Assembly (NCBI RefSeq): GCF_018977255.1 | Contig: NW_024704742.1 | Coordinates: 33,358,001 to 33,422,000, forward strand | Length of the DNA stretch: 64,000 nucleotides | Source of the DNA: Callorhinchus milii | Lineage: Eukaryota | Reading direction: 5' to 3' | In this document: piece after piece, positions 1 through 64,000 of the stretch | Layout: the number at the start of each line of letters is the position of its first letter | Position numbering within the stretch: the first letter of the stretch is position 1 | Made by a program: the position numbers and the translations under genes | Notes under the pieces: model-generated | The model's database searches: none | Told to the model about the DNA's origin: nothing | Seen by the model: only the letters and a program-made list of their open reading frames with translations

Positions 1-430
1 AAATGATGATCAAAGGCATGGTCAAAGAGGAAAGTCTTGAGATGGACCTTGAAGAAAGTAAGGGAAGGGGGACTGTATCCCCGAAAGGGCTCGGAATCTT
101 GGAGGGGAGGGGGCGCTAGGGAGCCAGTCATGGGAGTGCTTGGGAAACTTCCAAATTTTTCATATAGCCAGTCCACCTCTGATGTTGACACACAAGGGGT
201 CAGGGACATATAGCAGGATGTCTTAGCTGAGCAGAGGGGCGGGGAGAGAAATGGGGGTACAAGCAGATCAAAGTGATAGGGAGGTGCTAGGGCATGAAAG
301 AATTTGTATGCGAGAGTGAGGATCTTGAAGTTGATCATTCTGGAGATGGGGAGACAGTGGAAACTGGTGAGGATTCAGGCGATGGGCACGTGGAGTTTGG
401 TGCAGGTGAGGATATTGGCAGTGGAATTTT
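1..430 (-). mobile_element. L2-clade LINE 3' fragment (degenerate)
   Basis: Reverse complement resembles the L2 3' region seen on the plus strand at 20100-20480 (LHWLP...IDFKI-type segment, 'ttcaaggtccatctcaagactttcctctttgaccatgccttt'). Confidence 0.75.
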
Positions 431-687
431 GTGGTGGTGGAAGCTAGGGCACTAGACTCATTTAAAAAGCAGAGATTGGATGGGCTGAAGTGCCTTCTTC
501 ATCCAGACCAATCTTGTGATCCCATGTGCTAACTGAATGTTGTAGATGGTGGAACTGGGGAGACAGGTGAGGAGTGTAGTCTGCTGATGTTGTAGCCTCT
601 TCTGAAGCATGAATGATGGGTCTCCCAAAATACAAACTTAAATAAACCTGACTATCCTGTAAACTTAGTTGGCGAGCAAACCTACCT

Positions 688-860
688 GGGTCCAGATTTA
701 CTCTAGTAATGCAGCATTTTAGAGAATGCAGAATTTGGCAAATTGTTGAATACAGTCTTAACTTTGAAGTCGTGTTTTCGTAGTTCTTTAAAAATTCTTT
801 GGAAAAACATCTTCAAAATTAAGGCTGAGTTTAAGAATTAGCTCAAATCTGAATCCTTTA
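688..860. mobile_element. Palindromic MITE-like element (same family as 2505-2697 and 27090-27240)
   Basis: Imperfect foldback: 'ttggcaaattgttgaatacagtcttaactttgaag ... cttcaaaattaaggctgagtttaagaattagctcaa'. Related copies occur elsewhere in the window. Confidence 0.55.
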
Positions 861-861
861 A

Positions 862-1258
862 AATAATCATACAATTGATACAACACCTGTCATGTCAGGA
901 GAACTTCTCAAAGTGCTTCACAGGATATACTGTAAAGTCCAGGGACTCAGCATCCAATTTGCACACAACAATGTCTACAAACAGCAATGTAATGAATAAC
1001 CAATTTTATTTGGGGGGATTGCTGGCCAGGACACTGGAAGAAACTCCCTTCTCTTTTTGAATAGTGCCATGGGATCGCAGATGGTACCTCAATTTAACGT
1101 CTTATCTGAAAGATGGAACCTCCAACAATATCGCACTGCATTGGAGTGCTTGCTTAGACTATATGAATTCATAGTCTTGACATGAGGCTTGAATCTACAA
1201 CCTTCTGGCTCAATAGGTGAGAATGCAGAATGCAAATTCTGTTGCTATCAACTGACAC
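862..1258 (-). mobile_element. Deu-domain-type tRNA-derived SINE with L2-like tail
   Basis: Reverse-complement similarity to the full-length copy at 52173-52630 (atagtgccatgggatc, ggccaggacac, aaagtgcttcacagg). Confidence 0.8.
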
Positions 1259-2504
1259 ACTAAATACTAAATACTCAATAGAGTAAATTTAGGTCCAATG
1301 GAATATTTCTTCAATGATTTTGCAAAGATTACTAAGTACATTGCCCAGAGAATTGAGTCTGTACTCTGACAATTTGCAGAATTACTTCAGTGAATTGATT
1401 GTATTTGGCCAGCACTCTGCTCTTCGCAAAGAATATTGATTTGGAACCCACAAATAGAATCTACAATTAAAGTAATCACATTTTGCATTTTCAGTTTATC
1501 AAACAATATACATTTCAAAACTAATGAGCTAAATGTATAATTTAAACATGATGTTCAAACCCAATAATGGAAATTAATTTGTTCCAGGCTAACAGTTCTG
1601 CAAATGAAGCAGCATCTGAATCAAATGTGTTCTTAGTCCCACCAGCACAGTCAACTGAAAGGTGTCTTTATGGAGAATAAAAAGAGTTGATAAGAGTTGA
1701 GTTGGTATTTCAATTTCTCCTTCGCTTGTTAAAATCAGGATTCCCACCATGCACAGCGACCTGAATTCATAAGACAATATTTATGTAAGCAAATGTCTCA
1801 ACTGCACTTAACAACTGAGTGATAGGCACCAAACAAGAAGTGGGAGTCAGTTAGAGGTCACTGAAAGCACTGCCAACTTGATAAAGAGACACAACTTTAG
1901 AACAATCTTGAAAACAGAAAAGAAAGGTAGCAAGGATACACAATTTTGAAAAAAAAGTTTCATACATCAGGGGACAGAGGCATTAAATAATACAGGGCCA
2001 AAAGTCTAAATCAAATTGACAGTTTAAATTGACAACAGTGTTTTAGGTTCCTAACTTCCTATTAATGAACACATCAAAATGTCACCTGAGGCAAAGCAAG
2101 AGTTTAACTTCTGAGCAGTTTGCTGATTAAAACACTAAATACGTTAGCATTGCACCGAGCAGCAAAAGTGGCATTTTGCACCTCGGTGCAAGTTCAAAAC
2201 ACAGAATTCTTAAAAAATCAAAAATTGGGCATCTTTATTTAAAAAAGGACAAATGAACAAGGCTCAACATCAGCACCCCATTCAAAAATCAAAACGGTAC
2301 AAGATTTTATCATTTGATTTAACATCAATATTATTTAATATCATTGCTTCTATAACCACAGCATTCAATTGTGAATACTGTACTATCAAACATCATTGGG
2401 GAAGTGGTTTGGATTGGTTTAAATGAGATTAAAGGAGATTATTTGTTTGGAGACAGAAACATTTTAATGCAAACATTTTTAATGCTAAGTACTTTCCCAA
2501 TATA

Positions 2505-2697
2505 GGGGCAGATTTGTTCTATTTATGCAGCAATTTAGGGCATCCAGAACTTGCCAAATTGTTGAATTCAGTCTTATCCTTTAAGTAAATTTTCTGAAAG
2601 TCAATTTAAAGAAAATTCACTTCAAAATTAAGGCTGTATTTAACAATTTGCAAATTCTGCATGTGTTGAAATACAACATAAATTGAGTAAATTGCAA
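2505..2697. mobile_element. Palindromic MITE-like element
   Basis: ~190-bp foldback starting 'ggggcagattt', with arms 'caaattgttgaattcagtctta / taaggctgtatttaacaatttg'. Confidence 0.6.
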
Positions 2698-2769
2698 GGA
2701 AGAATCATATTTTCTTGTCATGTAGCTTCTGAAGACCCATCAAGCAGAAGAGATCAAGCTCTCTGATGC

Positions 2770-3050
2770 AGTATCTAGTGTTGATCTGAGCCAAGAATGT
2801 GCCAGGCTTAATCCTCTGTCTGTGCTAAAATAGCGGATCTCAGACCCTTAGTCTAGGAAGGAAAAAATAAGACGAGGCTCTCACTCCTGTTCACTATTCA
2901 GTGTCCCCTGTTGGTAAGTGAATGTAGAAGCATTGAGTGAAAGGAAGGATGGGTTTGGTTGCAATGCCTTCCACCAGTTGCGTGACCTGACACTTATCTA
3001 AGCTCTCATGTGAATATATCGGAGGGAGAGCGTAGCATGGTTGTGGATAA
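2770..3050 (+). mobile_element. Old SINE-like family 3 (other copies near 10905-11180, 28570-28960, 29880-30200, 33890-34590, 55790-55960)
   Basis: Shared motifs between copies: 'tctgtgctgagtt...gatctcag', 'gggtttggttg(c/t)gatgcc' and 'catg(t)gaa(g)aat'. Confidence 0.55.
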
Positions 3051-3629
3051 TGAGAGGACAAATGAAAATAGGAAGTTTTTTTCTAAATAGAAAACATTCC
3101 TTTGTTGACATACATGATGAGTTAGTCATTGGGCCCAATCCAGGAGCTCCAAAATGATCTAAAAAATGTAACACCTACTGGATCTTAGAAGTTAGGGAAA
3201 CAATCTCACTCAAATCTCACAGTGTGAAGTATAACTGATGGATTCTAAACACAGCTTAACAGAAACCTGCAAATGGCACTGTTAAAGACAGCCATGGAAA
3301 ATGAATTGAGCCCAGATCATTGATCCATTGCTTTCAAATAAGAATTCTTATTATTTAACACTGGGAGCTTTAAATAACCCAACTTTACCATTAAAATAGA
3401 AAAAACAAATCAATATTGCTCAGAATCAACAGTGTTTCATTTTTAGCAGAAATAGTTACTTGGTCAGAAACATCAACTGTTAGATGGGAAAATTCAACAT
3501 TTTGCCTGAAAGGAAATTAATCATTGGCTGCATTGCAGTAAGAGCATTGGCTTCAACAGTAAGCTTTAACTATCAATCAGACCAGATCTAAAAGTATGTT
3601 TTAAAAGAGGAAATTATAACATTTCCCCC

Positions 3630-4920
3630 AAGTAAAGGATGTGGATGTTGTAGATCTGGATTTCAGTAAGGTTTTTGATAAAGTTCCTTTTGAGAAGCTG
3701 ATACTGAAAGTAAAAAAGAGCGGGAATCAGTGGAGGTATATTACGATGGATACACAATTGGTTGCCCAGAAAAACACAGAAGGTGGTGGTACAGGTGGTG
3801 CCATCAGACTGGAATAATGTTACCAGTGGAGTTCCACAAGAATCTGGTGTGTTTAATATTTATTTATATTAATATTTAATAATCTTTTGTTTAATATGTT
3901 TAATATGTTTAAATTGGGTTTGTTCACGCTGAAAAACAGATGATTGAGAGGTGACATGATTGATGTCTTTAAAATGATCTGAAACTAGAAATTCACAAGC
4001 ACAGTTGCTAAGTTTGCAGATGACACCAAGCTAATGAAGGTGGCAGATGGCGAAACTGAATAAAATAGATTAAGGAGGATTTGAACATACTTGGGAATTG
4101 GGCAGATCGCTGGCAGATGAAATTCAATGTGGAGAAATGTGAAGTATTTCACATGGGAATAAAAAATCCTAGAAGGGACTATTATTTGAACGGAAGGACA
4201 ATAATAGCTATGATAAATGAAAAGGACCTGGGTGTCCTGATTGACATTAAATTAAAGCTCTTTTAACAACGCTCTGTGGCAGTGAGTAAAGCAAACCAGA
4301 TGTTGGGATGTATCAAAAGATCAATAGCAAGCCAAAATAGTGGGGTAATCCTGCCACTGTATAAATCATTGGTGGGACCTTACTGAGTACTATGTACAGT
4401 TCTGGTCACCTCAGTACAAGAAGGATATTGGAGAAATCGAGAAGATACAGAGGAGGGCAACGAAAATGACTGAGGGAGTGGAAGGACTGGACTATGAGGA
4501 GCAACTAAGTAAATTGGGTTTGTTCACGCTGAAAAACAGAAGATTGAGAGGTGACATGATTGATGTCTTTAAAATTCTAAAGGGGCAAGACAATATAGAT
4601 CATGACAGGCTGTTTCAACTTGTCCAGAATAGTAGAACCAGAGAACACGGCCTGCGATTGAAAGGGGATAAATTCAGAACAAATCTACGCAAACACTATT
4701 TCAGTGAGCAAATAGTGAACCTGTGGAGCAGGCTCCCTATGGAGTCTGTTGAAGCAGGAAGTGTTGATTCTTTCAAACACAGATTAGGTAATTTCTTTTA
4801 GGAAATAACATTATGGGATATAGTACATAGATAGTTTGGGACATATGTGCATGAGGCCGCCAGGAAGGTGAAATAGATGGACTGTGGTCTTTTCTCCTCT
4901 AGCATTTCTTATGTTCTTAA
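3630..4920 (+). mobile_element. CR1 LINE, 5'-truncated; degenerate ORF2 reverse transcriptase C-terminal half plus 3' UTR
   Basis: Motifs VDVVxLDFSKxFDKVP, SGVPQ, KFADDTKL, WADRWQMKFNVEKC, EKDLGV, LFTLKNRRLRGDMIDVFKI; ends in a 'ttcttatgttctt' tail; stops and frameshifts present. Confidence 0.93.
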
Positions 4921-7712
4921 AGTTTCTTCTTATCATAACCCTTTACTACTTCATCGGTGAAAGTTATATTTTACTTAAAGAGATTACTAAATATTGTTTT
5001 GATGTCCAGGTAAAAAAAAAATGCTATTACACTATATCCTTTCAACATCTCTACTTTTAGCATAAAAACACTTCCCGCATCATGCAGCTGTTGAACCACC
5101 AGCATTGTACATGTCACTGCACAGAGCAGTTGTCGGTCTCATTCCCTAACATTGGTATGTGAACTCTCCATGTGAACCTGAGTTCCCAATTAGCTGCAAG
5201 TTCTTATCGGAAAGGTTTCAGAACTGTTAAGTCAACTCTATTTATGGCAGCAATTACAACACTGAGGGTAAAGGTTTGGTTCGAAAGCAGTGCTCTGCTC
5301 AATTTACCCAGATACTATGAAAACAGTGCCTATTCTCCTAACTTCAATTAGATCCATCTCTTTTCCCTCTGGACAGTAATGATGCTATTGGACACCTGTT
5401 GGTTTTCGATAGCCATGGTTTCACTGAACCCTGTACAATTTATAGCTCAAAATGTTAATTTGATGTCTCTTTCAGGTGCCACCATTTGATTGATTGTGGC
5501 AGGTCTACTCTTGTAGCTTCCAAGGAGATTGGCTGTTAAACTTGCCAATGAAACAACTCTAATCCAAAAGCCATCGGGAGGCAACTGGGTGGCACAAATG
5601 GAGAATGTTCCTCCTCAATAGACTGACTCATCAGTGCTATCGGTCATCTGATTGAAAATGTCTAAATATCTAATTACAGTTACATTTTCCCTTCCAGTCA
5701 CAGGGTACAGAAAGTACTGCTGTATTCAAAGACTCCACAGTCCCAAGTACTATTGATCTATGAAACTATTAAATATGCTATCTAGATTGTATGTATTAAA
5801 ACGTTAGTCAGCACTTCATGGCAAGATTATTTTACAGTCTTTAATATCTCTTATAACAGACCAGGATTGGCAGACTGGCTTCTCTCCCAGTCAGTCAATG
5901 TGGCTCAGCTACTTACGAGTTGAATTCACTAAGGCACTGAGTTATTTCACCTTTCTCTTTTAACACACTTCAATCCAACTGCAGTTTTATGCTAAAATAT
6001 CAAAAGAGGACAATACTGCTTTAATATTAGGTAGCAGATTATTACAACATTTTGGTAAGTCATTTTTATTTCTCATTAATTTTTTTGCCTTTCTTCCATT
6101 CTACTGGCTCTGAGTTTTGTGCAGGATCCGATTGGGCATCAGAGTCAGGTCTAAACCTTTCCGCTTTTACCTGTCCAAACACATGCATTCAACAGAAAGG
6201 TTTTCTCCAAAGAGATCAGAGCGGGAACTCGGTTTGCTTTTCCTTTCCCTGAATTCAGAGCGCTGAAGCCAGCTGTAGTCCTCCCTGGTTGAGGTCAGTT
6301 ACCTCACAGACTGGAACTTTAATCTCTAAATTGTGTCTATAGGTCAGCTGCTCAAGGGACAAGCTTTCTGAGCTATGAGATCAGTGGTGGTAAGCTATTT
6401 TTACACTCTCTCCCCCTTTCTAAGTTTCTGTGTTCTGCACAATTCCACAAAGAAACCAATTTTAATGAGACCAAAGCAATGACTCAGTCTGATCACAAAC
6501 CCTCAATTGGTTGAGAATATCACGCAGATTAAAAGGTTTTTCAATATTGTCCAATGTTACGCTTCAATAGCCATTTCGACATTCTGATTGTTAAAAAAAT
6601 CACTGTTAACCTCCCATGGCAAACACTAGCGTGTGCATTGCCATGGTTTACAGTTTCAAGGATTTAACTAGAAACAGATTCCCAATAAAACCCAAACGCT
6701 TATCTTAGCAATGTTGTTTTCCTTCAGCTCGTGTTAAGCTTCCAGAATCCATATTGGTCTTCAAGAGGGAACTAGACAAATACTTCAATAATAGTCAGTT
6801 ACAGGGTAGATAAATAGGACTGAAAGGATTGCTCTTGAGGGAGACAGCTCAGACACGATGGGCTGAATGACTTTATTCTGTGCCGTATATTTCTACAGTT
6901 CTGTGCTTTTTTCTAAGTCTTGTAATAAAGACACAACACCAGATTGAGGTCTCTTTGTGTGAAAAAGAATTAAAATATGCTCCATAGCTCCATTCTGAAT
7001 AAAAGGCCTGTTTTCATTTAAATAAAAAGTGAGGTTAATTAAAGCTGCTGCAGGCTATTAAATTCACTCTTTTAGCTTTAATCAACTTCACTTTTGGCTT
7101 TCTTCTGTGCTGTACATTTCTATGGTTCTACTGTAGCCTGTTTTAAATGCTTGACCTTTTACTGAGAAACAGAGATTAGGTTGGGATTAGCTCCAGCAAA
7201 TTGAAGACACTAAAGAGAAATGTTAATGCTGAGCCATGTCTCAAAACTCTTTATCTGTTCGTAGCCAGTTTGATTTCTGCTACTCAGCTCCCTAAACCAG
7301 CCCTAGTAGGCCAAATCCCAACAAGAAATTAGCAACAGTTACATTCACAGCAGGTAGCAATGCAAAGAAACTTTTTAAAACATCCAGCAAGCATTTTCAA
7401 ATGCCATACAATGAGAAAGCCTCAGGAGTCAGCAAGTTATTTTCTGCAGTGATTGATAGCTCTTGTGACAGAAAGTTGGGAATATATCTTAGTGCCAACA
7501 TTCCAGGCTTCATCTGAACGTCAGGATAGGTTTGTTCTAGGTCAGCACTCAGAGAAAGCTCGCACAGCTTCAAGTGCTAATTTAACAAACATTTCAGGGA
7601 TGCAACAATCAAAAATCATAACAGTACCCACATTCATGCTGATAATCCTGATGTCATTTTAACTGCTGTTAAATCAAAGTTAGCTATCATCTTCATGGTC
7701 AATCTCCACATA

Positions 7713-7930
7713 CAACTTGCATTTATATAGAGCCCTTCATGCAGGATAGCATCTCGAAGTGCTGTAAAGTGGGGTGACTGTGTGTTTTGTGGATGAACTC
7801 ACAGCCAATTTGCCCTGTCACAGCAATGTCCTACTTACAGCCATGAAACGAATGACCAATTTTATTTGGCGGATTATTGGCCAGGATACCGGAAGAAACT
7901 TTCCTTTTCGCCTATTGGCATGGAATCTTT
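7713..7930 (-). mobile_element. Deu-domain SINE 3' half
   Basis: Similar to the reverse complement of 52370-52610. Confidence 0.7.
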
Positions 7931-8638
7931 AGGATTCTTACCTCTAGGATCTGCTTCAAATCCAGTTGAAACTGATAGGATAGAATTTTAACAAAAATCA
8001 TACTCACAATACACAACTCTGCTGACACTAAATCAATACTTACTCATAGAGACCAAATGATTTTTGCCTTGACAGCTGAGAATTGTCACACTGATTCCAC
8101 TTACTTAGGTTCGAGTGAAGGTCCGTGGATGGAGCAGAGTACAGGGAGCTTTATTTTGTATCCAACCAAACTATTCCTGATTTAAGAGTGCTTAATTATG
8201 ATAATATATGTCCAGAATGAGGAAATAAACATAAAATATTTTTATTTTCTGCAAAAACTATTCTTGTTTCAGTTTTTGTTTTTTTAAAATCCCCAAAACG
8301 CCCAGTGGAAGTAAAGTTTCAATTTTAATCTGACAAAAATAAAATGTAAAAATAATAAATCCGTACAGGTGATGCGAGATGAAAGCAGTTGTATCCTGCT
8401 CGATTTCCTAATTTGCGTATGGCAAATGTTTAAACGATCATCAGGTTTACTGAATGTTCTGAACCCAAATATGAGTGTGATGTATTGACTGAAGAAAACA
8501 TGATGTTTCATTTTAACAGGGGATTTGACAGGATCTGAAAGGAAAAGTCACAGCCAAAGTGGGAAAGAATTTCTGTTACGGTTTTATCTGTTTGGGGTAG
8601 AAGCCATGCCAGTGCGCTGATGTGTATCAAGTACTCGC

Positions 8639-8737
8639 CTGTGACTGCGCATTGATGTTGGCTGCCTGCTTCACTAGTGTTTTCACCACTTCACCTTGAC
8701 CCGCCAGGGATGCGATGTGTAGGGCTGAGTTTCCCTT
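8639..8737 (-). CDS. ANK2: Ankyrin-B internal coding exon (ankyrin repeat) [33 protein letters not shown]
   Basis: 99 nt, phase 0/0, acceptor tgtgtttaacag, donor CAG|gcgagt. Closely matches the recalled human ANK2 segment [33 protein letters not shown]. Confidence 0.93.
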
Positions 8738-11700
8738 CTGTTAAACACAAAAAAATCATAACTATTATCCAGAAAGCTTCCACAGTCCACCTCCAAGAGA
8801 CGAAGAGAAAATCTCAGTGAAAATTACAACTTAAAAGAGAAATGTTTAAAAAAACATTCAGGAGAGTTTCTATCAATTCTCAGTAGAGGCCTGTATAACC
8901 AATTGAATTACTATAGCAACACTGTATTGTAATGTCCTATCCTCTATTAGACTGTACTATCCTATATTTGCCTATATAACAACATTCTGATAAACTGGGC
9001 CAAATGGCCTGTTTCCATGCCATTCTATGTAATTCACTCCCGTTTGTAATCAATTATATTTTTAAAGCGCTTCAAGACATTTAGTTTACACGAAAGGGGT
9101 TAAATAAATACTATCCTACATTGTATCCTACACTGTCGTGTAATGTAGTGTACTATCCAGAAAACAGAAGGCCACCTAGTTTGCTATCTATCACTCTTTT
9201 GCTTGTAAATACACTGTTTGGATGATAGGCGTTTGGGATTATTTTTGTGAAATTTCAGCATCGATGACCATATATCAGAGAACAGCAAGCACAAATAATG
9301 GATGATTTAGAAAGTGCATAAGAAAAATCAAAGTACCATTCAATTTCCAGAGTTCACTCGTTCTGATAATTATTTTGTAAAGTTTTACAGAAAATCCACC
9401 TGCTGAATGTCTTTATCCCAGTTCAGTCCAGATACCCAGATACTGGCGAAATTATAGAACTTCATTATGGAGAGATGGAGAGTTAGAGCAAGAAGGGATG
9501 AACAGATTGTAGGCAGAAATTATTGTATACAGAATGTATCCATTCCTACCCCCTTATCTCAAACTCATTCATGCAAACATCCCTCTTATACTGACAAAAA
9601 AGTGAAGTTCCAGTCCCTTTTCTGCACATCAATACTAAAAACATACCGTTTAGGTTCACATAAACTCCAGAACACTGACGTCAACATATTGTTTAGGTCC
9701 CTAACAGTATTAAAGGCCTTGTTTTATTACCACTTATATCGACAATGTACTCTTAAATGACTATTTTTGACTTACATGAATATATTTGTAAATAAGCTAA
9801 TGCTTTTTTTATAAATTAGGTAACAAAATTACATGTAAATAAATGGTTCAGGTATTTTAATTAAATGTATGACTATTTATAAAAATAAATCAATGAAAAT
9901 ACATTTAAATACATGGAACACAAATTTTAAGCACAGAATACCTATTGTCCACGACAAACCCCTTCTGTCAACAAACCTCGAATGGTCCCTGACATGTCGA
10001 CATAAGTGGGGTAGGACTGTAGTTGTTTGAAATAGTTATAACACTATCAGAGGCCTGGGAGAAACTATCCTGAATTCTCTCAAGATTGGTGCATGGGATG
10101 GGCTTAAGGAGGAGAAAATAATGGTGAGGCAGGAAGAAGATGCTACAGAAATATAGCAGCAGAAGCACAAGATCAATAAATGAAAGAGTAACATATTTAT
10201 AAATTGTACAGTAGCGATCAAAGTAACAAGGCTTGGCTGATAAAATGGAACCCTGCTGGTTCTGAGATAAAATATCTGAAAGGGCAGCACATGAATCACA
10301 GCCAAATAGAGATGGTCCTTCGCAAAATGTCTAAATTAATCCCTGTTGCCCTGCACTTGGTTCAAAAGAAATTCAAATATGATTTGCTTCAACAAATATA
10401 CACTGTATTATGGTAATGTTACATGACTCTGCAAGCATCTTTCTCTTTAAATGATATAAATATTCTGGCTTGCAAGCAAAATTACAGCTAGGTCAGGTGC
10501 TTGAAACATTTTCTGAAAAGCTGTGAAAAACTGAGACAATAAATTGCATAAAAGGGTATTTGGTGGAAATTAGGTTGTTCTTTCCATTGGAAGAAACTGA
10601 GCAGGATTTCTATATAACAGTACTGGAGTTTGGAGATAAAGAAAGGTGATTTAACAGCTAGGTGGTAACATTTGGGAGAGAGGGAGAAGGGAATAGAAGG
10701 GAGTAAGCAGTGGGTGGAGTATGAACTCATGTGGGGTTTGAACACTGAAACCAACAAGTTGGTTGTTTCCGTGCTGTACAGTCTATGTAAATCTATATAA
10801 ATTTTTACTTGTACTATAACTTAAGCTACCATGTTTCACTTCCAAAACTTGAAAGGCAAAACGATTCTTCTATAAACACCAATATGGTTGTTGGTTTGCA
10901 TGGCTCCCCAATGGCTCTGTGATGATCCACACATGCCAGAAAGGTCTCAGGTTCTATTCCCGTTCTGTGCTGAGTTACCTGATCTCAGCCCAAATTGTAG
11001 CAAGCATTTAACAACTGGCTTCAGTTTCCCCCTCCCCTGGATTAAGGAGGGGGAAAACAGCAAATCCCCTTCTACCAAATAATCTGCTGACGCTCATTGT
11101 CAAGGCTGACACTTGAATACACTCATTTGGGTGGGGATAGTAATTTGTGCCCATAGAACCATAATTCAGTAAAAGGAAAAGAAGGACTAAATTGCTTACT
11201 GAAGCACAGAACTTCATTCTCTGTATTAACTACAATGGCAGCAGCAACGGTAGGACATGAGGTCAGCTTCTTATTCCTCATATCGCAAGTTTCTGATCTC
11301 ATTGTGTTAGCATCTACTGTAGGCTCCTGCCCTGGAATTTAATCACTGTGACCAGGGTGGAGTTTGCATACCATATCAGAATAATACTGTATGTGTGATA
11401 ACCATGTTATGCATAGGTGTGACTGAGTGTGAGCAAAGCAGTTTTACATATGGGGCATCTATTTCTGTGGAGCAGCTCATCTTATTCTTCGGGGCTCTTG
11501 CTCTTGAGAACATACCCACAAATGATTACATGAATCAGCGTCCAGGTGATTTTCTCCATTTTCAAGCAGTGCTGGAGGGAGCCACTGCCAAGATTCACAA
11601 AAGTGTTCTACACGTCACTGGTAGCTGAACAATATGACGATCACAGTATATAGAGGGCACTTAAATATAGAGAGAGATTTGTTTGGCGATACAATGTGAC

Positions 11701-12164
11701 AGTACAGTGGATTGATACTCCAGTGCTTCAAGTGGTAGAGTAAGAGAAGTAAGAGATTGTAGCTCAGATCTTCCTCATCACTGTGATCTCTGTAATTCCA
11801 TGAGAACAGATCCCAAGTAAACAACAATGCCAATTTATAAACTGGCATAAGACAAAATCAGAGGGCATGCATTCTAGCAGTTATCGTAAGAAAGGTATTG
11901 GTAGAGCCCTGGAAGTAAGTTAATTGCTTAGATAGGGGCTGGCACACAATGGTGTGGAATGGGAGAGGGAAGAGATTGGAGATAAAAATAAAACAATAAA
12001 TAACAATGGCAATCCAAGAACAAGGTAAAGTATGCTTCGAGGCAACGAGACTCATTCCAGAGTATTGTGTTGATTGGTAACCCGTTGGACACCACTGAAC
12101 GATGGAAATGCTTCTAAGTATTTACATTCTTTTGGAATATTAACCCTTTACATTTCCTTTGCAA

Positions 12165-12196
12165 TGTGAGAGTGAGGGGAGGACAGTGAGTGAGAG

Positions 12197-12231
<35 letters not shown>

Positions 12232-12320
12232 AGCGAGTGAGAGAGCGAACAGTGAGTAAGAGAGAGTGGACAGTGAGTGAGAGAGAGAACAGTGAGAGAG
12301 AGTGGGGCAGTGATTGAGAG
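12165..12320. repeat. (GA)n microsatellite / purine-rich low-complexity tract
   Basis: Pure GA run at ~12200-12228 flanked by degenerate 'cagtgagtgagagag' units. Confidence 0.9.
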
Positions 12321-12905
12321 GCGTAGAGGGGGAGCTAAACATCAACCACAACCAAGGTGGCTGCACCCTCCAGGTATCTTGAAGGCAGAAAGTCTAATTT
12401 GTGTCTGCCAGTGAAGCCAGAGGCTGCTGAAAAATCCCCCCTGGATTAACAATGATTTATAACCAATTTTGCCTTTGTGTACTTTCAGTGTGCGTCTGGC
12501 TTAGGTGATCTGCTGCTGCGTTAACATTATGTTATGGGCATGAATAAAAGATCAAATTTAGTTGACCTTTTTAAAACCTCTGATACATACACAGTCTCCA
12601 AACTTTTCATTGCTCTGTTTTAGAGCTACAGGGGAATTAAGAACAGTGATGTGCATCATTTACCAGCAACAATCACTTGGGCACATTTTGGGAAATTTTG
12701 ACAAGCCAGTACCTTCAGCACTTTAGTAGTCAATGCTTAATCCTGTTTCAGCCTATCTAAACTTGGATGTAACATTAAAAATTATTTGGAAAAAAGGCAC
12801 TATTTTTGCATTATTACATCTTCTTCAGTACTATTGTAACTGCAGCGCTCTTCAAATATGTCATCATTAAGCATGAACAGCAGGGAGTTTTCAAGGATCC
12901 ATTAC

Positions 12906-13004
12906 CTTAGTCGATGAATCAACAGTTGCACCTCTCTCCAGTAATTCTTGCACAAGGTCCACATGTCCTTCCTTGGCTGCCAGATGCAATGCATTAAGGC
13001 CATT
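12906..13004 (-). CDS. ANK2: Ankyrin-B internal coding exon (ankyrin repeat) [33 protein letters not shown]
   Basis: 99 nt, phase 0/0, acceptor tctttgttgcag, donor AAG|gtaatg. Matches recalled human ANK2 [33 protein letters not shown]. Confidence 0.95.
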
Positions 13005-13109
13005 CTGCAACAAAGAAATACAAGCACTAAGATATGACTGGATCTCAAATAATTGTCACAGGAATTTATGTAAATGCCAAGATTCTGCGCTGACTAATGT
13101 AGGGGAATT

Positions 13110-13520
13110 ATAATAATTCTTATCACATCATTGAGACTTCTCAAAGAGTTTCACAGGAATTGCTGCAAATGTAGTGACTGTGTATTTGTAGCTAAATGGA
13201 ATGGGGTAGCCAATTGACTCACACCAATGCCCCAAAAGAAATCATGAAGTGAATGACAAATTTTATTTGGGGGATTTTTGGCCAGAATACTGGAAGAAAC
13301 TCTCTTCTCCTTTTGAGTAGTGCCATAGAGTCTTTACATCCACCTGAAAAGGCAGACAGATCCTTGGTTTAATGTCTTATCCAAAGGATGGCACCTCTGG
13401 CAATGCAACTGCCACCACATTATTAGAGGGTCAGCCTAGGCCATGAGCTCAAAGTCCCGAAGTGGGGCTTGAACCCACAACTTTCTGATTCAGGGTGAGA
13501 GTACTACCACATGACCCAGG
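13110..13520 (-). mobile_element. Near full-length Deu-domain SINE
   Basis: tRNA-like head (gtgggttcaagcccc box B on the minus strand), Deu-like body and L2-like tail. Confidence 0.85.
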
Positions 13521-14769
13521 GTGAATTAAGTGGTTCACTGATATTCTGGCCTTTAGGTAAAAAGGCATCAAATTGACAAAAACTGTTGACATTTGTTCAG
13601 TTTTTACAAACACACTAAAAGACATATCAGCGCCTCACTTACACATGTTGCCACAGTGATGATCCTAACATACAGTTCTTCTGGTTCTACTCTATCCACA
13701 AATACTTTTTAATCAAATTTCTCAACCTGGGAAACCCCAGTTAATCTTAAAGCGAAAATCTTAACAAATCATGTCAAAAATTATTTAAAAGGTTAATACA
13801 TTGGAATTGAAATAACACAAAAGCTTTTTATTGGACAGTAATCCTAAGCTTCTAAATGGGTCTAAAATACAGATATCGCAAATAGTCTTTGCTGTTGGCT
13901 TGTGTCGGGGCAATGAAGTAGCAGTATGTTGATTTTGCTTTGTTGAGTTACGCTGGTATCCAGAATAAGGTAATAATTCACCCCCAGAAAATCCTGGATA
14001 TATCTTAACTTCATTCAGTTAAATGTGTTCAAAACAAAAGTGATCCTATTTGGCTCCCATCATCTTCCCAATTGCTCGTTCCATCTCATGGAGCCAGTGC
14101 GCAACCTCAGCATTCTGCGTGACCTTTTGCTGAATAAATGGAGCATGACTATCAAGTACAAGCCAGGGCTATGTAAATGAAGCAAGGCTGCAAGGTGCAA
14201 ACTTGGCTGCAAATAAAATTGGCACTGGGTCCAGAAGCCAAAGAGGGGATTACTGAATCAGGCCAAAGTTAGTGTAGCTTGCTCCCAAAGCCTGGCTCCT
14301 CTGTTCCCAGTGAGTTTATGCCAGTCTCCCTGTCACTGTTTTCCACTCAATTGGTTCCAGGCACTGAAGTGAAAAAGTAATTCATCCATAGCAAAATACA
14401 CTGGAGCAAAATGCAAGCCGGCCTCAACATTTTAGGGGTCTCCAGAAAAATTATTCATCAGGGGGTCTCACCAAGTCTTTCTCCTTCCACTACCATCTGA
14501 TTTATTTCATCCCACTGAAAACTATCAGTGCAATTCATTTGAAAAGATATCCCTTTATTTTGATCAACTGGGTATCTGACCATAAGGACACCCATCACCA
14601 GACTTAAGAATTACCAAACCAAACCACTCAGAGCTCCTTATACACTTGTACACATATCATATTGCTTCTGTTGTAGTCTGATCATTAACTTCTCAGGTAT
14701 CTTTCAGACTTTTATTCTTGATAAATTCTTCAATGAAGCTACAGTACAGTTCAATGGAGATTACAGTAA

Positions 14770-15052
14770 ATTAGCATGGCCCAGCCTACCATCGGTGGCC
14801 AGGCTTTCAGCCTCTCTGTCCCCACCCTTTGGAACTCCATCTCACAATCCCTTCGCCTTGCTCCCTCTCTTGCCTCCTTCCAGGCACAACTCAAGACCCT
14901 CCTTTTCAACCATGCCTTCAGCCGCCCTCCAATCTCTCTGCCCTCTCTCATCCCAACCTGTCCCCCCACGCTCGGGTCCTGGATCCACAAATGCCTTGGT
15001 ATGTCTTCCCGATGTCAAAGGTGTTTTACAATTAATTTTCCTGCTGCTGTTG
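14770..15052 (+). mobile_element. L2 LINE 3' end fragment
   Basis: TIGGQAFSLSVPTLWNS...LASFQAQLKTLLF is an L2 ORF2 C-terminus; it is followed by a pyrimidine tract and a (TGT)-type tail. Confidence 0.85.
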
Positions 15053-15510
15053 TTTTCTTGGTTTCCTCAGTTGTCTTTGATCAGATACGGTTTCAGGAAA
15101 ACATGCAGTTTATGCAAGTGCTGGGATACAGGTCCTGCAGTCTGTTACCAAAGTAAAACTCATCAACACTGAGTTAGGCGCAAGGTTCCAAAAGAGAGGG
15201 AGGAAGGAGGAGAGAACAGGATGGAGAAAGTTGCAGAGTTAGGAAGATGCCACATCTTGAAAGAATTTGGAACAAAACTATCCTGAAGAACTACAGGAAC
15301 CCTTGCAATTTCAGAGAAACAATAGAGATCTGCTAACCCCCAAATATGATTTAACTCAAAGATGATGATCATAGTGGTAACTTTTTCAATGAGTAAAAAG
15401 TATTCAAACAAGAAACATCATGACGCATGATAGTATAAAATAACAAAGGAAGCAGAACAACATAATATCTTCTGGCCAACTATATATAATATCCTTCAAA
15501 AGGCATAGAT

Positions 15511-15790
15511 CAGTGGTGGCCAACTTGTGGCCCTCGGGCCAGAAGTGGCCTATGGGGCCATCAAAAAGCAGCCTAGGTAATGAGTCTAGGTAAGACCGTG
15601 TTCAGTCAGTTGTGTGTTTTCAGTTTTTTCTTGATTGAATATTTCTTGATTTATGACATAATAAGAAATATTCAATCAAGAAAATGTATTTTGTTGGCCA
15701 ACCAAAAAGGCATAGATACAAATGAGAGAAGAGTCCAGTACAAGAGGAAATCAGGTGAGCGCTCTACTTTAGTGGCCCATCCCTCTCTAC
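15511..15790. mobile_element. hAT-like non-autonomous DNA transposon remnant
   Basis: Begins 'cagtggtggccaacttgtggccctcgggcc', resembling hAT-Charlie termini. The right end is poorly defined. Confidence 0.4.
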
Positions 15791-18700
15791 CTTAAAAGCC
15801 TTTATTTTCGACTGTATTTTGGTCACCCATCCTTCCCCCCCACCTTTCCCAGTTCTCCCCATCCTCAAGTTGGGTTCCCAGATGGCTCTGTGAGGTGTTT
15901 GGGAGACATCCTCCCAATGTGGAAGGTGCTATAACTATAATATAGTTGTGGTCAAGCCAAAGCTTTAACAAGTAGAGTAGTCTTAGCTGGACAAACAGTG
16001 AGAAGCTTGTCAGATAGTGTTGTAATTGCAACCAGTGGTTTTATCTGTGTAAACCTCGGCAGTACCCCAACGTATACTCTGTGGTCTCCAAGCTTTGGTT
16101 CTCACTAACCTGCCCCTAATACTCTCAGGATTAAGTAAGCAGGGAATGCTTCTACCTTGGTGTATCTGAGAGTTTTGCTTTGGGTTTACTTTCTCTATCA
16201 TGTTAAATGTCTCATTTACCTCCATACGGTCTCCTCTGAGGTATGCCTTTTATAGTATGATCAGAGCCTGTATCTTGTTCCTTCCTCATAGCTCACTCCT
16301 CTATCATTGGGGATCAGCTTTGCTGCTTTTCCCTGCAGTCTGACAGTAACAGAATCAGCTCACCATCCCTCAGAATAGTCTAAGCCTTCTCTACACTACA
16401 TTTACTCAACAGAAGACAGCTATACTGCACCCCAAAGGCTAAACAGAAACAATATCTATTGTCTTAAAATTTAAGATAATGTGGAATTTGGCAAAAACAG
16501 ATCTCAAATTCAGTTCATTTTGGAAGCATAAAATTGGTTTCCGAATAGGGACTGGCTTTATGCATTTTCCAAAATTCTGCAGCACCTTAAATCTTTAGGC
16601 AACAGTCTTAAGGCTAGGAACATGGAAAATGTTAGCGCCCAGCAATTTATAGACAAAGTACAAGAAAATAGGAATTTAGGAGACAAAATGCCAACCAGCT
16701 CTATGATTTAGATCAATAATGCATAATTCTGGACAACACAGGTTTATTTTAAGGAGCTGCTACCTTCTTATGAGGTCAGACACTCTATTTTTCCGAAGTC
16801 AATTGCACTCTGCTCTCAGCTGGCCTGTACACTGTACACTGGAATTGCTCCATCTCATTTTACCCTTTCCCTCCGAGGCAATCTCTGGGCTCCTTCCAGC
16901 TCATCTCTGTGCAGCGTTCATGAGGTTTGGGATTCTGTACATCAAATCTGCATTCCACGGCACTGTCACTATCCAAACCAACAATACTACTGGATATATG
17001 TCTCGTTTGTTGCAGTATCACTCCAATACCTCTGCTCCCTTTTAGCTCACAAATCCATCACAACACTGCATGCCTTCAGGTCACAGTGGTATCACTGTGC
17101 AATGACTAGATTTACATTTCTCTAGTTGCGGTGTCAGCCCTATTTCTCTCTGCACACTTTCTATCAAGAATCCAGCTCATCCCTTAATAAATCGACTCTG
17201 AGGTGCCTTGTTCCCATGATCATTTTTTTGTGAGGAATACTGCTCTGGCAGACGGAGATATATTAATTCTGATGTAGTTTCTTCACTGACATGCCGGAAA
17301 CATTTAAAACGTTGAGATCCTCTCCCCCCTAGGAGGTGATGGTCTGCTTTTCCTGCTGAAGGGGAAAAAAAGCAGCCTGGACACCCACTGAGCCCAAGCC
17401 CTGGCTTGCACTGAAAGGTCTAGTTGAGCTGCAGTGCTGGGACTGGGAACGATGCCAATCCTCATTTAACATAATGGCAGCTGGCGAAAGACACACCAAC
17501 TGGATACATCACCCAAGCTGGTCTTTCTCTGGCCTGGAGACCTGACATGGCACAACTCTAGCAGCTTGCTTTTTCAGTTTTGAAGAGGAAAGCCTTCTCC
17601 AAACAAATGATTTCCATTCCATCGATGGGAAGAACATCTTAGATTGAAAGTATTCACCGCTGTTACTCCACTTCCCTGACAAGCACCGCTTCCCCTCTAA
17701 GAGGAAAAATTCAATGGAATTTCCTCGATTGCATTTAATGTAATACAAAGAAAAGAACTTATCTTTGATTGAACTGCCACCCCTAAATGTGTAACCTGGC
17801 TTCTTTTAGTGCTTTCAGATGAATTACATCAAACCTCCAACCTTTTACAATCTCTCAAATGTTCTATTCCTTAAAGATCATTTTATTGTAATCTGCAGTA
17901 TTTTGCTTGTTCTCACGTACATTTCAGACATTATCACCCATCACTTTACTGCTAGTCTGTACAGCAAAGAATACGGCACACAAACAGTGAATGAAAGGCT
18001 CTGCCAGGCTGTTTGTCTCCACACTATCTCGGGGCAGCTACACTGAGACTAAAGCATTCGAGGTTCTGTGTGGGAGTGAGAGGCTCAGATGAGCCGTGAG
18101 ATGGATGAGATCTGATTTTAATTCCAACCATTTTCATAGAAACATGGTAATAATTGCAAGTAGACAATCTAATAAGCTTGAATCATTTTTAGTTGACAGG
18201 AACTTGTCTAGTCACTTTCCAAAACTCTTTGTAGCTTCTTCTTCCGCCAACCTGTGCTGGTCGTCTTCTTTTCTTTTTACTAAAACATTAAATCATCTAC
18301 ATTTCCTGCTCTTTCATTCAAGATATTTAAAGGCATCTTACTGACATGTTTTGTTGTAATTCAGTGATCACAATCACTATTACTAATTTATGTTATTGTG
18401 GAGCAGAGCGCAGAGATGAATTCTGAGATTCCATTGACTGACCCTTGCTAACCTCATAACATGTATATGTTCATCGTGTCACAAGCGATAAAATATGTAA
18501 TTCAATAAGGAACAAAAGGCTCCCATACTACAAATCATTTATCAAATTAGCTTAAAGGGGAAATACAATTTCATTTTTCAATGATGTTTAATAGAGATGT
18601 CCACAAATTCCCCAGTGGAAATTCTCAGTCTTCCAATGATTAGATCAATGAAAACATATCAATCTATGGTGCTCAACAGAACAACTACAAGTAACGAATT

Positions 18701-18825
18701 AATTCAGCATCGGGTGTTAAAGGACAAGTGACATCCACGGGTCAAAGAGAACTGCTAATGAATTATGGTTGATGTATAGATTTCCATGGTTTCCAACGCT
18801 TGGAACCATCTTAAACCAAACGTAC

Positions 18826-18927
18826 CTGATTGGATGTATTGATGTCTATACCTCCCTTGAGGTACTCGAGTACTTTATCCACATTCCCTGCTCTGGCAGC
18901 GCGGAGGAAGCTTGCGTTGCTGTCAGA
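18826..18927 (-). CDS. ANK2: Ankyrin-B first common coding exon [34 protein letters not shown]
   Basis: 102 nt, phase 0/0, acceptor ttctttcttttgcag, donor CAG|gtacgt. [15 protein letters not shown] and YLKGGIDIN match ANK2 rather than ANK1 or ANK3. Confidence 0.96.
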
Positions 18928-19657
18928 CTGCAAAAGAAAGAATACCCCAAATGAGTCATACATTTTAAAACCTGCTCCACCAAATGGCTGCTGAACAGCA
19001 AATGGCAATCCCATAGAGTGCCTAGTAAATAGATCACAATCAAGTTGAAAGTTTACCCCAAAATTGTGAGTTTTCAGAGTTCACAGCATTCAGATTTCAA
19101 ACAGCAATTCTGGGCAGCCTACCGTAACGTCAGTTATCTCCAAAGAACTTTCTCTGTGTTTATAAAACTGCTATTCAAACTTTTTTTTGAAACCATCTCT
19201 CTGCAAAATTGAAATGGCCACCAGATCTAAATTGCAGTATGTTTCAATAGATTTCTTAATAGGAAATATGTAATTATTGATTTCTGTATCATCAAATATG
19301 CAAAAAACACATTATCAAATGTCTAAATCATTGAATTATATTAACTTAATATTCTATAAAAGAGAGAAATGTGCTGAAGAAGAATAATAATAATAGAGAA
19401 AACTCCTGATAACTTGACCCTGACATGTCACTATTACATAAGTCAACATGCTGTCAATATCCTGAACACATTTATTTATGTATTTATATCTGTGCCTAAT
19501 TCACCACTCCAGATAACTTGTCACTGAACCCTTTTCCTTTGGAGTGACGAATTATCAGGAGTTCAATGTAAAACCTTCATTTGATTCAGTGCTTTTTTCA
19601 AGTCGTCAAAACGTCTCAAATCTACACAGGATTTACTATAAAGCATAGTGACTGTAT

Positions 19658-20584
19658 AACTCAACTCTATTTTTCCACCTCTCTTTGCGACCCCCAGTCC
19701 CCTGATGTTCTGTCGGCCTGCCTGTCAGACCTCAGGGGCTGGGTGAGCACAAATTTTCTTCAGCTGAACTTTGACAAGATGGAAGCCATACTCTTTGGCT
19801 CTTGTCGACGTCTAAAATCTCACGGTTCTCACCTCCTCCACCTACCCAAACTCCCCCTAAACTCTCCGAGCCCATACGCAACCTAGGCTTCATGTTCAAC
19901 CCCCAATTATCCTTCCTCCCCCACATCTAGTCTCTCACCAGCACCGCTTTCTTCCACCTCCAACGCATTGCCCGTCTCCACCAATACTTCACTCCAAAAG
20001 CCGCTGAAACCCTGGTCCATGCCTTTCCCACCTCTCGGCTGGACTATTCAAAGTCGCCGGCCTCCCCTCCACTACCATCCATAAAATCCAGATTATTCAA
20101 AACTCTGCTGCCCGCATTCTCACCCGCACCAAACTCCACTCCCCGATTACCCCAGTCCTTGTCAGACTGCACTGGCTGCCTGTCCCAGAGAGGATCGATT
20201 TCAAGATCGTCACCCTTGTATTCAAATCCCTCCACTCCCCTGCACCCCCCTACCTCTCTGATCTCCTCTCTCCTCACAACAGTGCCCATTGCCTTCGTTC
20301 CTTCGGGTCTGGCCTCATCCTTGTCCCCCGAGTCCTCCGCTCCACCCTCGGAGGCCGTGCCTTCAGCCACTATGTCCCGAGGCTCTGGAGCTCCTTTCCT
20401 CACTCCCTTCACCTCATCCCTTCTCTTCCTACTTTCAGGTCTCTGCTGAAGACCTTTCTTTTCGACCGCGCCTTTGGTCACCTTCCTCCCCCTCCCCCTG
20501 ACTCAGCCCCGGGATCTATTACTTTGAAGTTACTGAGATGCCGTCCGACGTGGAGGGTGCTATATAAATCCAAGTTGTTGTTGT
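19658..20584 (+). mobile_element. L2 LINE, 5'-truncated at the RT (DD)TQLY motif, inserted into a minus-strand SINE
   Basis: TQLYFS...NFLQLNFDKMEAILFG, RNLGFMF, LHWLPVPERIDFKI, LKTFLF; tail 'gtgctatataaatccaagttgttgttg'. Confidence 0.92.
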
Positions 20585-22378
20585 ATATGTAGGTGTTTGC
20601 AGAAGCCAATTTGCACACAGCAGTGTCCCGAAAACAGCCATGACCAATTTAATTGAGAGGATTGTTGGCCAAGACACTGGGAGAAACTCTTTGAACAGTG
20701 CCATGGGATCTTTAATGTCCACTTGAACAGAAAGACAACGTCTTTCTGTTCAAGTGGAACAAGTTCAACGTCTATTCCAAAGAACGAATTTCTGGCAATG
20801 CAGTATTGCAAGCATTGCATTGGTTAACATCTACCTTAGCATTCTTAACTAATTTAATTGTTCAGAAATTTTGCCCACAAAGTATACAGTCAATTCACTT
20901 TACGGTATATTCCGTGAACCGCTTTGAGGCATCTCAAAGATGTGATAAGGCGCTATATCAAATGCAAGGCTTATTATTATTATTAATTGTATATTTTGTG
21001 TGAAGAATTTTGTTCCATAGTTTAAATTAAGCCCTAATTCAAGGAACAGTGATACAAAATATTAGTTTCCCCACCAGAATTCAGAAATTGCTGCTGACAC
21101 AATCACTAGGGATACAAATCAAAAACACTTAACAAAACTTAAGATGGCTACAGCCCAATCCGCAGCATTAAATCAATGCAAACAATATATTCCTCCACCC
21201 TGTTCTGTTGGGTACTTTCAATTCAGTGTAAAAGGGACAAAATAATTCTGTATTAAATCCAAATTTCAGCACCAGGTAAGTTAGCAAGAGGAGCCTGCGG
21301 TCTTTAGCTAAACTGCATTACGTTTCATAAACTGGTCAACAGGGAGGGGTTGCATCTCAAACTCCGCCAATAGAAAGGATTGAAATTCTGCTGCACTGCA
21401 GTGATCTCACTGCACAGGATTCGCCCGTGTCCTCACGCATACCTTCTCCAGGATAAATACAGCGAAGGAATTGAATTTTAAATATAAATTGCAGAAACAT
21501 TTCTCTGCACCATGGATGCCACTGTCCCCTCTCTAATCACAAAGCTTTCTTTATTTAAATTCATCTCCTAGGGAAAGCTGAGCTTAGGAATGTACTGAAA
21601 AAAAACCTGACAGCTGCATTAACATGCAGTGCCAGAGACTGCAGCGACTGGTATATAACACTGCAGCCTATCCCTATTCTGATTTTATCACTGACACTAT
21701 TCTGATAATTGCTGTTTGAAATCTGAATTCTGTACACGTGATACAATGCTTCAGGGACTGTGATGCCTTCTATAGTCCACACTGGCAAAAGGTGTGGTAG
21801 CAATATAGCAACAGCATCAAAGTTCTCGTTTCTCACGGACTTCTGTAATTTAGATTTTGTAATTTAGCCATGATCACTAGTGGGTTTGACAAGAAGGTCT
21901 GCAAATGCTTTGCGTGTGGGTTTTTGTTAAAGTGGTCCTTGGTACTGTGTTGAATAGTTTCAATTTTGTGTATCTCCATCACTGGTATCCTACCAAGCTA
22001 GTTCAGTATACAAAGCAGTGTATTACAGCAATGGCTGAGCATGTAGCATCCATGTGAGTCAGCCAGCCCACAGAGTTGGCACAAAACAAAGCCTCATTGC
22101 TCTCCTTGATCCACATCAACCACTGCAGTGGCCAAACTCATGTTTCTTCATGCAACTTGCTTCACTGAATTGACGTCAAGGTTCAAAATATCACATGCAT
22201 TTTACTTTCTATTTTTCTCTGCCTGCCAGAACGTCATTATGTTACGTTACATGATCTATATTTGCACACCCTACACATCAGCTCATAGTTGTGAAATACT
22301 GTAGCTATTATTGAATGTAGAAATTACTATTAAATATGTGGCCGTGGAGGGTAAAATGCTGGAACACATAGTCAGTGT

Positions 22379-22834
22379 TCATATAACATTGTAAATCATT
22401 AAATCACCTCTGATCGACCAAAGTGAGTCAATAGGCTGTATGACAATACGTTGCAAAGATAATGGGTTAATAATTGTGGTATTCCTTAAAACATTCTGTT
22501 CCTCAACTATTCCAATAATTAAGGAATTCTTTATCAACTGTAAACAATCCGCAATGACAATTCTGGCACTGGTTGGAGGGACACCGGCTGATGTTGCGAA
22601 ATTAGCTTCTCCCTCCAAGCCGTTCAGAATTGAATCACTGCCATCATTGTTTTTTAATAAAGTGAGAGAGTCGATTCTTTGCCTGTCAGTCGACAGAAAC
22701 AATCTGTAACTTAAATGTTCGGGATCTGACAATGAAATCCAAATCTCTCTGGATCTTGCCTGAACATTTCTGAGTCTGTACATTATTGGTAGCACTAAGA
22801 AACATATTGCTGGAATAAACCAAAACACCGTCAT
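22379..22834 (-). CDS. Orphan 151-aa ORF with hydrophobic N-terminus; function unknown (possible endogenous viral or captured sequence)
   Basis: Longest ORF in the window and not attributable to any recognised repeat. The frame is open for ~180 codons including upstream codons; start context aagATG. No family recognised. Confidence 0.25.
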   Translation of the reverse strand: MTVFWFIPAICFLVLPIMYRLRNVQARSREIWISLSDPEHLSYRLFLSTDRQRIDSLTLLKNNDGSDSILNGLEGEANFATSAGVPPTSARIVIADCLQLIKNSLIIGIVEEQNVLRNTTIINPLSLQRIVIQPIDSLWSIRGDLMIYNVI

Positions 22835-25189
22835 CTTGCTCGGATTTTGATTTTGGAGTAAGATATTTCTGCAGCCTGTTGGGTAATCACAAATGTACTG
22901 CTGTACATCTCTGGGCCATTAGAGATGAGTGTTAACACAATCCATTGTAATGTAGTAAGATTTATACCACAGTATCAGGATGCCTCCTTTCTCTATATAT
23001 GCCAGGAATTGCTGTGTATTTAACAGCACAGCAGGGCTTTCACAAATATGACACCGACACATCTACATAAACTGATCACTCTGTTCCACTAGTCAATGAC
23101 CATTGGCCCTATTTACATGAAGTCAATAATATCAATACTTTGCCTGACAATATTAAATCCATTCAATAATGACAAGAGTTGCTCTTCTGGACACTTTTCA
23201 TGCAACTGCTGCTTGGCTGAATGATGTTCCCTCAGAAGGTCAATTCATTCTGAATGGACGTTTGGCACAGGAAAAATAACGATGGGTTACCATAATTTGT
23301 CAGAAACAAGTAAATGTAGAATAAAGTACAATTGGTCACATGTGACCCTTCAGTATGAGTTCTGGTGATGGTCCGTACTCAACTCTACTTTTGGCCTTGG
23401 GTTGCTGATTTAAACCTGACCTGCAAGATTTTGTGTTTTTATTTCAGGGGAAAGATGATGGAAAGCACGGTCAGAACGGTATATCTTGAGATGGACCTTG
23501 AATGAGGGGAGACAGTAAGTGAGTCAGAGTAGAATGTAACCTTTACTATTACAATTTAAAGGGATAGTGTCTTTTTAACTAAAAAGTAAAGATGAAAATG
23601 ATGTTAATTATGTCAATGGGGGAAAAATGCAACATCCAATGCAACATTGTTAATAATAATGATTATTATAATGATAGTCATTGCATTTGATATAGTGCCA
23701 GTCATTGACTAGGACATTACCAGGAGCAAAAAATCCAACGATTATGTTTCACTCTCCCCAGATCTCTTTCCAACCTGTACCTAAACTAGGTGCTTTTCTG
23801 AACAGCATTCCCATTTCATACCAAAAAATGGAAAGTATACCTTGCAGAACACTCAATAGTTTGGTTTGGAGTCTCTTAAATATGTATGTATTTAAATTCT
23901 ATGTATTTAAATATACCCAGTGATTTTTGGCCTATTATCTTTCTTACAACTGGTAAATATCCTCTGTAACGAATTGCCCTCATTGTGTAAAGAAATATGC
24001 TCAGAGATCAACAAGTTCAGTGCAAATTAATTTTTACATGTTTTTAATAATAATCCTTGCATTTGATATAGCGCTTTTCACGTCGGGAGGACGTCCCAAA
24101 GCGCTTCACAGAACACACTGTTTTTAGTTTGGTTTTGATTTAGTTTTATTATATATTTATTTTCACTGCTCGTTCAAATGATTACAGGGATATGTGAACA
24201 AGTTGCATTTACTGATATATAAAGAAAGCAGTAGATATTAGCTGATATCACAAGATAAAATTACCGGGGGCAGAGATGGCGATGAAAATTTAACTGAAAT
24301 ATGAGGATTTTGATGACTCTGTATTCAGGAAAATGTCAGAGGCCAACTAATGAAAATAATATTTGTGTTCCATTTGGTAGTGCTGGTCTAATTGACCACT
24401 TGCACTGTGAAGTTGCCTTAGTTACATTAAAGGTTAGCCCCAGTACAGCTGAAGGTTGAATGCATAATTGCAAGCAGATCACATCAATACTGATGAAGAG
24501 GGTTTTTTCTCAGCATTGCAAGAATTTTTTTAATATTGGCTACAAGTTTGTCTATAATAATTCTGAGGTACATTGTAAAGTCTTCAGAACAACATTGAGT
24601 GCTGCCACAGCTGAGATCAGAGGCCCGAAATTCCACCTGTAAGACCATTTTGTCTTAAAATTTAACATTATGTAGAATATTCTTCTGCTTAATTTTTAAA
24701 AAAGAATCATATGACAAATGAAAAAAACACAAAATTAAAATAAAGACATACAGATATGTACACAACACTATTTTGCTAACAGAAGGTGTCCTGACCTTTA
24801 GAGAAAGGTATTCAGGCTTGTTTTGGAGAAAGCATACAGCATTTTGAAGAGCTGCTTCCTAAGATTTTAGGCACGAGAAAACAAAATTTGCTGCAGCGAT
24901 AAATTTCCGAATTTGCTAACTGTAAACCTTACTTTAAATTGACTGAATAAGAATTTAGAAATATAGCCTAGAAAGGACAGAAGTGGATTTATAATAATAC
25001 ACAAAATTCTCGGCCGGCCAGACCAATGTGAGGGAGATCGGGTCCAGTGAGCCAGAATTTCCAGCTAAGTGTGATTATGATGCCGGTAACGACATTTACC
25101 AGCTTTTTTCAATGATGAAAAGTGCTGGTAAAAGCCGCTATCGGCATTGTAATTGTTTGAATCTCATAATCAGAAGCCAGTGAATATTC

Positions 25190-25398
25190 AGTGCTGTGGG
25201 ATCTTTAACATCCACCCGCACAGACAGATGGGACTTCGGTTTAACATCCCATCCAAAGGACAGCACCTTTGACATTTCAACACACCCCCAGCACATGACT
25301 GGAGTGTCAGCTTAGAGCTAGTCAAGTCCCGAAGTGGGGCTTGAACCCACAACATTCTGACTCAGAGGCAAGAATGCTACTAACTGAGCCAGGCTGAC
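25190..25398 (-). mobile_element. Deu-domain SINE 5' half (tRNA-like head)
   Basis: Minus strand reads gtcagcctggctcagttagtagc...gtgggttcaagcccc (boxes A and B). Confidence 0.8.
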
Positions 25399-27784
25399 AG
25401 ACATTTAAATCAAACCCAGAATTTTCACTTTAACCTCGATCTCTCTAACCCCAACATCCAATTGATAACTCAGTTGGAGTGAATGAATGTCCCCTACAAT
25501 CTTGACAGCTGAGCCTTTGCAGAATTCATCTAGCTCTGATACGCTCAGGTATCTACATCCCCTGAGATCTGTTTTACTTTTGACATTGAAAGAGTAAAAC
25601 TGACATGAGATTAGTCACAAGAAATGAGTCGAAGACATTCTTCCAAAGCTCCCGAGAGTTTGGTTATAAAGGATGGCAAAGAATGTGTGACCCCAAGATG
25701 ACACCTTCGTGTAAATTGGGTCATTGTGTGGAGCATGGCATTGATAAAATGTTTCAGAACCTATTTAATAGGACAGGAAAAGGCTGGATGATTCAAGATG
25801 TTTCTGTGGTTAGTGGGCTGAAATGTAATTTTAAACACAGTACTTTTTTTATTGAACAATGAATGATGAAATTAAATTTGCCTACAAAATACACAGTCAT
25901 TGCAGTTGACATTAAAAATCCTGTGAAGTGCTTCGAGACATTTTCACTCTGTGATAGACGCTATACCAAATGCAATTATTAATGTTGTAATACAGGGATG
26001 TTAAGACCCTGAGAGCTTTATTTGATCTATTAACTGTAACACTATTCCTTTCCAAACATTTGTAATAGACAATTTCATCCTGCAAAACAACCATATATGC
26101 AGTAAGTTTAAGTGTGAAATATGAAGATGTCTGCTCTCAGATACGCTGTAATATAGCACCACCATCTTATTTACAGAGAACATCAATGGTTTTAAATAAC
26201 AAAACAAAAACAAATGTGTTTCCCTCCTTATGCGATGTTTACAGGAAACTGGCCACCAATAACAAATTATTTTGTACAAAAAACATCAATAACTTGCATT
26301 TATGTAGTGCCCTTCACATGGGGTAGCATGGGGAGCGCAGAATAACGAATAGATTGATACAAGCAGAATGATTCTCAGCCTGCAGCGTGTTCCAGGACAT
26401 GTTCAAGACCTCAAAGCTTTGAGCTGAGTTTGTAAACCGCAAGAATGAAGCTCAAACAGTTTATCAATGCCAAACCGTTTGCTTTCTGGAGCCTTGTGGT
26501 ATTCTACACAATATATAGATTTAAGGGATCTTCATCTTCTTCGATTGGTTACTTTTACCTTCTCATCCTTTCATGCAGCAGAAGCTTTTTAGCACATCGC
26601 AATGGCGTAGGCTTCAATGACTGTCTCATGCAGTACAACAGATAAATAATCCTTGCAGTGATGCAGATTATATTTAACTGAATGATACAGGAGCATACAA
26701 AGCCATCACCTCCAATACCTATTCTGCCTAAATGTGTGACGTGTTTAATGATAATTGGCAGGATTGGAAATGACTGCTCAGACATGAGGCTCTTATGTTG
26801 TCGTCACATCCATTGATGTTTAATGTTGGTGGCACCTTCAGTACACTTTCCCCTTAGGTATAAGTGTGAGCAACAGCATGATGCAGGTTACCTCTAATTA
26901 GATTAAAATACCAATCATGAAATATCACTGCACATCTGACCAGATGAGTAGCTGTTGTAATAGCAGCAAGTTTGTACCCAGGATGACCTTGTGGGACAAG
27001 CACATGTAAAATACTTTTTGAATTTAAAGCTGCACAAATTGTTGGCCAAACCCACCGCACATGACAATGGAGTATAGTAAAGCGTAATCTTAAACACAGC
27101 CTTCATTTCAAAGCGGGTTTCCTGTAAATTCTTTTAAGAACTACAGAAAACCATCTTCAAGGTTAAGAATGAATTCAACGATTTGCCAAATTCAGGATGC
27201 TCTGAAATGCTACATAAATAAATCCAGGTGGAATTTCCCCCCCAGTAATTCACATAATCATTATTTCTACCAATCAACATATGAAAGATCCCAGTCTGTG
27301 AGGGAAAACAAAAGCAAATAAAATCAAATCATTGCTTTTCAGTGTTCTCACATGGGGAAAACACTGGCTGCTTAGGTTGGAAAATCAGCATCATTCACAC
27401 TGGAATATTCCTGCATAGATCCCATCTGAATGACTGTACTCTGATCATGGAGATAGAACATAACTAGAAACACTTTCCGTACATGCACACAAGCACAAAG
27501 ATATAAAGAACCCCTGCATTAAGAGCGAGAGGGAGGGAGAGAGAGAGAGAAAAAGGAACAAAGGAAGCCCGCCAGCCAGCCAAAAACTTTTTTGAAGGTA
27601 AACAAGGTCATTTTATTCTAACAAAGTCCCACAAACTGCCAAAAAAATGAAGATGAAACACATTATTCACCTAAATTAATAGAGATGGGTGATGTGGTGG
27701 TAACTAGTTTGATAAAATTAAATATGTACAATATTAACAATTATAAGAATCCATTGACTGTCCGCAAGTAGTTAAGTATAAATT

Positions 27785-28087
27785 ATAATAATAATAATCC
27801 CTACATTTGATACAGTGCTTTTCACGTCTTCTCGATGTGTCAATGTGCTTCACAGAATAGACTGCAAAGTGAATTGACAGTATATTTGTGGGCGAAACAC
27901 GGCAGCCAATTGCGCACAAACAGTCGTGGATTGAAAATGACCAATTTATTATTGTTTTGTTTTTTTGGAGGGATTATTATTAGGCGTGTGAGTAAGGAAA
28001 CTTGCCCAAGGTTTCGCCCTGACTGGAATTGAACCCAGGTGTCTCGCTTGCAAGGCGAGTGCTCTAACCACTGAGCTACAGCACTCC
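27785..28087 (-). mobile_element. tRNA(Ala-like)-derived SINE, family 2, with L2-like tail
   Basis: Head ggagtgctgtagctcagtggttagagcactcgccttgcaagcgag...gggttcaattcc (TGC anticodon loop), followed by body and (TTA)n tail. Confidence 0.88.
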
Positions 28088-29100
28088 ACAATTAAACAGT
28101 AACGTAGATAAAGTTGTTAGTTTTTCAACGCTTAGCATTATTAATTTCCAGTGTACAGGATCTTTACAAAATATTTCATATCATATAGGACTTTGAAACT
28201 GCTTAATGGCCTGAGACAGGAAGGGGATAAAGTAGCCTTGTCTATGGGATACAAAAGTACATTTCAAAATGATAGTAGTCATTTGAGAGAATGTTTGAGT
28301 GTATTTCTTGTTTCCTTCTAACAGAAAACAGTGGTTCACAGCCCAGAAAAACTTATTGAAATGGTAAATGTAAAACCAGAATGGGACTTTTACGGGCTTG
28401 TTTTATTTGCTGATTGTACACTATTTCTGTCATACGAGTAGTGCGTGAAACGAGTCCAAGAGACAATAAAGTACAATCTCTCTTTCATGCAGTGCCCTAG
28501 AGACGTGACAGATTCCTCCAAACAGTGTATTTGGCCAAAATTAACCAATGCTTTAAAGAACGCACTTATTCTTGGTCCAAGCAGCTCTTTAAAAGTTGGT
28601 AATGCCGCAGCCTGATGTGCAACTGAGCCAAGCTCACGAGTTTAATCTGCATCTGTACTGCTTTAGTGGTGTTTAGCCAGGGTAATAATAGGGAGCCACA
28701 ACTGGCCTCCATGTTCCCTGGCTTGAGAGGAAAGTCGGTCAGTGTTCTCACTCATGAATAGTAACCAGTGACAGCTACTGGAAAGTACACATGTTTGGAA
28801 AGGTTCAGGCTTGCGTGTGATGCTCCCCACTGCCTGGGCTCACGCATCAAGTAGAGTCCCTTGAGTGAAGTACCAGAAGACAACTGGTCCTTGTGGAATG
28901 TTGGCACTGATGTCTTTAGTCAGTGCATACAACATTGGAGGAGAGAAAGCTGGATGAGAAGCGGATATTTTTATCCAACAGTACTATTAAATATTATTTT
29001 GTGAGCAGTTTTTCCTTCAAAGATATGTTGAAACAGTGAAATTGTTACTATTAAAAAATAATAATTTGATGTAGCTTCCTGTGAGAAGCTATATCAAAGG

Positions 29101-29525
29101 CAATAATAATCCTTGCATTTGATATAGATTCTCACAGGATTTACTGTAGTCACTGTGTATTTTGTAGCAAAATGTGGCAGCTAATTTGCGCACAGCAGTG
29201 TCCCATGAATAGCCATTATTTTATCATGAGGATTGTTGGTCAGGGCACCAGCAGACATTCCCTTTTCTTTTTCAACTATGTCATGTTATCTATTGGCTGC
29301 CACGGATGCCTGCACAATGCATTCTCACTACACTTTACAGTAAATCCTGTGCAGCGCGTTGAGACATCCTCCTGATGTGAAAGGCTCTATATCAAATGCA
29401 AGAATTATTGTTATCTTTAATGTCTACCTGAAAGCCAGAGATCAGTTTAACATCTCATCCTAAAGATGTCATCTTCACCAGTGCAGTGCACCCCTACTAC
29501 TGTACTGGAGTACCAGCCTCAAGTC
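29101..29525 (-). mobile_element. Deu-domain SINE interrupted by an opposite-strand SINE 3' fragment
   Basis: Plus-strand tail at 29292-29408 is flanked by the direct repeat TGTTATCT (29284-29291 and 29409-29416). Confidence 0.7.
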
Positions 29526-30214
29526 CAAATTATGCTATTATCTCCAGGTTTCTGGACCAGTGTCCTGTAGGCCATTGGGACTTCAAAACAGTACCAACCC
29601 AACAGTTAATCTAACTGTGCTACAACTTGCCATCCTCAAAATATTTGGATAAAATTATCCATCAGCCATGATTCACATTGGATCAAACCTGACTGATACT
29701 GCAGGTTTTGCAGCAGAACACAGTTTGAAGTGTTTAAAAAGATTAAACACATCTAAGGCAGTTAACAGTTTACTCAAAGTGTTTTCCAAAATTTGAGTGA
29801 ACCAAATTTTCGATAAACTCAAAGAAATGTATTTTAGCTCCTGTGATGATACAATAGGTAAATGCACTGCACACATGGAGCTGTATAGACCAGAAAGGCC
29901 CACGTTTTGATCTCTGGTCTGTGTTGAGTTTGTTGATTGAGCCAGTGCGGCAGTAAAGAAGTATGAGGAATGAGGAAGGGGCGCTCAGCAAGCATTCAGA
30001 TATCTAACCAGTGACGTCTGCACGAATATGCGACTATGTGGACGTTTAGTAAAGCAGGATTGGGTTAAGCTATGATGCCTCGAAAATTACATAAACTACA
30101 GAGACTTCCACACGCTCACAAGTGAAGAATACCACACTTGGCCAGGGTGTCAGAGCGCTGCCATGGATCCATAGCTCAGCAGAAGTCATCTCTTTAATAA
30201 ACTAATAATTTAAG

Positions 30215-30502
30215 AAGAATCCTTGCATTTGATATAATGCCTCATCACCTCATTGAACATCTCAAAGCACTTTACACAATTTACTGTAGAATGAAGTGAC
30301 TGTGTCTTTGTAGGCAAATATAGATGCCAATATTATGCACAGCAATGTCCCTTCATCCAAAGGATGACACTTTCAATACTGCATCACTCCCCCAGCACGG
30401 TATTGGAGTGTAGGCCTAAAGTATGAACTCAAAGTATCAATACAGGTTTTAACCCACCACACCTTGACTCCAAGGTGAGAGTGCTACCAACTGAGCCAGG
30501 CT
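30215..30502 (-). mobile_element. Deu-domain SINE, internally deleted
   Basis: Head (agcctggctcagttggtagcactctc) and tail (atcaaatgcaaggatt) are both present. Confidence 0.75.
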
Positions 30503-30975
30503 TCCTTCTCAGGAAAAGTGGGAGAAGAGGAAAAAATAAGTTTGAAACATGAAGTGAAAAAGAGCAGATTCATCTCTTATATGATATATCTAAGTCATAG
30601 GCACACTAGATCTGAAAACAACATTAGCACTACATTGGCTATACTTCTGTAAAACTGCAGGAAAATAAAAATAAAAAGGAGTTTGTTAACTCTTTCCGTC
30701 TCCAGTTCAAACAAGCCTCTCTTCATTCAGCAGTTCATTGTTATGTTAAATTATTCAATTTGTAACATACAACTGGAATATTTAACACATGTTGAATATC
30801 ATTTCCAGCCCACAAAATGTAGTAAGTCAAACAGCCCTGATTCGAATGTGCAATGTTACTGATAAATTCTTGTGAATGTTAAATACCATTATTTAGCAGT
30901 TACTGGGCTTTATTTTGTTTCATCTAACGTTTGTCTTTTTGACCAAGAACACCATCATTACAGGGAGATGTTTTA

Positions 30976-31390
30976 CAATAATAATCTTTCCATTTGGTAT
31001 GGCTCCTTATCAGGTCTGAAGGACGCCTCAAAGCGCTTCACAGGATTTACTGTGAAATGGGGTGACTGCACTTGTAGGCAAACACAGCAGCACAGCAATG
31101 TCCTACAAACATGCATTAAATGAGTGACTAATTTTATTCGGAGGATTTGTTGGCCAGGACACAGGGAGAAACTTCCTTCTCTTTTCAAATAGTGCCATGG
31201 GATCTTTAACGTCCACCTGAACAGGCAGATGGACCTCGGTTGAACAGGCAGCCAGGACCTTATTTAATGTCTGATCCAAAGGAAGGCACCACCAAAAATG
31301 CAACACACCCCAGCACTACATTGGAGTTTCATCTTAGACTATGTGATTCCAAATCCCGACATGAGATAAAGCACTAACATCTATCAGCTT
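30976..31390 (-). mobile_element. Deu-domain SINE
   Basis: Reverse-complement similarity to 52173-52630. Confidence 0.82.
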
Positions 31391-33139
31391 CTTCCCATAC
31401 GTGTTATTTCAGAAGCAATGATTATACACTGAATACCTCAACTAACAGCGAGATTCAACATAGGCCCAATGTTTTAAATAGCAATTTTACTTTCTGTCTG
31501 TTTGTTGGACTTTTCAGGTTTTTTCTTAGGTGAAAATGACCCGAAAGTGAAACGCCAGCCATGATCACAACTTCTGCTCTGTGAATAGCACATTTTTAGC
31601 CCTAGAAGATACATTACAATTTGAAGTTTCCCTGATAAACCATCACAGATATGAAAGGTTCCTGTATTCACCCTGTAAAAACTCTCCATAAGGCTGTGAC
31701 ACAATCCCTCTCTCTAAATGTGTGGATATCACTTATAACTGCAACCCATGTTGAATATATGGAATACATGGCAAGAGTGAAGCAGCAGCTTTCTCTGCAG
31801 GGATGCTGAGCACAAGCAACTTCTCTTAAGATATCTGATCCACAACTGCTAGGGCTGTACAAGTGAAATAAGCTCTGGATCTTACTGTCATATCTGTACA
31901 ATTAAATTTTTCTGTGAAAACTCTTGGTTGAACTTTACAACTTCTACAGTACCTTTCTACAGTACCAGGAAGAATAACCTCAAACTTAGCATTTTTGTTA
32001 CAAGGGCAATGAAATCTAGTAATCATAATGCATTTGATATGCAAGGTTTTCTGGAACCCTGCATTGCTTACAATTGTTAAGAAATAGTTCAGCGCAAAAT
32101 AATTTACATTTCTGATACCACATGCATGAAATACTGATCCACTAATTGTGTAATCCTACCAATCCTTCCGGGAGTACAAATAACTCAATATTAACTTTGA
32201 TGAGAAGTTTAAACTGCTAACGGGGCTGTGTTATTTTGTGGTCGTTGTGAAAAAGGATACATATCCTAATGACAACTCTCTAAAACCGAGTGCTAAGAGT
32301 TCTCAAACTTTCGCAATACTGAGCTACAGAGAGCCTAGAGGTCAAGATGTAGACAACATAAAAACAGCTTCTCAAAAAGTGTACTTACAACATTTTAGAA
32401 AACGTTAATGTCAGAGTTAGTCAACTTAACATTAAGATAAAAGCATCCGGGGCATAGGAACATATTCTGAACCAATTGATGCATCCTTCACCCCTCAGTT
32501 GATTGTTGATTGACCCAATCAATGCTTCTATATTTAACAATTGTACCGAGTTCACAAGATCCAGCTGTCACAATGGCTTAAAGTCAATGGAATGGGACGC
32601 CTGCCCTCATCTTGGGTGTCTGTGCCTTGATTTAATAAATAACAACGATGTTCCTTCTAAATAAGAATGTAACACTGCATATTACTAGTGCAATTTTTTC
32701 AGTTTGTTTTCTAAAAAGTTCACAACATAAAGACTCCTCCACCCCGCTGTCATTCCGACTCAATAACCTCATTTCATGACACAAAGCTGGACGCCATCCA
32801 ACATTGCAACAATCACTCAATTAGTAAGTTCCCGTTGTTGCTCTCCCCGGTCAGGAACAGCTTCCCGACACCAGCAGTTACTCTTGTGGTGTGTAAACTT
32901 TTTGTCACGTTCTACGGACTCGACATTCACATTGGCCTGGAACTGCAGGAGATGTCCCAGCACAATCAGACTGGCTTTCCAGCTTCTTATCAGCACCGTG
33001 ACAGCAACAGTTCCCTGCTACGGCAAGTTATAGCATCCGTCTCCCAGAGTAATGTGTAAGTTGTTTTGTTCAAAGTCAAATTCTGCAGCAGGTTCATTCT
33101 TTACACATGCCACTTTAGATTTCATTCACAAATACTCAC

Positions 33140-33265
33140 CAGTGCCTCGGGTTCTTTGCTTATGTCAGTGTAATAGTCGGGGAATGTGTCTATGTTCTGA
33201 CTTTCTGTACTCTTCTGAATACCCTTGTCTGTACGACAAGAGTGGCAAAGTGCTGCGTTGCCCAT
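33140..33265 (-). CDS. ANK2: Candidate alternative first coding exon of ANK2: MGNAALCHSCRTDKGIQKSTESQNIDTFPDYYTDISKEPEAL
   Basis: Strong Kozak context gctATGg; in-frame TGA five codons upstream; 42 open codons; consensus donor CTG|gtgagt in phase 0, matching the exon at 18927; unique, relatively CpG-rich context. Confidence 0.62.
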
Positions 33266-33600
33266 AGCAGTGCCCTGTCAACAGCTGCCCTGGGGAAGGA
33301 GTACAGCCACTAGAGTTCCAACCAAGCACGGGCACAATCCTGATAGTCACTGTCGCTCTGCTGCCCCAAACCACTCCTCACGCTCACTGCTGGCTACCCA
33401 ACTATGAAAGAACTGGAAACCCTGCACAGTTGGCAGCAAACTCCAACCATTCCCAATTCAGGCACCGCCTGGCTATTTTTACACCCACCAGGCAAACTAT
33501 GTATGCAAATGACGACCTGGAGTGGAAAACTCAGAGCTCATGCTGACGTTTCTGTCTGGCAGCAAATGGCATATCTCGCGTGCTTATTAAAAGGACGAAA
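33266..33600 (-). promoter_or_regulatory. Putative promoter/5' UTR of the candidate first exon
   Basis: MEF2/TATA-like GTAAAAATAG (33482-33473), M-CAT CATTCC (33448-33453), E-boxes CAGCTG (33282) and CAGTTG (33427), octamer ATGCAAAT (33503-33510). Confidence 0.35.
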
Positions 33601-35252
33601 TAAAAATTTGCAATGAATTTTTCAGCTCTCTTTTGTTCCATTGTCAGCTTACAACATCCTCATTGATATACAGCGGACTCTTTACAGCACTGACCCGTCT
33701 GAACAGTGCTGTTGTTTCTAAGCACTGAGTTAACCCTCTGAGTACTTTGAGGAATTTTTGACCCATTTAAAACAAGTGTCAGCTTTTAGATTTATTAACA
33801 TAATACTATTTACACCGAAGCACTCTTCAGTCTGATTTTTTTTAGCGGTATTTAATGTCAGGATGCTACGGATGTCTGCCCCCTGTGCCACAGTGTAAAA
33901 CCACAAGATCCAAATCCTGGTCACAAGTTTGATACACGGTCTGGGTTGAGTTAACTGATCTCAGATGATGCAGTAGACAGGGATGTTGCACAATCTCTGC
34001 ACTAAAGTGAGAAACCACCAACCAGCAGCAGGGTTCCTGCTCCTGATCTGTAATCTGAGCCTCATGGATAAAAATGCTTGTTTTGAGCGCTCCGAGACGC
34101 TATCCTGCCATATCAATCCAAGTTATTGTTGTTTTTGTTGGAATTTGGAGGCCTGAAAGTCCTCATTGTTGTAGCCTGGCTGCAGTTGGTCTTAACATTT
34201 TTAAATTGTGCATAAAATTCTTAAATTCAGTCTTAATTTGGATCCTTTTTCTTCATAACCGTGGAAAAATGCAAGCTTCCAAATTGAACAGGATTGAAGC
34301 ATTTTTCACATTGCTGTGCAGTTTAGAATTTTAAGACAAAGTGGTCATACAGTCTCAGATTACGTTAAAATTTGGAGCCATGAAGTTATTACCATGAGAA
34401 CTGATGGGCCTGTGATGAGTTTATTTCAGTGTGAGGGTCGGGATGGTTGTTGGCTGTGATCCCAACAGTGCTCAAATAGTTGGGCGACACTCACAATCAA
34501 GCCTTACCCATGAAGAATGGTTGCTCAGGCCTCATGCCTTAGGATTACCAAACCCAGGGCTTCAAGAGAAGAGTGGAGCAAATTGGTGAGTGAACGCGCA
34601 ACAATTTCCCTTCTCCCCTCTTCCTGCTCTGTGAAGAATAAAGGAAAAAACTGTGAAATTGATCTCAGAAACATTTTCAAAATCTATCTCTGAGTTTCTG
34701 TGTGCAGTACTGAGAAACAAGGCCTCTCGGTAATATAATTATGGGATTGCTTTCCCAGCTTTGTGAAGCCTGATTAGTTCTGGGGTGCTACCCTGCATGA
34801 GGGGCGCTGTATGAATCCAAGTTGTTGTTGTTGATTTTGTGAGCAAACAATCATTTCTCTCTGTTTTACTTTTCCTCTCATTTGCCTCACTGGACACACA
34901 CAGCATCCTTGATGAAGTGATAAGGCATTATACTGAATGTAAGAATTATTATCATAATTTTATTATGAGTCACAAAGAACCCTCGGAACATGCATCCCAG
35001 CAGATATTTGTGCAATGGATCTCGTGTCTGCAGCAGCACGCACTTTCTTGGCCACCAGGATGGTGACTACGGCAACAGACTTGCCAAGTAAGCTCTTTCT
35101 CTGTTCCTGGGGCTAGGACTGCCGCAAAAGAATTCACAGCAAAAGTCTTTACTCGAGGGAAATAGCTGTGTGAAAATTGAGGCACTCAGGCTTTCTCCCT
35201 CATGTCTGCAACCTTTAAACAGCTGGCTGCAGCTGTTTGGAATACTATTATG

Positions 35253-35672
35253 TGCCAGTCTGGCTCAGTTGGTAGCATTCTCATCTCTGAGTCAGACGGT
35301 TGGAAGTTCAACCCCATGTCAGGACTGTGAACTCCTACAGTCTGTGCTGACACTCCAATCTAATGCAGGGGAGTACTGCACTGCCAGAGGTCCCGCCATT
35401 CTGATGAGACGTTAAGCCAAGGCTCCGTCTGCCTATTTATATGGATGTTAAATATCCTGTGGCACTATTCCAAAAGAGGAGGGGGTTTCTCCTGATATCC
35501 TGGCCAAATATTATTCATTCATTGTTTGTGGGACAATGCTGTGCACAAATTGTCTGCCGTGTTTGCCTATAAGGTACAGTTATTATACTTCATATAACCT
35601 ATAGAACCTATGCAACTCTTTAGAGACATTCTCCTGACATGAAAGGCATATAACAAAGACAAGGATTATTTT
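35253..35672 (+). mobile_element. Full-length Deu-domain SINE
   Basis: Head gccagtctggctcagttggtagc, Deu-like body, tail 'caaggattatt'. Confidence 0.85.
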
Positions 35673-37559
35673 AGTTTTTATTGTATTCATAACTAAATCT
35701 AGTGTCATTCAGTAGATATTAGACGATGAATAATAGATTAACATACTGCAAACTGCAAAGGAAATCTAGAACCCAGAGGACAAGTATATTAAATACATTC
35801 ATTATGTTCTATTCATCTTTAAAACCATCCATTGGCTCAAGTACTCAGAACCCTTTGTCATTGTTGATATCAATGGTTGGGAGGCTTTTTTGTAGCCGCC
35901 TAGTTCTACAATTTAAATAAAATTCTCAATGAACACATTAATCTGCTCTGATCTCTGAACCTATCATTAAGGTGCACATGCCTATTCTCTTTTCACTTTG
36001 TTCTGAAAATTGCTCCCTGTGTCCTTACAAAATGTAAACAAGATCTTGCATTCATATAGCACCCCTTCACCAATGTACCATCTCAGAGCACTTAACAGCG
36101 TTGGAGCTTAATACCCAGCTGGGGAGAGAAGGCAGGTGACTGTAGGCACGTTCAAAGAGGAAGCTTTCAGATGCAATCTGAAGCCGGGCAAGGAGGGAAC
36201 AAGGCGGGGGGACTGAGGTAGAGTTTCAAAGTTTTGCCTCGTAGCAGCTGAAAGCATTGCCATCCATGGTGTGGCAGAGCGGACACTTATAAAAAATAAA
36301 ATCCATTATATCAATTAAAAATTCAAATTAAAATGTCATGCAGGTTGTTTGCAAGCTCACAGCAAGAAATGTTTAAATTAGCTGAAAGTGACAGAAAAAA
36401 TAGTGCAGATCAAACGTGATGCATTTATCAAAGGAGTCAAATCACCTTGTATTATTATGCACTTATCTTGTAAATTTATCGACCCGTGACGATGAGCTTG
36501 CGATAGGTTTTTCCCATTATGAACACATGAAAAACTCTAACCACATCAAAATGCTTTTAATAAATTATAAAAATGGTGGTTTTAACATTATATTTGAATA
36601 AAAGTGTCAAAACAAGTTCATTTGATGGCAGGACTATCCGCATGTGGGGGGAGGGGTGTAAATGGCTGCTTTGCACAATCGTTGCCATGATATTGCAATG
36701 TAGCAACGTTTTATTTGAATGGCAGTGAGGCTATGATCTCATTTTATTGTGCAAATTCCCAGCAAGCAAATTGTATTTAATACTTTGTTTCAATGGCAAA
36801 TGTCACTCTTGAAAGCCATTAACTTCTGTTATCGGACATAAACTGATGCTTACCAACAGCAGAATGGCAGCCTGCTAGCCTCATCTTCCCCAGAACTGAA
36901 TATGCAGAGAGCAAGAGTAATATGACTGCTAGTTCACTAATTAAATACTTAAATGTAGTATTGCTCTGATGTGTGCTTAACACATTGAATAGGATTGGCT
37001 TTTTCCTATGTGCATCTAGACATATGAACAAACTAGTGACATTTCAATCAAATGGTGATATATCGATTTGACGAAGCAGACTGAGTGGGCACTTGTTTGT
37101 TTGATGAATGGGGATGAGCCAGTCATTTTAGGTTTTACTTATTGATTTCCAGAATCTGTTCAGCGTTAATAGCGCCTTGTTCATTTGCTTCTCCTACGCA
37201 CTCTCCTTGACTGTTATCCTGGTTGCCATGCGACTGTTGCTTTCTGTTGGCATTACTGAATGAAACAGCTGTTTCTGCACAGCCTATTTTCAAACATCAA
37301 GGATTTTCCGCCATTTGGCCACAGGTTGCAATTCAAGCATTCAGCATAAAATTCAGTCGTTATAATCATGGACTGATTCTCCGATCGCCAGTAAATTGAC
37401 TAACTTTACAATAGAAAATCCTTTACAATCTCACACTGTCGGAGAGAATCACCCTCTAGGTGCCAATGTATTTGCTTTATAATTTAGCCACCCTTTCAAT
37501 ACTTTCCCCTGTCTGTCTTTTTTGTATTAACGATATCCTGCACTATGGGCTCCTAACAC

Positions 37560-37950
37560 TTTAATCAATTTTCTCCATAAAAATATATCACTCCCCTGTC
37601 ATTTTCCTCATCTACTTTATTTGTTACTCTATCAAAAAAACATTGGGAACAGTGATCAAGCATGACCTTCCTTTTAGAAATGAATGCTGATTACTTTTCA
37701 TTATATCTCCATCTTGAGATTTAGTTATTTTATCCTTTGTTATGGACTTGAATACCTTATCCACCACAGACTTTAAGCTAGCTGACCTGTAGTTCCCAGA
37801 TTAGCTCCATCTCCTGTTTAAAAAAATGAGTATTACATTCACTACCCAAATTCTGTTCTCTGGCATGATTCCTTTCTCTACAAAGTTTTTCAATGTATAT
37901 ATATATGTACACTAGGGCCTCAGCTCTCCTCCCCATTTTATTTAAGGATC
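37560..37950 (-). mobile_element. Old CR1 LINE RT fragment
   Basis: Minus strand gives GNYRSASLKSVVDKV and QHSFLKGRSCL, degenerate versions of the CR1 NYRPVSLTS and QHGFxKGRSCL motifs. Confidence 0.7.
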
Positions 37951-40219
37951 TTTTCAAATCTTACAAAATAATAATAATGAATAACAATAAAAATCCTTGA
38001 ATTTGATAAAGCACCTTATCACATTGTTGAGATACCTCAAAGCACATCACAGTATTTTACAGTAAAATGTGGTGACTATATTTGTAGGCGAATGCGGCAA
38101 ACCCTTTGCACACAGCAAAACATCCCACAAACAGCCATGAAGTGAGTGACTAATTTTGTTAGTGGGATTGTTGCAATGGGATCTTTAATAATAATAATAA
38201 TTCTTGCAATTGATATAGCGCTTTTTTTGAGCTCTAAGGATGGGATGGAAACTTTAACTGCCACCCAAACAAGCAGACAATACAGTACCTTGATTGAACG
38301 TCTCATCCAAAGGCCACCAACAGCCACCAGTAATCATCAACACATTCAAGATGCCCAGCAATCCAACCCCAAATGTTAACATTACAAATAACTGCTGGCC
38401 AAAATGACACAGCCTGGATCATGAATCTCAAAATAATCTTCCTGCTGTTTCCTACAACTGCAGTAACTACGATATCTCAGGAAAGCCCCAGTTAATTTGA
38501 GGATTGGAGGGTATAAACAGACATTTCTCTCATTTCAGTATGTGGATGTTTATCATTCCATAGAGCTTAATACAGCTGCCACTACAAATAAAATGGCCAC
38601 CACAGTTCAACTTCTCTAACTCCACATCTCCAAGAATCTTCACAGTACTTGAATGATAAATGAAAGCTTCACATAAAACCTTGTGGGAAACATCCTTCTG
38701 CATTGGCCACTCTAGCTATAGGCAAACTAGACAGCTGTCTAGGCCGGTAGATTTCTGGCAGAAGCATTTGTGTTTGAATGCTCGACTGGTAAAAATTGAG
38801 ACAGGCAGAGCTGCAACGAGTGCCACGTGCTAGCACCGGCGGTCGTCTTTAGGCGTTTTAAGGTAAATTCATCTCTTTTAAGTTAAAGCTAAAGTTTCGG
38901 GTGGGGGAGGTGGGGGGGCACACAAGTTTTGCTTAGGGTGGCAGACGATGTCGTGTGGCTTCTGGTCTTCTGGCCACTTTAACCAATAATTATCATATGT
39001 CTTTTGGATGAGGTGTTAAAACAAAGTCCCGACTGCCTATTTCAGATGAATGCTAACATAACACTGCCCTCCAGATTTATTCCTCATTCATTTTGTGGCA
39101 ATTTATGGGAGCTTTTCTCTTACAGGTCACTGCCAGTCATGACACTTCACAGTAGTTACTTATAAAGTCCTTTGAGACAATTTGGAAAGGTGCTATAATA
39201 AAGTGAATTCCATTTCTTCCATTTTCACTTTAGAAGTAAATGGCAAGTTCACAAATACAAAGTTTGCCCATCTAATCCCCCAAATCCTGCCATTTCTTCC
39301 TAAATGCCAGTTACCTGAAGAGATTTATTTGTGAATGCCACTAATATGCTAGAAATCACATTTTTTTTGTGCTTCTCAGCAGGGGTCACCCTGCAGCTGA
39401 ACTGGGACCAAGGAGTCACACCTGGTACAGGCTGGCAACACACAGTAACACAAGGCAATGGTGGCTCATTAGTGACAACAGCAAATTATATTTGTATAGC
39501 GTCTTTCACATCGGGAGGTATTGAAGACTTGAAGGTATTGATTTATCTTTGGAATCTAAATTGTGGCATTTATTGCAGGACTCTTCAATAATGACTCTGA
39601 ATCACAACTGGTAACTGGAAGTAAGTTGCAACAGCTGATCGGAATTCCACTCTGATGATTATCACATCCTTCACAAAGGCAGTTATTGCCGCCATTGTGC
39701 GCCTGACCACGCATTGAAGTGTTGATCAATAGGATGTTGCCTACCTCAAAAAAACACAGAAAAATAAATCCAAAGAGGCAGGTAATTGGAGAAACCAGGC
39801 TATTGCTCAAGATACTCTTCAGAACAAAGATTACTTTATGTCACACCCATTGAATAAAATGTGGTCACAACCAATCTGTAAAGATTAGTGCAGCAGTCTC
39901 TCCAGGCAGAACAGATCCCTGGCCAATGTCCACAATGCTAAATTATTACAGCAAATTCCAACTGATACTCTAGAAACAGGACTATGATGTTCAGATGATG
40001 GAATGCTGCTTTACAAATATGTCTGACTCAGGTTCTCAGATTTCCTCTCAAACCTACAGATTAAACCATTATAAATTCCCTTCTCAGGAAAAGAACTATT
40101 TCAGTAACAGGTAGACACCACTAGAGTCTTACAAAAGATCTGAGAGTACAATTTCTAGCACACATCCAACGAGAACTAAACCTGTTCAAACTGTTATGAT
40201 CAGGATTGCACAGCCTAAA

Positions 40220-40420
40220 AGGCTAGTGGAAGCAGATTCAATAATAACTTTCAAAAGACGATTTGATATTTATTTGAAAAGAAAAAAATTGCAAGGCTAT
40301 GGGGAAACAGTGGAGGAGTGGGACTAATTGGATATCTCTTTCAAAGAGCCGGCACAGACACGATGAGCCGAATGGCCTCCTTTTGTGCTGTAGGTTTCTA
40401 GGAATCTATGATTCCATGCA
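40220..40420 (+). mobile_element. CR1 3' end fragment (similar pieces near 6750-6905 and 53760-53897)
   Basis: 'ggctatgggga...ttcaaagagccggcacagacacgatgagccgaatggcctcc...tctatgatt' is shared among the copies. Confidence 0.75.
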
Positions 40421-43400
40421 GTCAGAACTTTTTTACCGTAGTATAGCGGGTTAGACAGCTTTTGTTCTAAATGATAATCCCACTTTATTTAGCTTGGCAT
40501 CCAGGAAGCCCAGCTCAAAGATCAAATCTGAAATTCAAGCCCAAAATTGTGTCTTGGTGTGTTTACCTCAGGCTGAGAGTTTAGCTGCTACAGTACGGTT
40601 TCTTCCCTTGAAAGGAAACATCACTTTATTTGATGTCCATAGACCTGTATGGTTCTATGGTAAGAATCTCGCATATTGTCAAGAGTGATTCACCCTCCAA
40701 TCTGGCTGACAGCCTCTTCATTTGTATTTGTGGATGGATCATCATGCAAAGAATGAGAATGGCCATCCTTACAAAGCTAGAAAATCTAATGTTTTTCAAA
40801 GTTGTGGCAGGTTCTAAAGACGCTTATTAAAAAAATCTCCATTTCACAAGTTCCCGAAACAGGTGTAAACCATTAGACTCTTATGAAATCTGTGAAAGAT
40901 AAACCTCAAGTACGATACCTTTCCTAATTGTTAGCAATACACAATCATTGGATCAGTCAGAATGGTTACTCAGTGGGTAGGAATGCTGAAAATCATTTAG
41001 CACTGCCTCTTTTCTGCCTCAGGAGAAAGATTAAAAGCAAGCATCTTAGCTTAAAGAATTTCACTTGTTGGTCTTTACTTCTTAATTAGCTGCGTTAGAA
41101 GCTGCCAAATTCCTGAACTCACTGCTGTTCGGCAGAATGTAAATTCAATGAAAAAAGTACAGTGAACAGAATTCCTGGTTACTTCCCAGACAGTTAGTCA
41201 ACGGCTCTTGCAATGATGGGCACCCCCAACTGGATGGATTTAGCTTCAAAATCCAATGAATGGAATGCTCAAAATGAACTGCAACTTCACATGAAAAGGA
41301 AATAGCAGAAGTAGCCTCAGAGACGCATCTACTCCTGAGATCCCCCCACCATTTACACCCAACCTTCTAACTGCCTTCCTCTCCGACTACCAGTTCTTCA
41401 GTCTGCTCCCACAAGAAGTGAAGAACCAGACAGAGGGGACAAAAACATGGTCACTATATGTCGCCAGCAGTCGAATTGGGTCTAGACTTCAGGCATCTTT
41501 CCTAATTCAAATGACAAATTACGTAAATTGAATTAAGAAAAACGCCTGAGCCATAAACCGAGGGTAAGATTGGTGAGCAATGAACAATATATATCCAAAT
41601 ATAACTAATTGTGCCGGACAGCTGTAACGTGTACTGACAGCTGTAGTGGCTGTGACATAGAAATGATAGCTAAGCAAATGACTTTTGTTTGCACTTTTCC
41701 TCTTCAGTTAGACTGAACTAAAATGTTAAATAAAACCAAATACTGCAGTGGGAATTTTTTTTTACCCATTGCCAAAAGCAAGATCAATAGAAAGATTTAA
41801 TATAGCGACCAAGGAGAATTGCAGATTTTTAAGTCTCGTGAATATTAAGCCTTGAGGAAAAAGGCAATGCTGCCAGGAATGCTTGGCTTGCAAGTTAGAA
41901 ATTCCTGTCCACAAACAGCAATCAGTTCTGTGAATCAAAGATAGTGTTAAATAAATGTGTGCTTGCCTCAATTTTGCAATAAAGATTTTTTAATTCTAGC
42001 TTTTTTATGAGGATTACCATTTTCTCTTACCCCACGGTTTCTCTCCCTGTGCCACTGAAGTTTTGGATCCCAGTTTGTGGGCTTTCAATACCACTTTATA
42101 ATTTATTAATAATAATAATAATTATTGCATTTGGTATAGTGTCTTATCACATTATTAAATGCATCAAAGCACTTCACAGGACTTGCTGTAATTTATAGGT
42201 GAGCTACTCAGCCAAATTGAACAGCAAAGTCCCACAAACATCCATGAAGTGAGTGACCAATTTTATCCTGGAGATTGTTAGCCAGGATATCCCCAAAAAT
42301 TCCCTTCTCTTTTTGAACAGTGTTATCGGATCTTTAATGTCCCCCTGAACAGACCGACGCGACCTCAGTTTAATATCTTATTCGGAGGACACATGAACTA
42401 CAAGTAAACAAGAATCTGGATCTGAAGGCAGAAATGTAATGGACATGAAGAGATGTGAACGAGCTTAGACCCATTAAGCATGTCTCACATAAGGAGTGAC
42501 AATCAGTCAGGTTAGTAAAGTGTGACCTGTTTGATGCACATCCTTCCTAAATAAACAGTTTTATGTTTTTAACCAAGTTTGCAATTTGCCAATTGCCAAC
42601 CAGAAATGACTGCTGACATGTCCTCATGCTGACAGCTCAAATGCTATGTTCCGTGCTGCAGATAGTCTGCATTGCAGCTAAGACCACATGACTTGGCAAA
42701 GAAAAGCATTCACAGGCATTTTATACTGTAATTGATTTTAGCCACAGGAAAATAAAAAAAGGCATACATTGCACCCATACCTATGCGTAATATTGTACAT
42801 ATAAAGTAGCTATATAGTCCACATATCATCCATCACATAAAGATGAATCCACTCCTGCCAACAGCACAATGACAAACACCGTCTGATGCAAGGAAAACAG
42901 TCAGCTCTCCTACTATCCGTGAGGATAGGAACTACAGGATACTTTGGATTCCTTTGCAAATGTATTGCGAAACCATTTTGAGCAATGCTTACAATCTGGC
43001 GAACACACATAAGACCCAGAACTAGCAGATTGTTCGTTTCTTACATTTTATAACGGCCGAGGGGATACCTAACAGCAAGGAGCCAAATAACTTTTCTGTC
43101 GGCCAACAATGGAACAATAGCAAGACGTTGCTCTGGGCTCTTTCCCATTGTGTAATGTGGATTGTTTGAAATATACTTGTTGAATTAAAAAGATCATCAT
43201 AAGGAGCATTCATCTGTGAATTTGTAAGGCTGCGTCATTTGGCTGGGATCATTTGAATCATGCTATGAACATTTTAGAAACCAATAAAAAGCAGTATATT
43301 GGTGCCAGGACCTGGAGCGTCAAGTATTACCACAATTAAACAAGACCATTGTGGCTGAATCCGAATTTTAAGAAGCCAACACAGAAATATATTAATGACC

Positions 43401-43872
43401 AAACAGTAGCTCAACGTAACCTCTTTTTTGCTATTCCCTAAAGCATATAAAACAATTTTGCTACAATTTTGCTCTAGCATTCAACAATTGCTTAAGATTT
43501 CAGCAGACAAAAAACATCTGTTTATTAAAACCCTACAATCGTTTCAGTGATTTGCTTTTTAAAAAGCTGAAATATTTGGAGCAATTCCAAGCATTTGTAT
43601 TTAAAGTTAATGGGATCCTACAAGGGAGCGAGAACTCTGCAAAGTCAGAGACTTTCCAGGATGTTCCACTTTGTTACTCATAGCCACTTAATTGGGTCAT
43701 TAAGAAGGAGCACATAACACCTTCTCCCAGACTCCAGTATAGAAACTGTTCATTGTAATGGATAATGCTGAGTTTACACTGTGGATCTACCAGTGTTGGC
43801 ACTCCTGCCACTTGATTGACTCAACCTTTTCTTGAGGCACCTACTATTTCAACAGCTTGCATACCCGATGAC

Positions 43873-45694
43873 ACAAGACTCGGCTACAGGTCACTGTGTA
43901 TGTGTATGTGATGCAGTGACATCTTATGTTCCGCAGAGGTAGAGAAAGTCTGACAACAGATTCTGTGGATGGTTGTTACTTAAATAACAGTAGAGAAAGC
44001 AGAAAGAAAGACATGAGAAAATCGCAGATGCCATCTCCGCTCCCATTACTTAGGTAGCAGCCTATTGGGGAAATTAATGCCAGACTTTGTGAACCTGGAT
44101 GATCACGGCTATTTATGATTGCAACTGAGTATATAACACAATGTGTCACAGTTTAAACACCATGATTTTGAAACAAAAAGACTGGAGTGACACAATGAGG
44201 GACACTCAAGTGATAACAGTACCATTTGAGCAGCATTCAATGTTCAGCAGTCTTCACAGTGTCAGCTAAACTCAGTTGGTGTGTTAGCCTAGCTCATTTG
44301 ATAATACTCTCACCTCCGAGTCAAAAGGTTGTGCATTCAAGGCCCACATCAGGACTGCATTCTAGGTTGACACTCCAGTGCAGTGCTAGACTGAGTGTTA
44401 CTTGTCAGGGTAGCTTCAGCTCCTTCACGTGAGATGTTAAAATGAGGTCCCATTTGCCTGTTCAGATGGACTTTAATGATCCCATGACACTATTTGAAAA
44501 GAGAATGGAGGTTCTCCCAGGGTCTTGGCCAATAATTCCCCAGAAAAGCAAATAGTTATTCACTTCATGGCTGTTTGTGGTACATTGCTGTGTGCAAATT
44601 GGCTGCCACTTTTGGATACAAATATAAAGTCAACTGAAGTTTACAGTAAAATCCTGTGAACCACTTTGAGATGTTTAGGCAACATAACCCTCAACACTCC
44701 TGAACTCTCTGTCCAAGGCTTTGTGCCGAGCCCTTCTGGCAATTCTGGGTTACAAGAAATGTACTGCTGATATTAACACATTTAATGTGCAGATTCTATG
44801 CCTTGTGTGCAACTACAGCTTAGGCGGCACAATTGGAATTGACTAATTCTGCTCCTGTTTGAGTAACGTGTGTGATAAGTGCAAGTTGTTGTTGTTGTGA
44901 CAGAGCAAAAGAGACATATAGGATATAATAGAATTTACAATACAATTCATGTCAGGAAGACATCTCAAAGCACTTAACACTGCTGGCTGGGCTTCCAAGC
45001 TGGGGGTGGAAGCCGAAGGGGGTGGGGAGGGAAAAGGTGACCTAATACACAGTACTCTAGGACCTACATGTTTCGTAATTATAGTCAATCATACCTAGTT
45101 GATTCTGACAACAATAAATAATCTTGAAACAAAAAAAACATATAAATTCATTATCAGTAATGACCTCTGATGTAGCACAACAGTTTAATCTTACCACTGA
45201 GCCTGTTCTACAGTGTGAATATAGGTGTGTGTACATATGTGCTTTTGCATGTGTATCTTTCTGATATAAAATGTGGTCAAATGTAAGAAATTACAATAAA
45301 TGATCTTGCTCTCGAACTGGTAGCACGAGTAGGTAAAATTGGGCATCATGAGAATAGTGTGAGTAGGATATGTTGTCTCAGCCACTACATCCCTAATCTC
45401 CAGCATTCCCTCTCTCCACCCATCCACCTCACACGCCCCTCCCACCATCTGTCTTTAAATCTACATAAAAGCTTAGCTCTTTGATTGTGTTGGCATTAAT
45501 TTACCCAATTGGCTGCTACCTAAGAAATGGGAGCAGGGATGGCATCTGAGATTTTCTCAAATCTTTTTCCCTGCTTTCTCTACTGTTATTTAAGTAACAA
45601 CCACCCATACAATTTGTTGTTGGACTTTCAGTGCCTCTGTGGACTGTACAACGTCACTGAGTCACATATGCAGTGACCTCTCTCCGAGTCTTGT
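43873..45694. repeat. Pair of ~205-bp imperfect inverted repeats (43873-44082 and 45491-45694); probable TIRs of an old DNA transposon
   Basis: Left 'acaagactcgg...ggttgttacttaaataacagtagagaaagcag...cttaggtagcagcc...aattaatgcca' is the reverse complement of the right arm. Confidence 0.85.
44263..44675 (+). mobile_element. Deu-domain SINE nested between the inverted repeats
   Basis: Head gtcagctaaactcagttgg, body 'gatcccatgacactatttg', tail 'ctgtgaaccactttgagat'. Confidence 0.8.
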
Positions 45695-46486
45695 TTTATT
45701 GTGTATGATTGCAACCAACAACTTGAATTTATATAGCGCCCTTCATGTGGGGTAGCGCCTTGGAGTGCATAAAGGTGGTAGAGCATGACACCATGCCAGG
45801 GAGAGAGGGATAGGCACCTGCCAGATTGAGGCACCACTAAGATAGAAGCATAATGGCAATCTTTTCTTCTGCTTAATTATACCAATTTGCACACAATGTC
45901 CCACTAACAGCCATGGAGTGAATGACCAATTTTGTTTGGGGGATTGTTAGCCATAATACAGGAGAAACTCATATGAAGGATAGCACCTCCGACAATTCAT
46001 CACATCCCCATCACTGCAAAGGGCTGTCAGCTTAAACTATGTGGGTTCCAAGTCCCGATCTGGGCTTAAACCTGCCTATGAAATATACAATGTCAAATAA
46101 TAAAACTGTACAGATTAAGCCTAAATGAAGTATAAATACAATATTGACATAGATTGCACAGTGAGTTTAATGCCAGCACAAAGCAGTTAAAAGTCATTTA
46201 ATTAATACTTAGAATATGGCTTATAGTATGAAATACAGAGGGGGTAGAATTATAGAGATTGTAAAATTTATGAATCCTATTAATTTACAAAATACAACAG
46301 TATGAAGTAAGCCAAAATGTCAGCCAAAGTGAATTAAAATAGCAATATAAGGACTTATATAGGAATAACCCACTACAGATAGGAAATACATCTAAAATTA
46401 TTTTTGTAACACAAAAATGTGACAGCAAAAGTTAAAATATACATCAACAGCACTAACCTCCAGAGGAATGCGATTGCTGTACTTAC

Positions 46487-46519
46487 TTTTCTGAAAATCT
46501 TCTTTGCAAACAATGGCAT
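46487..46519 (-). CDS. Weak candidate alternative first coding exon of ANK2: MPLFAKKIFRK
   Basis: ataATG start, 11 codons, phase-0 donor AAA|gtaagt. The basic end resembles known ankyrin first exons, but an out-of-frame ATG lies 10 nt upstream. Confidence 0.3.
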
Positions 46520-48152
46520 TATTATCCATTACACTGTGACTGTAGGACAGCTAGTGGGATTAACAGGCAGCAAATGCTAGGTTCACTGTTCTGTTGTGCA
46601 CAGAACCCTTGGCTTCAAACAAATCAAGGACTTAATGGAGTCCGTATGCAATTGGATCTAATCCTTACATTTGCAGCAATTTACTTGGATGGTGCTCCTG
46701 CTACTGTTTATTACCTAGGACACAAAGCTGTCAGCCTCTAAGGCTCACAGAGTGGATTGAGGATAGTAGCAAGTGTGGATGATAGTATACTTTGAAACAA
46801 TGGCAATTTATGTGAGAAAAATTGATTTCTTATTCCTTTTTCCTGTTTCAACCACACATGGATTGCATTAAGGCTTCAAAAACCGTATGCTTCATCAAAG
46901 GGAAGGACCGAAGCCAAAACTCAAGAGTAAGGCCAGCAGATAATGAGTGTAAGCCATTCCATGAGAGAAAGTTCCATTCCTAATGTTATACCTATCCCAG
47001 ACTGACTTTGAAGGAAAACATGCTGCCACATGTTTTCTACATCTGCCCCAACCAGGATTCCAAAGAAATACTATTTCAATATAATACTAAATACGCAGCA
47101 ACAGGATGGGCTTCTGTCAGCTTAAATTGCTACTAATTCACAGTAAGATACTTTTAACCCTTTGATAGATGCAATGATCATTTATTCCAAACTCCACAGA
47201 CTAATGGATATGTGGAAAAGACTCAAAAATAGCACTTGGCACCTCATCAATTGATTACTTTTTCAAAAAAAAATTGGATTAGCATTGGTTTGTGAACATA
47301 ATACAGACGATTGAGATTGACTGAGAGAATGAAGTACTCCATGGGACAACAACAACAAATTACACTTGCACAGCGACCTTCACATCAGAAAGACATTTTG
47401 ATTTCTATGTTGCTGGGTCTAGGAATCGGGGTAACGTTCTCTCCAGAGGCTAAGAAGTCACATTTGAATGTTGGAGATGTGGAGTTCGCTAATACTGTGG
47501 AGATAATAATAAATATAACAATAATAATCCTTGCATTTGATATAGTGTTTTTCACGTCTTCGAGACATCTCAAAGCGCTTCACAGAATATACTGTGTGGG
47601 CGAAACGCTTTATAATCATAATTATAATAATAATTATTTATAATAATTGAGAGCTTGCCTTGCTTTGGAGGTTATTCCAATTTATTGCTATTTGTGAAGT
47701 ATTGTTGGCGCAGAAGGAATGCTACTTTTGCTGGCATAACAAAAGTAACGGCATTTCTTTGTAACTCACTTTAAGAAGCTCTTTGAGTGATTTTGATGTA
47801 ATAAGATACTAGCAAAAGCAAAACTGTTTTTATTTTACGAGGACCACATAAGTTATTTTTGTCAGGAGCTCATTGTATTAAGGTTTAAGCCCTGCTGCTG
47901 ATTATAATAAAAGCTCATTGTGGAATTAATAATAATAATCCTTGCATTTTTAAAGCTTCTGAGTGCAACAGTTAGCAATAACAATTATGATTGTGACTGC
48001 ATCTTACTGCAGAGTTTAAAATAGAAGCTATAGGAAAAGAATATTCTATTCTATCTATTGAGTGTTTTAGCAGCCTCTTTCAATAATAATTCCATTTTCC
48101 ACAAATTCTCATTATTCAGATCCTTCATAATCCTTTAGCAACATCTCATTTT

Positions 48153-48522
48153 GGAGTCCTGTAACATATTGGTTAGAACACGTGCCTTGCTAGCGAGAGG
48201 ACCCGGGTTTGATTCCCAGCAGGGCAAAACCCTAGGCAAGTTTCCTTACTTCACACTTCTCTGTTTACCTAGCAGTAAATAGGAACCTGGTTGTTAGTCG
48301 ATTAGCATTTCCAAGGGTAATAATCCCTTTTAAAAAATATATATATATTGGTCACCCAACGCACGACTGTTTATGCGACACTGCTGTGAACAATTGGCTG
48401 CTGTGTTTTGCCCACAAATTATAGTCAATTCACTTAACCGCATATTCTGTGAAGCGCTTTGAGACGTCTCAATGACGTGATAAGGCGCTATATAAAATGC
48501 AAGGATTATTATGATTATTATT
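48153..48522 (+). mobile_element. Full-length tRNA-derived SINE, family 2
   Basis: Head ggagtcctgtaac...cgggtttgattccc; body 'ggcaagtttccttac...tgtttacctagcagtaaataggaacc'; tail 'gtgaagcgctttgagacgtc...gcaaggattatt'. Confidence 0.88.
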
Positions 48523-49189
48523 TTCTACCCTGTCAACATTTGACATTTCTCATATTTACCTTCACCCCGAACCTATAATAATAATAATACTTACATTTGG
48601 TACAGCACCTTTCATCTCAGGAAGACATCTCAGGAAGCATTTAATAGGATATATTGTAAAGTGCAGTGACTGTGTTTTGTGGGTGAACACATGGCTATCA
48701 CGTTTCTTTGTGAAGGAAAGAATAGTTCATAGAAACTGGCACAGTATTCAACAAACTGATTGGCAGTCGGCTCCACTTGTCCATTAAAGTGTGTCAGTTA
48801 ATTGCTGCTTAACTCTGGCTTATCCTGTGGTTTTCTAATTTAGAATTGATGACCTATAGTCCTATTTACAGGATTTAACTCTGCTGCTAGCCTTCACAAC
48901 ATCATCAACTCCCTTCATTATCTGAAAAACCTGAACTATATCACCCCTCAATTTTCTTATTGTAATGTGTATAATCTATGAAGTCCAAGTCTAACTTTGG
49001 CGCAATGAGTTTTGTGTCCTAGACCTGTCATTCCTATTATACGTTGTGTCTTCGCAGATGTATTGGTGATCTTTTGGGAACAGGAGGCCAAAACTGGACA
49101 CACCATTCTAGGTGTGGTCTGCTTGGTGGATTACATAGAAGGATAGAAGTTGTTTGCTATCAAAAAACTAAAAAAAGGTAATTTGCGTC

Positions 49190-49378
49190 GGCCCTGCCTT
49201 GCCTCCTTCAAGGCTCATCTCAAGACTTTCCTCTTTGACCATGTTTTCGGCCATCCTCCCACTCGCCCCCCACCCCTTTGTTCAAACCTCCAGCTTGGGT
49301 GCAAACCCTTACCTGTTCAGGGCCTTGGGATGTTCTTCCAACATGAAAGATGCTATATTAATGTAATTTTGTTGCTGT
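49190..49378 (+). mobile_element. L2 3' end fragment
   Basis: LASFKAHLKTFLF followed by an L2-type tail. Confidence 0.75.
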
Positions 49379-52172
49379 TTGTACTTGCACTCAGTGTTTC
49401 CGTTGAAACGCACTCACATTTGCTTCCCTTCACTTCTCCTGAAAACACTGAAGTTTCCTGGGTTCCAATAATACAGTATTGTGTTTGTTTTTTGAACATA
49501 ATATTGTATAAAAATGAGAAGTCCATTGAAGCAGAATCAAGTTTGAAGTTTGAAATGGAGAGAGAAATTAGAGAAATATAGGTATTATGTAAAGATTATG
49601 GAGAAAGAGATGGAAATGTATAAACAGGTCTGCCAAGATCTATTGAAGTGTTGGAACAGGCTCAATGGGCTGAAATGTATATTTTACAGAAATACATGAA
49701 CAGCTTTACAACGTTATCAATGCTAACAGGTGCTATACCAAATGCAAGATTTAAATTTATTCAAGTATTTTCTCATTTAAACATATGTTTACTTTAACTG
49801 TCAGTCTTTCACCCATATCCTCTGTGATCATCCATTAGATGCATTCACCATCTATAATTAGCTGCTCCCCGCAACATTTGGCTGAAACATTTGTTTTTAT
49901 TTAAAGTGTTTCGCAACCAAACACAACTCAGGCTGAACCATCACTTACAAATTTAGAAGTTCACAGCACAGGAGAAGAACATTCAGCACATTCTGTCATC
50001 ACTTGCTGAAACAAGATTGTTCGAGCTGATCTTGGACCGAATGTGCTGCTCTTTTGCCCACAAAATATACAGTCAATTCACTTTACGGTATATTCTGTGA
50101 AGTGCTTTGTGCCGTATCGAAGACATATAAGGCGCTATATCAAATGCAAGGATTATTATTAGGCTCTTAACATTGGAGCCAGCACTGAACACCATCACAG
50201 TGGATGAAGAGGCAGGATTGTTAGCCAAGACCAAATAATTTTGAGTTTAGAATTCAGGCACAGAACAAATCTCTAAGAATTACACCAACAACTTGCATTT
50301 AAGTAGCGCCCTTCACTCAGGGTAGCGTCTCAGAGCACTTAAATAGCAGATGATGCTATTTAAATCAATTGCCTGACCACGACAAAAAAACATGAAGACA
50401 TGCATGGAACATCACTGGGTCAACTTTTCAAAATCGAGTCAGATTTACTGGAGATAAAGTAGAGGCAAGTGGGAGATTGACTCAGAATCAAGTTTTCAGA
50501 GTTTAGGAAATGGGAAAAATTACCATTCTGTAATACTAATAGAGGTGTCTTCAGCGAACACTTACCCCTGAACACTAACTCATGTTGTAAATGCAGCGTT
50601 CAGTTATCTTTACACTTGACCATTAGGAAGCACAGTCCAATTCAGAACTTAATTTTTTCTATAACATGTAAATCTTCCACCAACACTTCTGAATTTGCTC
50701 TACATTTAAAACATGGAGCAGTCTGCTCAGTTTTGTACTTTGCATTAATGTGTGAATCTCTGAGCCACTGTGTCATCCCATATCAATTGAAGCCGTTTGA
50801 TGTGTTAAAAATGCTTTATCCATGAATGTTTCAGCAATTCAGAATATTGCTTCTTTTCTTCACAAAAGGTCTGTGTACAAAGTGAAATGGAGTAACTCCC
50901 CTTAACTCAAGCTGCATCATTCTTTTGAGAATCCTTGTCTCTGGTTCTCTGCATTGGACGAGGCACCTGAAGAACTGCACAGTACAAACAGAATAACAAG
51001 TTGGATAACATTGCACAATACAAGCCTCTGATAGGAGTACTCAAGCTGTGGGGTGTTGCTACCAGTTGTTGCTTTATATCAAACAGTGTAGAGGACCCTT
51101 TGGAATCCTCGGCTGATATTCTATTTAGATCAGGTTGGCTACCAAAAGAGTGCCCATTATTTGCTTTAAAATAACAGTCTTAACTGCATAATTATGGATC
51201 CTAAATGAGCAACACGAATGGATCGTTGCCAACACATTATCTACAAGCATCTTACTGCAGTATGTCTAAGTGGCAAAGGTAAGGTGCTATGGAAAATAAA
51301 TACATTTTCCGTAACATGGAAACAAAAGCCAGCTTTTGAGGTTATCCAGCCATAGTGCATCGTCCATAGTGATCAGCAATGCTGGCAAATGATGCTTTCG
51401 TTTTCAAATTGTGCTCTTCTTATCTATAAATATCTTATTTTCAGTCCTCTGTATGCAAGTGTATAGAAGGGAGTCGGGCCAACACTTGCAGTAAGATTCA
51501 CTGCAGCACGAAAGTGACAGAAATTCTGAGTTGTTACGAGTCTGTAACATTTCCATTATAATCATTTCAAAAATGTGTCAAGTGATGATGCAGCACATCA
51601 CCCTTGTTATTTTGTTGATCAATGCCCTTTGTGCTTCCCTCACATGCCGAAAATAAATTCCAGTCTCCAAAAACAAATCAAACGTGATGCCTTTCTTAAG
51701 CTTACAGTTTCTGCCCTGTGATAAAAGTCGTAATTTGCACGTTATTTTTAAAACATTTATACAATAATCAGCAATTTTTTCAAGGAGATTTTTGCCTCAT
51801 TTCCGCCAGGCGGTCAGAATCTGATCTCAACCACTGCTTTAAGCTGGCAACACTGTGTTATTGTATTATCAATATCTGAATCTTTTAGTGGGGTATAAAA
51901 AAGGCTGGAGGAGCACTCTGTGCTATAATCTGATTCTCATTCTTCTCTGCAGTTTTAGTAGTCGTGTATTAAGTAGGTTACAGCTACAGTTTTGACATTC
52001 TAATCTGTCCGTCTTCAGGAAAAAATCAGTTCTTCACCTCGCTTCAATTACGGAGATTCATTGTTAAGCAAGCCCCTTATCCTCATTTGTGTACTGCTCA
52101 ACAACAACAATAAGAAGATTTCATTTATAAGCGCCTTTCACGTCGGGAGGACGTGGTCGACCATAGGTTGTG

Positions 52173-52630
52173 GTCAGCCTGGCTCAGTTGGTAGCACACT
52201 TGGCTCTGTGTCGGAAGGTTTTGGGTTCAAGCCCCACTTCAGGATTTGGAACCCATATTGTCTAGGCTGACACTTTATTGCAGTGCTGTGGGGGTGCTGC
52301 ATTGTTGGAGGTGCCGTCCTTTGGATGAGAAAATAAACCGTGCCCATCTGCCTATTCAGGTGGATATTAAAGATCCCATGGCACTATTCCAAAAGAGAAG
52401 AAAGTTTCTCCCGGTGTCCTGGTCAACAATCCCCTGAAATAAAATTGGTCATTCGTTTCATAGCTGTTTGTGGGATATATTATGAGAATGCAAATTGGCT
52501 GCTGGATTTCCCCACAAAATGCACAGCCACTACACTTTACTGCATATCCTGTGAAGCTCTTTGAGATGCCCTCCCAACATGAAAGGCTCTGCACCAACTG
52601 TAAGGATTATATGTTATTATTATTATTATA
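52173..52630 (+). mobile_element. Full-length Deu-domain tRNA-derived SINE (reference copy)
   Basis: Boxes A and B; 'gctgcattgttggaggtgccgtcctttggatgag...taaagatcccatggcactatt...gtgtcctgg' resembles the DeuSINE/AmnSINE1 domain; L2-like tail with (TTA)n. Confidence 0.88.
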
Positions 52631-55600
52631 TTCACAACAGGTAGGTTCTGCATACAGAGACAATAAATATAAGCCACTCAACACAACATACAAGTACAGA
52701 AACATCAGGAGCATTTACTATTGGAGGCAGAGGGGAATATTGTTGAAGCAGAAGTAATAAACTGCGCTAAGACATCAAAGCCATTAAGCTGAGGGAAAAT
52801 GACACGATTTCTATTAAAAATTGATATCCATATTTCTCTTTAATGCTTTTTAGGATAGTCAGTCCTGTAACAAGATGGCACAGCAACAATGGAAGCAATG
52901 AGAGGAAGTAGCCCAGTGGGGAGTTTAGGGATTTGAGTTAGCTCATCCTAAAAGCTCCCTTATTGCTCTCAGAGACTTTATCATAGACTGAACATTCTTG
53001 TGTATCTAACTGCCAGCCACGTTTCACACACTGATAAAAGATATGCTTGAGCAGTGTTGAATATTGATAAATCTCTTGTGATATTATCAAGGTCTCAGTA
53101 TGCCAAAGTGGGACACGGGGTGGTTATATTGCAGCTAATGTTACTTCTCTTGAATTTAAGAAAATACTGTGAAGTCTTCAAACAGTATTAGACTTGGCCT
53201 CCTCCGAAATCAGTTCATCACTGTAAATATTTTTTCACCATAATTAACCTTTTTGCTTGATTCAATTAACTTGAAGCACAAAGACATATTATGCTGTCGC
53301 CCCAAGCAGGAAATCCTTATTAAATATGTACCTAGGCATACATAGTGTATTCATGAGGTCTGGACTATTATTACTTCCAGTTAATTATGCCCTCCTTTAC
53401 TTTGATTGAACAGAATCACAATCTTAGATTTCAAAGTGTTCCAATTTAAAACAAGGTGTTGAAAGCTGCAGTGATTTACCAATAAAGTTAACAACAGCTG
53501 CTTTAACCGCAGGTGATTGTGGTAATGTGCCTTGTGAAATTGAAAATTTCACAGAAAATGGAAGGCCATTATTATTATTTACATGACAAGACAGTAGTTC
53601 TTGAAAGTAAATGTCTCTGAAAATCTAACTGTGTAGATTTTCCAACAGCTGGTAATGAATACAGTCAGTGTTAAATGCATTTTTTTAATAATAAGTGTTT
53701 CAGCACTTTATCTTCAGAAAAAGTCATCCATTTAATTATTTAACTAGTTAAATAGATAATTATTTGGGGAGGATAAGTTTGCAGGGCTATGGGGAGAGAG
53801 CGGGCGAGTGGGATTGATTTGGATAGCTCTTTTCAAAGAGCCGGCACAGACATGATGAGCCGAATGGCCTCCTTCTGTACCGAATGATTCTATGATTTAC
53901 TAATTGCATAAGCAGACAGGACCTTTCTGTCAGCGAGATTCAATTGTTTTACTTTTTAAACAACAAGAATATGTAAGGACTTTGGCTATCAAATTGATTA
54001 AGTCCCAATCATAAAATTGAATCAGGCTATAGTGTTAATTATGGTAAAGAAATCTTTTCAATATTTAGTACTGGGGAAGGCAAGTCTTCTATAAAAACTA
54101 CACAGGGCTCGCACAAAGCTTTATACCCACATTGTTTATTTTTCAAATGAAAATAATAACAATTCTTGAACTGATTTGGTACCTTAGCTCTTCATTGATC
54201 ACCTCAAAGTATTTCATAGGATTTACTGTAAAGTCTTGTGAATGTGAAGGAAGTGATTCCAGTGTCTGTATTGCCCACGCATGCAACAAGCAGAAAGTGA
54301 CTTTAGCAGTGATATGCTGACCGGAAAGTTGAGTTTTTTTGTAATTCACTTAATATACAGCTGCAGAGACATTAGGATCAGTTGCATTATAATGGGATTT
54401 CCCTGTATATAATAGTTCTTCATCTCCATTTACCTTAATATTCTTACTTCCCAAGTACTTGTGATCTCCGTCTTAAACACCTGAATTGATTCAGTATTGT
54501 GGCTTTCTGGGGTAGTGCATTCCACATTCTCACCCCGCTTGTGTGCGCAACTATTTTTTGGATTCACCTTTAACATTTTTGAGATTATGCTCTATTTTTG
54601 AGATTTATAAAATGAATAACAAATCATACAATCTATGTTAAACAAACTTCCTTCAGACAATTGTCCCTATAAATGTTGAACTAAATACATAACTGCAAAT
54701 ATTGGATTCAGATAATCAACACTATTGTTACTTTAGGTTTTCTGAAATATAATACACATATCCATAAAACACCATTCAAAATGCCATTATCATATCTACA
54801 ATAAATTAATGGATAAGATATGAAATTAAATTATAATGTGGTTCAGCATGTGTTTACAATAATTCTTATAAGCCATACTATTCAGATTTCTTCACCAACT
54901 AATTACCCATATTAGGTTATTAATACTCCTCACCCTGATTTTGAATTAGCCTTCAATAGTCAAGCAATTAACATATTATATTACATTGCATATTAATGGG
55001 CCAAAGATATATTAGAAAATTTAACATGAAATCAAGTCCCAATGAAATGCAGAACCACAATATGGAGTATAAGACGCAAGGATTGCAATACTTTATTTAG
55101 TCAGCAGGGTGTCTAACATATGGAAACCCATCACCATGTTTGAGTATCCAAACCAGAATGAGAACTCCACATGTGCTAACCACCTGTCACGGAAATTACC
55201 CCGCCTGGAGTGGAATGCGCACTCCTATATAAATGAGTCATTCATTCTATTCCACTCTAATGCAAAGTTGAACATTTTAAATCAGATTTGTCAGCTTTTC
55301 TGCTCTATTCTCAATGGACTCATGGATTAAAACACCATTGTTTTTGCCTCGCTGCAGTTTCAGCAGGAGGGTCAATAATGATATGATGCCTAGAAACCAA
55401 ATATTATGTTTTGGAAACCAAAGTTTCTGCTTTTTTTTTAAAAAATCGTGCAAACGCATCATCTCAAGAATCAACATGACCAATGCAAAATGCAAGACAT
55501 TGAGTCTATCACATAAACGTAGCTGTGCTTATGTAGAACCAGACCAAGAGAAGTCCTGAAAGAGCTCATTTACTGTGTCAAAATATACACAAGAAAGAGA

Positions 55601-56619
55601 CCTGATCATTGTCTATGGATCTATAGTTGAACTCAACACATCCAGCTGCCTTACACCATCTCCAAAGCACTTCCAAATATATATGAAAAATGCTTGCTGA
55701 TACCCATTATGATAATAAATTATGATTTAAATTCTATTAAACAAAGAAAGTGACATGAGATGAAAATTCTGACAGTTTGCTCCAGATGTGAATAATATCA
55801 CTTGAAAGTGTGCTCTATGAACACGGGTTCGGGTTTGGTTGTGATGCCTGACTGTGCAAAATAGCTCACCCGCTAATGCATGTGAAAATAAATAGTTAGA
55901 ACTGCTGATGCCTCCTCTGGATCCACAACCCAGGTCTTGAGGACTGGAGGGGAGAAAATTAAAAAAATTTATAATAATAATCCTTGCATTTGATATAGCG
56001 CCTTATCACGTCTTCGAGACATCTCAGCGCCTTGGGACGTCCTCCCGACGTGAAAGGCGCTCAATAAATGGAATCTTGTTGTTGTTGTTGTTGCCTCAAA
56101 GCACTTCACCCGATACTGTATTGTGAATTGACTGTATATTTTGTCAGCAACACAACCCCAGAGTGTTCAACCTTCAAGATTTTGAGGTAATCTCTCGATT
56201 TGAAAGGCACTATTTCAATAATAAAAAACTAGATCTTATTCAGCCTCAAAGTTCATAAAAATGACAATAAATCAACCTTTCCCATTTCTGCTGCCGATGG
56301 ACAGATTTTGTTACTTGTATCCAGAAGGTATATGGATATTTACTGTTTACATGGTTCTACTATTTGTTTTTGTCTTCTATTGTATCTTGCAGAACTCTCC
56401 CATGATGATAGGATTTTGTTGATGTAATGTTTATACTATTATTAATCACGCCCACCTTGAGACAGTCGACAGACTGTTCATTATTAGTACACTTTGACAG
56501 GAAAAGAAAAATGGGAGCGCTGGATCTCTGAAGCAGTTGCCCCCTGCAGTGTAACGAGTGCTGCTTCACAGGACAAATGGCTTTATCCGGAATGATAAAG
56601 GTCACTCACCTAAATAAAA

Positions 56620-57048
56620 ATAATAATAACCCATACATTTGATTTAGTGCTTTTCACGCTGGGATAATGTCTCAAAACGCTTCACTAGATTCACTGTCAA
56701 GGGTGGTGTCTGTGTATTTTGCAGGCAAATGCAGCAGCTAATCTTACACACTGCAACGTTCCACAAACAGCCATGAAGTTAATGACTTATTTGAAGTATT
56801 TTTGGCCAGGACACTTGGAGAAACTCCCTTCTCTTTTTGAATAGTGCTACGGGATCTTTTAACGTCCACCTGAACAAGCTGACAGAACTTCAGCTTAAAG
56901 TCTCATCTGAAGGACAGCACCTACAAAAATGTAATACTTTACCCAGAACTGCACTGGAGTGTTAGCCAAGACTTGGAGTTCAAAGTCTCAATATGGAACT
57001 TCAACCCACAATCTCTGACTCAGAGGCAAGAGTGCCAGCACTGAGTCA
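56620..57048 (-). mobile_element. Full-length Deu-domain SINE
   Basis: Reverse-complement similarity to 52173-52630. Confidence 0.85.
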
Positions 57049-57587
57049 TTCACAGCTCTTCTTCAAGGGAAACATACATTATGCATCCCAATTATCAAGA
57101 CGATGGGATTTCTTAAAGATGGTTCAAGACCCTTAATTGAAATGAAATGCTGGTATAATAATGGTTTGCAGTGATTTTCTTGTATCCAGGTAACTGTAAT
57201 TGAAGTTCTTGTAATATAGGAATGCATTAGCAGATTTGTGATAATATGGCACAAAATCAGAACTGTGAAAAACTTTCACCAGTTCAGTGTACAAGCCTAA
57301 TAAAGATGTAAGAGATAAAATAAAATTGACCCAGACAGTAATCTAAATATATTCATTTGGATGGACATGTGTGGGATCCAGGGAAATGTTTCGAAGGCAT
57401 GAAGTGTTCTACACACCTTGATATCATCAATCCGGTCATTGAAGAAGTCAATGCGGTTCTAGTTTACAAAAACCCAAGCTGTAAATCAGAGCTGGGATCC
57501 GCAGCTATTGCAATGTATTGTAGATCTAGTTCCAGTGCATTTGGTAAGCAAACCCAAGCAGGATAGCAGCAGAGAGGCAAAGTAACT

Positions 57588-57840
57588 ACAACTTGTACCT
57601 ATATAGAGCTCTTCATATGATGTAGCATCATGGGGCTCTGAACAATGGAAGTGTTTGATACCAAGCCACAGAGATGGGGGAGGTGACTGTAGACATGATT
57701 GAAGAAGAAAGTCTTCATGTGCGATTTGAAGATAGGTGAAGGGGGGCAAAGTGGAGGGATTGAGACAGGGGACTCCAGAGGTTTGGAGCATAGTGGCTGA
57801 AGACACGACCACCGATGGTAAAGAAAGGTTGGGCGACATC
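57588..57840 (-). mobile_element. L2 3' end fragment
   Basis: Minus strand: 'accatcggtggtcgtgtcttcagccac...ttcaaatcgcacatgaagactttcttctt'. Confidence 0.7.
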
Positions 57841-58212
57841 TAGAAAAACAGAAAATGGATCAGTGGAATTTGGATGAAGCCAATCTGTGAATTAATTGCC
57901 AGGCTAGGGTATTCCTTCCAACATTTCATGCAGTCAGTTTGGCTATGAATTCCAATGGTTTAATGACTGCAAATATAGTGTCGTTTGAGGCAGGAATAAA
58001 TAAATTGTATCCCTGAGGAAATTAGTTCAGGATTATTGTGACAACAGATCTATAACCACAAAGAATGACATTAAACCTAACAACCTGTGGACTTTAGAAA
58101 TGTCAATTGATGGAAAGAGCAGGAGGTTAGAAGAATATGTTTTTACACACACAGGTTTGCCGGAATATAGAGTGCTTTTCTACAAATCTTGTCGATGCCA
58201 ATCCATCACAGA

Positions 58213-58552
58213 AATAATAATAATACTTGCATTTGATACAGCACCTTTTACATCGAAGGGGCATCTCAAAGTGCTTCACAGGATTTACTGTGAATGTGTA
58301 GACAAACGTGGCAGCAGATTGCACAAGTAATGCCTCACAAACAGTCATGAAGAAAATGACCAATTTTACCTCAGGATTTTTGGTCAAGACACAGGGAGAA
58401 ATTCCCTTCTGTTTTCGAATAGTGCCACTGAAACTTTAACATCCACTTGTAAAGGTGGACAGTACCTTGGTTTAACATCTCATCTGAAGAACAGCATCTC
58501 CAACTATGCTGCGCATCCCCAGCACTGCATTGCAGTGTCAGCCTAGACTATG
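58213..58552 (-). mobile_element. Deu-domain SINE lacking the head
   Basis: Reverse-complement similarity to 52260-52625. Confidence 0.8.
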
Positions 58553-60184
58553 CTGTTTAAAGTTTGCACACATATTTGGAGATTTGTATAAGTACTTCAG
58601 AAAAAATAATATGGGGAAGAATAGTGGAACTGGATAAGGTTGGCTGGAACCAGCAGGGGGTTCCTGATCTGAAAACCATTTAGAAACTATCTCTATGTAG
58701 ATTTAAACTGTAAAACGTATTAATAATAATCATTGCATTGCAGTGTCCTTCTGATGGGAAAAGTGCAAAACGAAATGTAAGGATTATTATTGTTATCATT
58801 TGATATGGCACCTTTCACATCATGAGGACATCTCAAAGTGCTCCACTGGATTTACTACAAAGTGCAGTGACTGAGTATTTTGTAGATGATTACTCTGATT
58901 TCTGGTCAACTTAGCTGTGTCAAGTGCTTTGAGACATCCTCCCAATGTGAAAGAAGTTATAGAAATGTAAACTGTATTGTACAATTTGTATGTAGTCTGT
59001 CAGTATGGATGCTGCCTGTCAGTATGTCTTGGTGTAATGAAGTGTGATGACAACCACAATGAAAGATTAATGATTGTAACATTGTCTTTGCAATTTAATT
59101 GAAATAATTTGTGGTTGCGGTGGCTAATGTACGTTGCAAAGGACTTTCTTTAAAATGAGTGAATCGATTTTTTTTTCCTTTCAATTGTGTTTTAATCTCC
59201 TGTTTTAATCCTCTTGCTTTCCGCAATGCCTCCTTCGGACTAGAAATTGGAGAAGAGGTACAGTTTGACCTTTTTTTAATTCAATATTGTGCTGAATGAT
59301 GTGCCAACAAGAAACACATTGCTGATTTCAATTTCAGGTGGGAAGCTCCACTGTGGCAAAGTGCTCCACAGCTCTGAGCTCAGTGTAAATGTGGGTGTAG
59401 GGGTGTAACTTGCAGGCACATCCCTATAGTTGTTCTCTCGGTTGACTGGATCCCTGAGGTGGGCTGCAATGACAGGTGGTGCCCTGAGGTTTCTAACCCT
59501 GCAACCATCTGGTTTGGGAGCCGTTGCTGTCAAGGCTCAGCACCCGTGCTGCTGGAGTAAAATCTCATTTCCAATTTCATGTGCGTGAAGATGACAGCAA
59601 TGAGCGCAGAATGCAACAATACAACATGACTGCTTAATTGTTTTTTATATATGTGCTGCAGTACAACATAATGAAATTACATTAAGAGAACTCCAACCGC
59701 ATGATAAACACAAGCAATAAATCTTTTGACAGCATTAGCACAGTTTGTGCATTACAAACCTAAGAGGAAAATGAGTTGGGTTTTAATGGCATATTAATGA
59801 ATAATTAATAACCACAGCAGCTGAGGCTCATGTGTAAATGACAATACATATTACATTGAAAGAAAACCAAGTTGCTTGTACGGCATAAGTAAAATTGATT
59901 GTTTGCTTCATGGCTGTTTGTGGGACTTTACTATGCGCAAATTGGCTGCCATTTTACGCCTACAAATACACAGCTCCTGCACTTCACATTAAAGTCCAGT
60001 GAAGGGCTTTGAGACATCTCAACAACATGATAACGGACTTTATTAAATGAAAGGATTATTATTATATACATAAAAGGATCTCAGCAGCTTTGACTTTAAT
60101 CATGAGTACTGTAAGCAAACAGCAGCGACACAATAAATGTGAATTATAACCCAAATTTAACCCAAATTACTGCAACAGACCAAT

Positions 60185-60350
60185 ATAATAATAATAATAA
60201 TAATAATCCTTGCATTTGATATAGCGCTTTTCACGTCGGGAGGACGTCCCAAAGCGCTTCACAGAACACACTGTAAAGTGAATTAACTGTATATTTGTGG
60301 GCGAACGCAGCAGCCAAGCCAGTGCGCTAACCACTAAGCTACAGGACTCC
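60185..60350 (-). mobile_element. Short family-2 SINE derivative lacking box B
   Basis: Head ggagtcctgtagcttagtggttagcgcac joined directly to the 3' region and (TTA)n tail. Confidence 0.82.
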
Positions 60351-60969
60351 ATTATACAATTAACATGGCAAGAGGAATGTCACAAGAAGATAAAGCAAAT
60401 AACAAGAAAAGACCATTTGGTCCATCAAACCCACACCTTCCACTGAGTCTTGTGGGACTTAACTTCACTAGAGTCCTGACAGAGATCAGCTCAAGGACTC
60501 ATCATGGGTTTAAAACAAATGAGTTTTTTTTATTAGGGCTTTTACCAACTAACAAAAGGTAAAATATTTCTATTTATTATTCACTAATGATTTTACCTGC
60601 ATTTAAAGTGCAGACAGAGATCAACTCAATAACCAGTACATTTTGAGCCATGTTACTGTCAATGGACAGCCCTGGATCAAATGAGTAGATCTAAAATTCT
60701 GTCTCCACTCTCAGACATTGTTTCATTTAGTGGCTTCTATCAAAACTGTGTGAATCCTGTGAACACACCTTTCAAGTCAGCCACAGGCACAATACAATAA
60801 CACATTTGTATAGTACCTTTTACGTCGGGAGGGCATCCCAAGGCGCTGGAGCAACTCAGGTATTAGAAACACCTAGACCTGAAAATCCACGTAGTCCTTG
60901 CCTGGCAGACCATTTTAACTTGAAATGTAAGATTTCTCAGAATTGTAAACAATTCTTCAATTCAATCTC

Positions 60970-61352
60970 ATCTGCCTGTTCAGGTGGACATTGAAGATTA
61001 AGTGGCATTATTCAAAGAGATTGGAGTTTCTCCTGGTGTCCTGGCCAACAACCTCCCAGATCACCAGATCACAAGATTAGTTTGGATGAAAAAGGCCCTT
61101 GGGCCTATCTGATCCTCCAGAAATCTACCTTACTGTCCTCCCACCACAGAATCAATAAAATGAGTCCACTGTCCAGACCTCAAGTATCTCTCATGGTACT
61201 CTGAATAAAATTGCCCATTCACATAATGGCTATTTGTGGGACATTGCTGTGAGCAAATTGGCTGTTGTGGCACTACACTTTACAATAAATTACTTTGAGA
61301 CATCCTCCTGATGTGAAAGGTGCTATATCAAATGCAAGGATTATTATTATTG
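60970..61352 (+). mobile_element. Deu-domain SINE 3' half with a nested minus-strand CR1-type 3' fragment (~61058-61200)
   Basis: The SINE body is interrupted by 'gatcacaagattagtttggatgaaaaaggccc', the reverse complement of the element at ~475-525. Confidence 0.7.
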
Positions 61353-62009
61353 TTGTTCTGTTGCACAATATAATATACAATAGCAGTAATTACATTTGTT
61401 GAAACTTTAGAGATATCCTAAACCAATTATGTATTCTAAGTTGGTGTCATTATTGTTTTCCCCACAGACAGATTCACCCTAGAATTTTGTCAGTGAACCT
61501 GAAACAGAATGAGTCCGACCTGGATATCGAGCCAGGCTGGGTTATGTTAAGCATCGACAGCACAACTCCAAATGAAAAGCAGAAAGCACGCCTGACTTCA
61601 CCTGGTCTGTCCATTAATTAGCTCTCTGCACACAGGCTCTCAGTTCTCTGCAGGAGAACTATTGCCTTAAATTATTCATGCGCACTGTTCCCAGCGCCAC
61701 GTTCAATATGCAAATTGTGCATTCATTGGCCAAAAAGTACCAGATTCAAAAGTGTCTTGTGTGACGACTCTTTATCCCCTGAAGCAGCAAAAGGCCGGCA
61801 GCAATCCATTTACGCCAAGCAGCACATCCCTCAGAGGAAAGGAAAAAGGGAAATTTAATGCAGAAGCCAGAAGGTGAATAGTTTCTTGCTCGGTGCTTTT
61901 TTGTAAATAAAACTTGGCAAATTACAAACACAAACAGAGAGATTTATTCTTGCAAAGTGGCTGGATATTCCCACTGACTGGGCCAAGAGAGAAAATGTTT
62001 GACCAAGAC

Positions 62010-62312
62010 ACATTTGGTATAGCCCCTTGTCAAGTGTTTGAGACAGCTCAAAGCACTTCACAAAATACACTGTAAAGTAAGGCTTTGTGGGTGAAATGCA
62101 GCAGTCAATTGCGCACAGCAGTGTCCCACAAACAATCGTGGATTACGTGACCAAATTATTATTTATTTTGAAGGGAGTATTATCCTCAGAAAGTGATCCA
62201 CCAATTGACTAATAAGTGGGTTCCTACTTACCGCTGGGCAAACAAGGCTTGTGTGTGGTGTAAGGAAACATACCCAATGTTTTGCCCTGCAGGGGAATGA
62301 AGCCTGAGGTCC
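62010..62312 (-). mobile_element. Family-2 SINE, older copy
   Basis: Reverse-complement similarity to 48200-48500. Confidence 0.75.
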
Positions 62313-62353
62313 CAGAATCACTCCCTCCCCACTGCTCGCAAACTCTTCCCTCC

Positions 62354-62898
62354 TTAAAGATCATCATCCTCATCAGGCAGGGCAGTCTTTGAGGCAGCCT
62401 GCGGTTCTCTCTCAGATTGCTCTGCTAGCTATGGGTTCATGTGTATCTCGGCGGGAGTGGGCACAGGTTTGGGTCTTCCTCGCCAGCCACAGGAAAGGCT
62501 GTTCAAAGTTATAGTTACTCTTAGATGAAATGTTGTAATACTGGAGGTTTTTCTTGCGATGAAAGACGATGGATTTGACTTTATGATACTTGACGTTGAC
62601 CTTGTTTCCGCACAGAACAATGGAAATGTTTTCACAGACGTGCACTAAATCCCGGTGCTAATCAAAGACGTTTTTGTAGATGATCCGAGGTGCGATATCA
62701 AACATTATAATGGCACATTAAGCTTGTATGCAGTAACTATCTCTTAAACCCCTTAATTTTTCTTGGCCCACCGTGTACCAGACATTAAATTTCACCTTGC
62801 CACAGTTTTTGTGAAATTTAACAGGATAGACTTTGACTCCAAGGATATTCCAGTGATGTGTCTCTTAACAAAATGTTGTCTTTCAGCTCTCCCACCAG
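62354..62898 (-). pseudogene. RAN: Processed pseudogene of the GTP-binding nuclear protein Ran
   Basis: Intronless: FVKRHITG...[12 protein letters not shown]...CAIIMFD...[14 protein letters not shown]...[13 protein letters not shown]...[15 protein letters not shown]...[10 protein letters not shown]. Three in-frame stops, frameshifts and deletions (P-loop, EFEKKYVA). Confidence 0.93.
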
Positions 62899-62909
62899 AT
62901 ATATACGAT

Positions 62910-63007
62910 ATACGGTCAATTCACTTTACAGTCTATTCTGTGAAGCGCTTTGAGACATCGAGAAGACGTGAAAAGCGCTATATCAAATGCAAGGATTATT
63001 ATTATTA
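62910..63007 (+). mobile_element. SINE 3' tail fragment (similar tails near 20873-20985, 24045-24121, 47520-47600, 50053-50160)
   Basis: 'tcaattcactttac...gtgaagcgctttgagac...gcgctatatcaaatgcaaggattattatt'. Confidence 0.85.
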
Positions 63008-64000
63008 GAGTCTCAGTGTTGCCCACTCCCCAGACGCAGCAAGATGTCATTATTTTTGTGCAGCTGAAAACTAAACATCTGTTTAATTCAACCTGTAACC
63101 CACCGAGCAGCACTCAAACAATGCCTCTGGTTTTAGAAAAATAATCTACCTCTGAGCCGCTATGCGGAAATCTACATTTGGAGAAGAGGCTTCAGAACAA
63201 ACTCAAAGTCAGGGGTGATCGAGTGTTCGCTCTAAACCCTGTTGATAGTTAAAGACAGGCTTGAATCCCAATTTTTCAGCAGGTTGAGAAATTGTTGCTT
63301 AATTATGGAACAGTGTTAATTAATAAAAGTAATAAAATACAGAATCCAATGTTTAAGAATGCTGCAGTTAACCGTCTCCTCTCACCAATATTTCAATATT
63401 AAGCTCATAAATAGGTTACAACCATTTCCAAGAAATGCTAACAGAAATTCTGTCCCAACATTTGTAGAGTTAATGACAGAATTTGGAGAGTAAAATTCTA
63501 AAACCTGTGCTAAAATCCTGAAGAAATTCTGTAAGTCTATTTCAAGCATTAACAATGTCATGTTACCAAGATAGAAACTCTTAATTGGGCCTCATTAATG
63601 GGTGAGGTACAGAGCAATGTCTCTTTACTCAATGCATACCATCATTTTAGTCTACTTATAGACCACCACTGATTTATAGCCATTATCGGTTGGTGTACAT
63701 ATGACAAAGGATTCTGTAGAAGGGATCATGAATCACTGGACAGCAGGAACCATGGTGAACATGTTCCTTTAATAAGTCAATGTACCTTCTGTTTAACCAC
63801 CACACATAGTCATATCCAATGTGTTTTCTCCACCAACCCAACCGCTTAATAAAACAGATACAAGTCAAAGTTAATTAATGGCAGAGAAAAAGTATTAGGA
63901 AACGTTTATGCTGAAACCTCTACCCCCAACAAATGTAAGTAAAACTTTAATGAGAGTCCAAAGCAGCATATTTTATGAAAATTAACTTGAAGAAGCACAA

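Follow-up and report, generated by a model that had tools for sequence, protein, structure and literature searches.

A conserved alternative first exon of ankyrin-2 with a candidate lipid-anchor head

The ankyrin-2 locus

The window (the whole stretch of 64,000 nucleotides that was analysed) carries, on its minus strand, exons 2 to 4 of an ankyrin-2 (ankyrin-B) gene and, upstream of them, a short coding frame ending in a splice donor (Table 1). Exon 2 is the shared exon that receives the first exons. Its acceptor reads ttctttcttttgcag/TCT, with 18927 as the first exon base, and gtacgt follows on its 3' side; the alternative exon and exon 2 are both in phase 0, and their join would therefore be in frame. 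The canonical first exon (MMGDEAQKSDGDKYNGTNHRRKRPKK/GTAAAT) was located with a degenerate pattern (RKRPKK, then GT) at G000:C1:33474504, on the minus strand of the same contig and about 83 kb upstream of the alternative exon. The alternative exon thus lies within intron 1 of this gene, on the 3' side of the canonical first exon and 14.2 kb ahead of exon 2, which bears out the placement in ANK2 intron 1 made by the first-pass annotation. The same pattern gave 2 further matches on other contigs, a reversed control pattern gave 5 matches, and a 27-residue gar query for canonical exon 1 gave no match. A search of the genome itself for paralogous copies of the alternative exon (E up to 10) found none, the sole match being the exon itself.

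Table 1. Features of the ankyrin-2 gene in the window
Feature	Position	Strand	Description and evidence
Alternative first exon, coding part	33140..33265	-	42 codons, MGNAALCHSC...KEPEAL; homologous to named ankyrin-2 N-termini
Leader (5' untranslated), minimum extent	33266..33577	-	Sequence; X1 record 6 over 33140-33577, zero differences
Splice donor GTGAGT after the exon-final CTG	33134..33139	-	Sequence; break of X1 record 6; V-S in P0003
Pyrimidine tract and AG acceptor of exon 2	18928..18942	-	ttctttcttttgcag; sequence
Ankyrin-2 exon 2	18826..18927	-	34 residues, phase 0 at both ends; sequence; same boundary in P0005-P0010
Exon 3 (context only)	12906..13004	-	33 residues; sequence
Exon 4 (context only)	8639..8737	-	33 residues, then GCGAGT; sequence

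The frame begins with an ATG at 33265-33263 (context gctATGg, with G at -3 and G at +4) and remains open for 42 codons (MGNAALCHSCRTDKGIQKSTESQNIDTFPDYYTDISKEPEAL). An in-frame TGA (33280-33278) lies five codons 5' of this ATG, and the final codon, CTG, closes at 33140, directly before the donor (CTG/GTGAGT). The frame, the upstream in-frame stop, the donor and the phase match to 18927 had all been reported in the first-pass annotation, and each was found again when the sequence was re-read. Three ATGs lie further upstream in the contig-supported leader (33572, 33541 and 33450), and from the one at 33450 an 18-codon frame runs to 33394.

Contig evidence at the donor comes from record 6 of run X1 (467 letters), a run that we guess to be RNA-like. 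This record fits 33140-33577 with no differences from its letter 30 onward and leaves the genome exactly at 33140, its 29 further letters lying elsewhere; it therefore departs from the genome precisely at the predicted donor. Its depth (5.55) is similar to the values of X1 pieces from the adjacent intron (2.66-5.2), and the contigs of X2, X3 and X4 continue straight across 33140. The 33140-to-18927 joint was absent among the 15 joint rows listed (there are 4246 further rows).

Homologous N-termini in other vertebrates

Named ankyrin-2 proteins carry a match to the 42-mer at their very N-terminus, where it is joined directly to SDSN[AT]SFLRAAR. An exhaustive phmmer search with the 42-mer gave 3 matches among 1,835,955,588 representatives. 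P0005 (RXM35185.1) is Ankyrin-2 of Acipenser ruthenus, residues 1-41 of which match the 42-mer with an E value of 4.4e-05. P0003, a 107-residue unnamed frame from a Logan contig, is 67% identical to the 42-mer (E 1.7e-11) and has V-S directly after ...EPEAL, the translation expected from a GTGAGT-type donor; as we interpret the translations, its flanking non-coding part also aligns with the window, and its source would therefore be a close relative providing little information on coding selection. P0004, a tandem-repeat protein of 668 aa, matches residues 17-41 of the query only and was set aside as spurious. When residues 1-43 of P0005 were used as the query, all 6 candidates were matches, including proteins of Huso huso, Lepisosteus oculatus (X1 and X6), Anas acuta (X3) and Melanerpes formicivorus (X23), with no mammal, amphibian, reptile, teleost or named-shark protein among the 6. 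In P0005-P0010 the homologous stretch is followed immediately by SDSN[AT]SFLRAAR. Eight named species have an N-terminus of the MGNA type (two sturgeons, the spotted gar, four ducks and one woodpecker), as do 37 of 48 ankyrin-2 proteins from public collections. Homologous models begin at the Met in 36 of 37 cases, the exception being the mallard protein P0021, which is extended upstream by 68 in-frame residues.

Word-index protein searches with the 42-mer gave no match among proteins of 75-2000 aa or among those of 23-74 aa, blanks that carry little weight, given that the word index missed even P0003. No Pfam family matched either of 2 peptides at E values up to 10, and the ESM Atlas gave no usable match.

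An alignment of 8 N-termini, 42-45 residues long and with the frame kept throughout, spans 46 columns, 15 of which are invariant. The shared pattern consists of a head, M-G-N-A-x-[LI]-C-x-x-C, followed by K-G, PDYY and K-x-P: M1, G2, N3, A4, C7, C10 and the PDYY motif are the same in 8/8, and the invariant positions beyond the head are K14, G15, D26, P29, D30, Y31, Y32, K37 and P39. Residue 5 is Ala or Pro, residue 6 is Leu in 7/8 and Ile in 1/8, residue 7 is Cys in 8/8, and His is found at position 11 in 7/8 and at position 8 in 4/8. The predicted isoforms that start MGNA[AP][LI]C..., namely P0008 (Lepisosteus oculatus X1), P0009 (Anas acuta X3, XP_068538118.1), P0010 (Melanerpes formicivorus X23) and P0005, resemble the window's 42-mer in their N-terminal exon (50-67% identity), in the SDSN[AT]SFLRAAR junction and in the invariant G2, C7, C10 and PDYY, but they are automated models from bony fishes and birds. 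The window copy itself differs at position 11, which is Arg in place of the His of the other seven, and in being without the 1-3 extra residues after PDYY. The earlier proposal of an alternative first exon of ankyrin-B is thus supported by homologous N-termini on sturgeon, gar, duck and woodpecker ankyrin-2 with the same exon-2 boundary, and the conservation across species of Gly2 and the cysteines, which had been suggested as a test, is seen in the protein comparison, where M1, G2, C7 and C10 are kept in 8/8.

Comparison with known lipidated and ankyrin N-termini

Dual acylation of the SH4 type is found in Src-family kinases and G-alpha subunits, and PKA C-alpha starts with MGNAAAAKK. The ankyrin-2 head has in common with these proteins a Met-Gly-Asn-Ala start and a Gly2 accompanied by cysteines among the first ten residues, but it has Leu/Ile at residue 6, where they have Ser, Thr, Ala, Cys or Gly, it has no Lys/Arg at 7, and its cysteines lie at 7 and 10 rather than at 3-6. 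A motif for N-myristoyltransferase, M-G-[^DEFRWY]-X-[^DEKR]-[ACGST]-[KR], has been published (Castrec 2018, as quoted in PMC9018777). All 8 sequences agree with it at positions 2, 3 and 5 (G2, N3, A/P5), and all 8 depart from it at position 6 (Leu/Ile for A, C, G, S or T) and at position 7 (Cys7 for Lys/Arg). The Lys/Arg at position 7 is described as not obligatory, and the G-alpha-o heptapeptide (G-alpha-o-Nt7) became cytosolic when its Ser6 was replaced by Phe, Val, Arg or Asn (PMC9018777). The first-pass annotation had envisaged a myristoyl/palmitoyl-type anchor: the invariance of G2, C7 and C10 in 8/8 speaks for it, whereas residues 6 and 7 fall outside the N-myristoyltransferase motif in 8/8.

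The alpha isoforms of PSD-95 have a double-cysteine N-terminal palmitoylation motif, with C-x-C spacing. The DLG2/PSD-93 alpha isoforms likewise arise from alternative promoters that provide an N-terminus with double-cysteine palmitoylation, and they are located at the plasma membrane (PMC6389146). The resemblance to ankyrin-2 is that of a scaffold protein in which an alternative first exon encodes two near-N-terminal cysteines (PMC6389146), and in ankyrin-2, too, the isoform-specific first exon places two cysteines (C7 and C10, 8/8) among roughly the first ten residues. The differences are that the DLG2/PSD-95 alpha N-termini have no Gly2, and that the C-x-C of PSD-95 corresponds to C-x-x-C in ankyrin-2, where acylation is a prediction.

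Alternative first exons are known in other ankyrin genes. Mouse Ank3 has five first exons (1a-1e), and the arrangement is the same as here in that several promoters join short coding first exons onto one shared exon 2 heading the repeat domain, but the account in PMC4449188 describes none of them as a lipid anchor. The small ankyrin-1 isoforms (ank1.5 and relatives) obtain an N-terminal hydrophobic membrane anchor from an alternative first exon (PMC2172649, citing Birkenmeier 1998). There, as would be the case here, an ankyrin gene gains a direct N-terminal membrane anchor by switching promoters, but in those isoforms a transmembrane segment does the anchoring and the protein is truncated and has no ankyrin repeats, whereas the ankyrin-2 tail is hydrophilic and stands on the full-length protein. 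A myristoylation site has also been proposed in the internal ANK3 'little exon' after caspase cleavage (PMC6175894), which is another exon of another gene.

Lipid modification is a known means of holding ankyrins at membranes. Ankyrin-G is S-palmitoylated at Cys70 (PMC10098127; reviewed in PMC12202978), and ankyrin-B is palmitoylated by zDHHC17 at Cys60 and four more cysteines of the repeat domain (PMC10098127), so that the view taken in the first-pass annotation, in which internal Cys palmitoylation was restricted to ankyrin-G, is outdated. The likeness to the predicted N-terminal anchor lies in the use of a lipid, and the difference is that the Cys70 and Cys60 sites are within ankyrin repeats and present in all isoforms (PMC10098127, PMC12202978). 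The conserved Cys of the ...IN[TI]CNQ end of exon 2 is missing from the window's ankyrin-2, which reads INTSNQ (TCC), Ser being the equivalent of Cys60; the corresponding sequences of ankyrin paralogues in this genome are INICNQ and INTCNQ, and P0005-P0010 have Cys.

Weighing the explanations

Judged by sequence alone, the 42-codon frame is within chance. On the same strand from 18927 to 64000, 15 ATG-started frames of at least 5 codons end at a phase-0 GT[AG]AG[TAG] donor, and 5/15, the 42-codon frame included, are at least 25 codons long within the same 45 kb; a perfect-looking ATG, frame and donor are not rare in ankyrin-2 intron 1, which calls for caution. The searches also found the N-terminus in no protein of the same species among representatives of 23-2000 residues. 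The frame is raised above chance by its conservation: the same N-terminus stands at the same exon boundary in ankyrin-2 of eight named species, the alignment combines 15 invariant columns with frame-preserving changes in length, and the fit of the RNA-like contig to the genome ends precisely at the donor. Against this background, it is hardly credible that the frame and its donor arose by accident within the intron and are functionless, a reading that the protein matches and the alignment have all but refuted already; cross-species comparison alone told the real exon from four look-alikes. It is close to certain that the alternative exon exists and is spliced to exon 2, and the comparisons identify it as a genuine, ancient first exon of ankyrin-2, alternative to the canonical one. 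It is very unlikely that the exon is instead an internal or 5'-extended exon served by the canonical promoter, in which case the ATG at 33265 would not be the true start. Its position within intron 1 means that canonical pre-mRNA crosses it, acceptor-like sequences are found at about 33291 (tccttccccag/g) and just 5' of the ATG (ttgacag/g), and the mallard model P0021 is extended in frame upstream by its 68 residues, but the TGA five codons before the ATG shuts the frame, the other 36 models start at the Met, and X1 record 6 spans 33140 to 33577 without a break, both acceptor-like sites included. As a first exon, it would presumably be driven by its own promoter, and it would put a 42-residue tail in front of the ankyrin repeats in place of the canonical N-terminus, which is basic (MMGDEAQK...RRKRPKK).

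The function of this tail is less certain than its existence. The unchanging Gly2, Cys7 and Cys10 suggest a fatty-acid membrane anchor, and the reading that we somewhat favour is that of an ancient alternative first exon whose invariant head is a lipidation cassette, through which the isoform would attach to membranes by itself. The chances that some lipid is attached to the head are probably about even; of the two parts of the predicted anchor, S-acylation of Cys7/Cys10 is the likelier, while myristoylation of Gly2 seems doubtful. The most likely mode would be S-acylation of both cysteines with help from the hydrophobic residue 6, on the pattern of the DLG/PSD-95 alpha isoforms and their double-cysteine N-termini, whether or not Gly2 is first N-myristoylated. 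The other reading is that the exon is real and its tail unlipidated, the head, PDYY and K-x-P serving as linear motifs for a protein partner, or C7-x-x-C10 with His8/His11 binding a metal between two chains, as in the zinc clasp of Lck and CD4, where the metal is held between two chains. The departure of Leu/Ile6 and Cys7 from the N-myristoyltransferase motif in 8/8 is in keeping with such a tail, as are conservation reaching far past the needs of a lipid anchor (K14, G15, D26, P29, D30, Y31, Y32, K37 and P39), the presence of His11 in 7/8 and His8 in 4/8 for the metal version, and predicted disorder, which is typical of linear-motif regions. In an AlphaFold2 model of gar residues 1-246, made with 3 orthologues, residues 1-44 have a pLDDT of 28-32, are undocked and lack secondary structure, whereas the repeats reach 90-97; the 42-residue tail is thus predicted to be disordered, and the single-chain fold appears neutral with respect to intramolecular binding of the tail. 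An internal binding motif can hardly explain why Gly2, Asn3 and Ala4 are invariant right after the start, and two cysteines beside a hydrophobic residue near the N-terminus are the usual make-up of an S-acylation site (DLG2 alpha). We regard the unlipidated tail as a rather unlikely explanation, though the lipid-anchor reading and the linear-motif or metal reading are compatible with each other.

A stronger form of the lipid-cassette reading, quite unlikely in our view, is that a promoter switch predating the split between cartilaginous and bony vertebrates gave rise to a dually lipidated ankyrin-B, with myristoyl-Gly2 despite Leu/Ile6 and with palmitoyl-Cys7/Cys10, which would bind membranes unaided and without need of the repeat cysteines. 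If it were true, the protein would be S-acylated mainly at its N-terminal cassette in this lineage, in which the canonical Cys60 equivalent is Ser.

Implications for ankyrin biology

The MGNA-type exon is already present in public automated models of sturgeons, gar and birds, and its value here is therefore not its discovery. The first-pass annotation had called it hidden and unrecognised. Our literature searches found no paper describing an MGNA-type ankyrin-2 N-terminus, which agrees with this; with 37/48 public ankyrin-2 proteins starting in this way, however, the exon is genuine but not hidden. (An 'ANK2' in a myristoylome paper proved to be a repeat of ACBD6, not ankyrin-2.) Its value lies in a head that is fixed from a cartilaginous-fish-type genome to birds, yet is undescribed in print as far as the searches reach. 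No mammalian match was obtained, and a real loss in mammals would explain the absence of the isoform from ankyrin research.

The membrane targeting of ankyrins is thought to make use of partner proteins and of palmitoylation within the repeat domain. If the predicted N-terminal lipid cassette is real, it would add to these a promoter-controlled placing of ankyrin-B on particular membranes, and G2A and C7A/C10A mutants would provide a simple handle on the contribution of membrane attachment.

Position and reading frame of the MGNA exon

The candidate alternative first exon of ankyrin-2 (ankyrin-B), referred to here as the MGNA exon, is a 42-codon frame (MGNAALCHSCRTDKGIQKSTESQNIDTFPDYYTDISKEPEAL) that starts at gctATGg, five codons downstream of an in-frame TGA, and ends with the codon CTG, followed by the donor GTGAGT. 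Exon 2, the shared exon onto which ankyrin-2 first exons splice, follows the acceptor tract ttctttcttttgcag and comprises 34 codons, then gtacgt. The 3' boundary of the MGNA exon and the 5' boundary of exon 2 are both phase 0, so the two join in frame. The ATG, upstream stop, length, donor and phase match described in the first-pass annotation were all read directly. The canonical first exon (locus L002), located with a degenerate pattern (RKRPKK followed by GT), reads in frame MMGDEAQKSDGDKYNGTNHRRKRPKK, followed by GTAAAT. Its position on the same contig, outside the window, places the MGNA exon about 83 kb inside intron 1, the location proposed earlier; exon 2 lies 14.2 kb further downstream. 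In a search of the genome at E values up to 10, the MGNA exon matched nothing but itself.

Directly after exon 4 (…NINAQSQ), the sequence is GCGAGT, not GT; the downstream intron looks like a GC-AG type, if the exon ends where those of its orthologues do. A long open frame (...LVHAFPTSRLDY...), presumably a retroelement remnant, and its neighbours are interspersed repeats, with summed contig depths of 10,000–450,000 in DNA-like runs.

Features of the ankyrin-2 locus. Bare coordinates refer to the window (G000:C1:33358001-33422000, where G000:C1 is the genome contig)
Feature	Coordinates	Strand
Canonical first exon (L002)	G000:C1:33474504-33474584	minus
Match to degenerate pattern	G000:C1:33474504-33474523	minus
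Upstream ATGs in putative leader	33572, 33541, 33450	minus
CGTCA half-CRE	33543-33547	minus
ATTTGCAT octamer	33505-33512	minus
In-frame TGA	33280-33278	minus
MGNA exon, coding part	33265-33140	minus
Long open frame	19931-20446	plus
Repeats neighbouring the open frame	~19300-21270, 23940-24600, 27270-28600	
Exon 2	18927-18826	minus
Ser codon (TCC) in exon 2	18835-18837	minus
Ankyrin-repeat exon, downstream of exon 2	13004-12906	minus
Ankyrin-repeat exon 4, downstream of exon 2	8737-8639	minus
GCGAGT after exon 4	8633-8638	minus

Chance expectation and transcription

The MGNA frame and donor are not by themselves beyond chance: among all ATGs on the minus strand between 18927 and 64000, 15 opened frames of at least five codons ending at a phase-0 GT[AG]AG[TAG] donor, the MGNA exon among them, and five of these frames had at least 25 codons (43, 35, 42, 47 and 30, the MGNA exon being that of 42). 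The G+C content of 0.46–0.51 over 32700–33600, versus 0.33–0.42 on either side, is only a mild hint in favour of the exon.

Contigs from four sequencing runs (X1–X4), none of them on record as RNA, were placed on the window. Runs X2–X4 are DNA-like, with an even depth of about 7–15 in unique bins and single-base differences, and their contigs continue across 33140 (records 14, 23 and 31, a record being one contig). X1 (217 million letters, marked 'RNA?') has a summed depth of 129 in the exon 2 bin, versus 0.6–5 in unique intronic bins, the DNA runs being flat there; since contig depth is no guide to ranking parts within a gene, this counts as no more than a hint of X1 being an RNA run. Record 6 of X1 (467 letters, depth 5.55) matches 33140–33577 without difference from letter 30 onwards; the preceding 29 letters do not follow the genome on into 33139 and lower positions, so the contig departs from the genome at exactly the base predicted by the donor, as a candidate splice. 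Pieces of X1 in the flanking intron have a similar depth (2.66–5.2). If record 6 is one transcript, the MGNA leader would be at least 312 bases long, with three upstream ATGs. The octamer and half-CRE in this leader/promoter region are each a single consensus match.

Relatives and conservation

Two word-index protein searches with the 42-mer gave no match, and an exhaustive phmmer search of 1,835,955,588 representatives gave three. P0005 (E 4.4e-05, query residues 1–40 against residues 1–41) is, according to its source, the 4168-residue Ankyrin-2 of Acipenser ruthenus; its N-terminus reads MGNAPLCHSCHSDKG...PDYYGYEINKDPEPP, directly followed by SDSNTSFLRAAR. P0003 (E 1.7e-11, 67% identity) is a 107-residue frame from a 1161-base Logan contig that crosses the homologous ATG and has V-S after ...KEPEAL, as a translated GTGAGT would read. 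Its translated flanks (upstream C.CLV..LVA...G.C..GTA, downstream intronic KS.V.C.KN.P) can be aligned to window positions 33060–33400 (minus strand), so the contig comes from a close relative or, alternatively, the sequence around the MGNA exon is itself conserved. The third match, P0004, is a tandem-repeat protein aligned only to query residues 17–41 and was judged spurious.

With residues 1–43 of P0005 as the query against proteins of 2292–7294 residues, all six candidates matched: P0005 itself, a Huso huso ankyrin-2-like protein, Lepisosteus oculatus ankyrin-2 X6 and X1, Anas acuta X3 (cluster of 94 members) and Melanerpes formicivorus X23 (cluster of 24 members). Mammals, amphibians, reptiles, teleosts and named sharks were absent from these matches, a weak negative given that the candidates were cluster representatives sharing words with the sturgeon sequence. 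Sorting of 48 ankyrin-2 proteins (including members of three clusters) by the sequence preceding SDSN[AT]SFLRAAR gave an MGNA-type start in 37, including mallard P0021 with a 68-residue in-frame upstream extension, and other N-termini in 11 (five canonical MNEE...RRKRPKK, three MAHAAASIKK... and one each of MASMLQK, MASPTSS... and MDSMVSG...), counts that mirror model building rather than the abundance of transcripts. With the window's own sequence and P0003 included, nine different MGNA-type sequences were obtained; eight were aligned, Aythya (one residue different from Anas acuta) being omitted. Their lengths are 42–45 residues, and 15 of the 46 columns are invariant (M1 G2 N3 A4 C7 C10 K14 G15 D26 P29 D30 Y31 Y32 K37 P39).

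The first-pass annotation had proposed an alternative first exon of ankyrin-B, naming conservation of Gly2 and the cysteines as a test. Homologous N-termini do head named ankyrin-2 proteins, directly before SDSN[AT]SFLRAAR, and G2, C7 and C10 are invariant in all eight sequences. The MGNA exon is real and old, and automated models of the gene in other vertebrates already include it.

Five first exons are described for mouse Ank3 (PMC4449188), and an alternative first exon is described as supplying the hydrophobic N-terminal anchor of small ankyrin-1 isoforms (PMC2172649). No description of an MGNA-type N-terminus was found in the literature searched. Three Pogoniulus pusillus ankyrin-2 isoforms (P0025, P0026, P0030) start with MAHAAASIKKVRESELEERERNLEKERKRQRKISRADRKRK, which we take to resemble an N-terminus of the ankyrin-G exon 1e type. 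This suggests that some first exons are common to ankyrin paralogues and that the MGNA exon is not.

Lipid-anchor reading and structure of the tail

S-palmitoylation of ankyrin-B by zDHHC17 is described at five cysteines of the repeat domain, one of them Cys60, the principal site (Cys70 in ankyrin-G, Cys60 in ankyrin-B) being called conserved among vertebrate ankyrins (PMC10098127). The word stem 'myristoyl' is absent from the term-searched text of a 2025 review of ankyrin modifications (PMC12202978). At the principal palmitoylation position, exon 2 of the window has Ser (…IDINTSNQ); Cys is found there in sturgeon, gar and bird ankyrin-2 proteins and in both paralogues from the same genome (L006, ...INICNQ; L007, ...INTCNQ). 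No variant of this codon occurs among the difference rows listed for X2–X4.

The invariant head, M-G-N-A-x-[LI]-C-x-x-C, has the look expected of a lipidation cassette. For N-myristoyltransferase, the motif is given as M-G-[^DEFRWY]-X-[^DEKR]-[ACGST]-[KR], whose final position is optional (Castrec 2018, quoted in PMC9018777). In the same source, changing Ser6 of a G-alpha-o heptapeptide to Arg, Asn, Phe or Val, picked because an earlier study reported them as possible at position 6, turned it cytosolic (PMC9018777). The MGNA heads satisfy the motif at positions 2, 3 and 5 and have Cys7 in place of [KR]; position 6, already flagged as Leu rather than a preferred residue, is Leu in seven of eight and Ile in one, outside the motif. 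Hisactophilin (Phe6) and GCAP1 (Glu6), two exceptions, are myristoylated and, like the MGNA family, have Asn3. Taking the misfit and these exceptions together, myristoylation of Gly2 appears rather unlikely. S-acylation of Cys7 and Cys10 beside a hydrophobic residue requires no myristate, and DLG2 alpha isoforms are described as acquiring a double-cysteine palmitoylation N-terminus via alternative promoters, with plasma membrane localisation (PMC6389146). A lipid anchor would be a reasonable proposal where the cysteines are concerned, and a doubtful one in the case of the glycine.

The tail had no match in Pfam or the ESM Atlas. In an AlphaFold2 model of gar residues 1–246, with three orthologues as the alignment, the repeats had a pLDDT of 90–97, and residues 1–44 had a pLDDT of 28–32 and lacked secondary structure, from which the tail is predicted to be flexible. 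The conserved K14 G15, D26, PDYY and K-x-P exceed the needs of an anchor, which points to a possible additional, or alternative, binding function for the tail.
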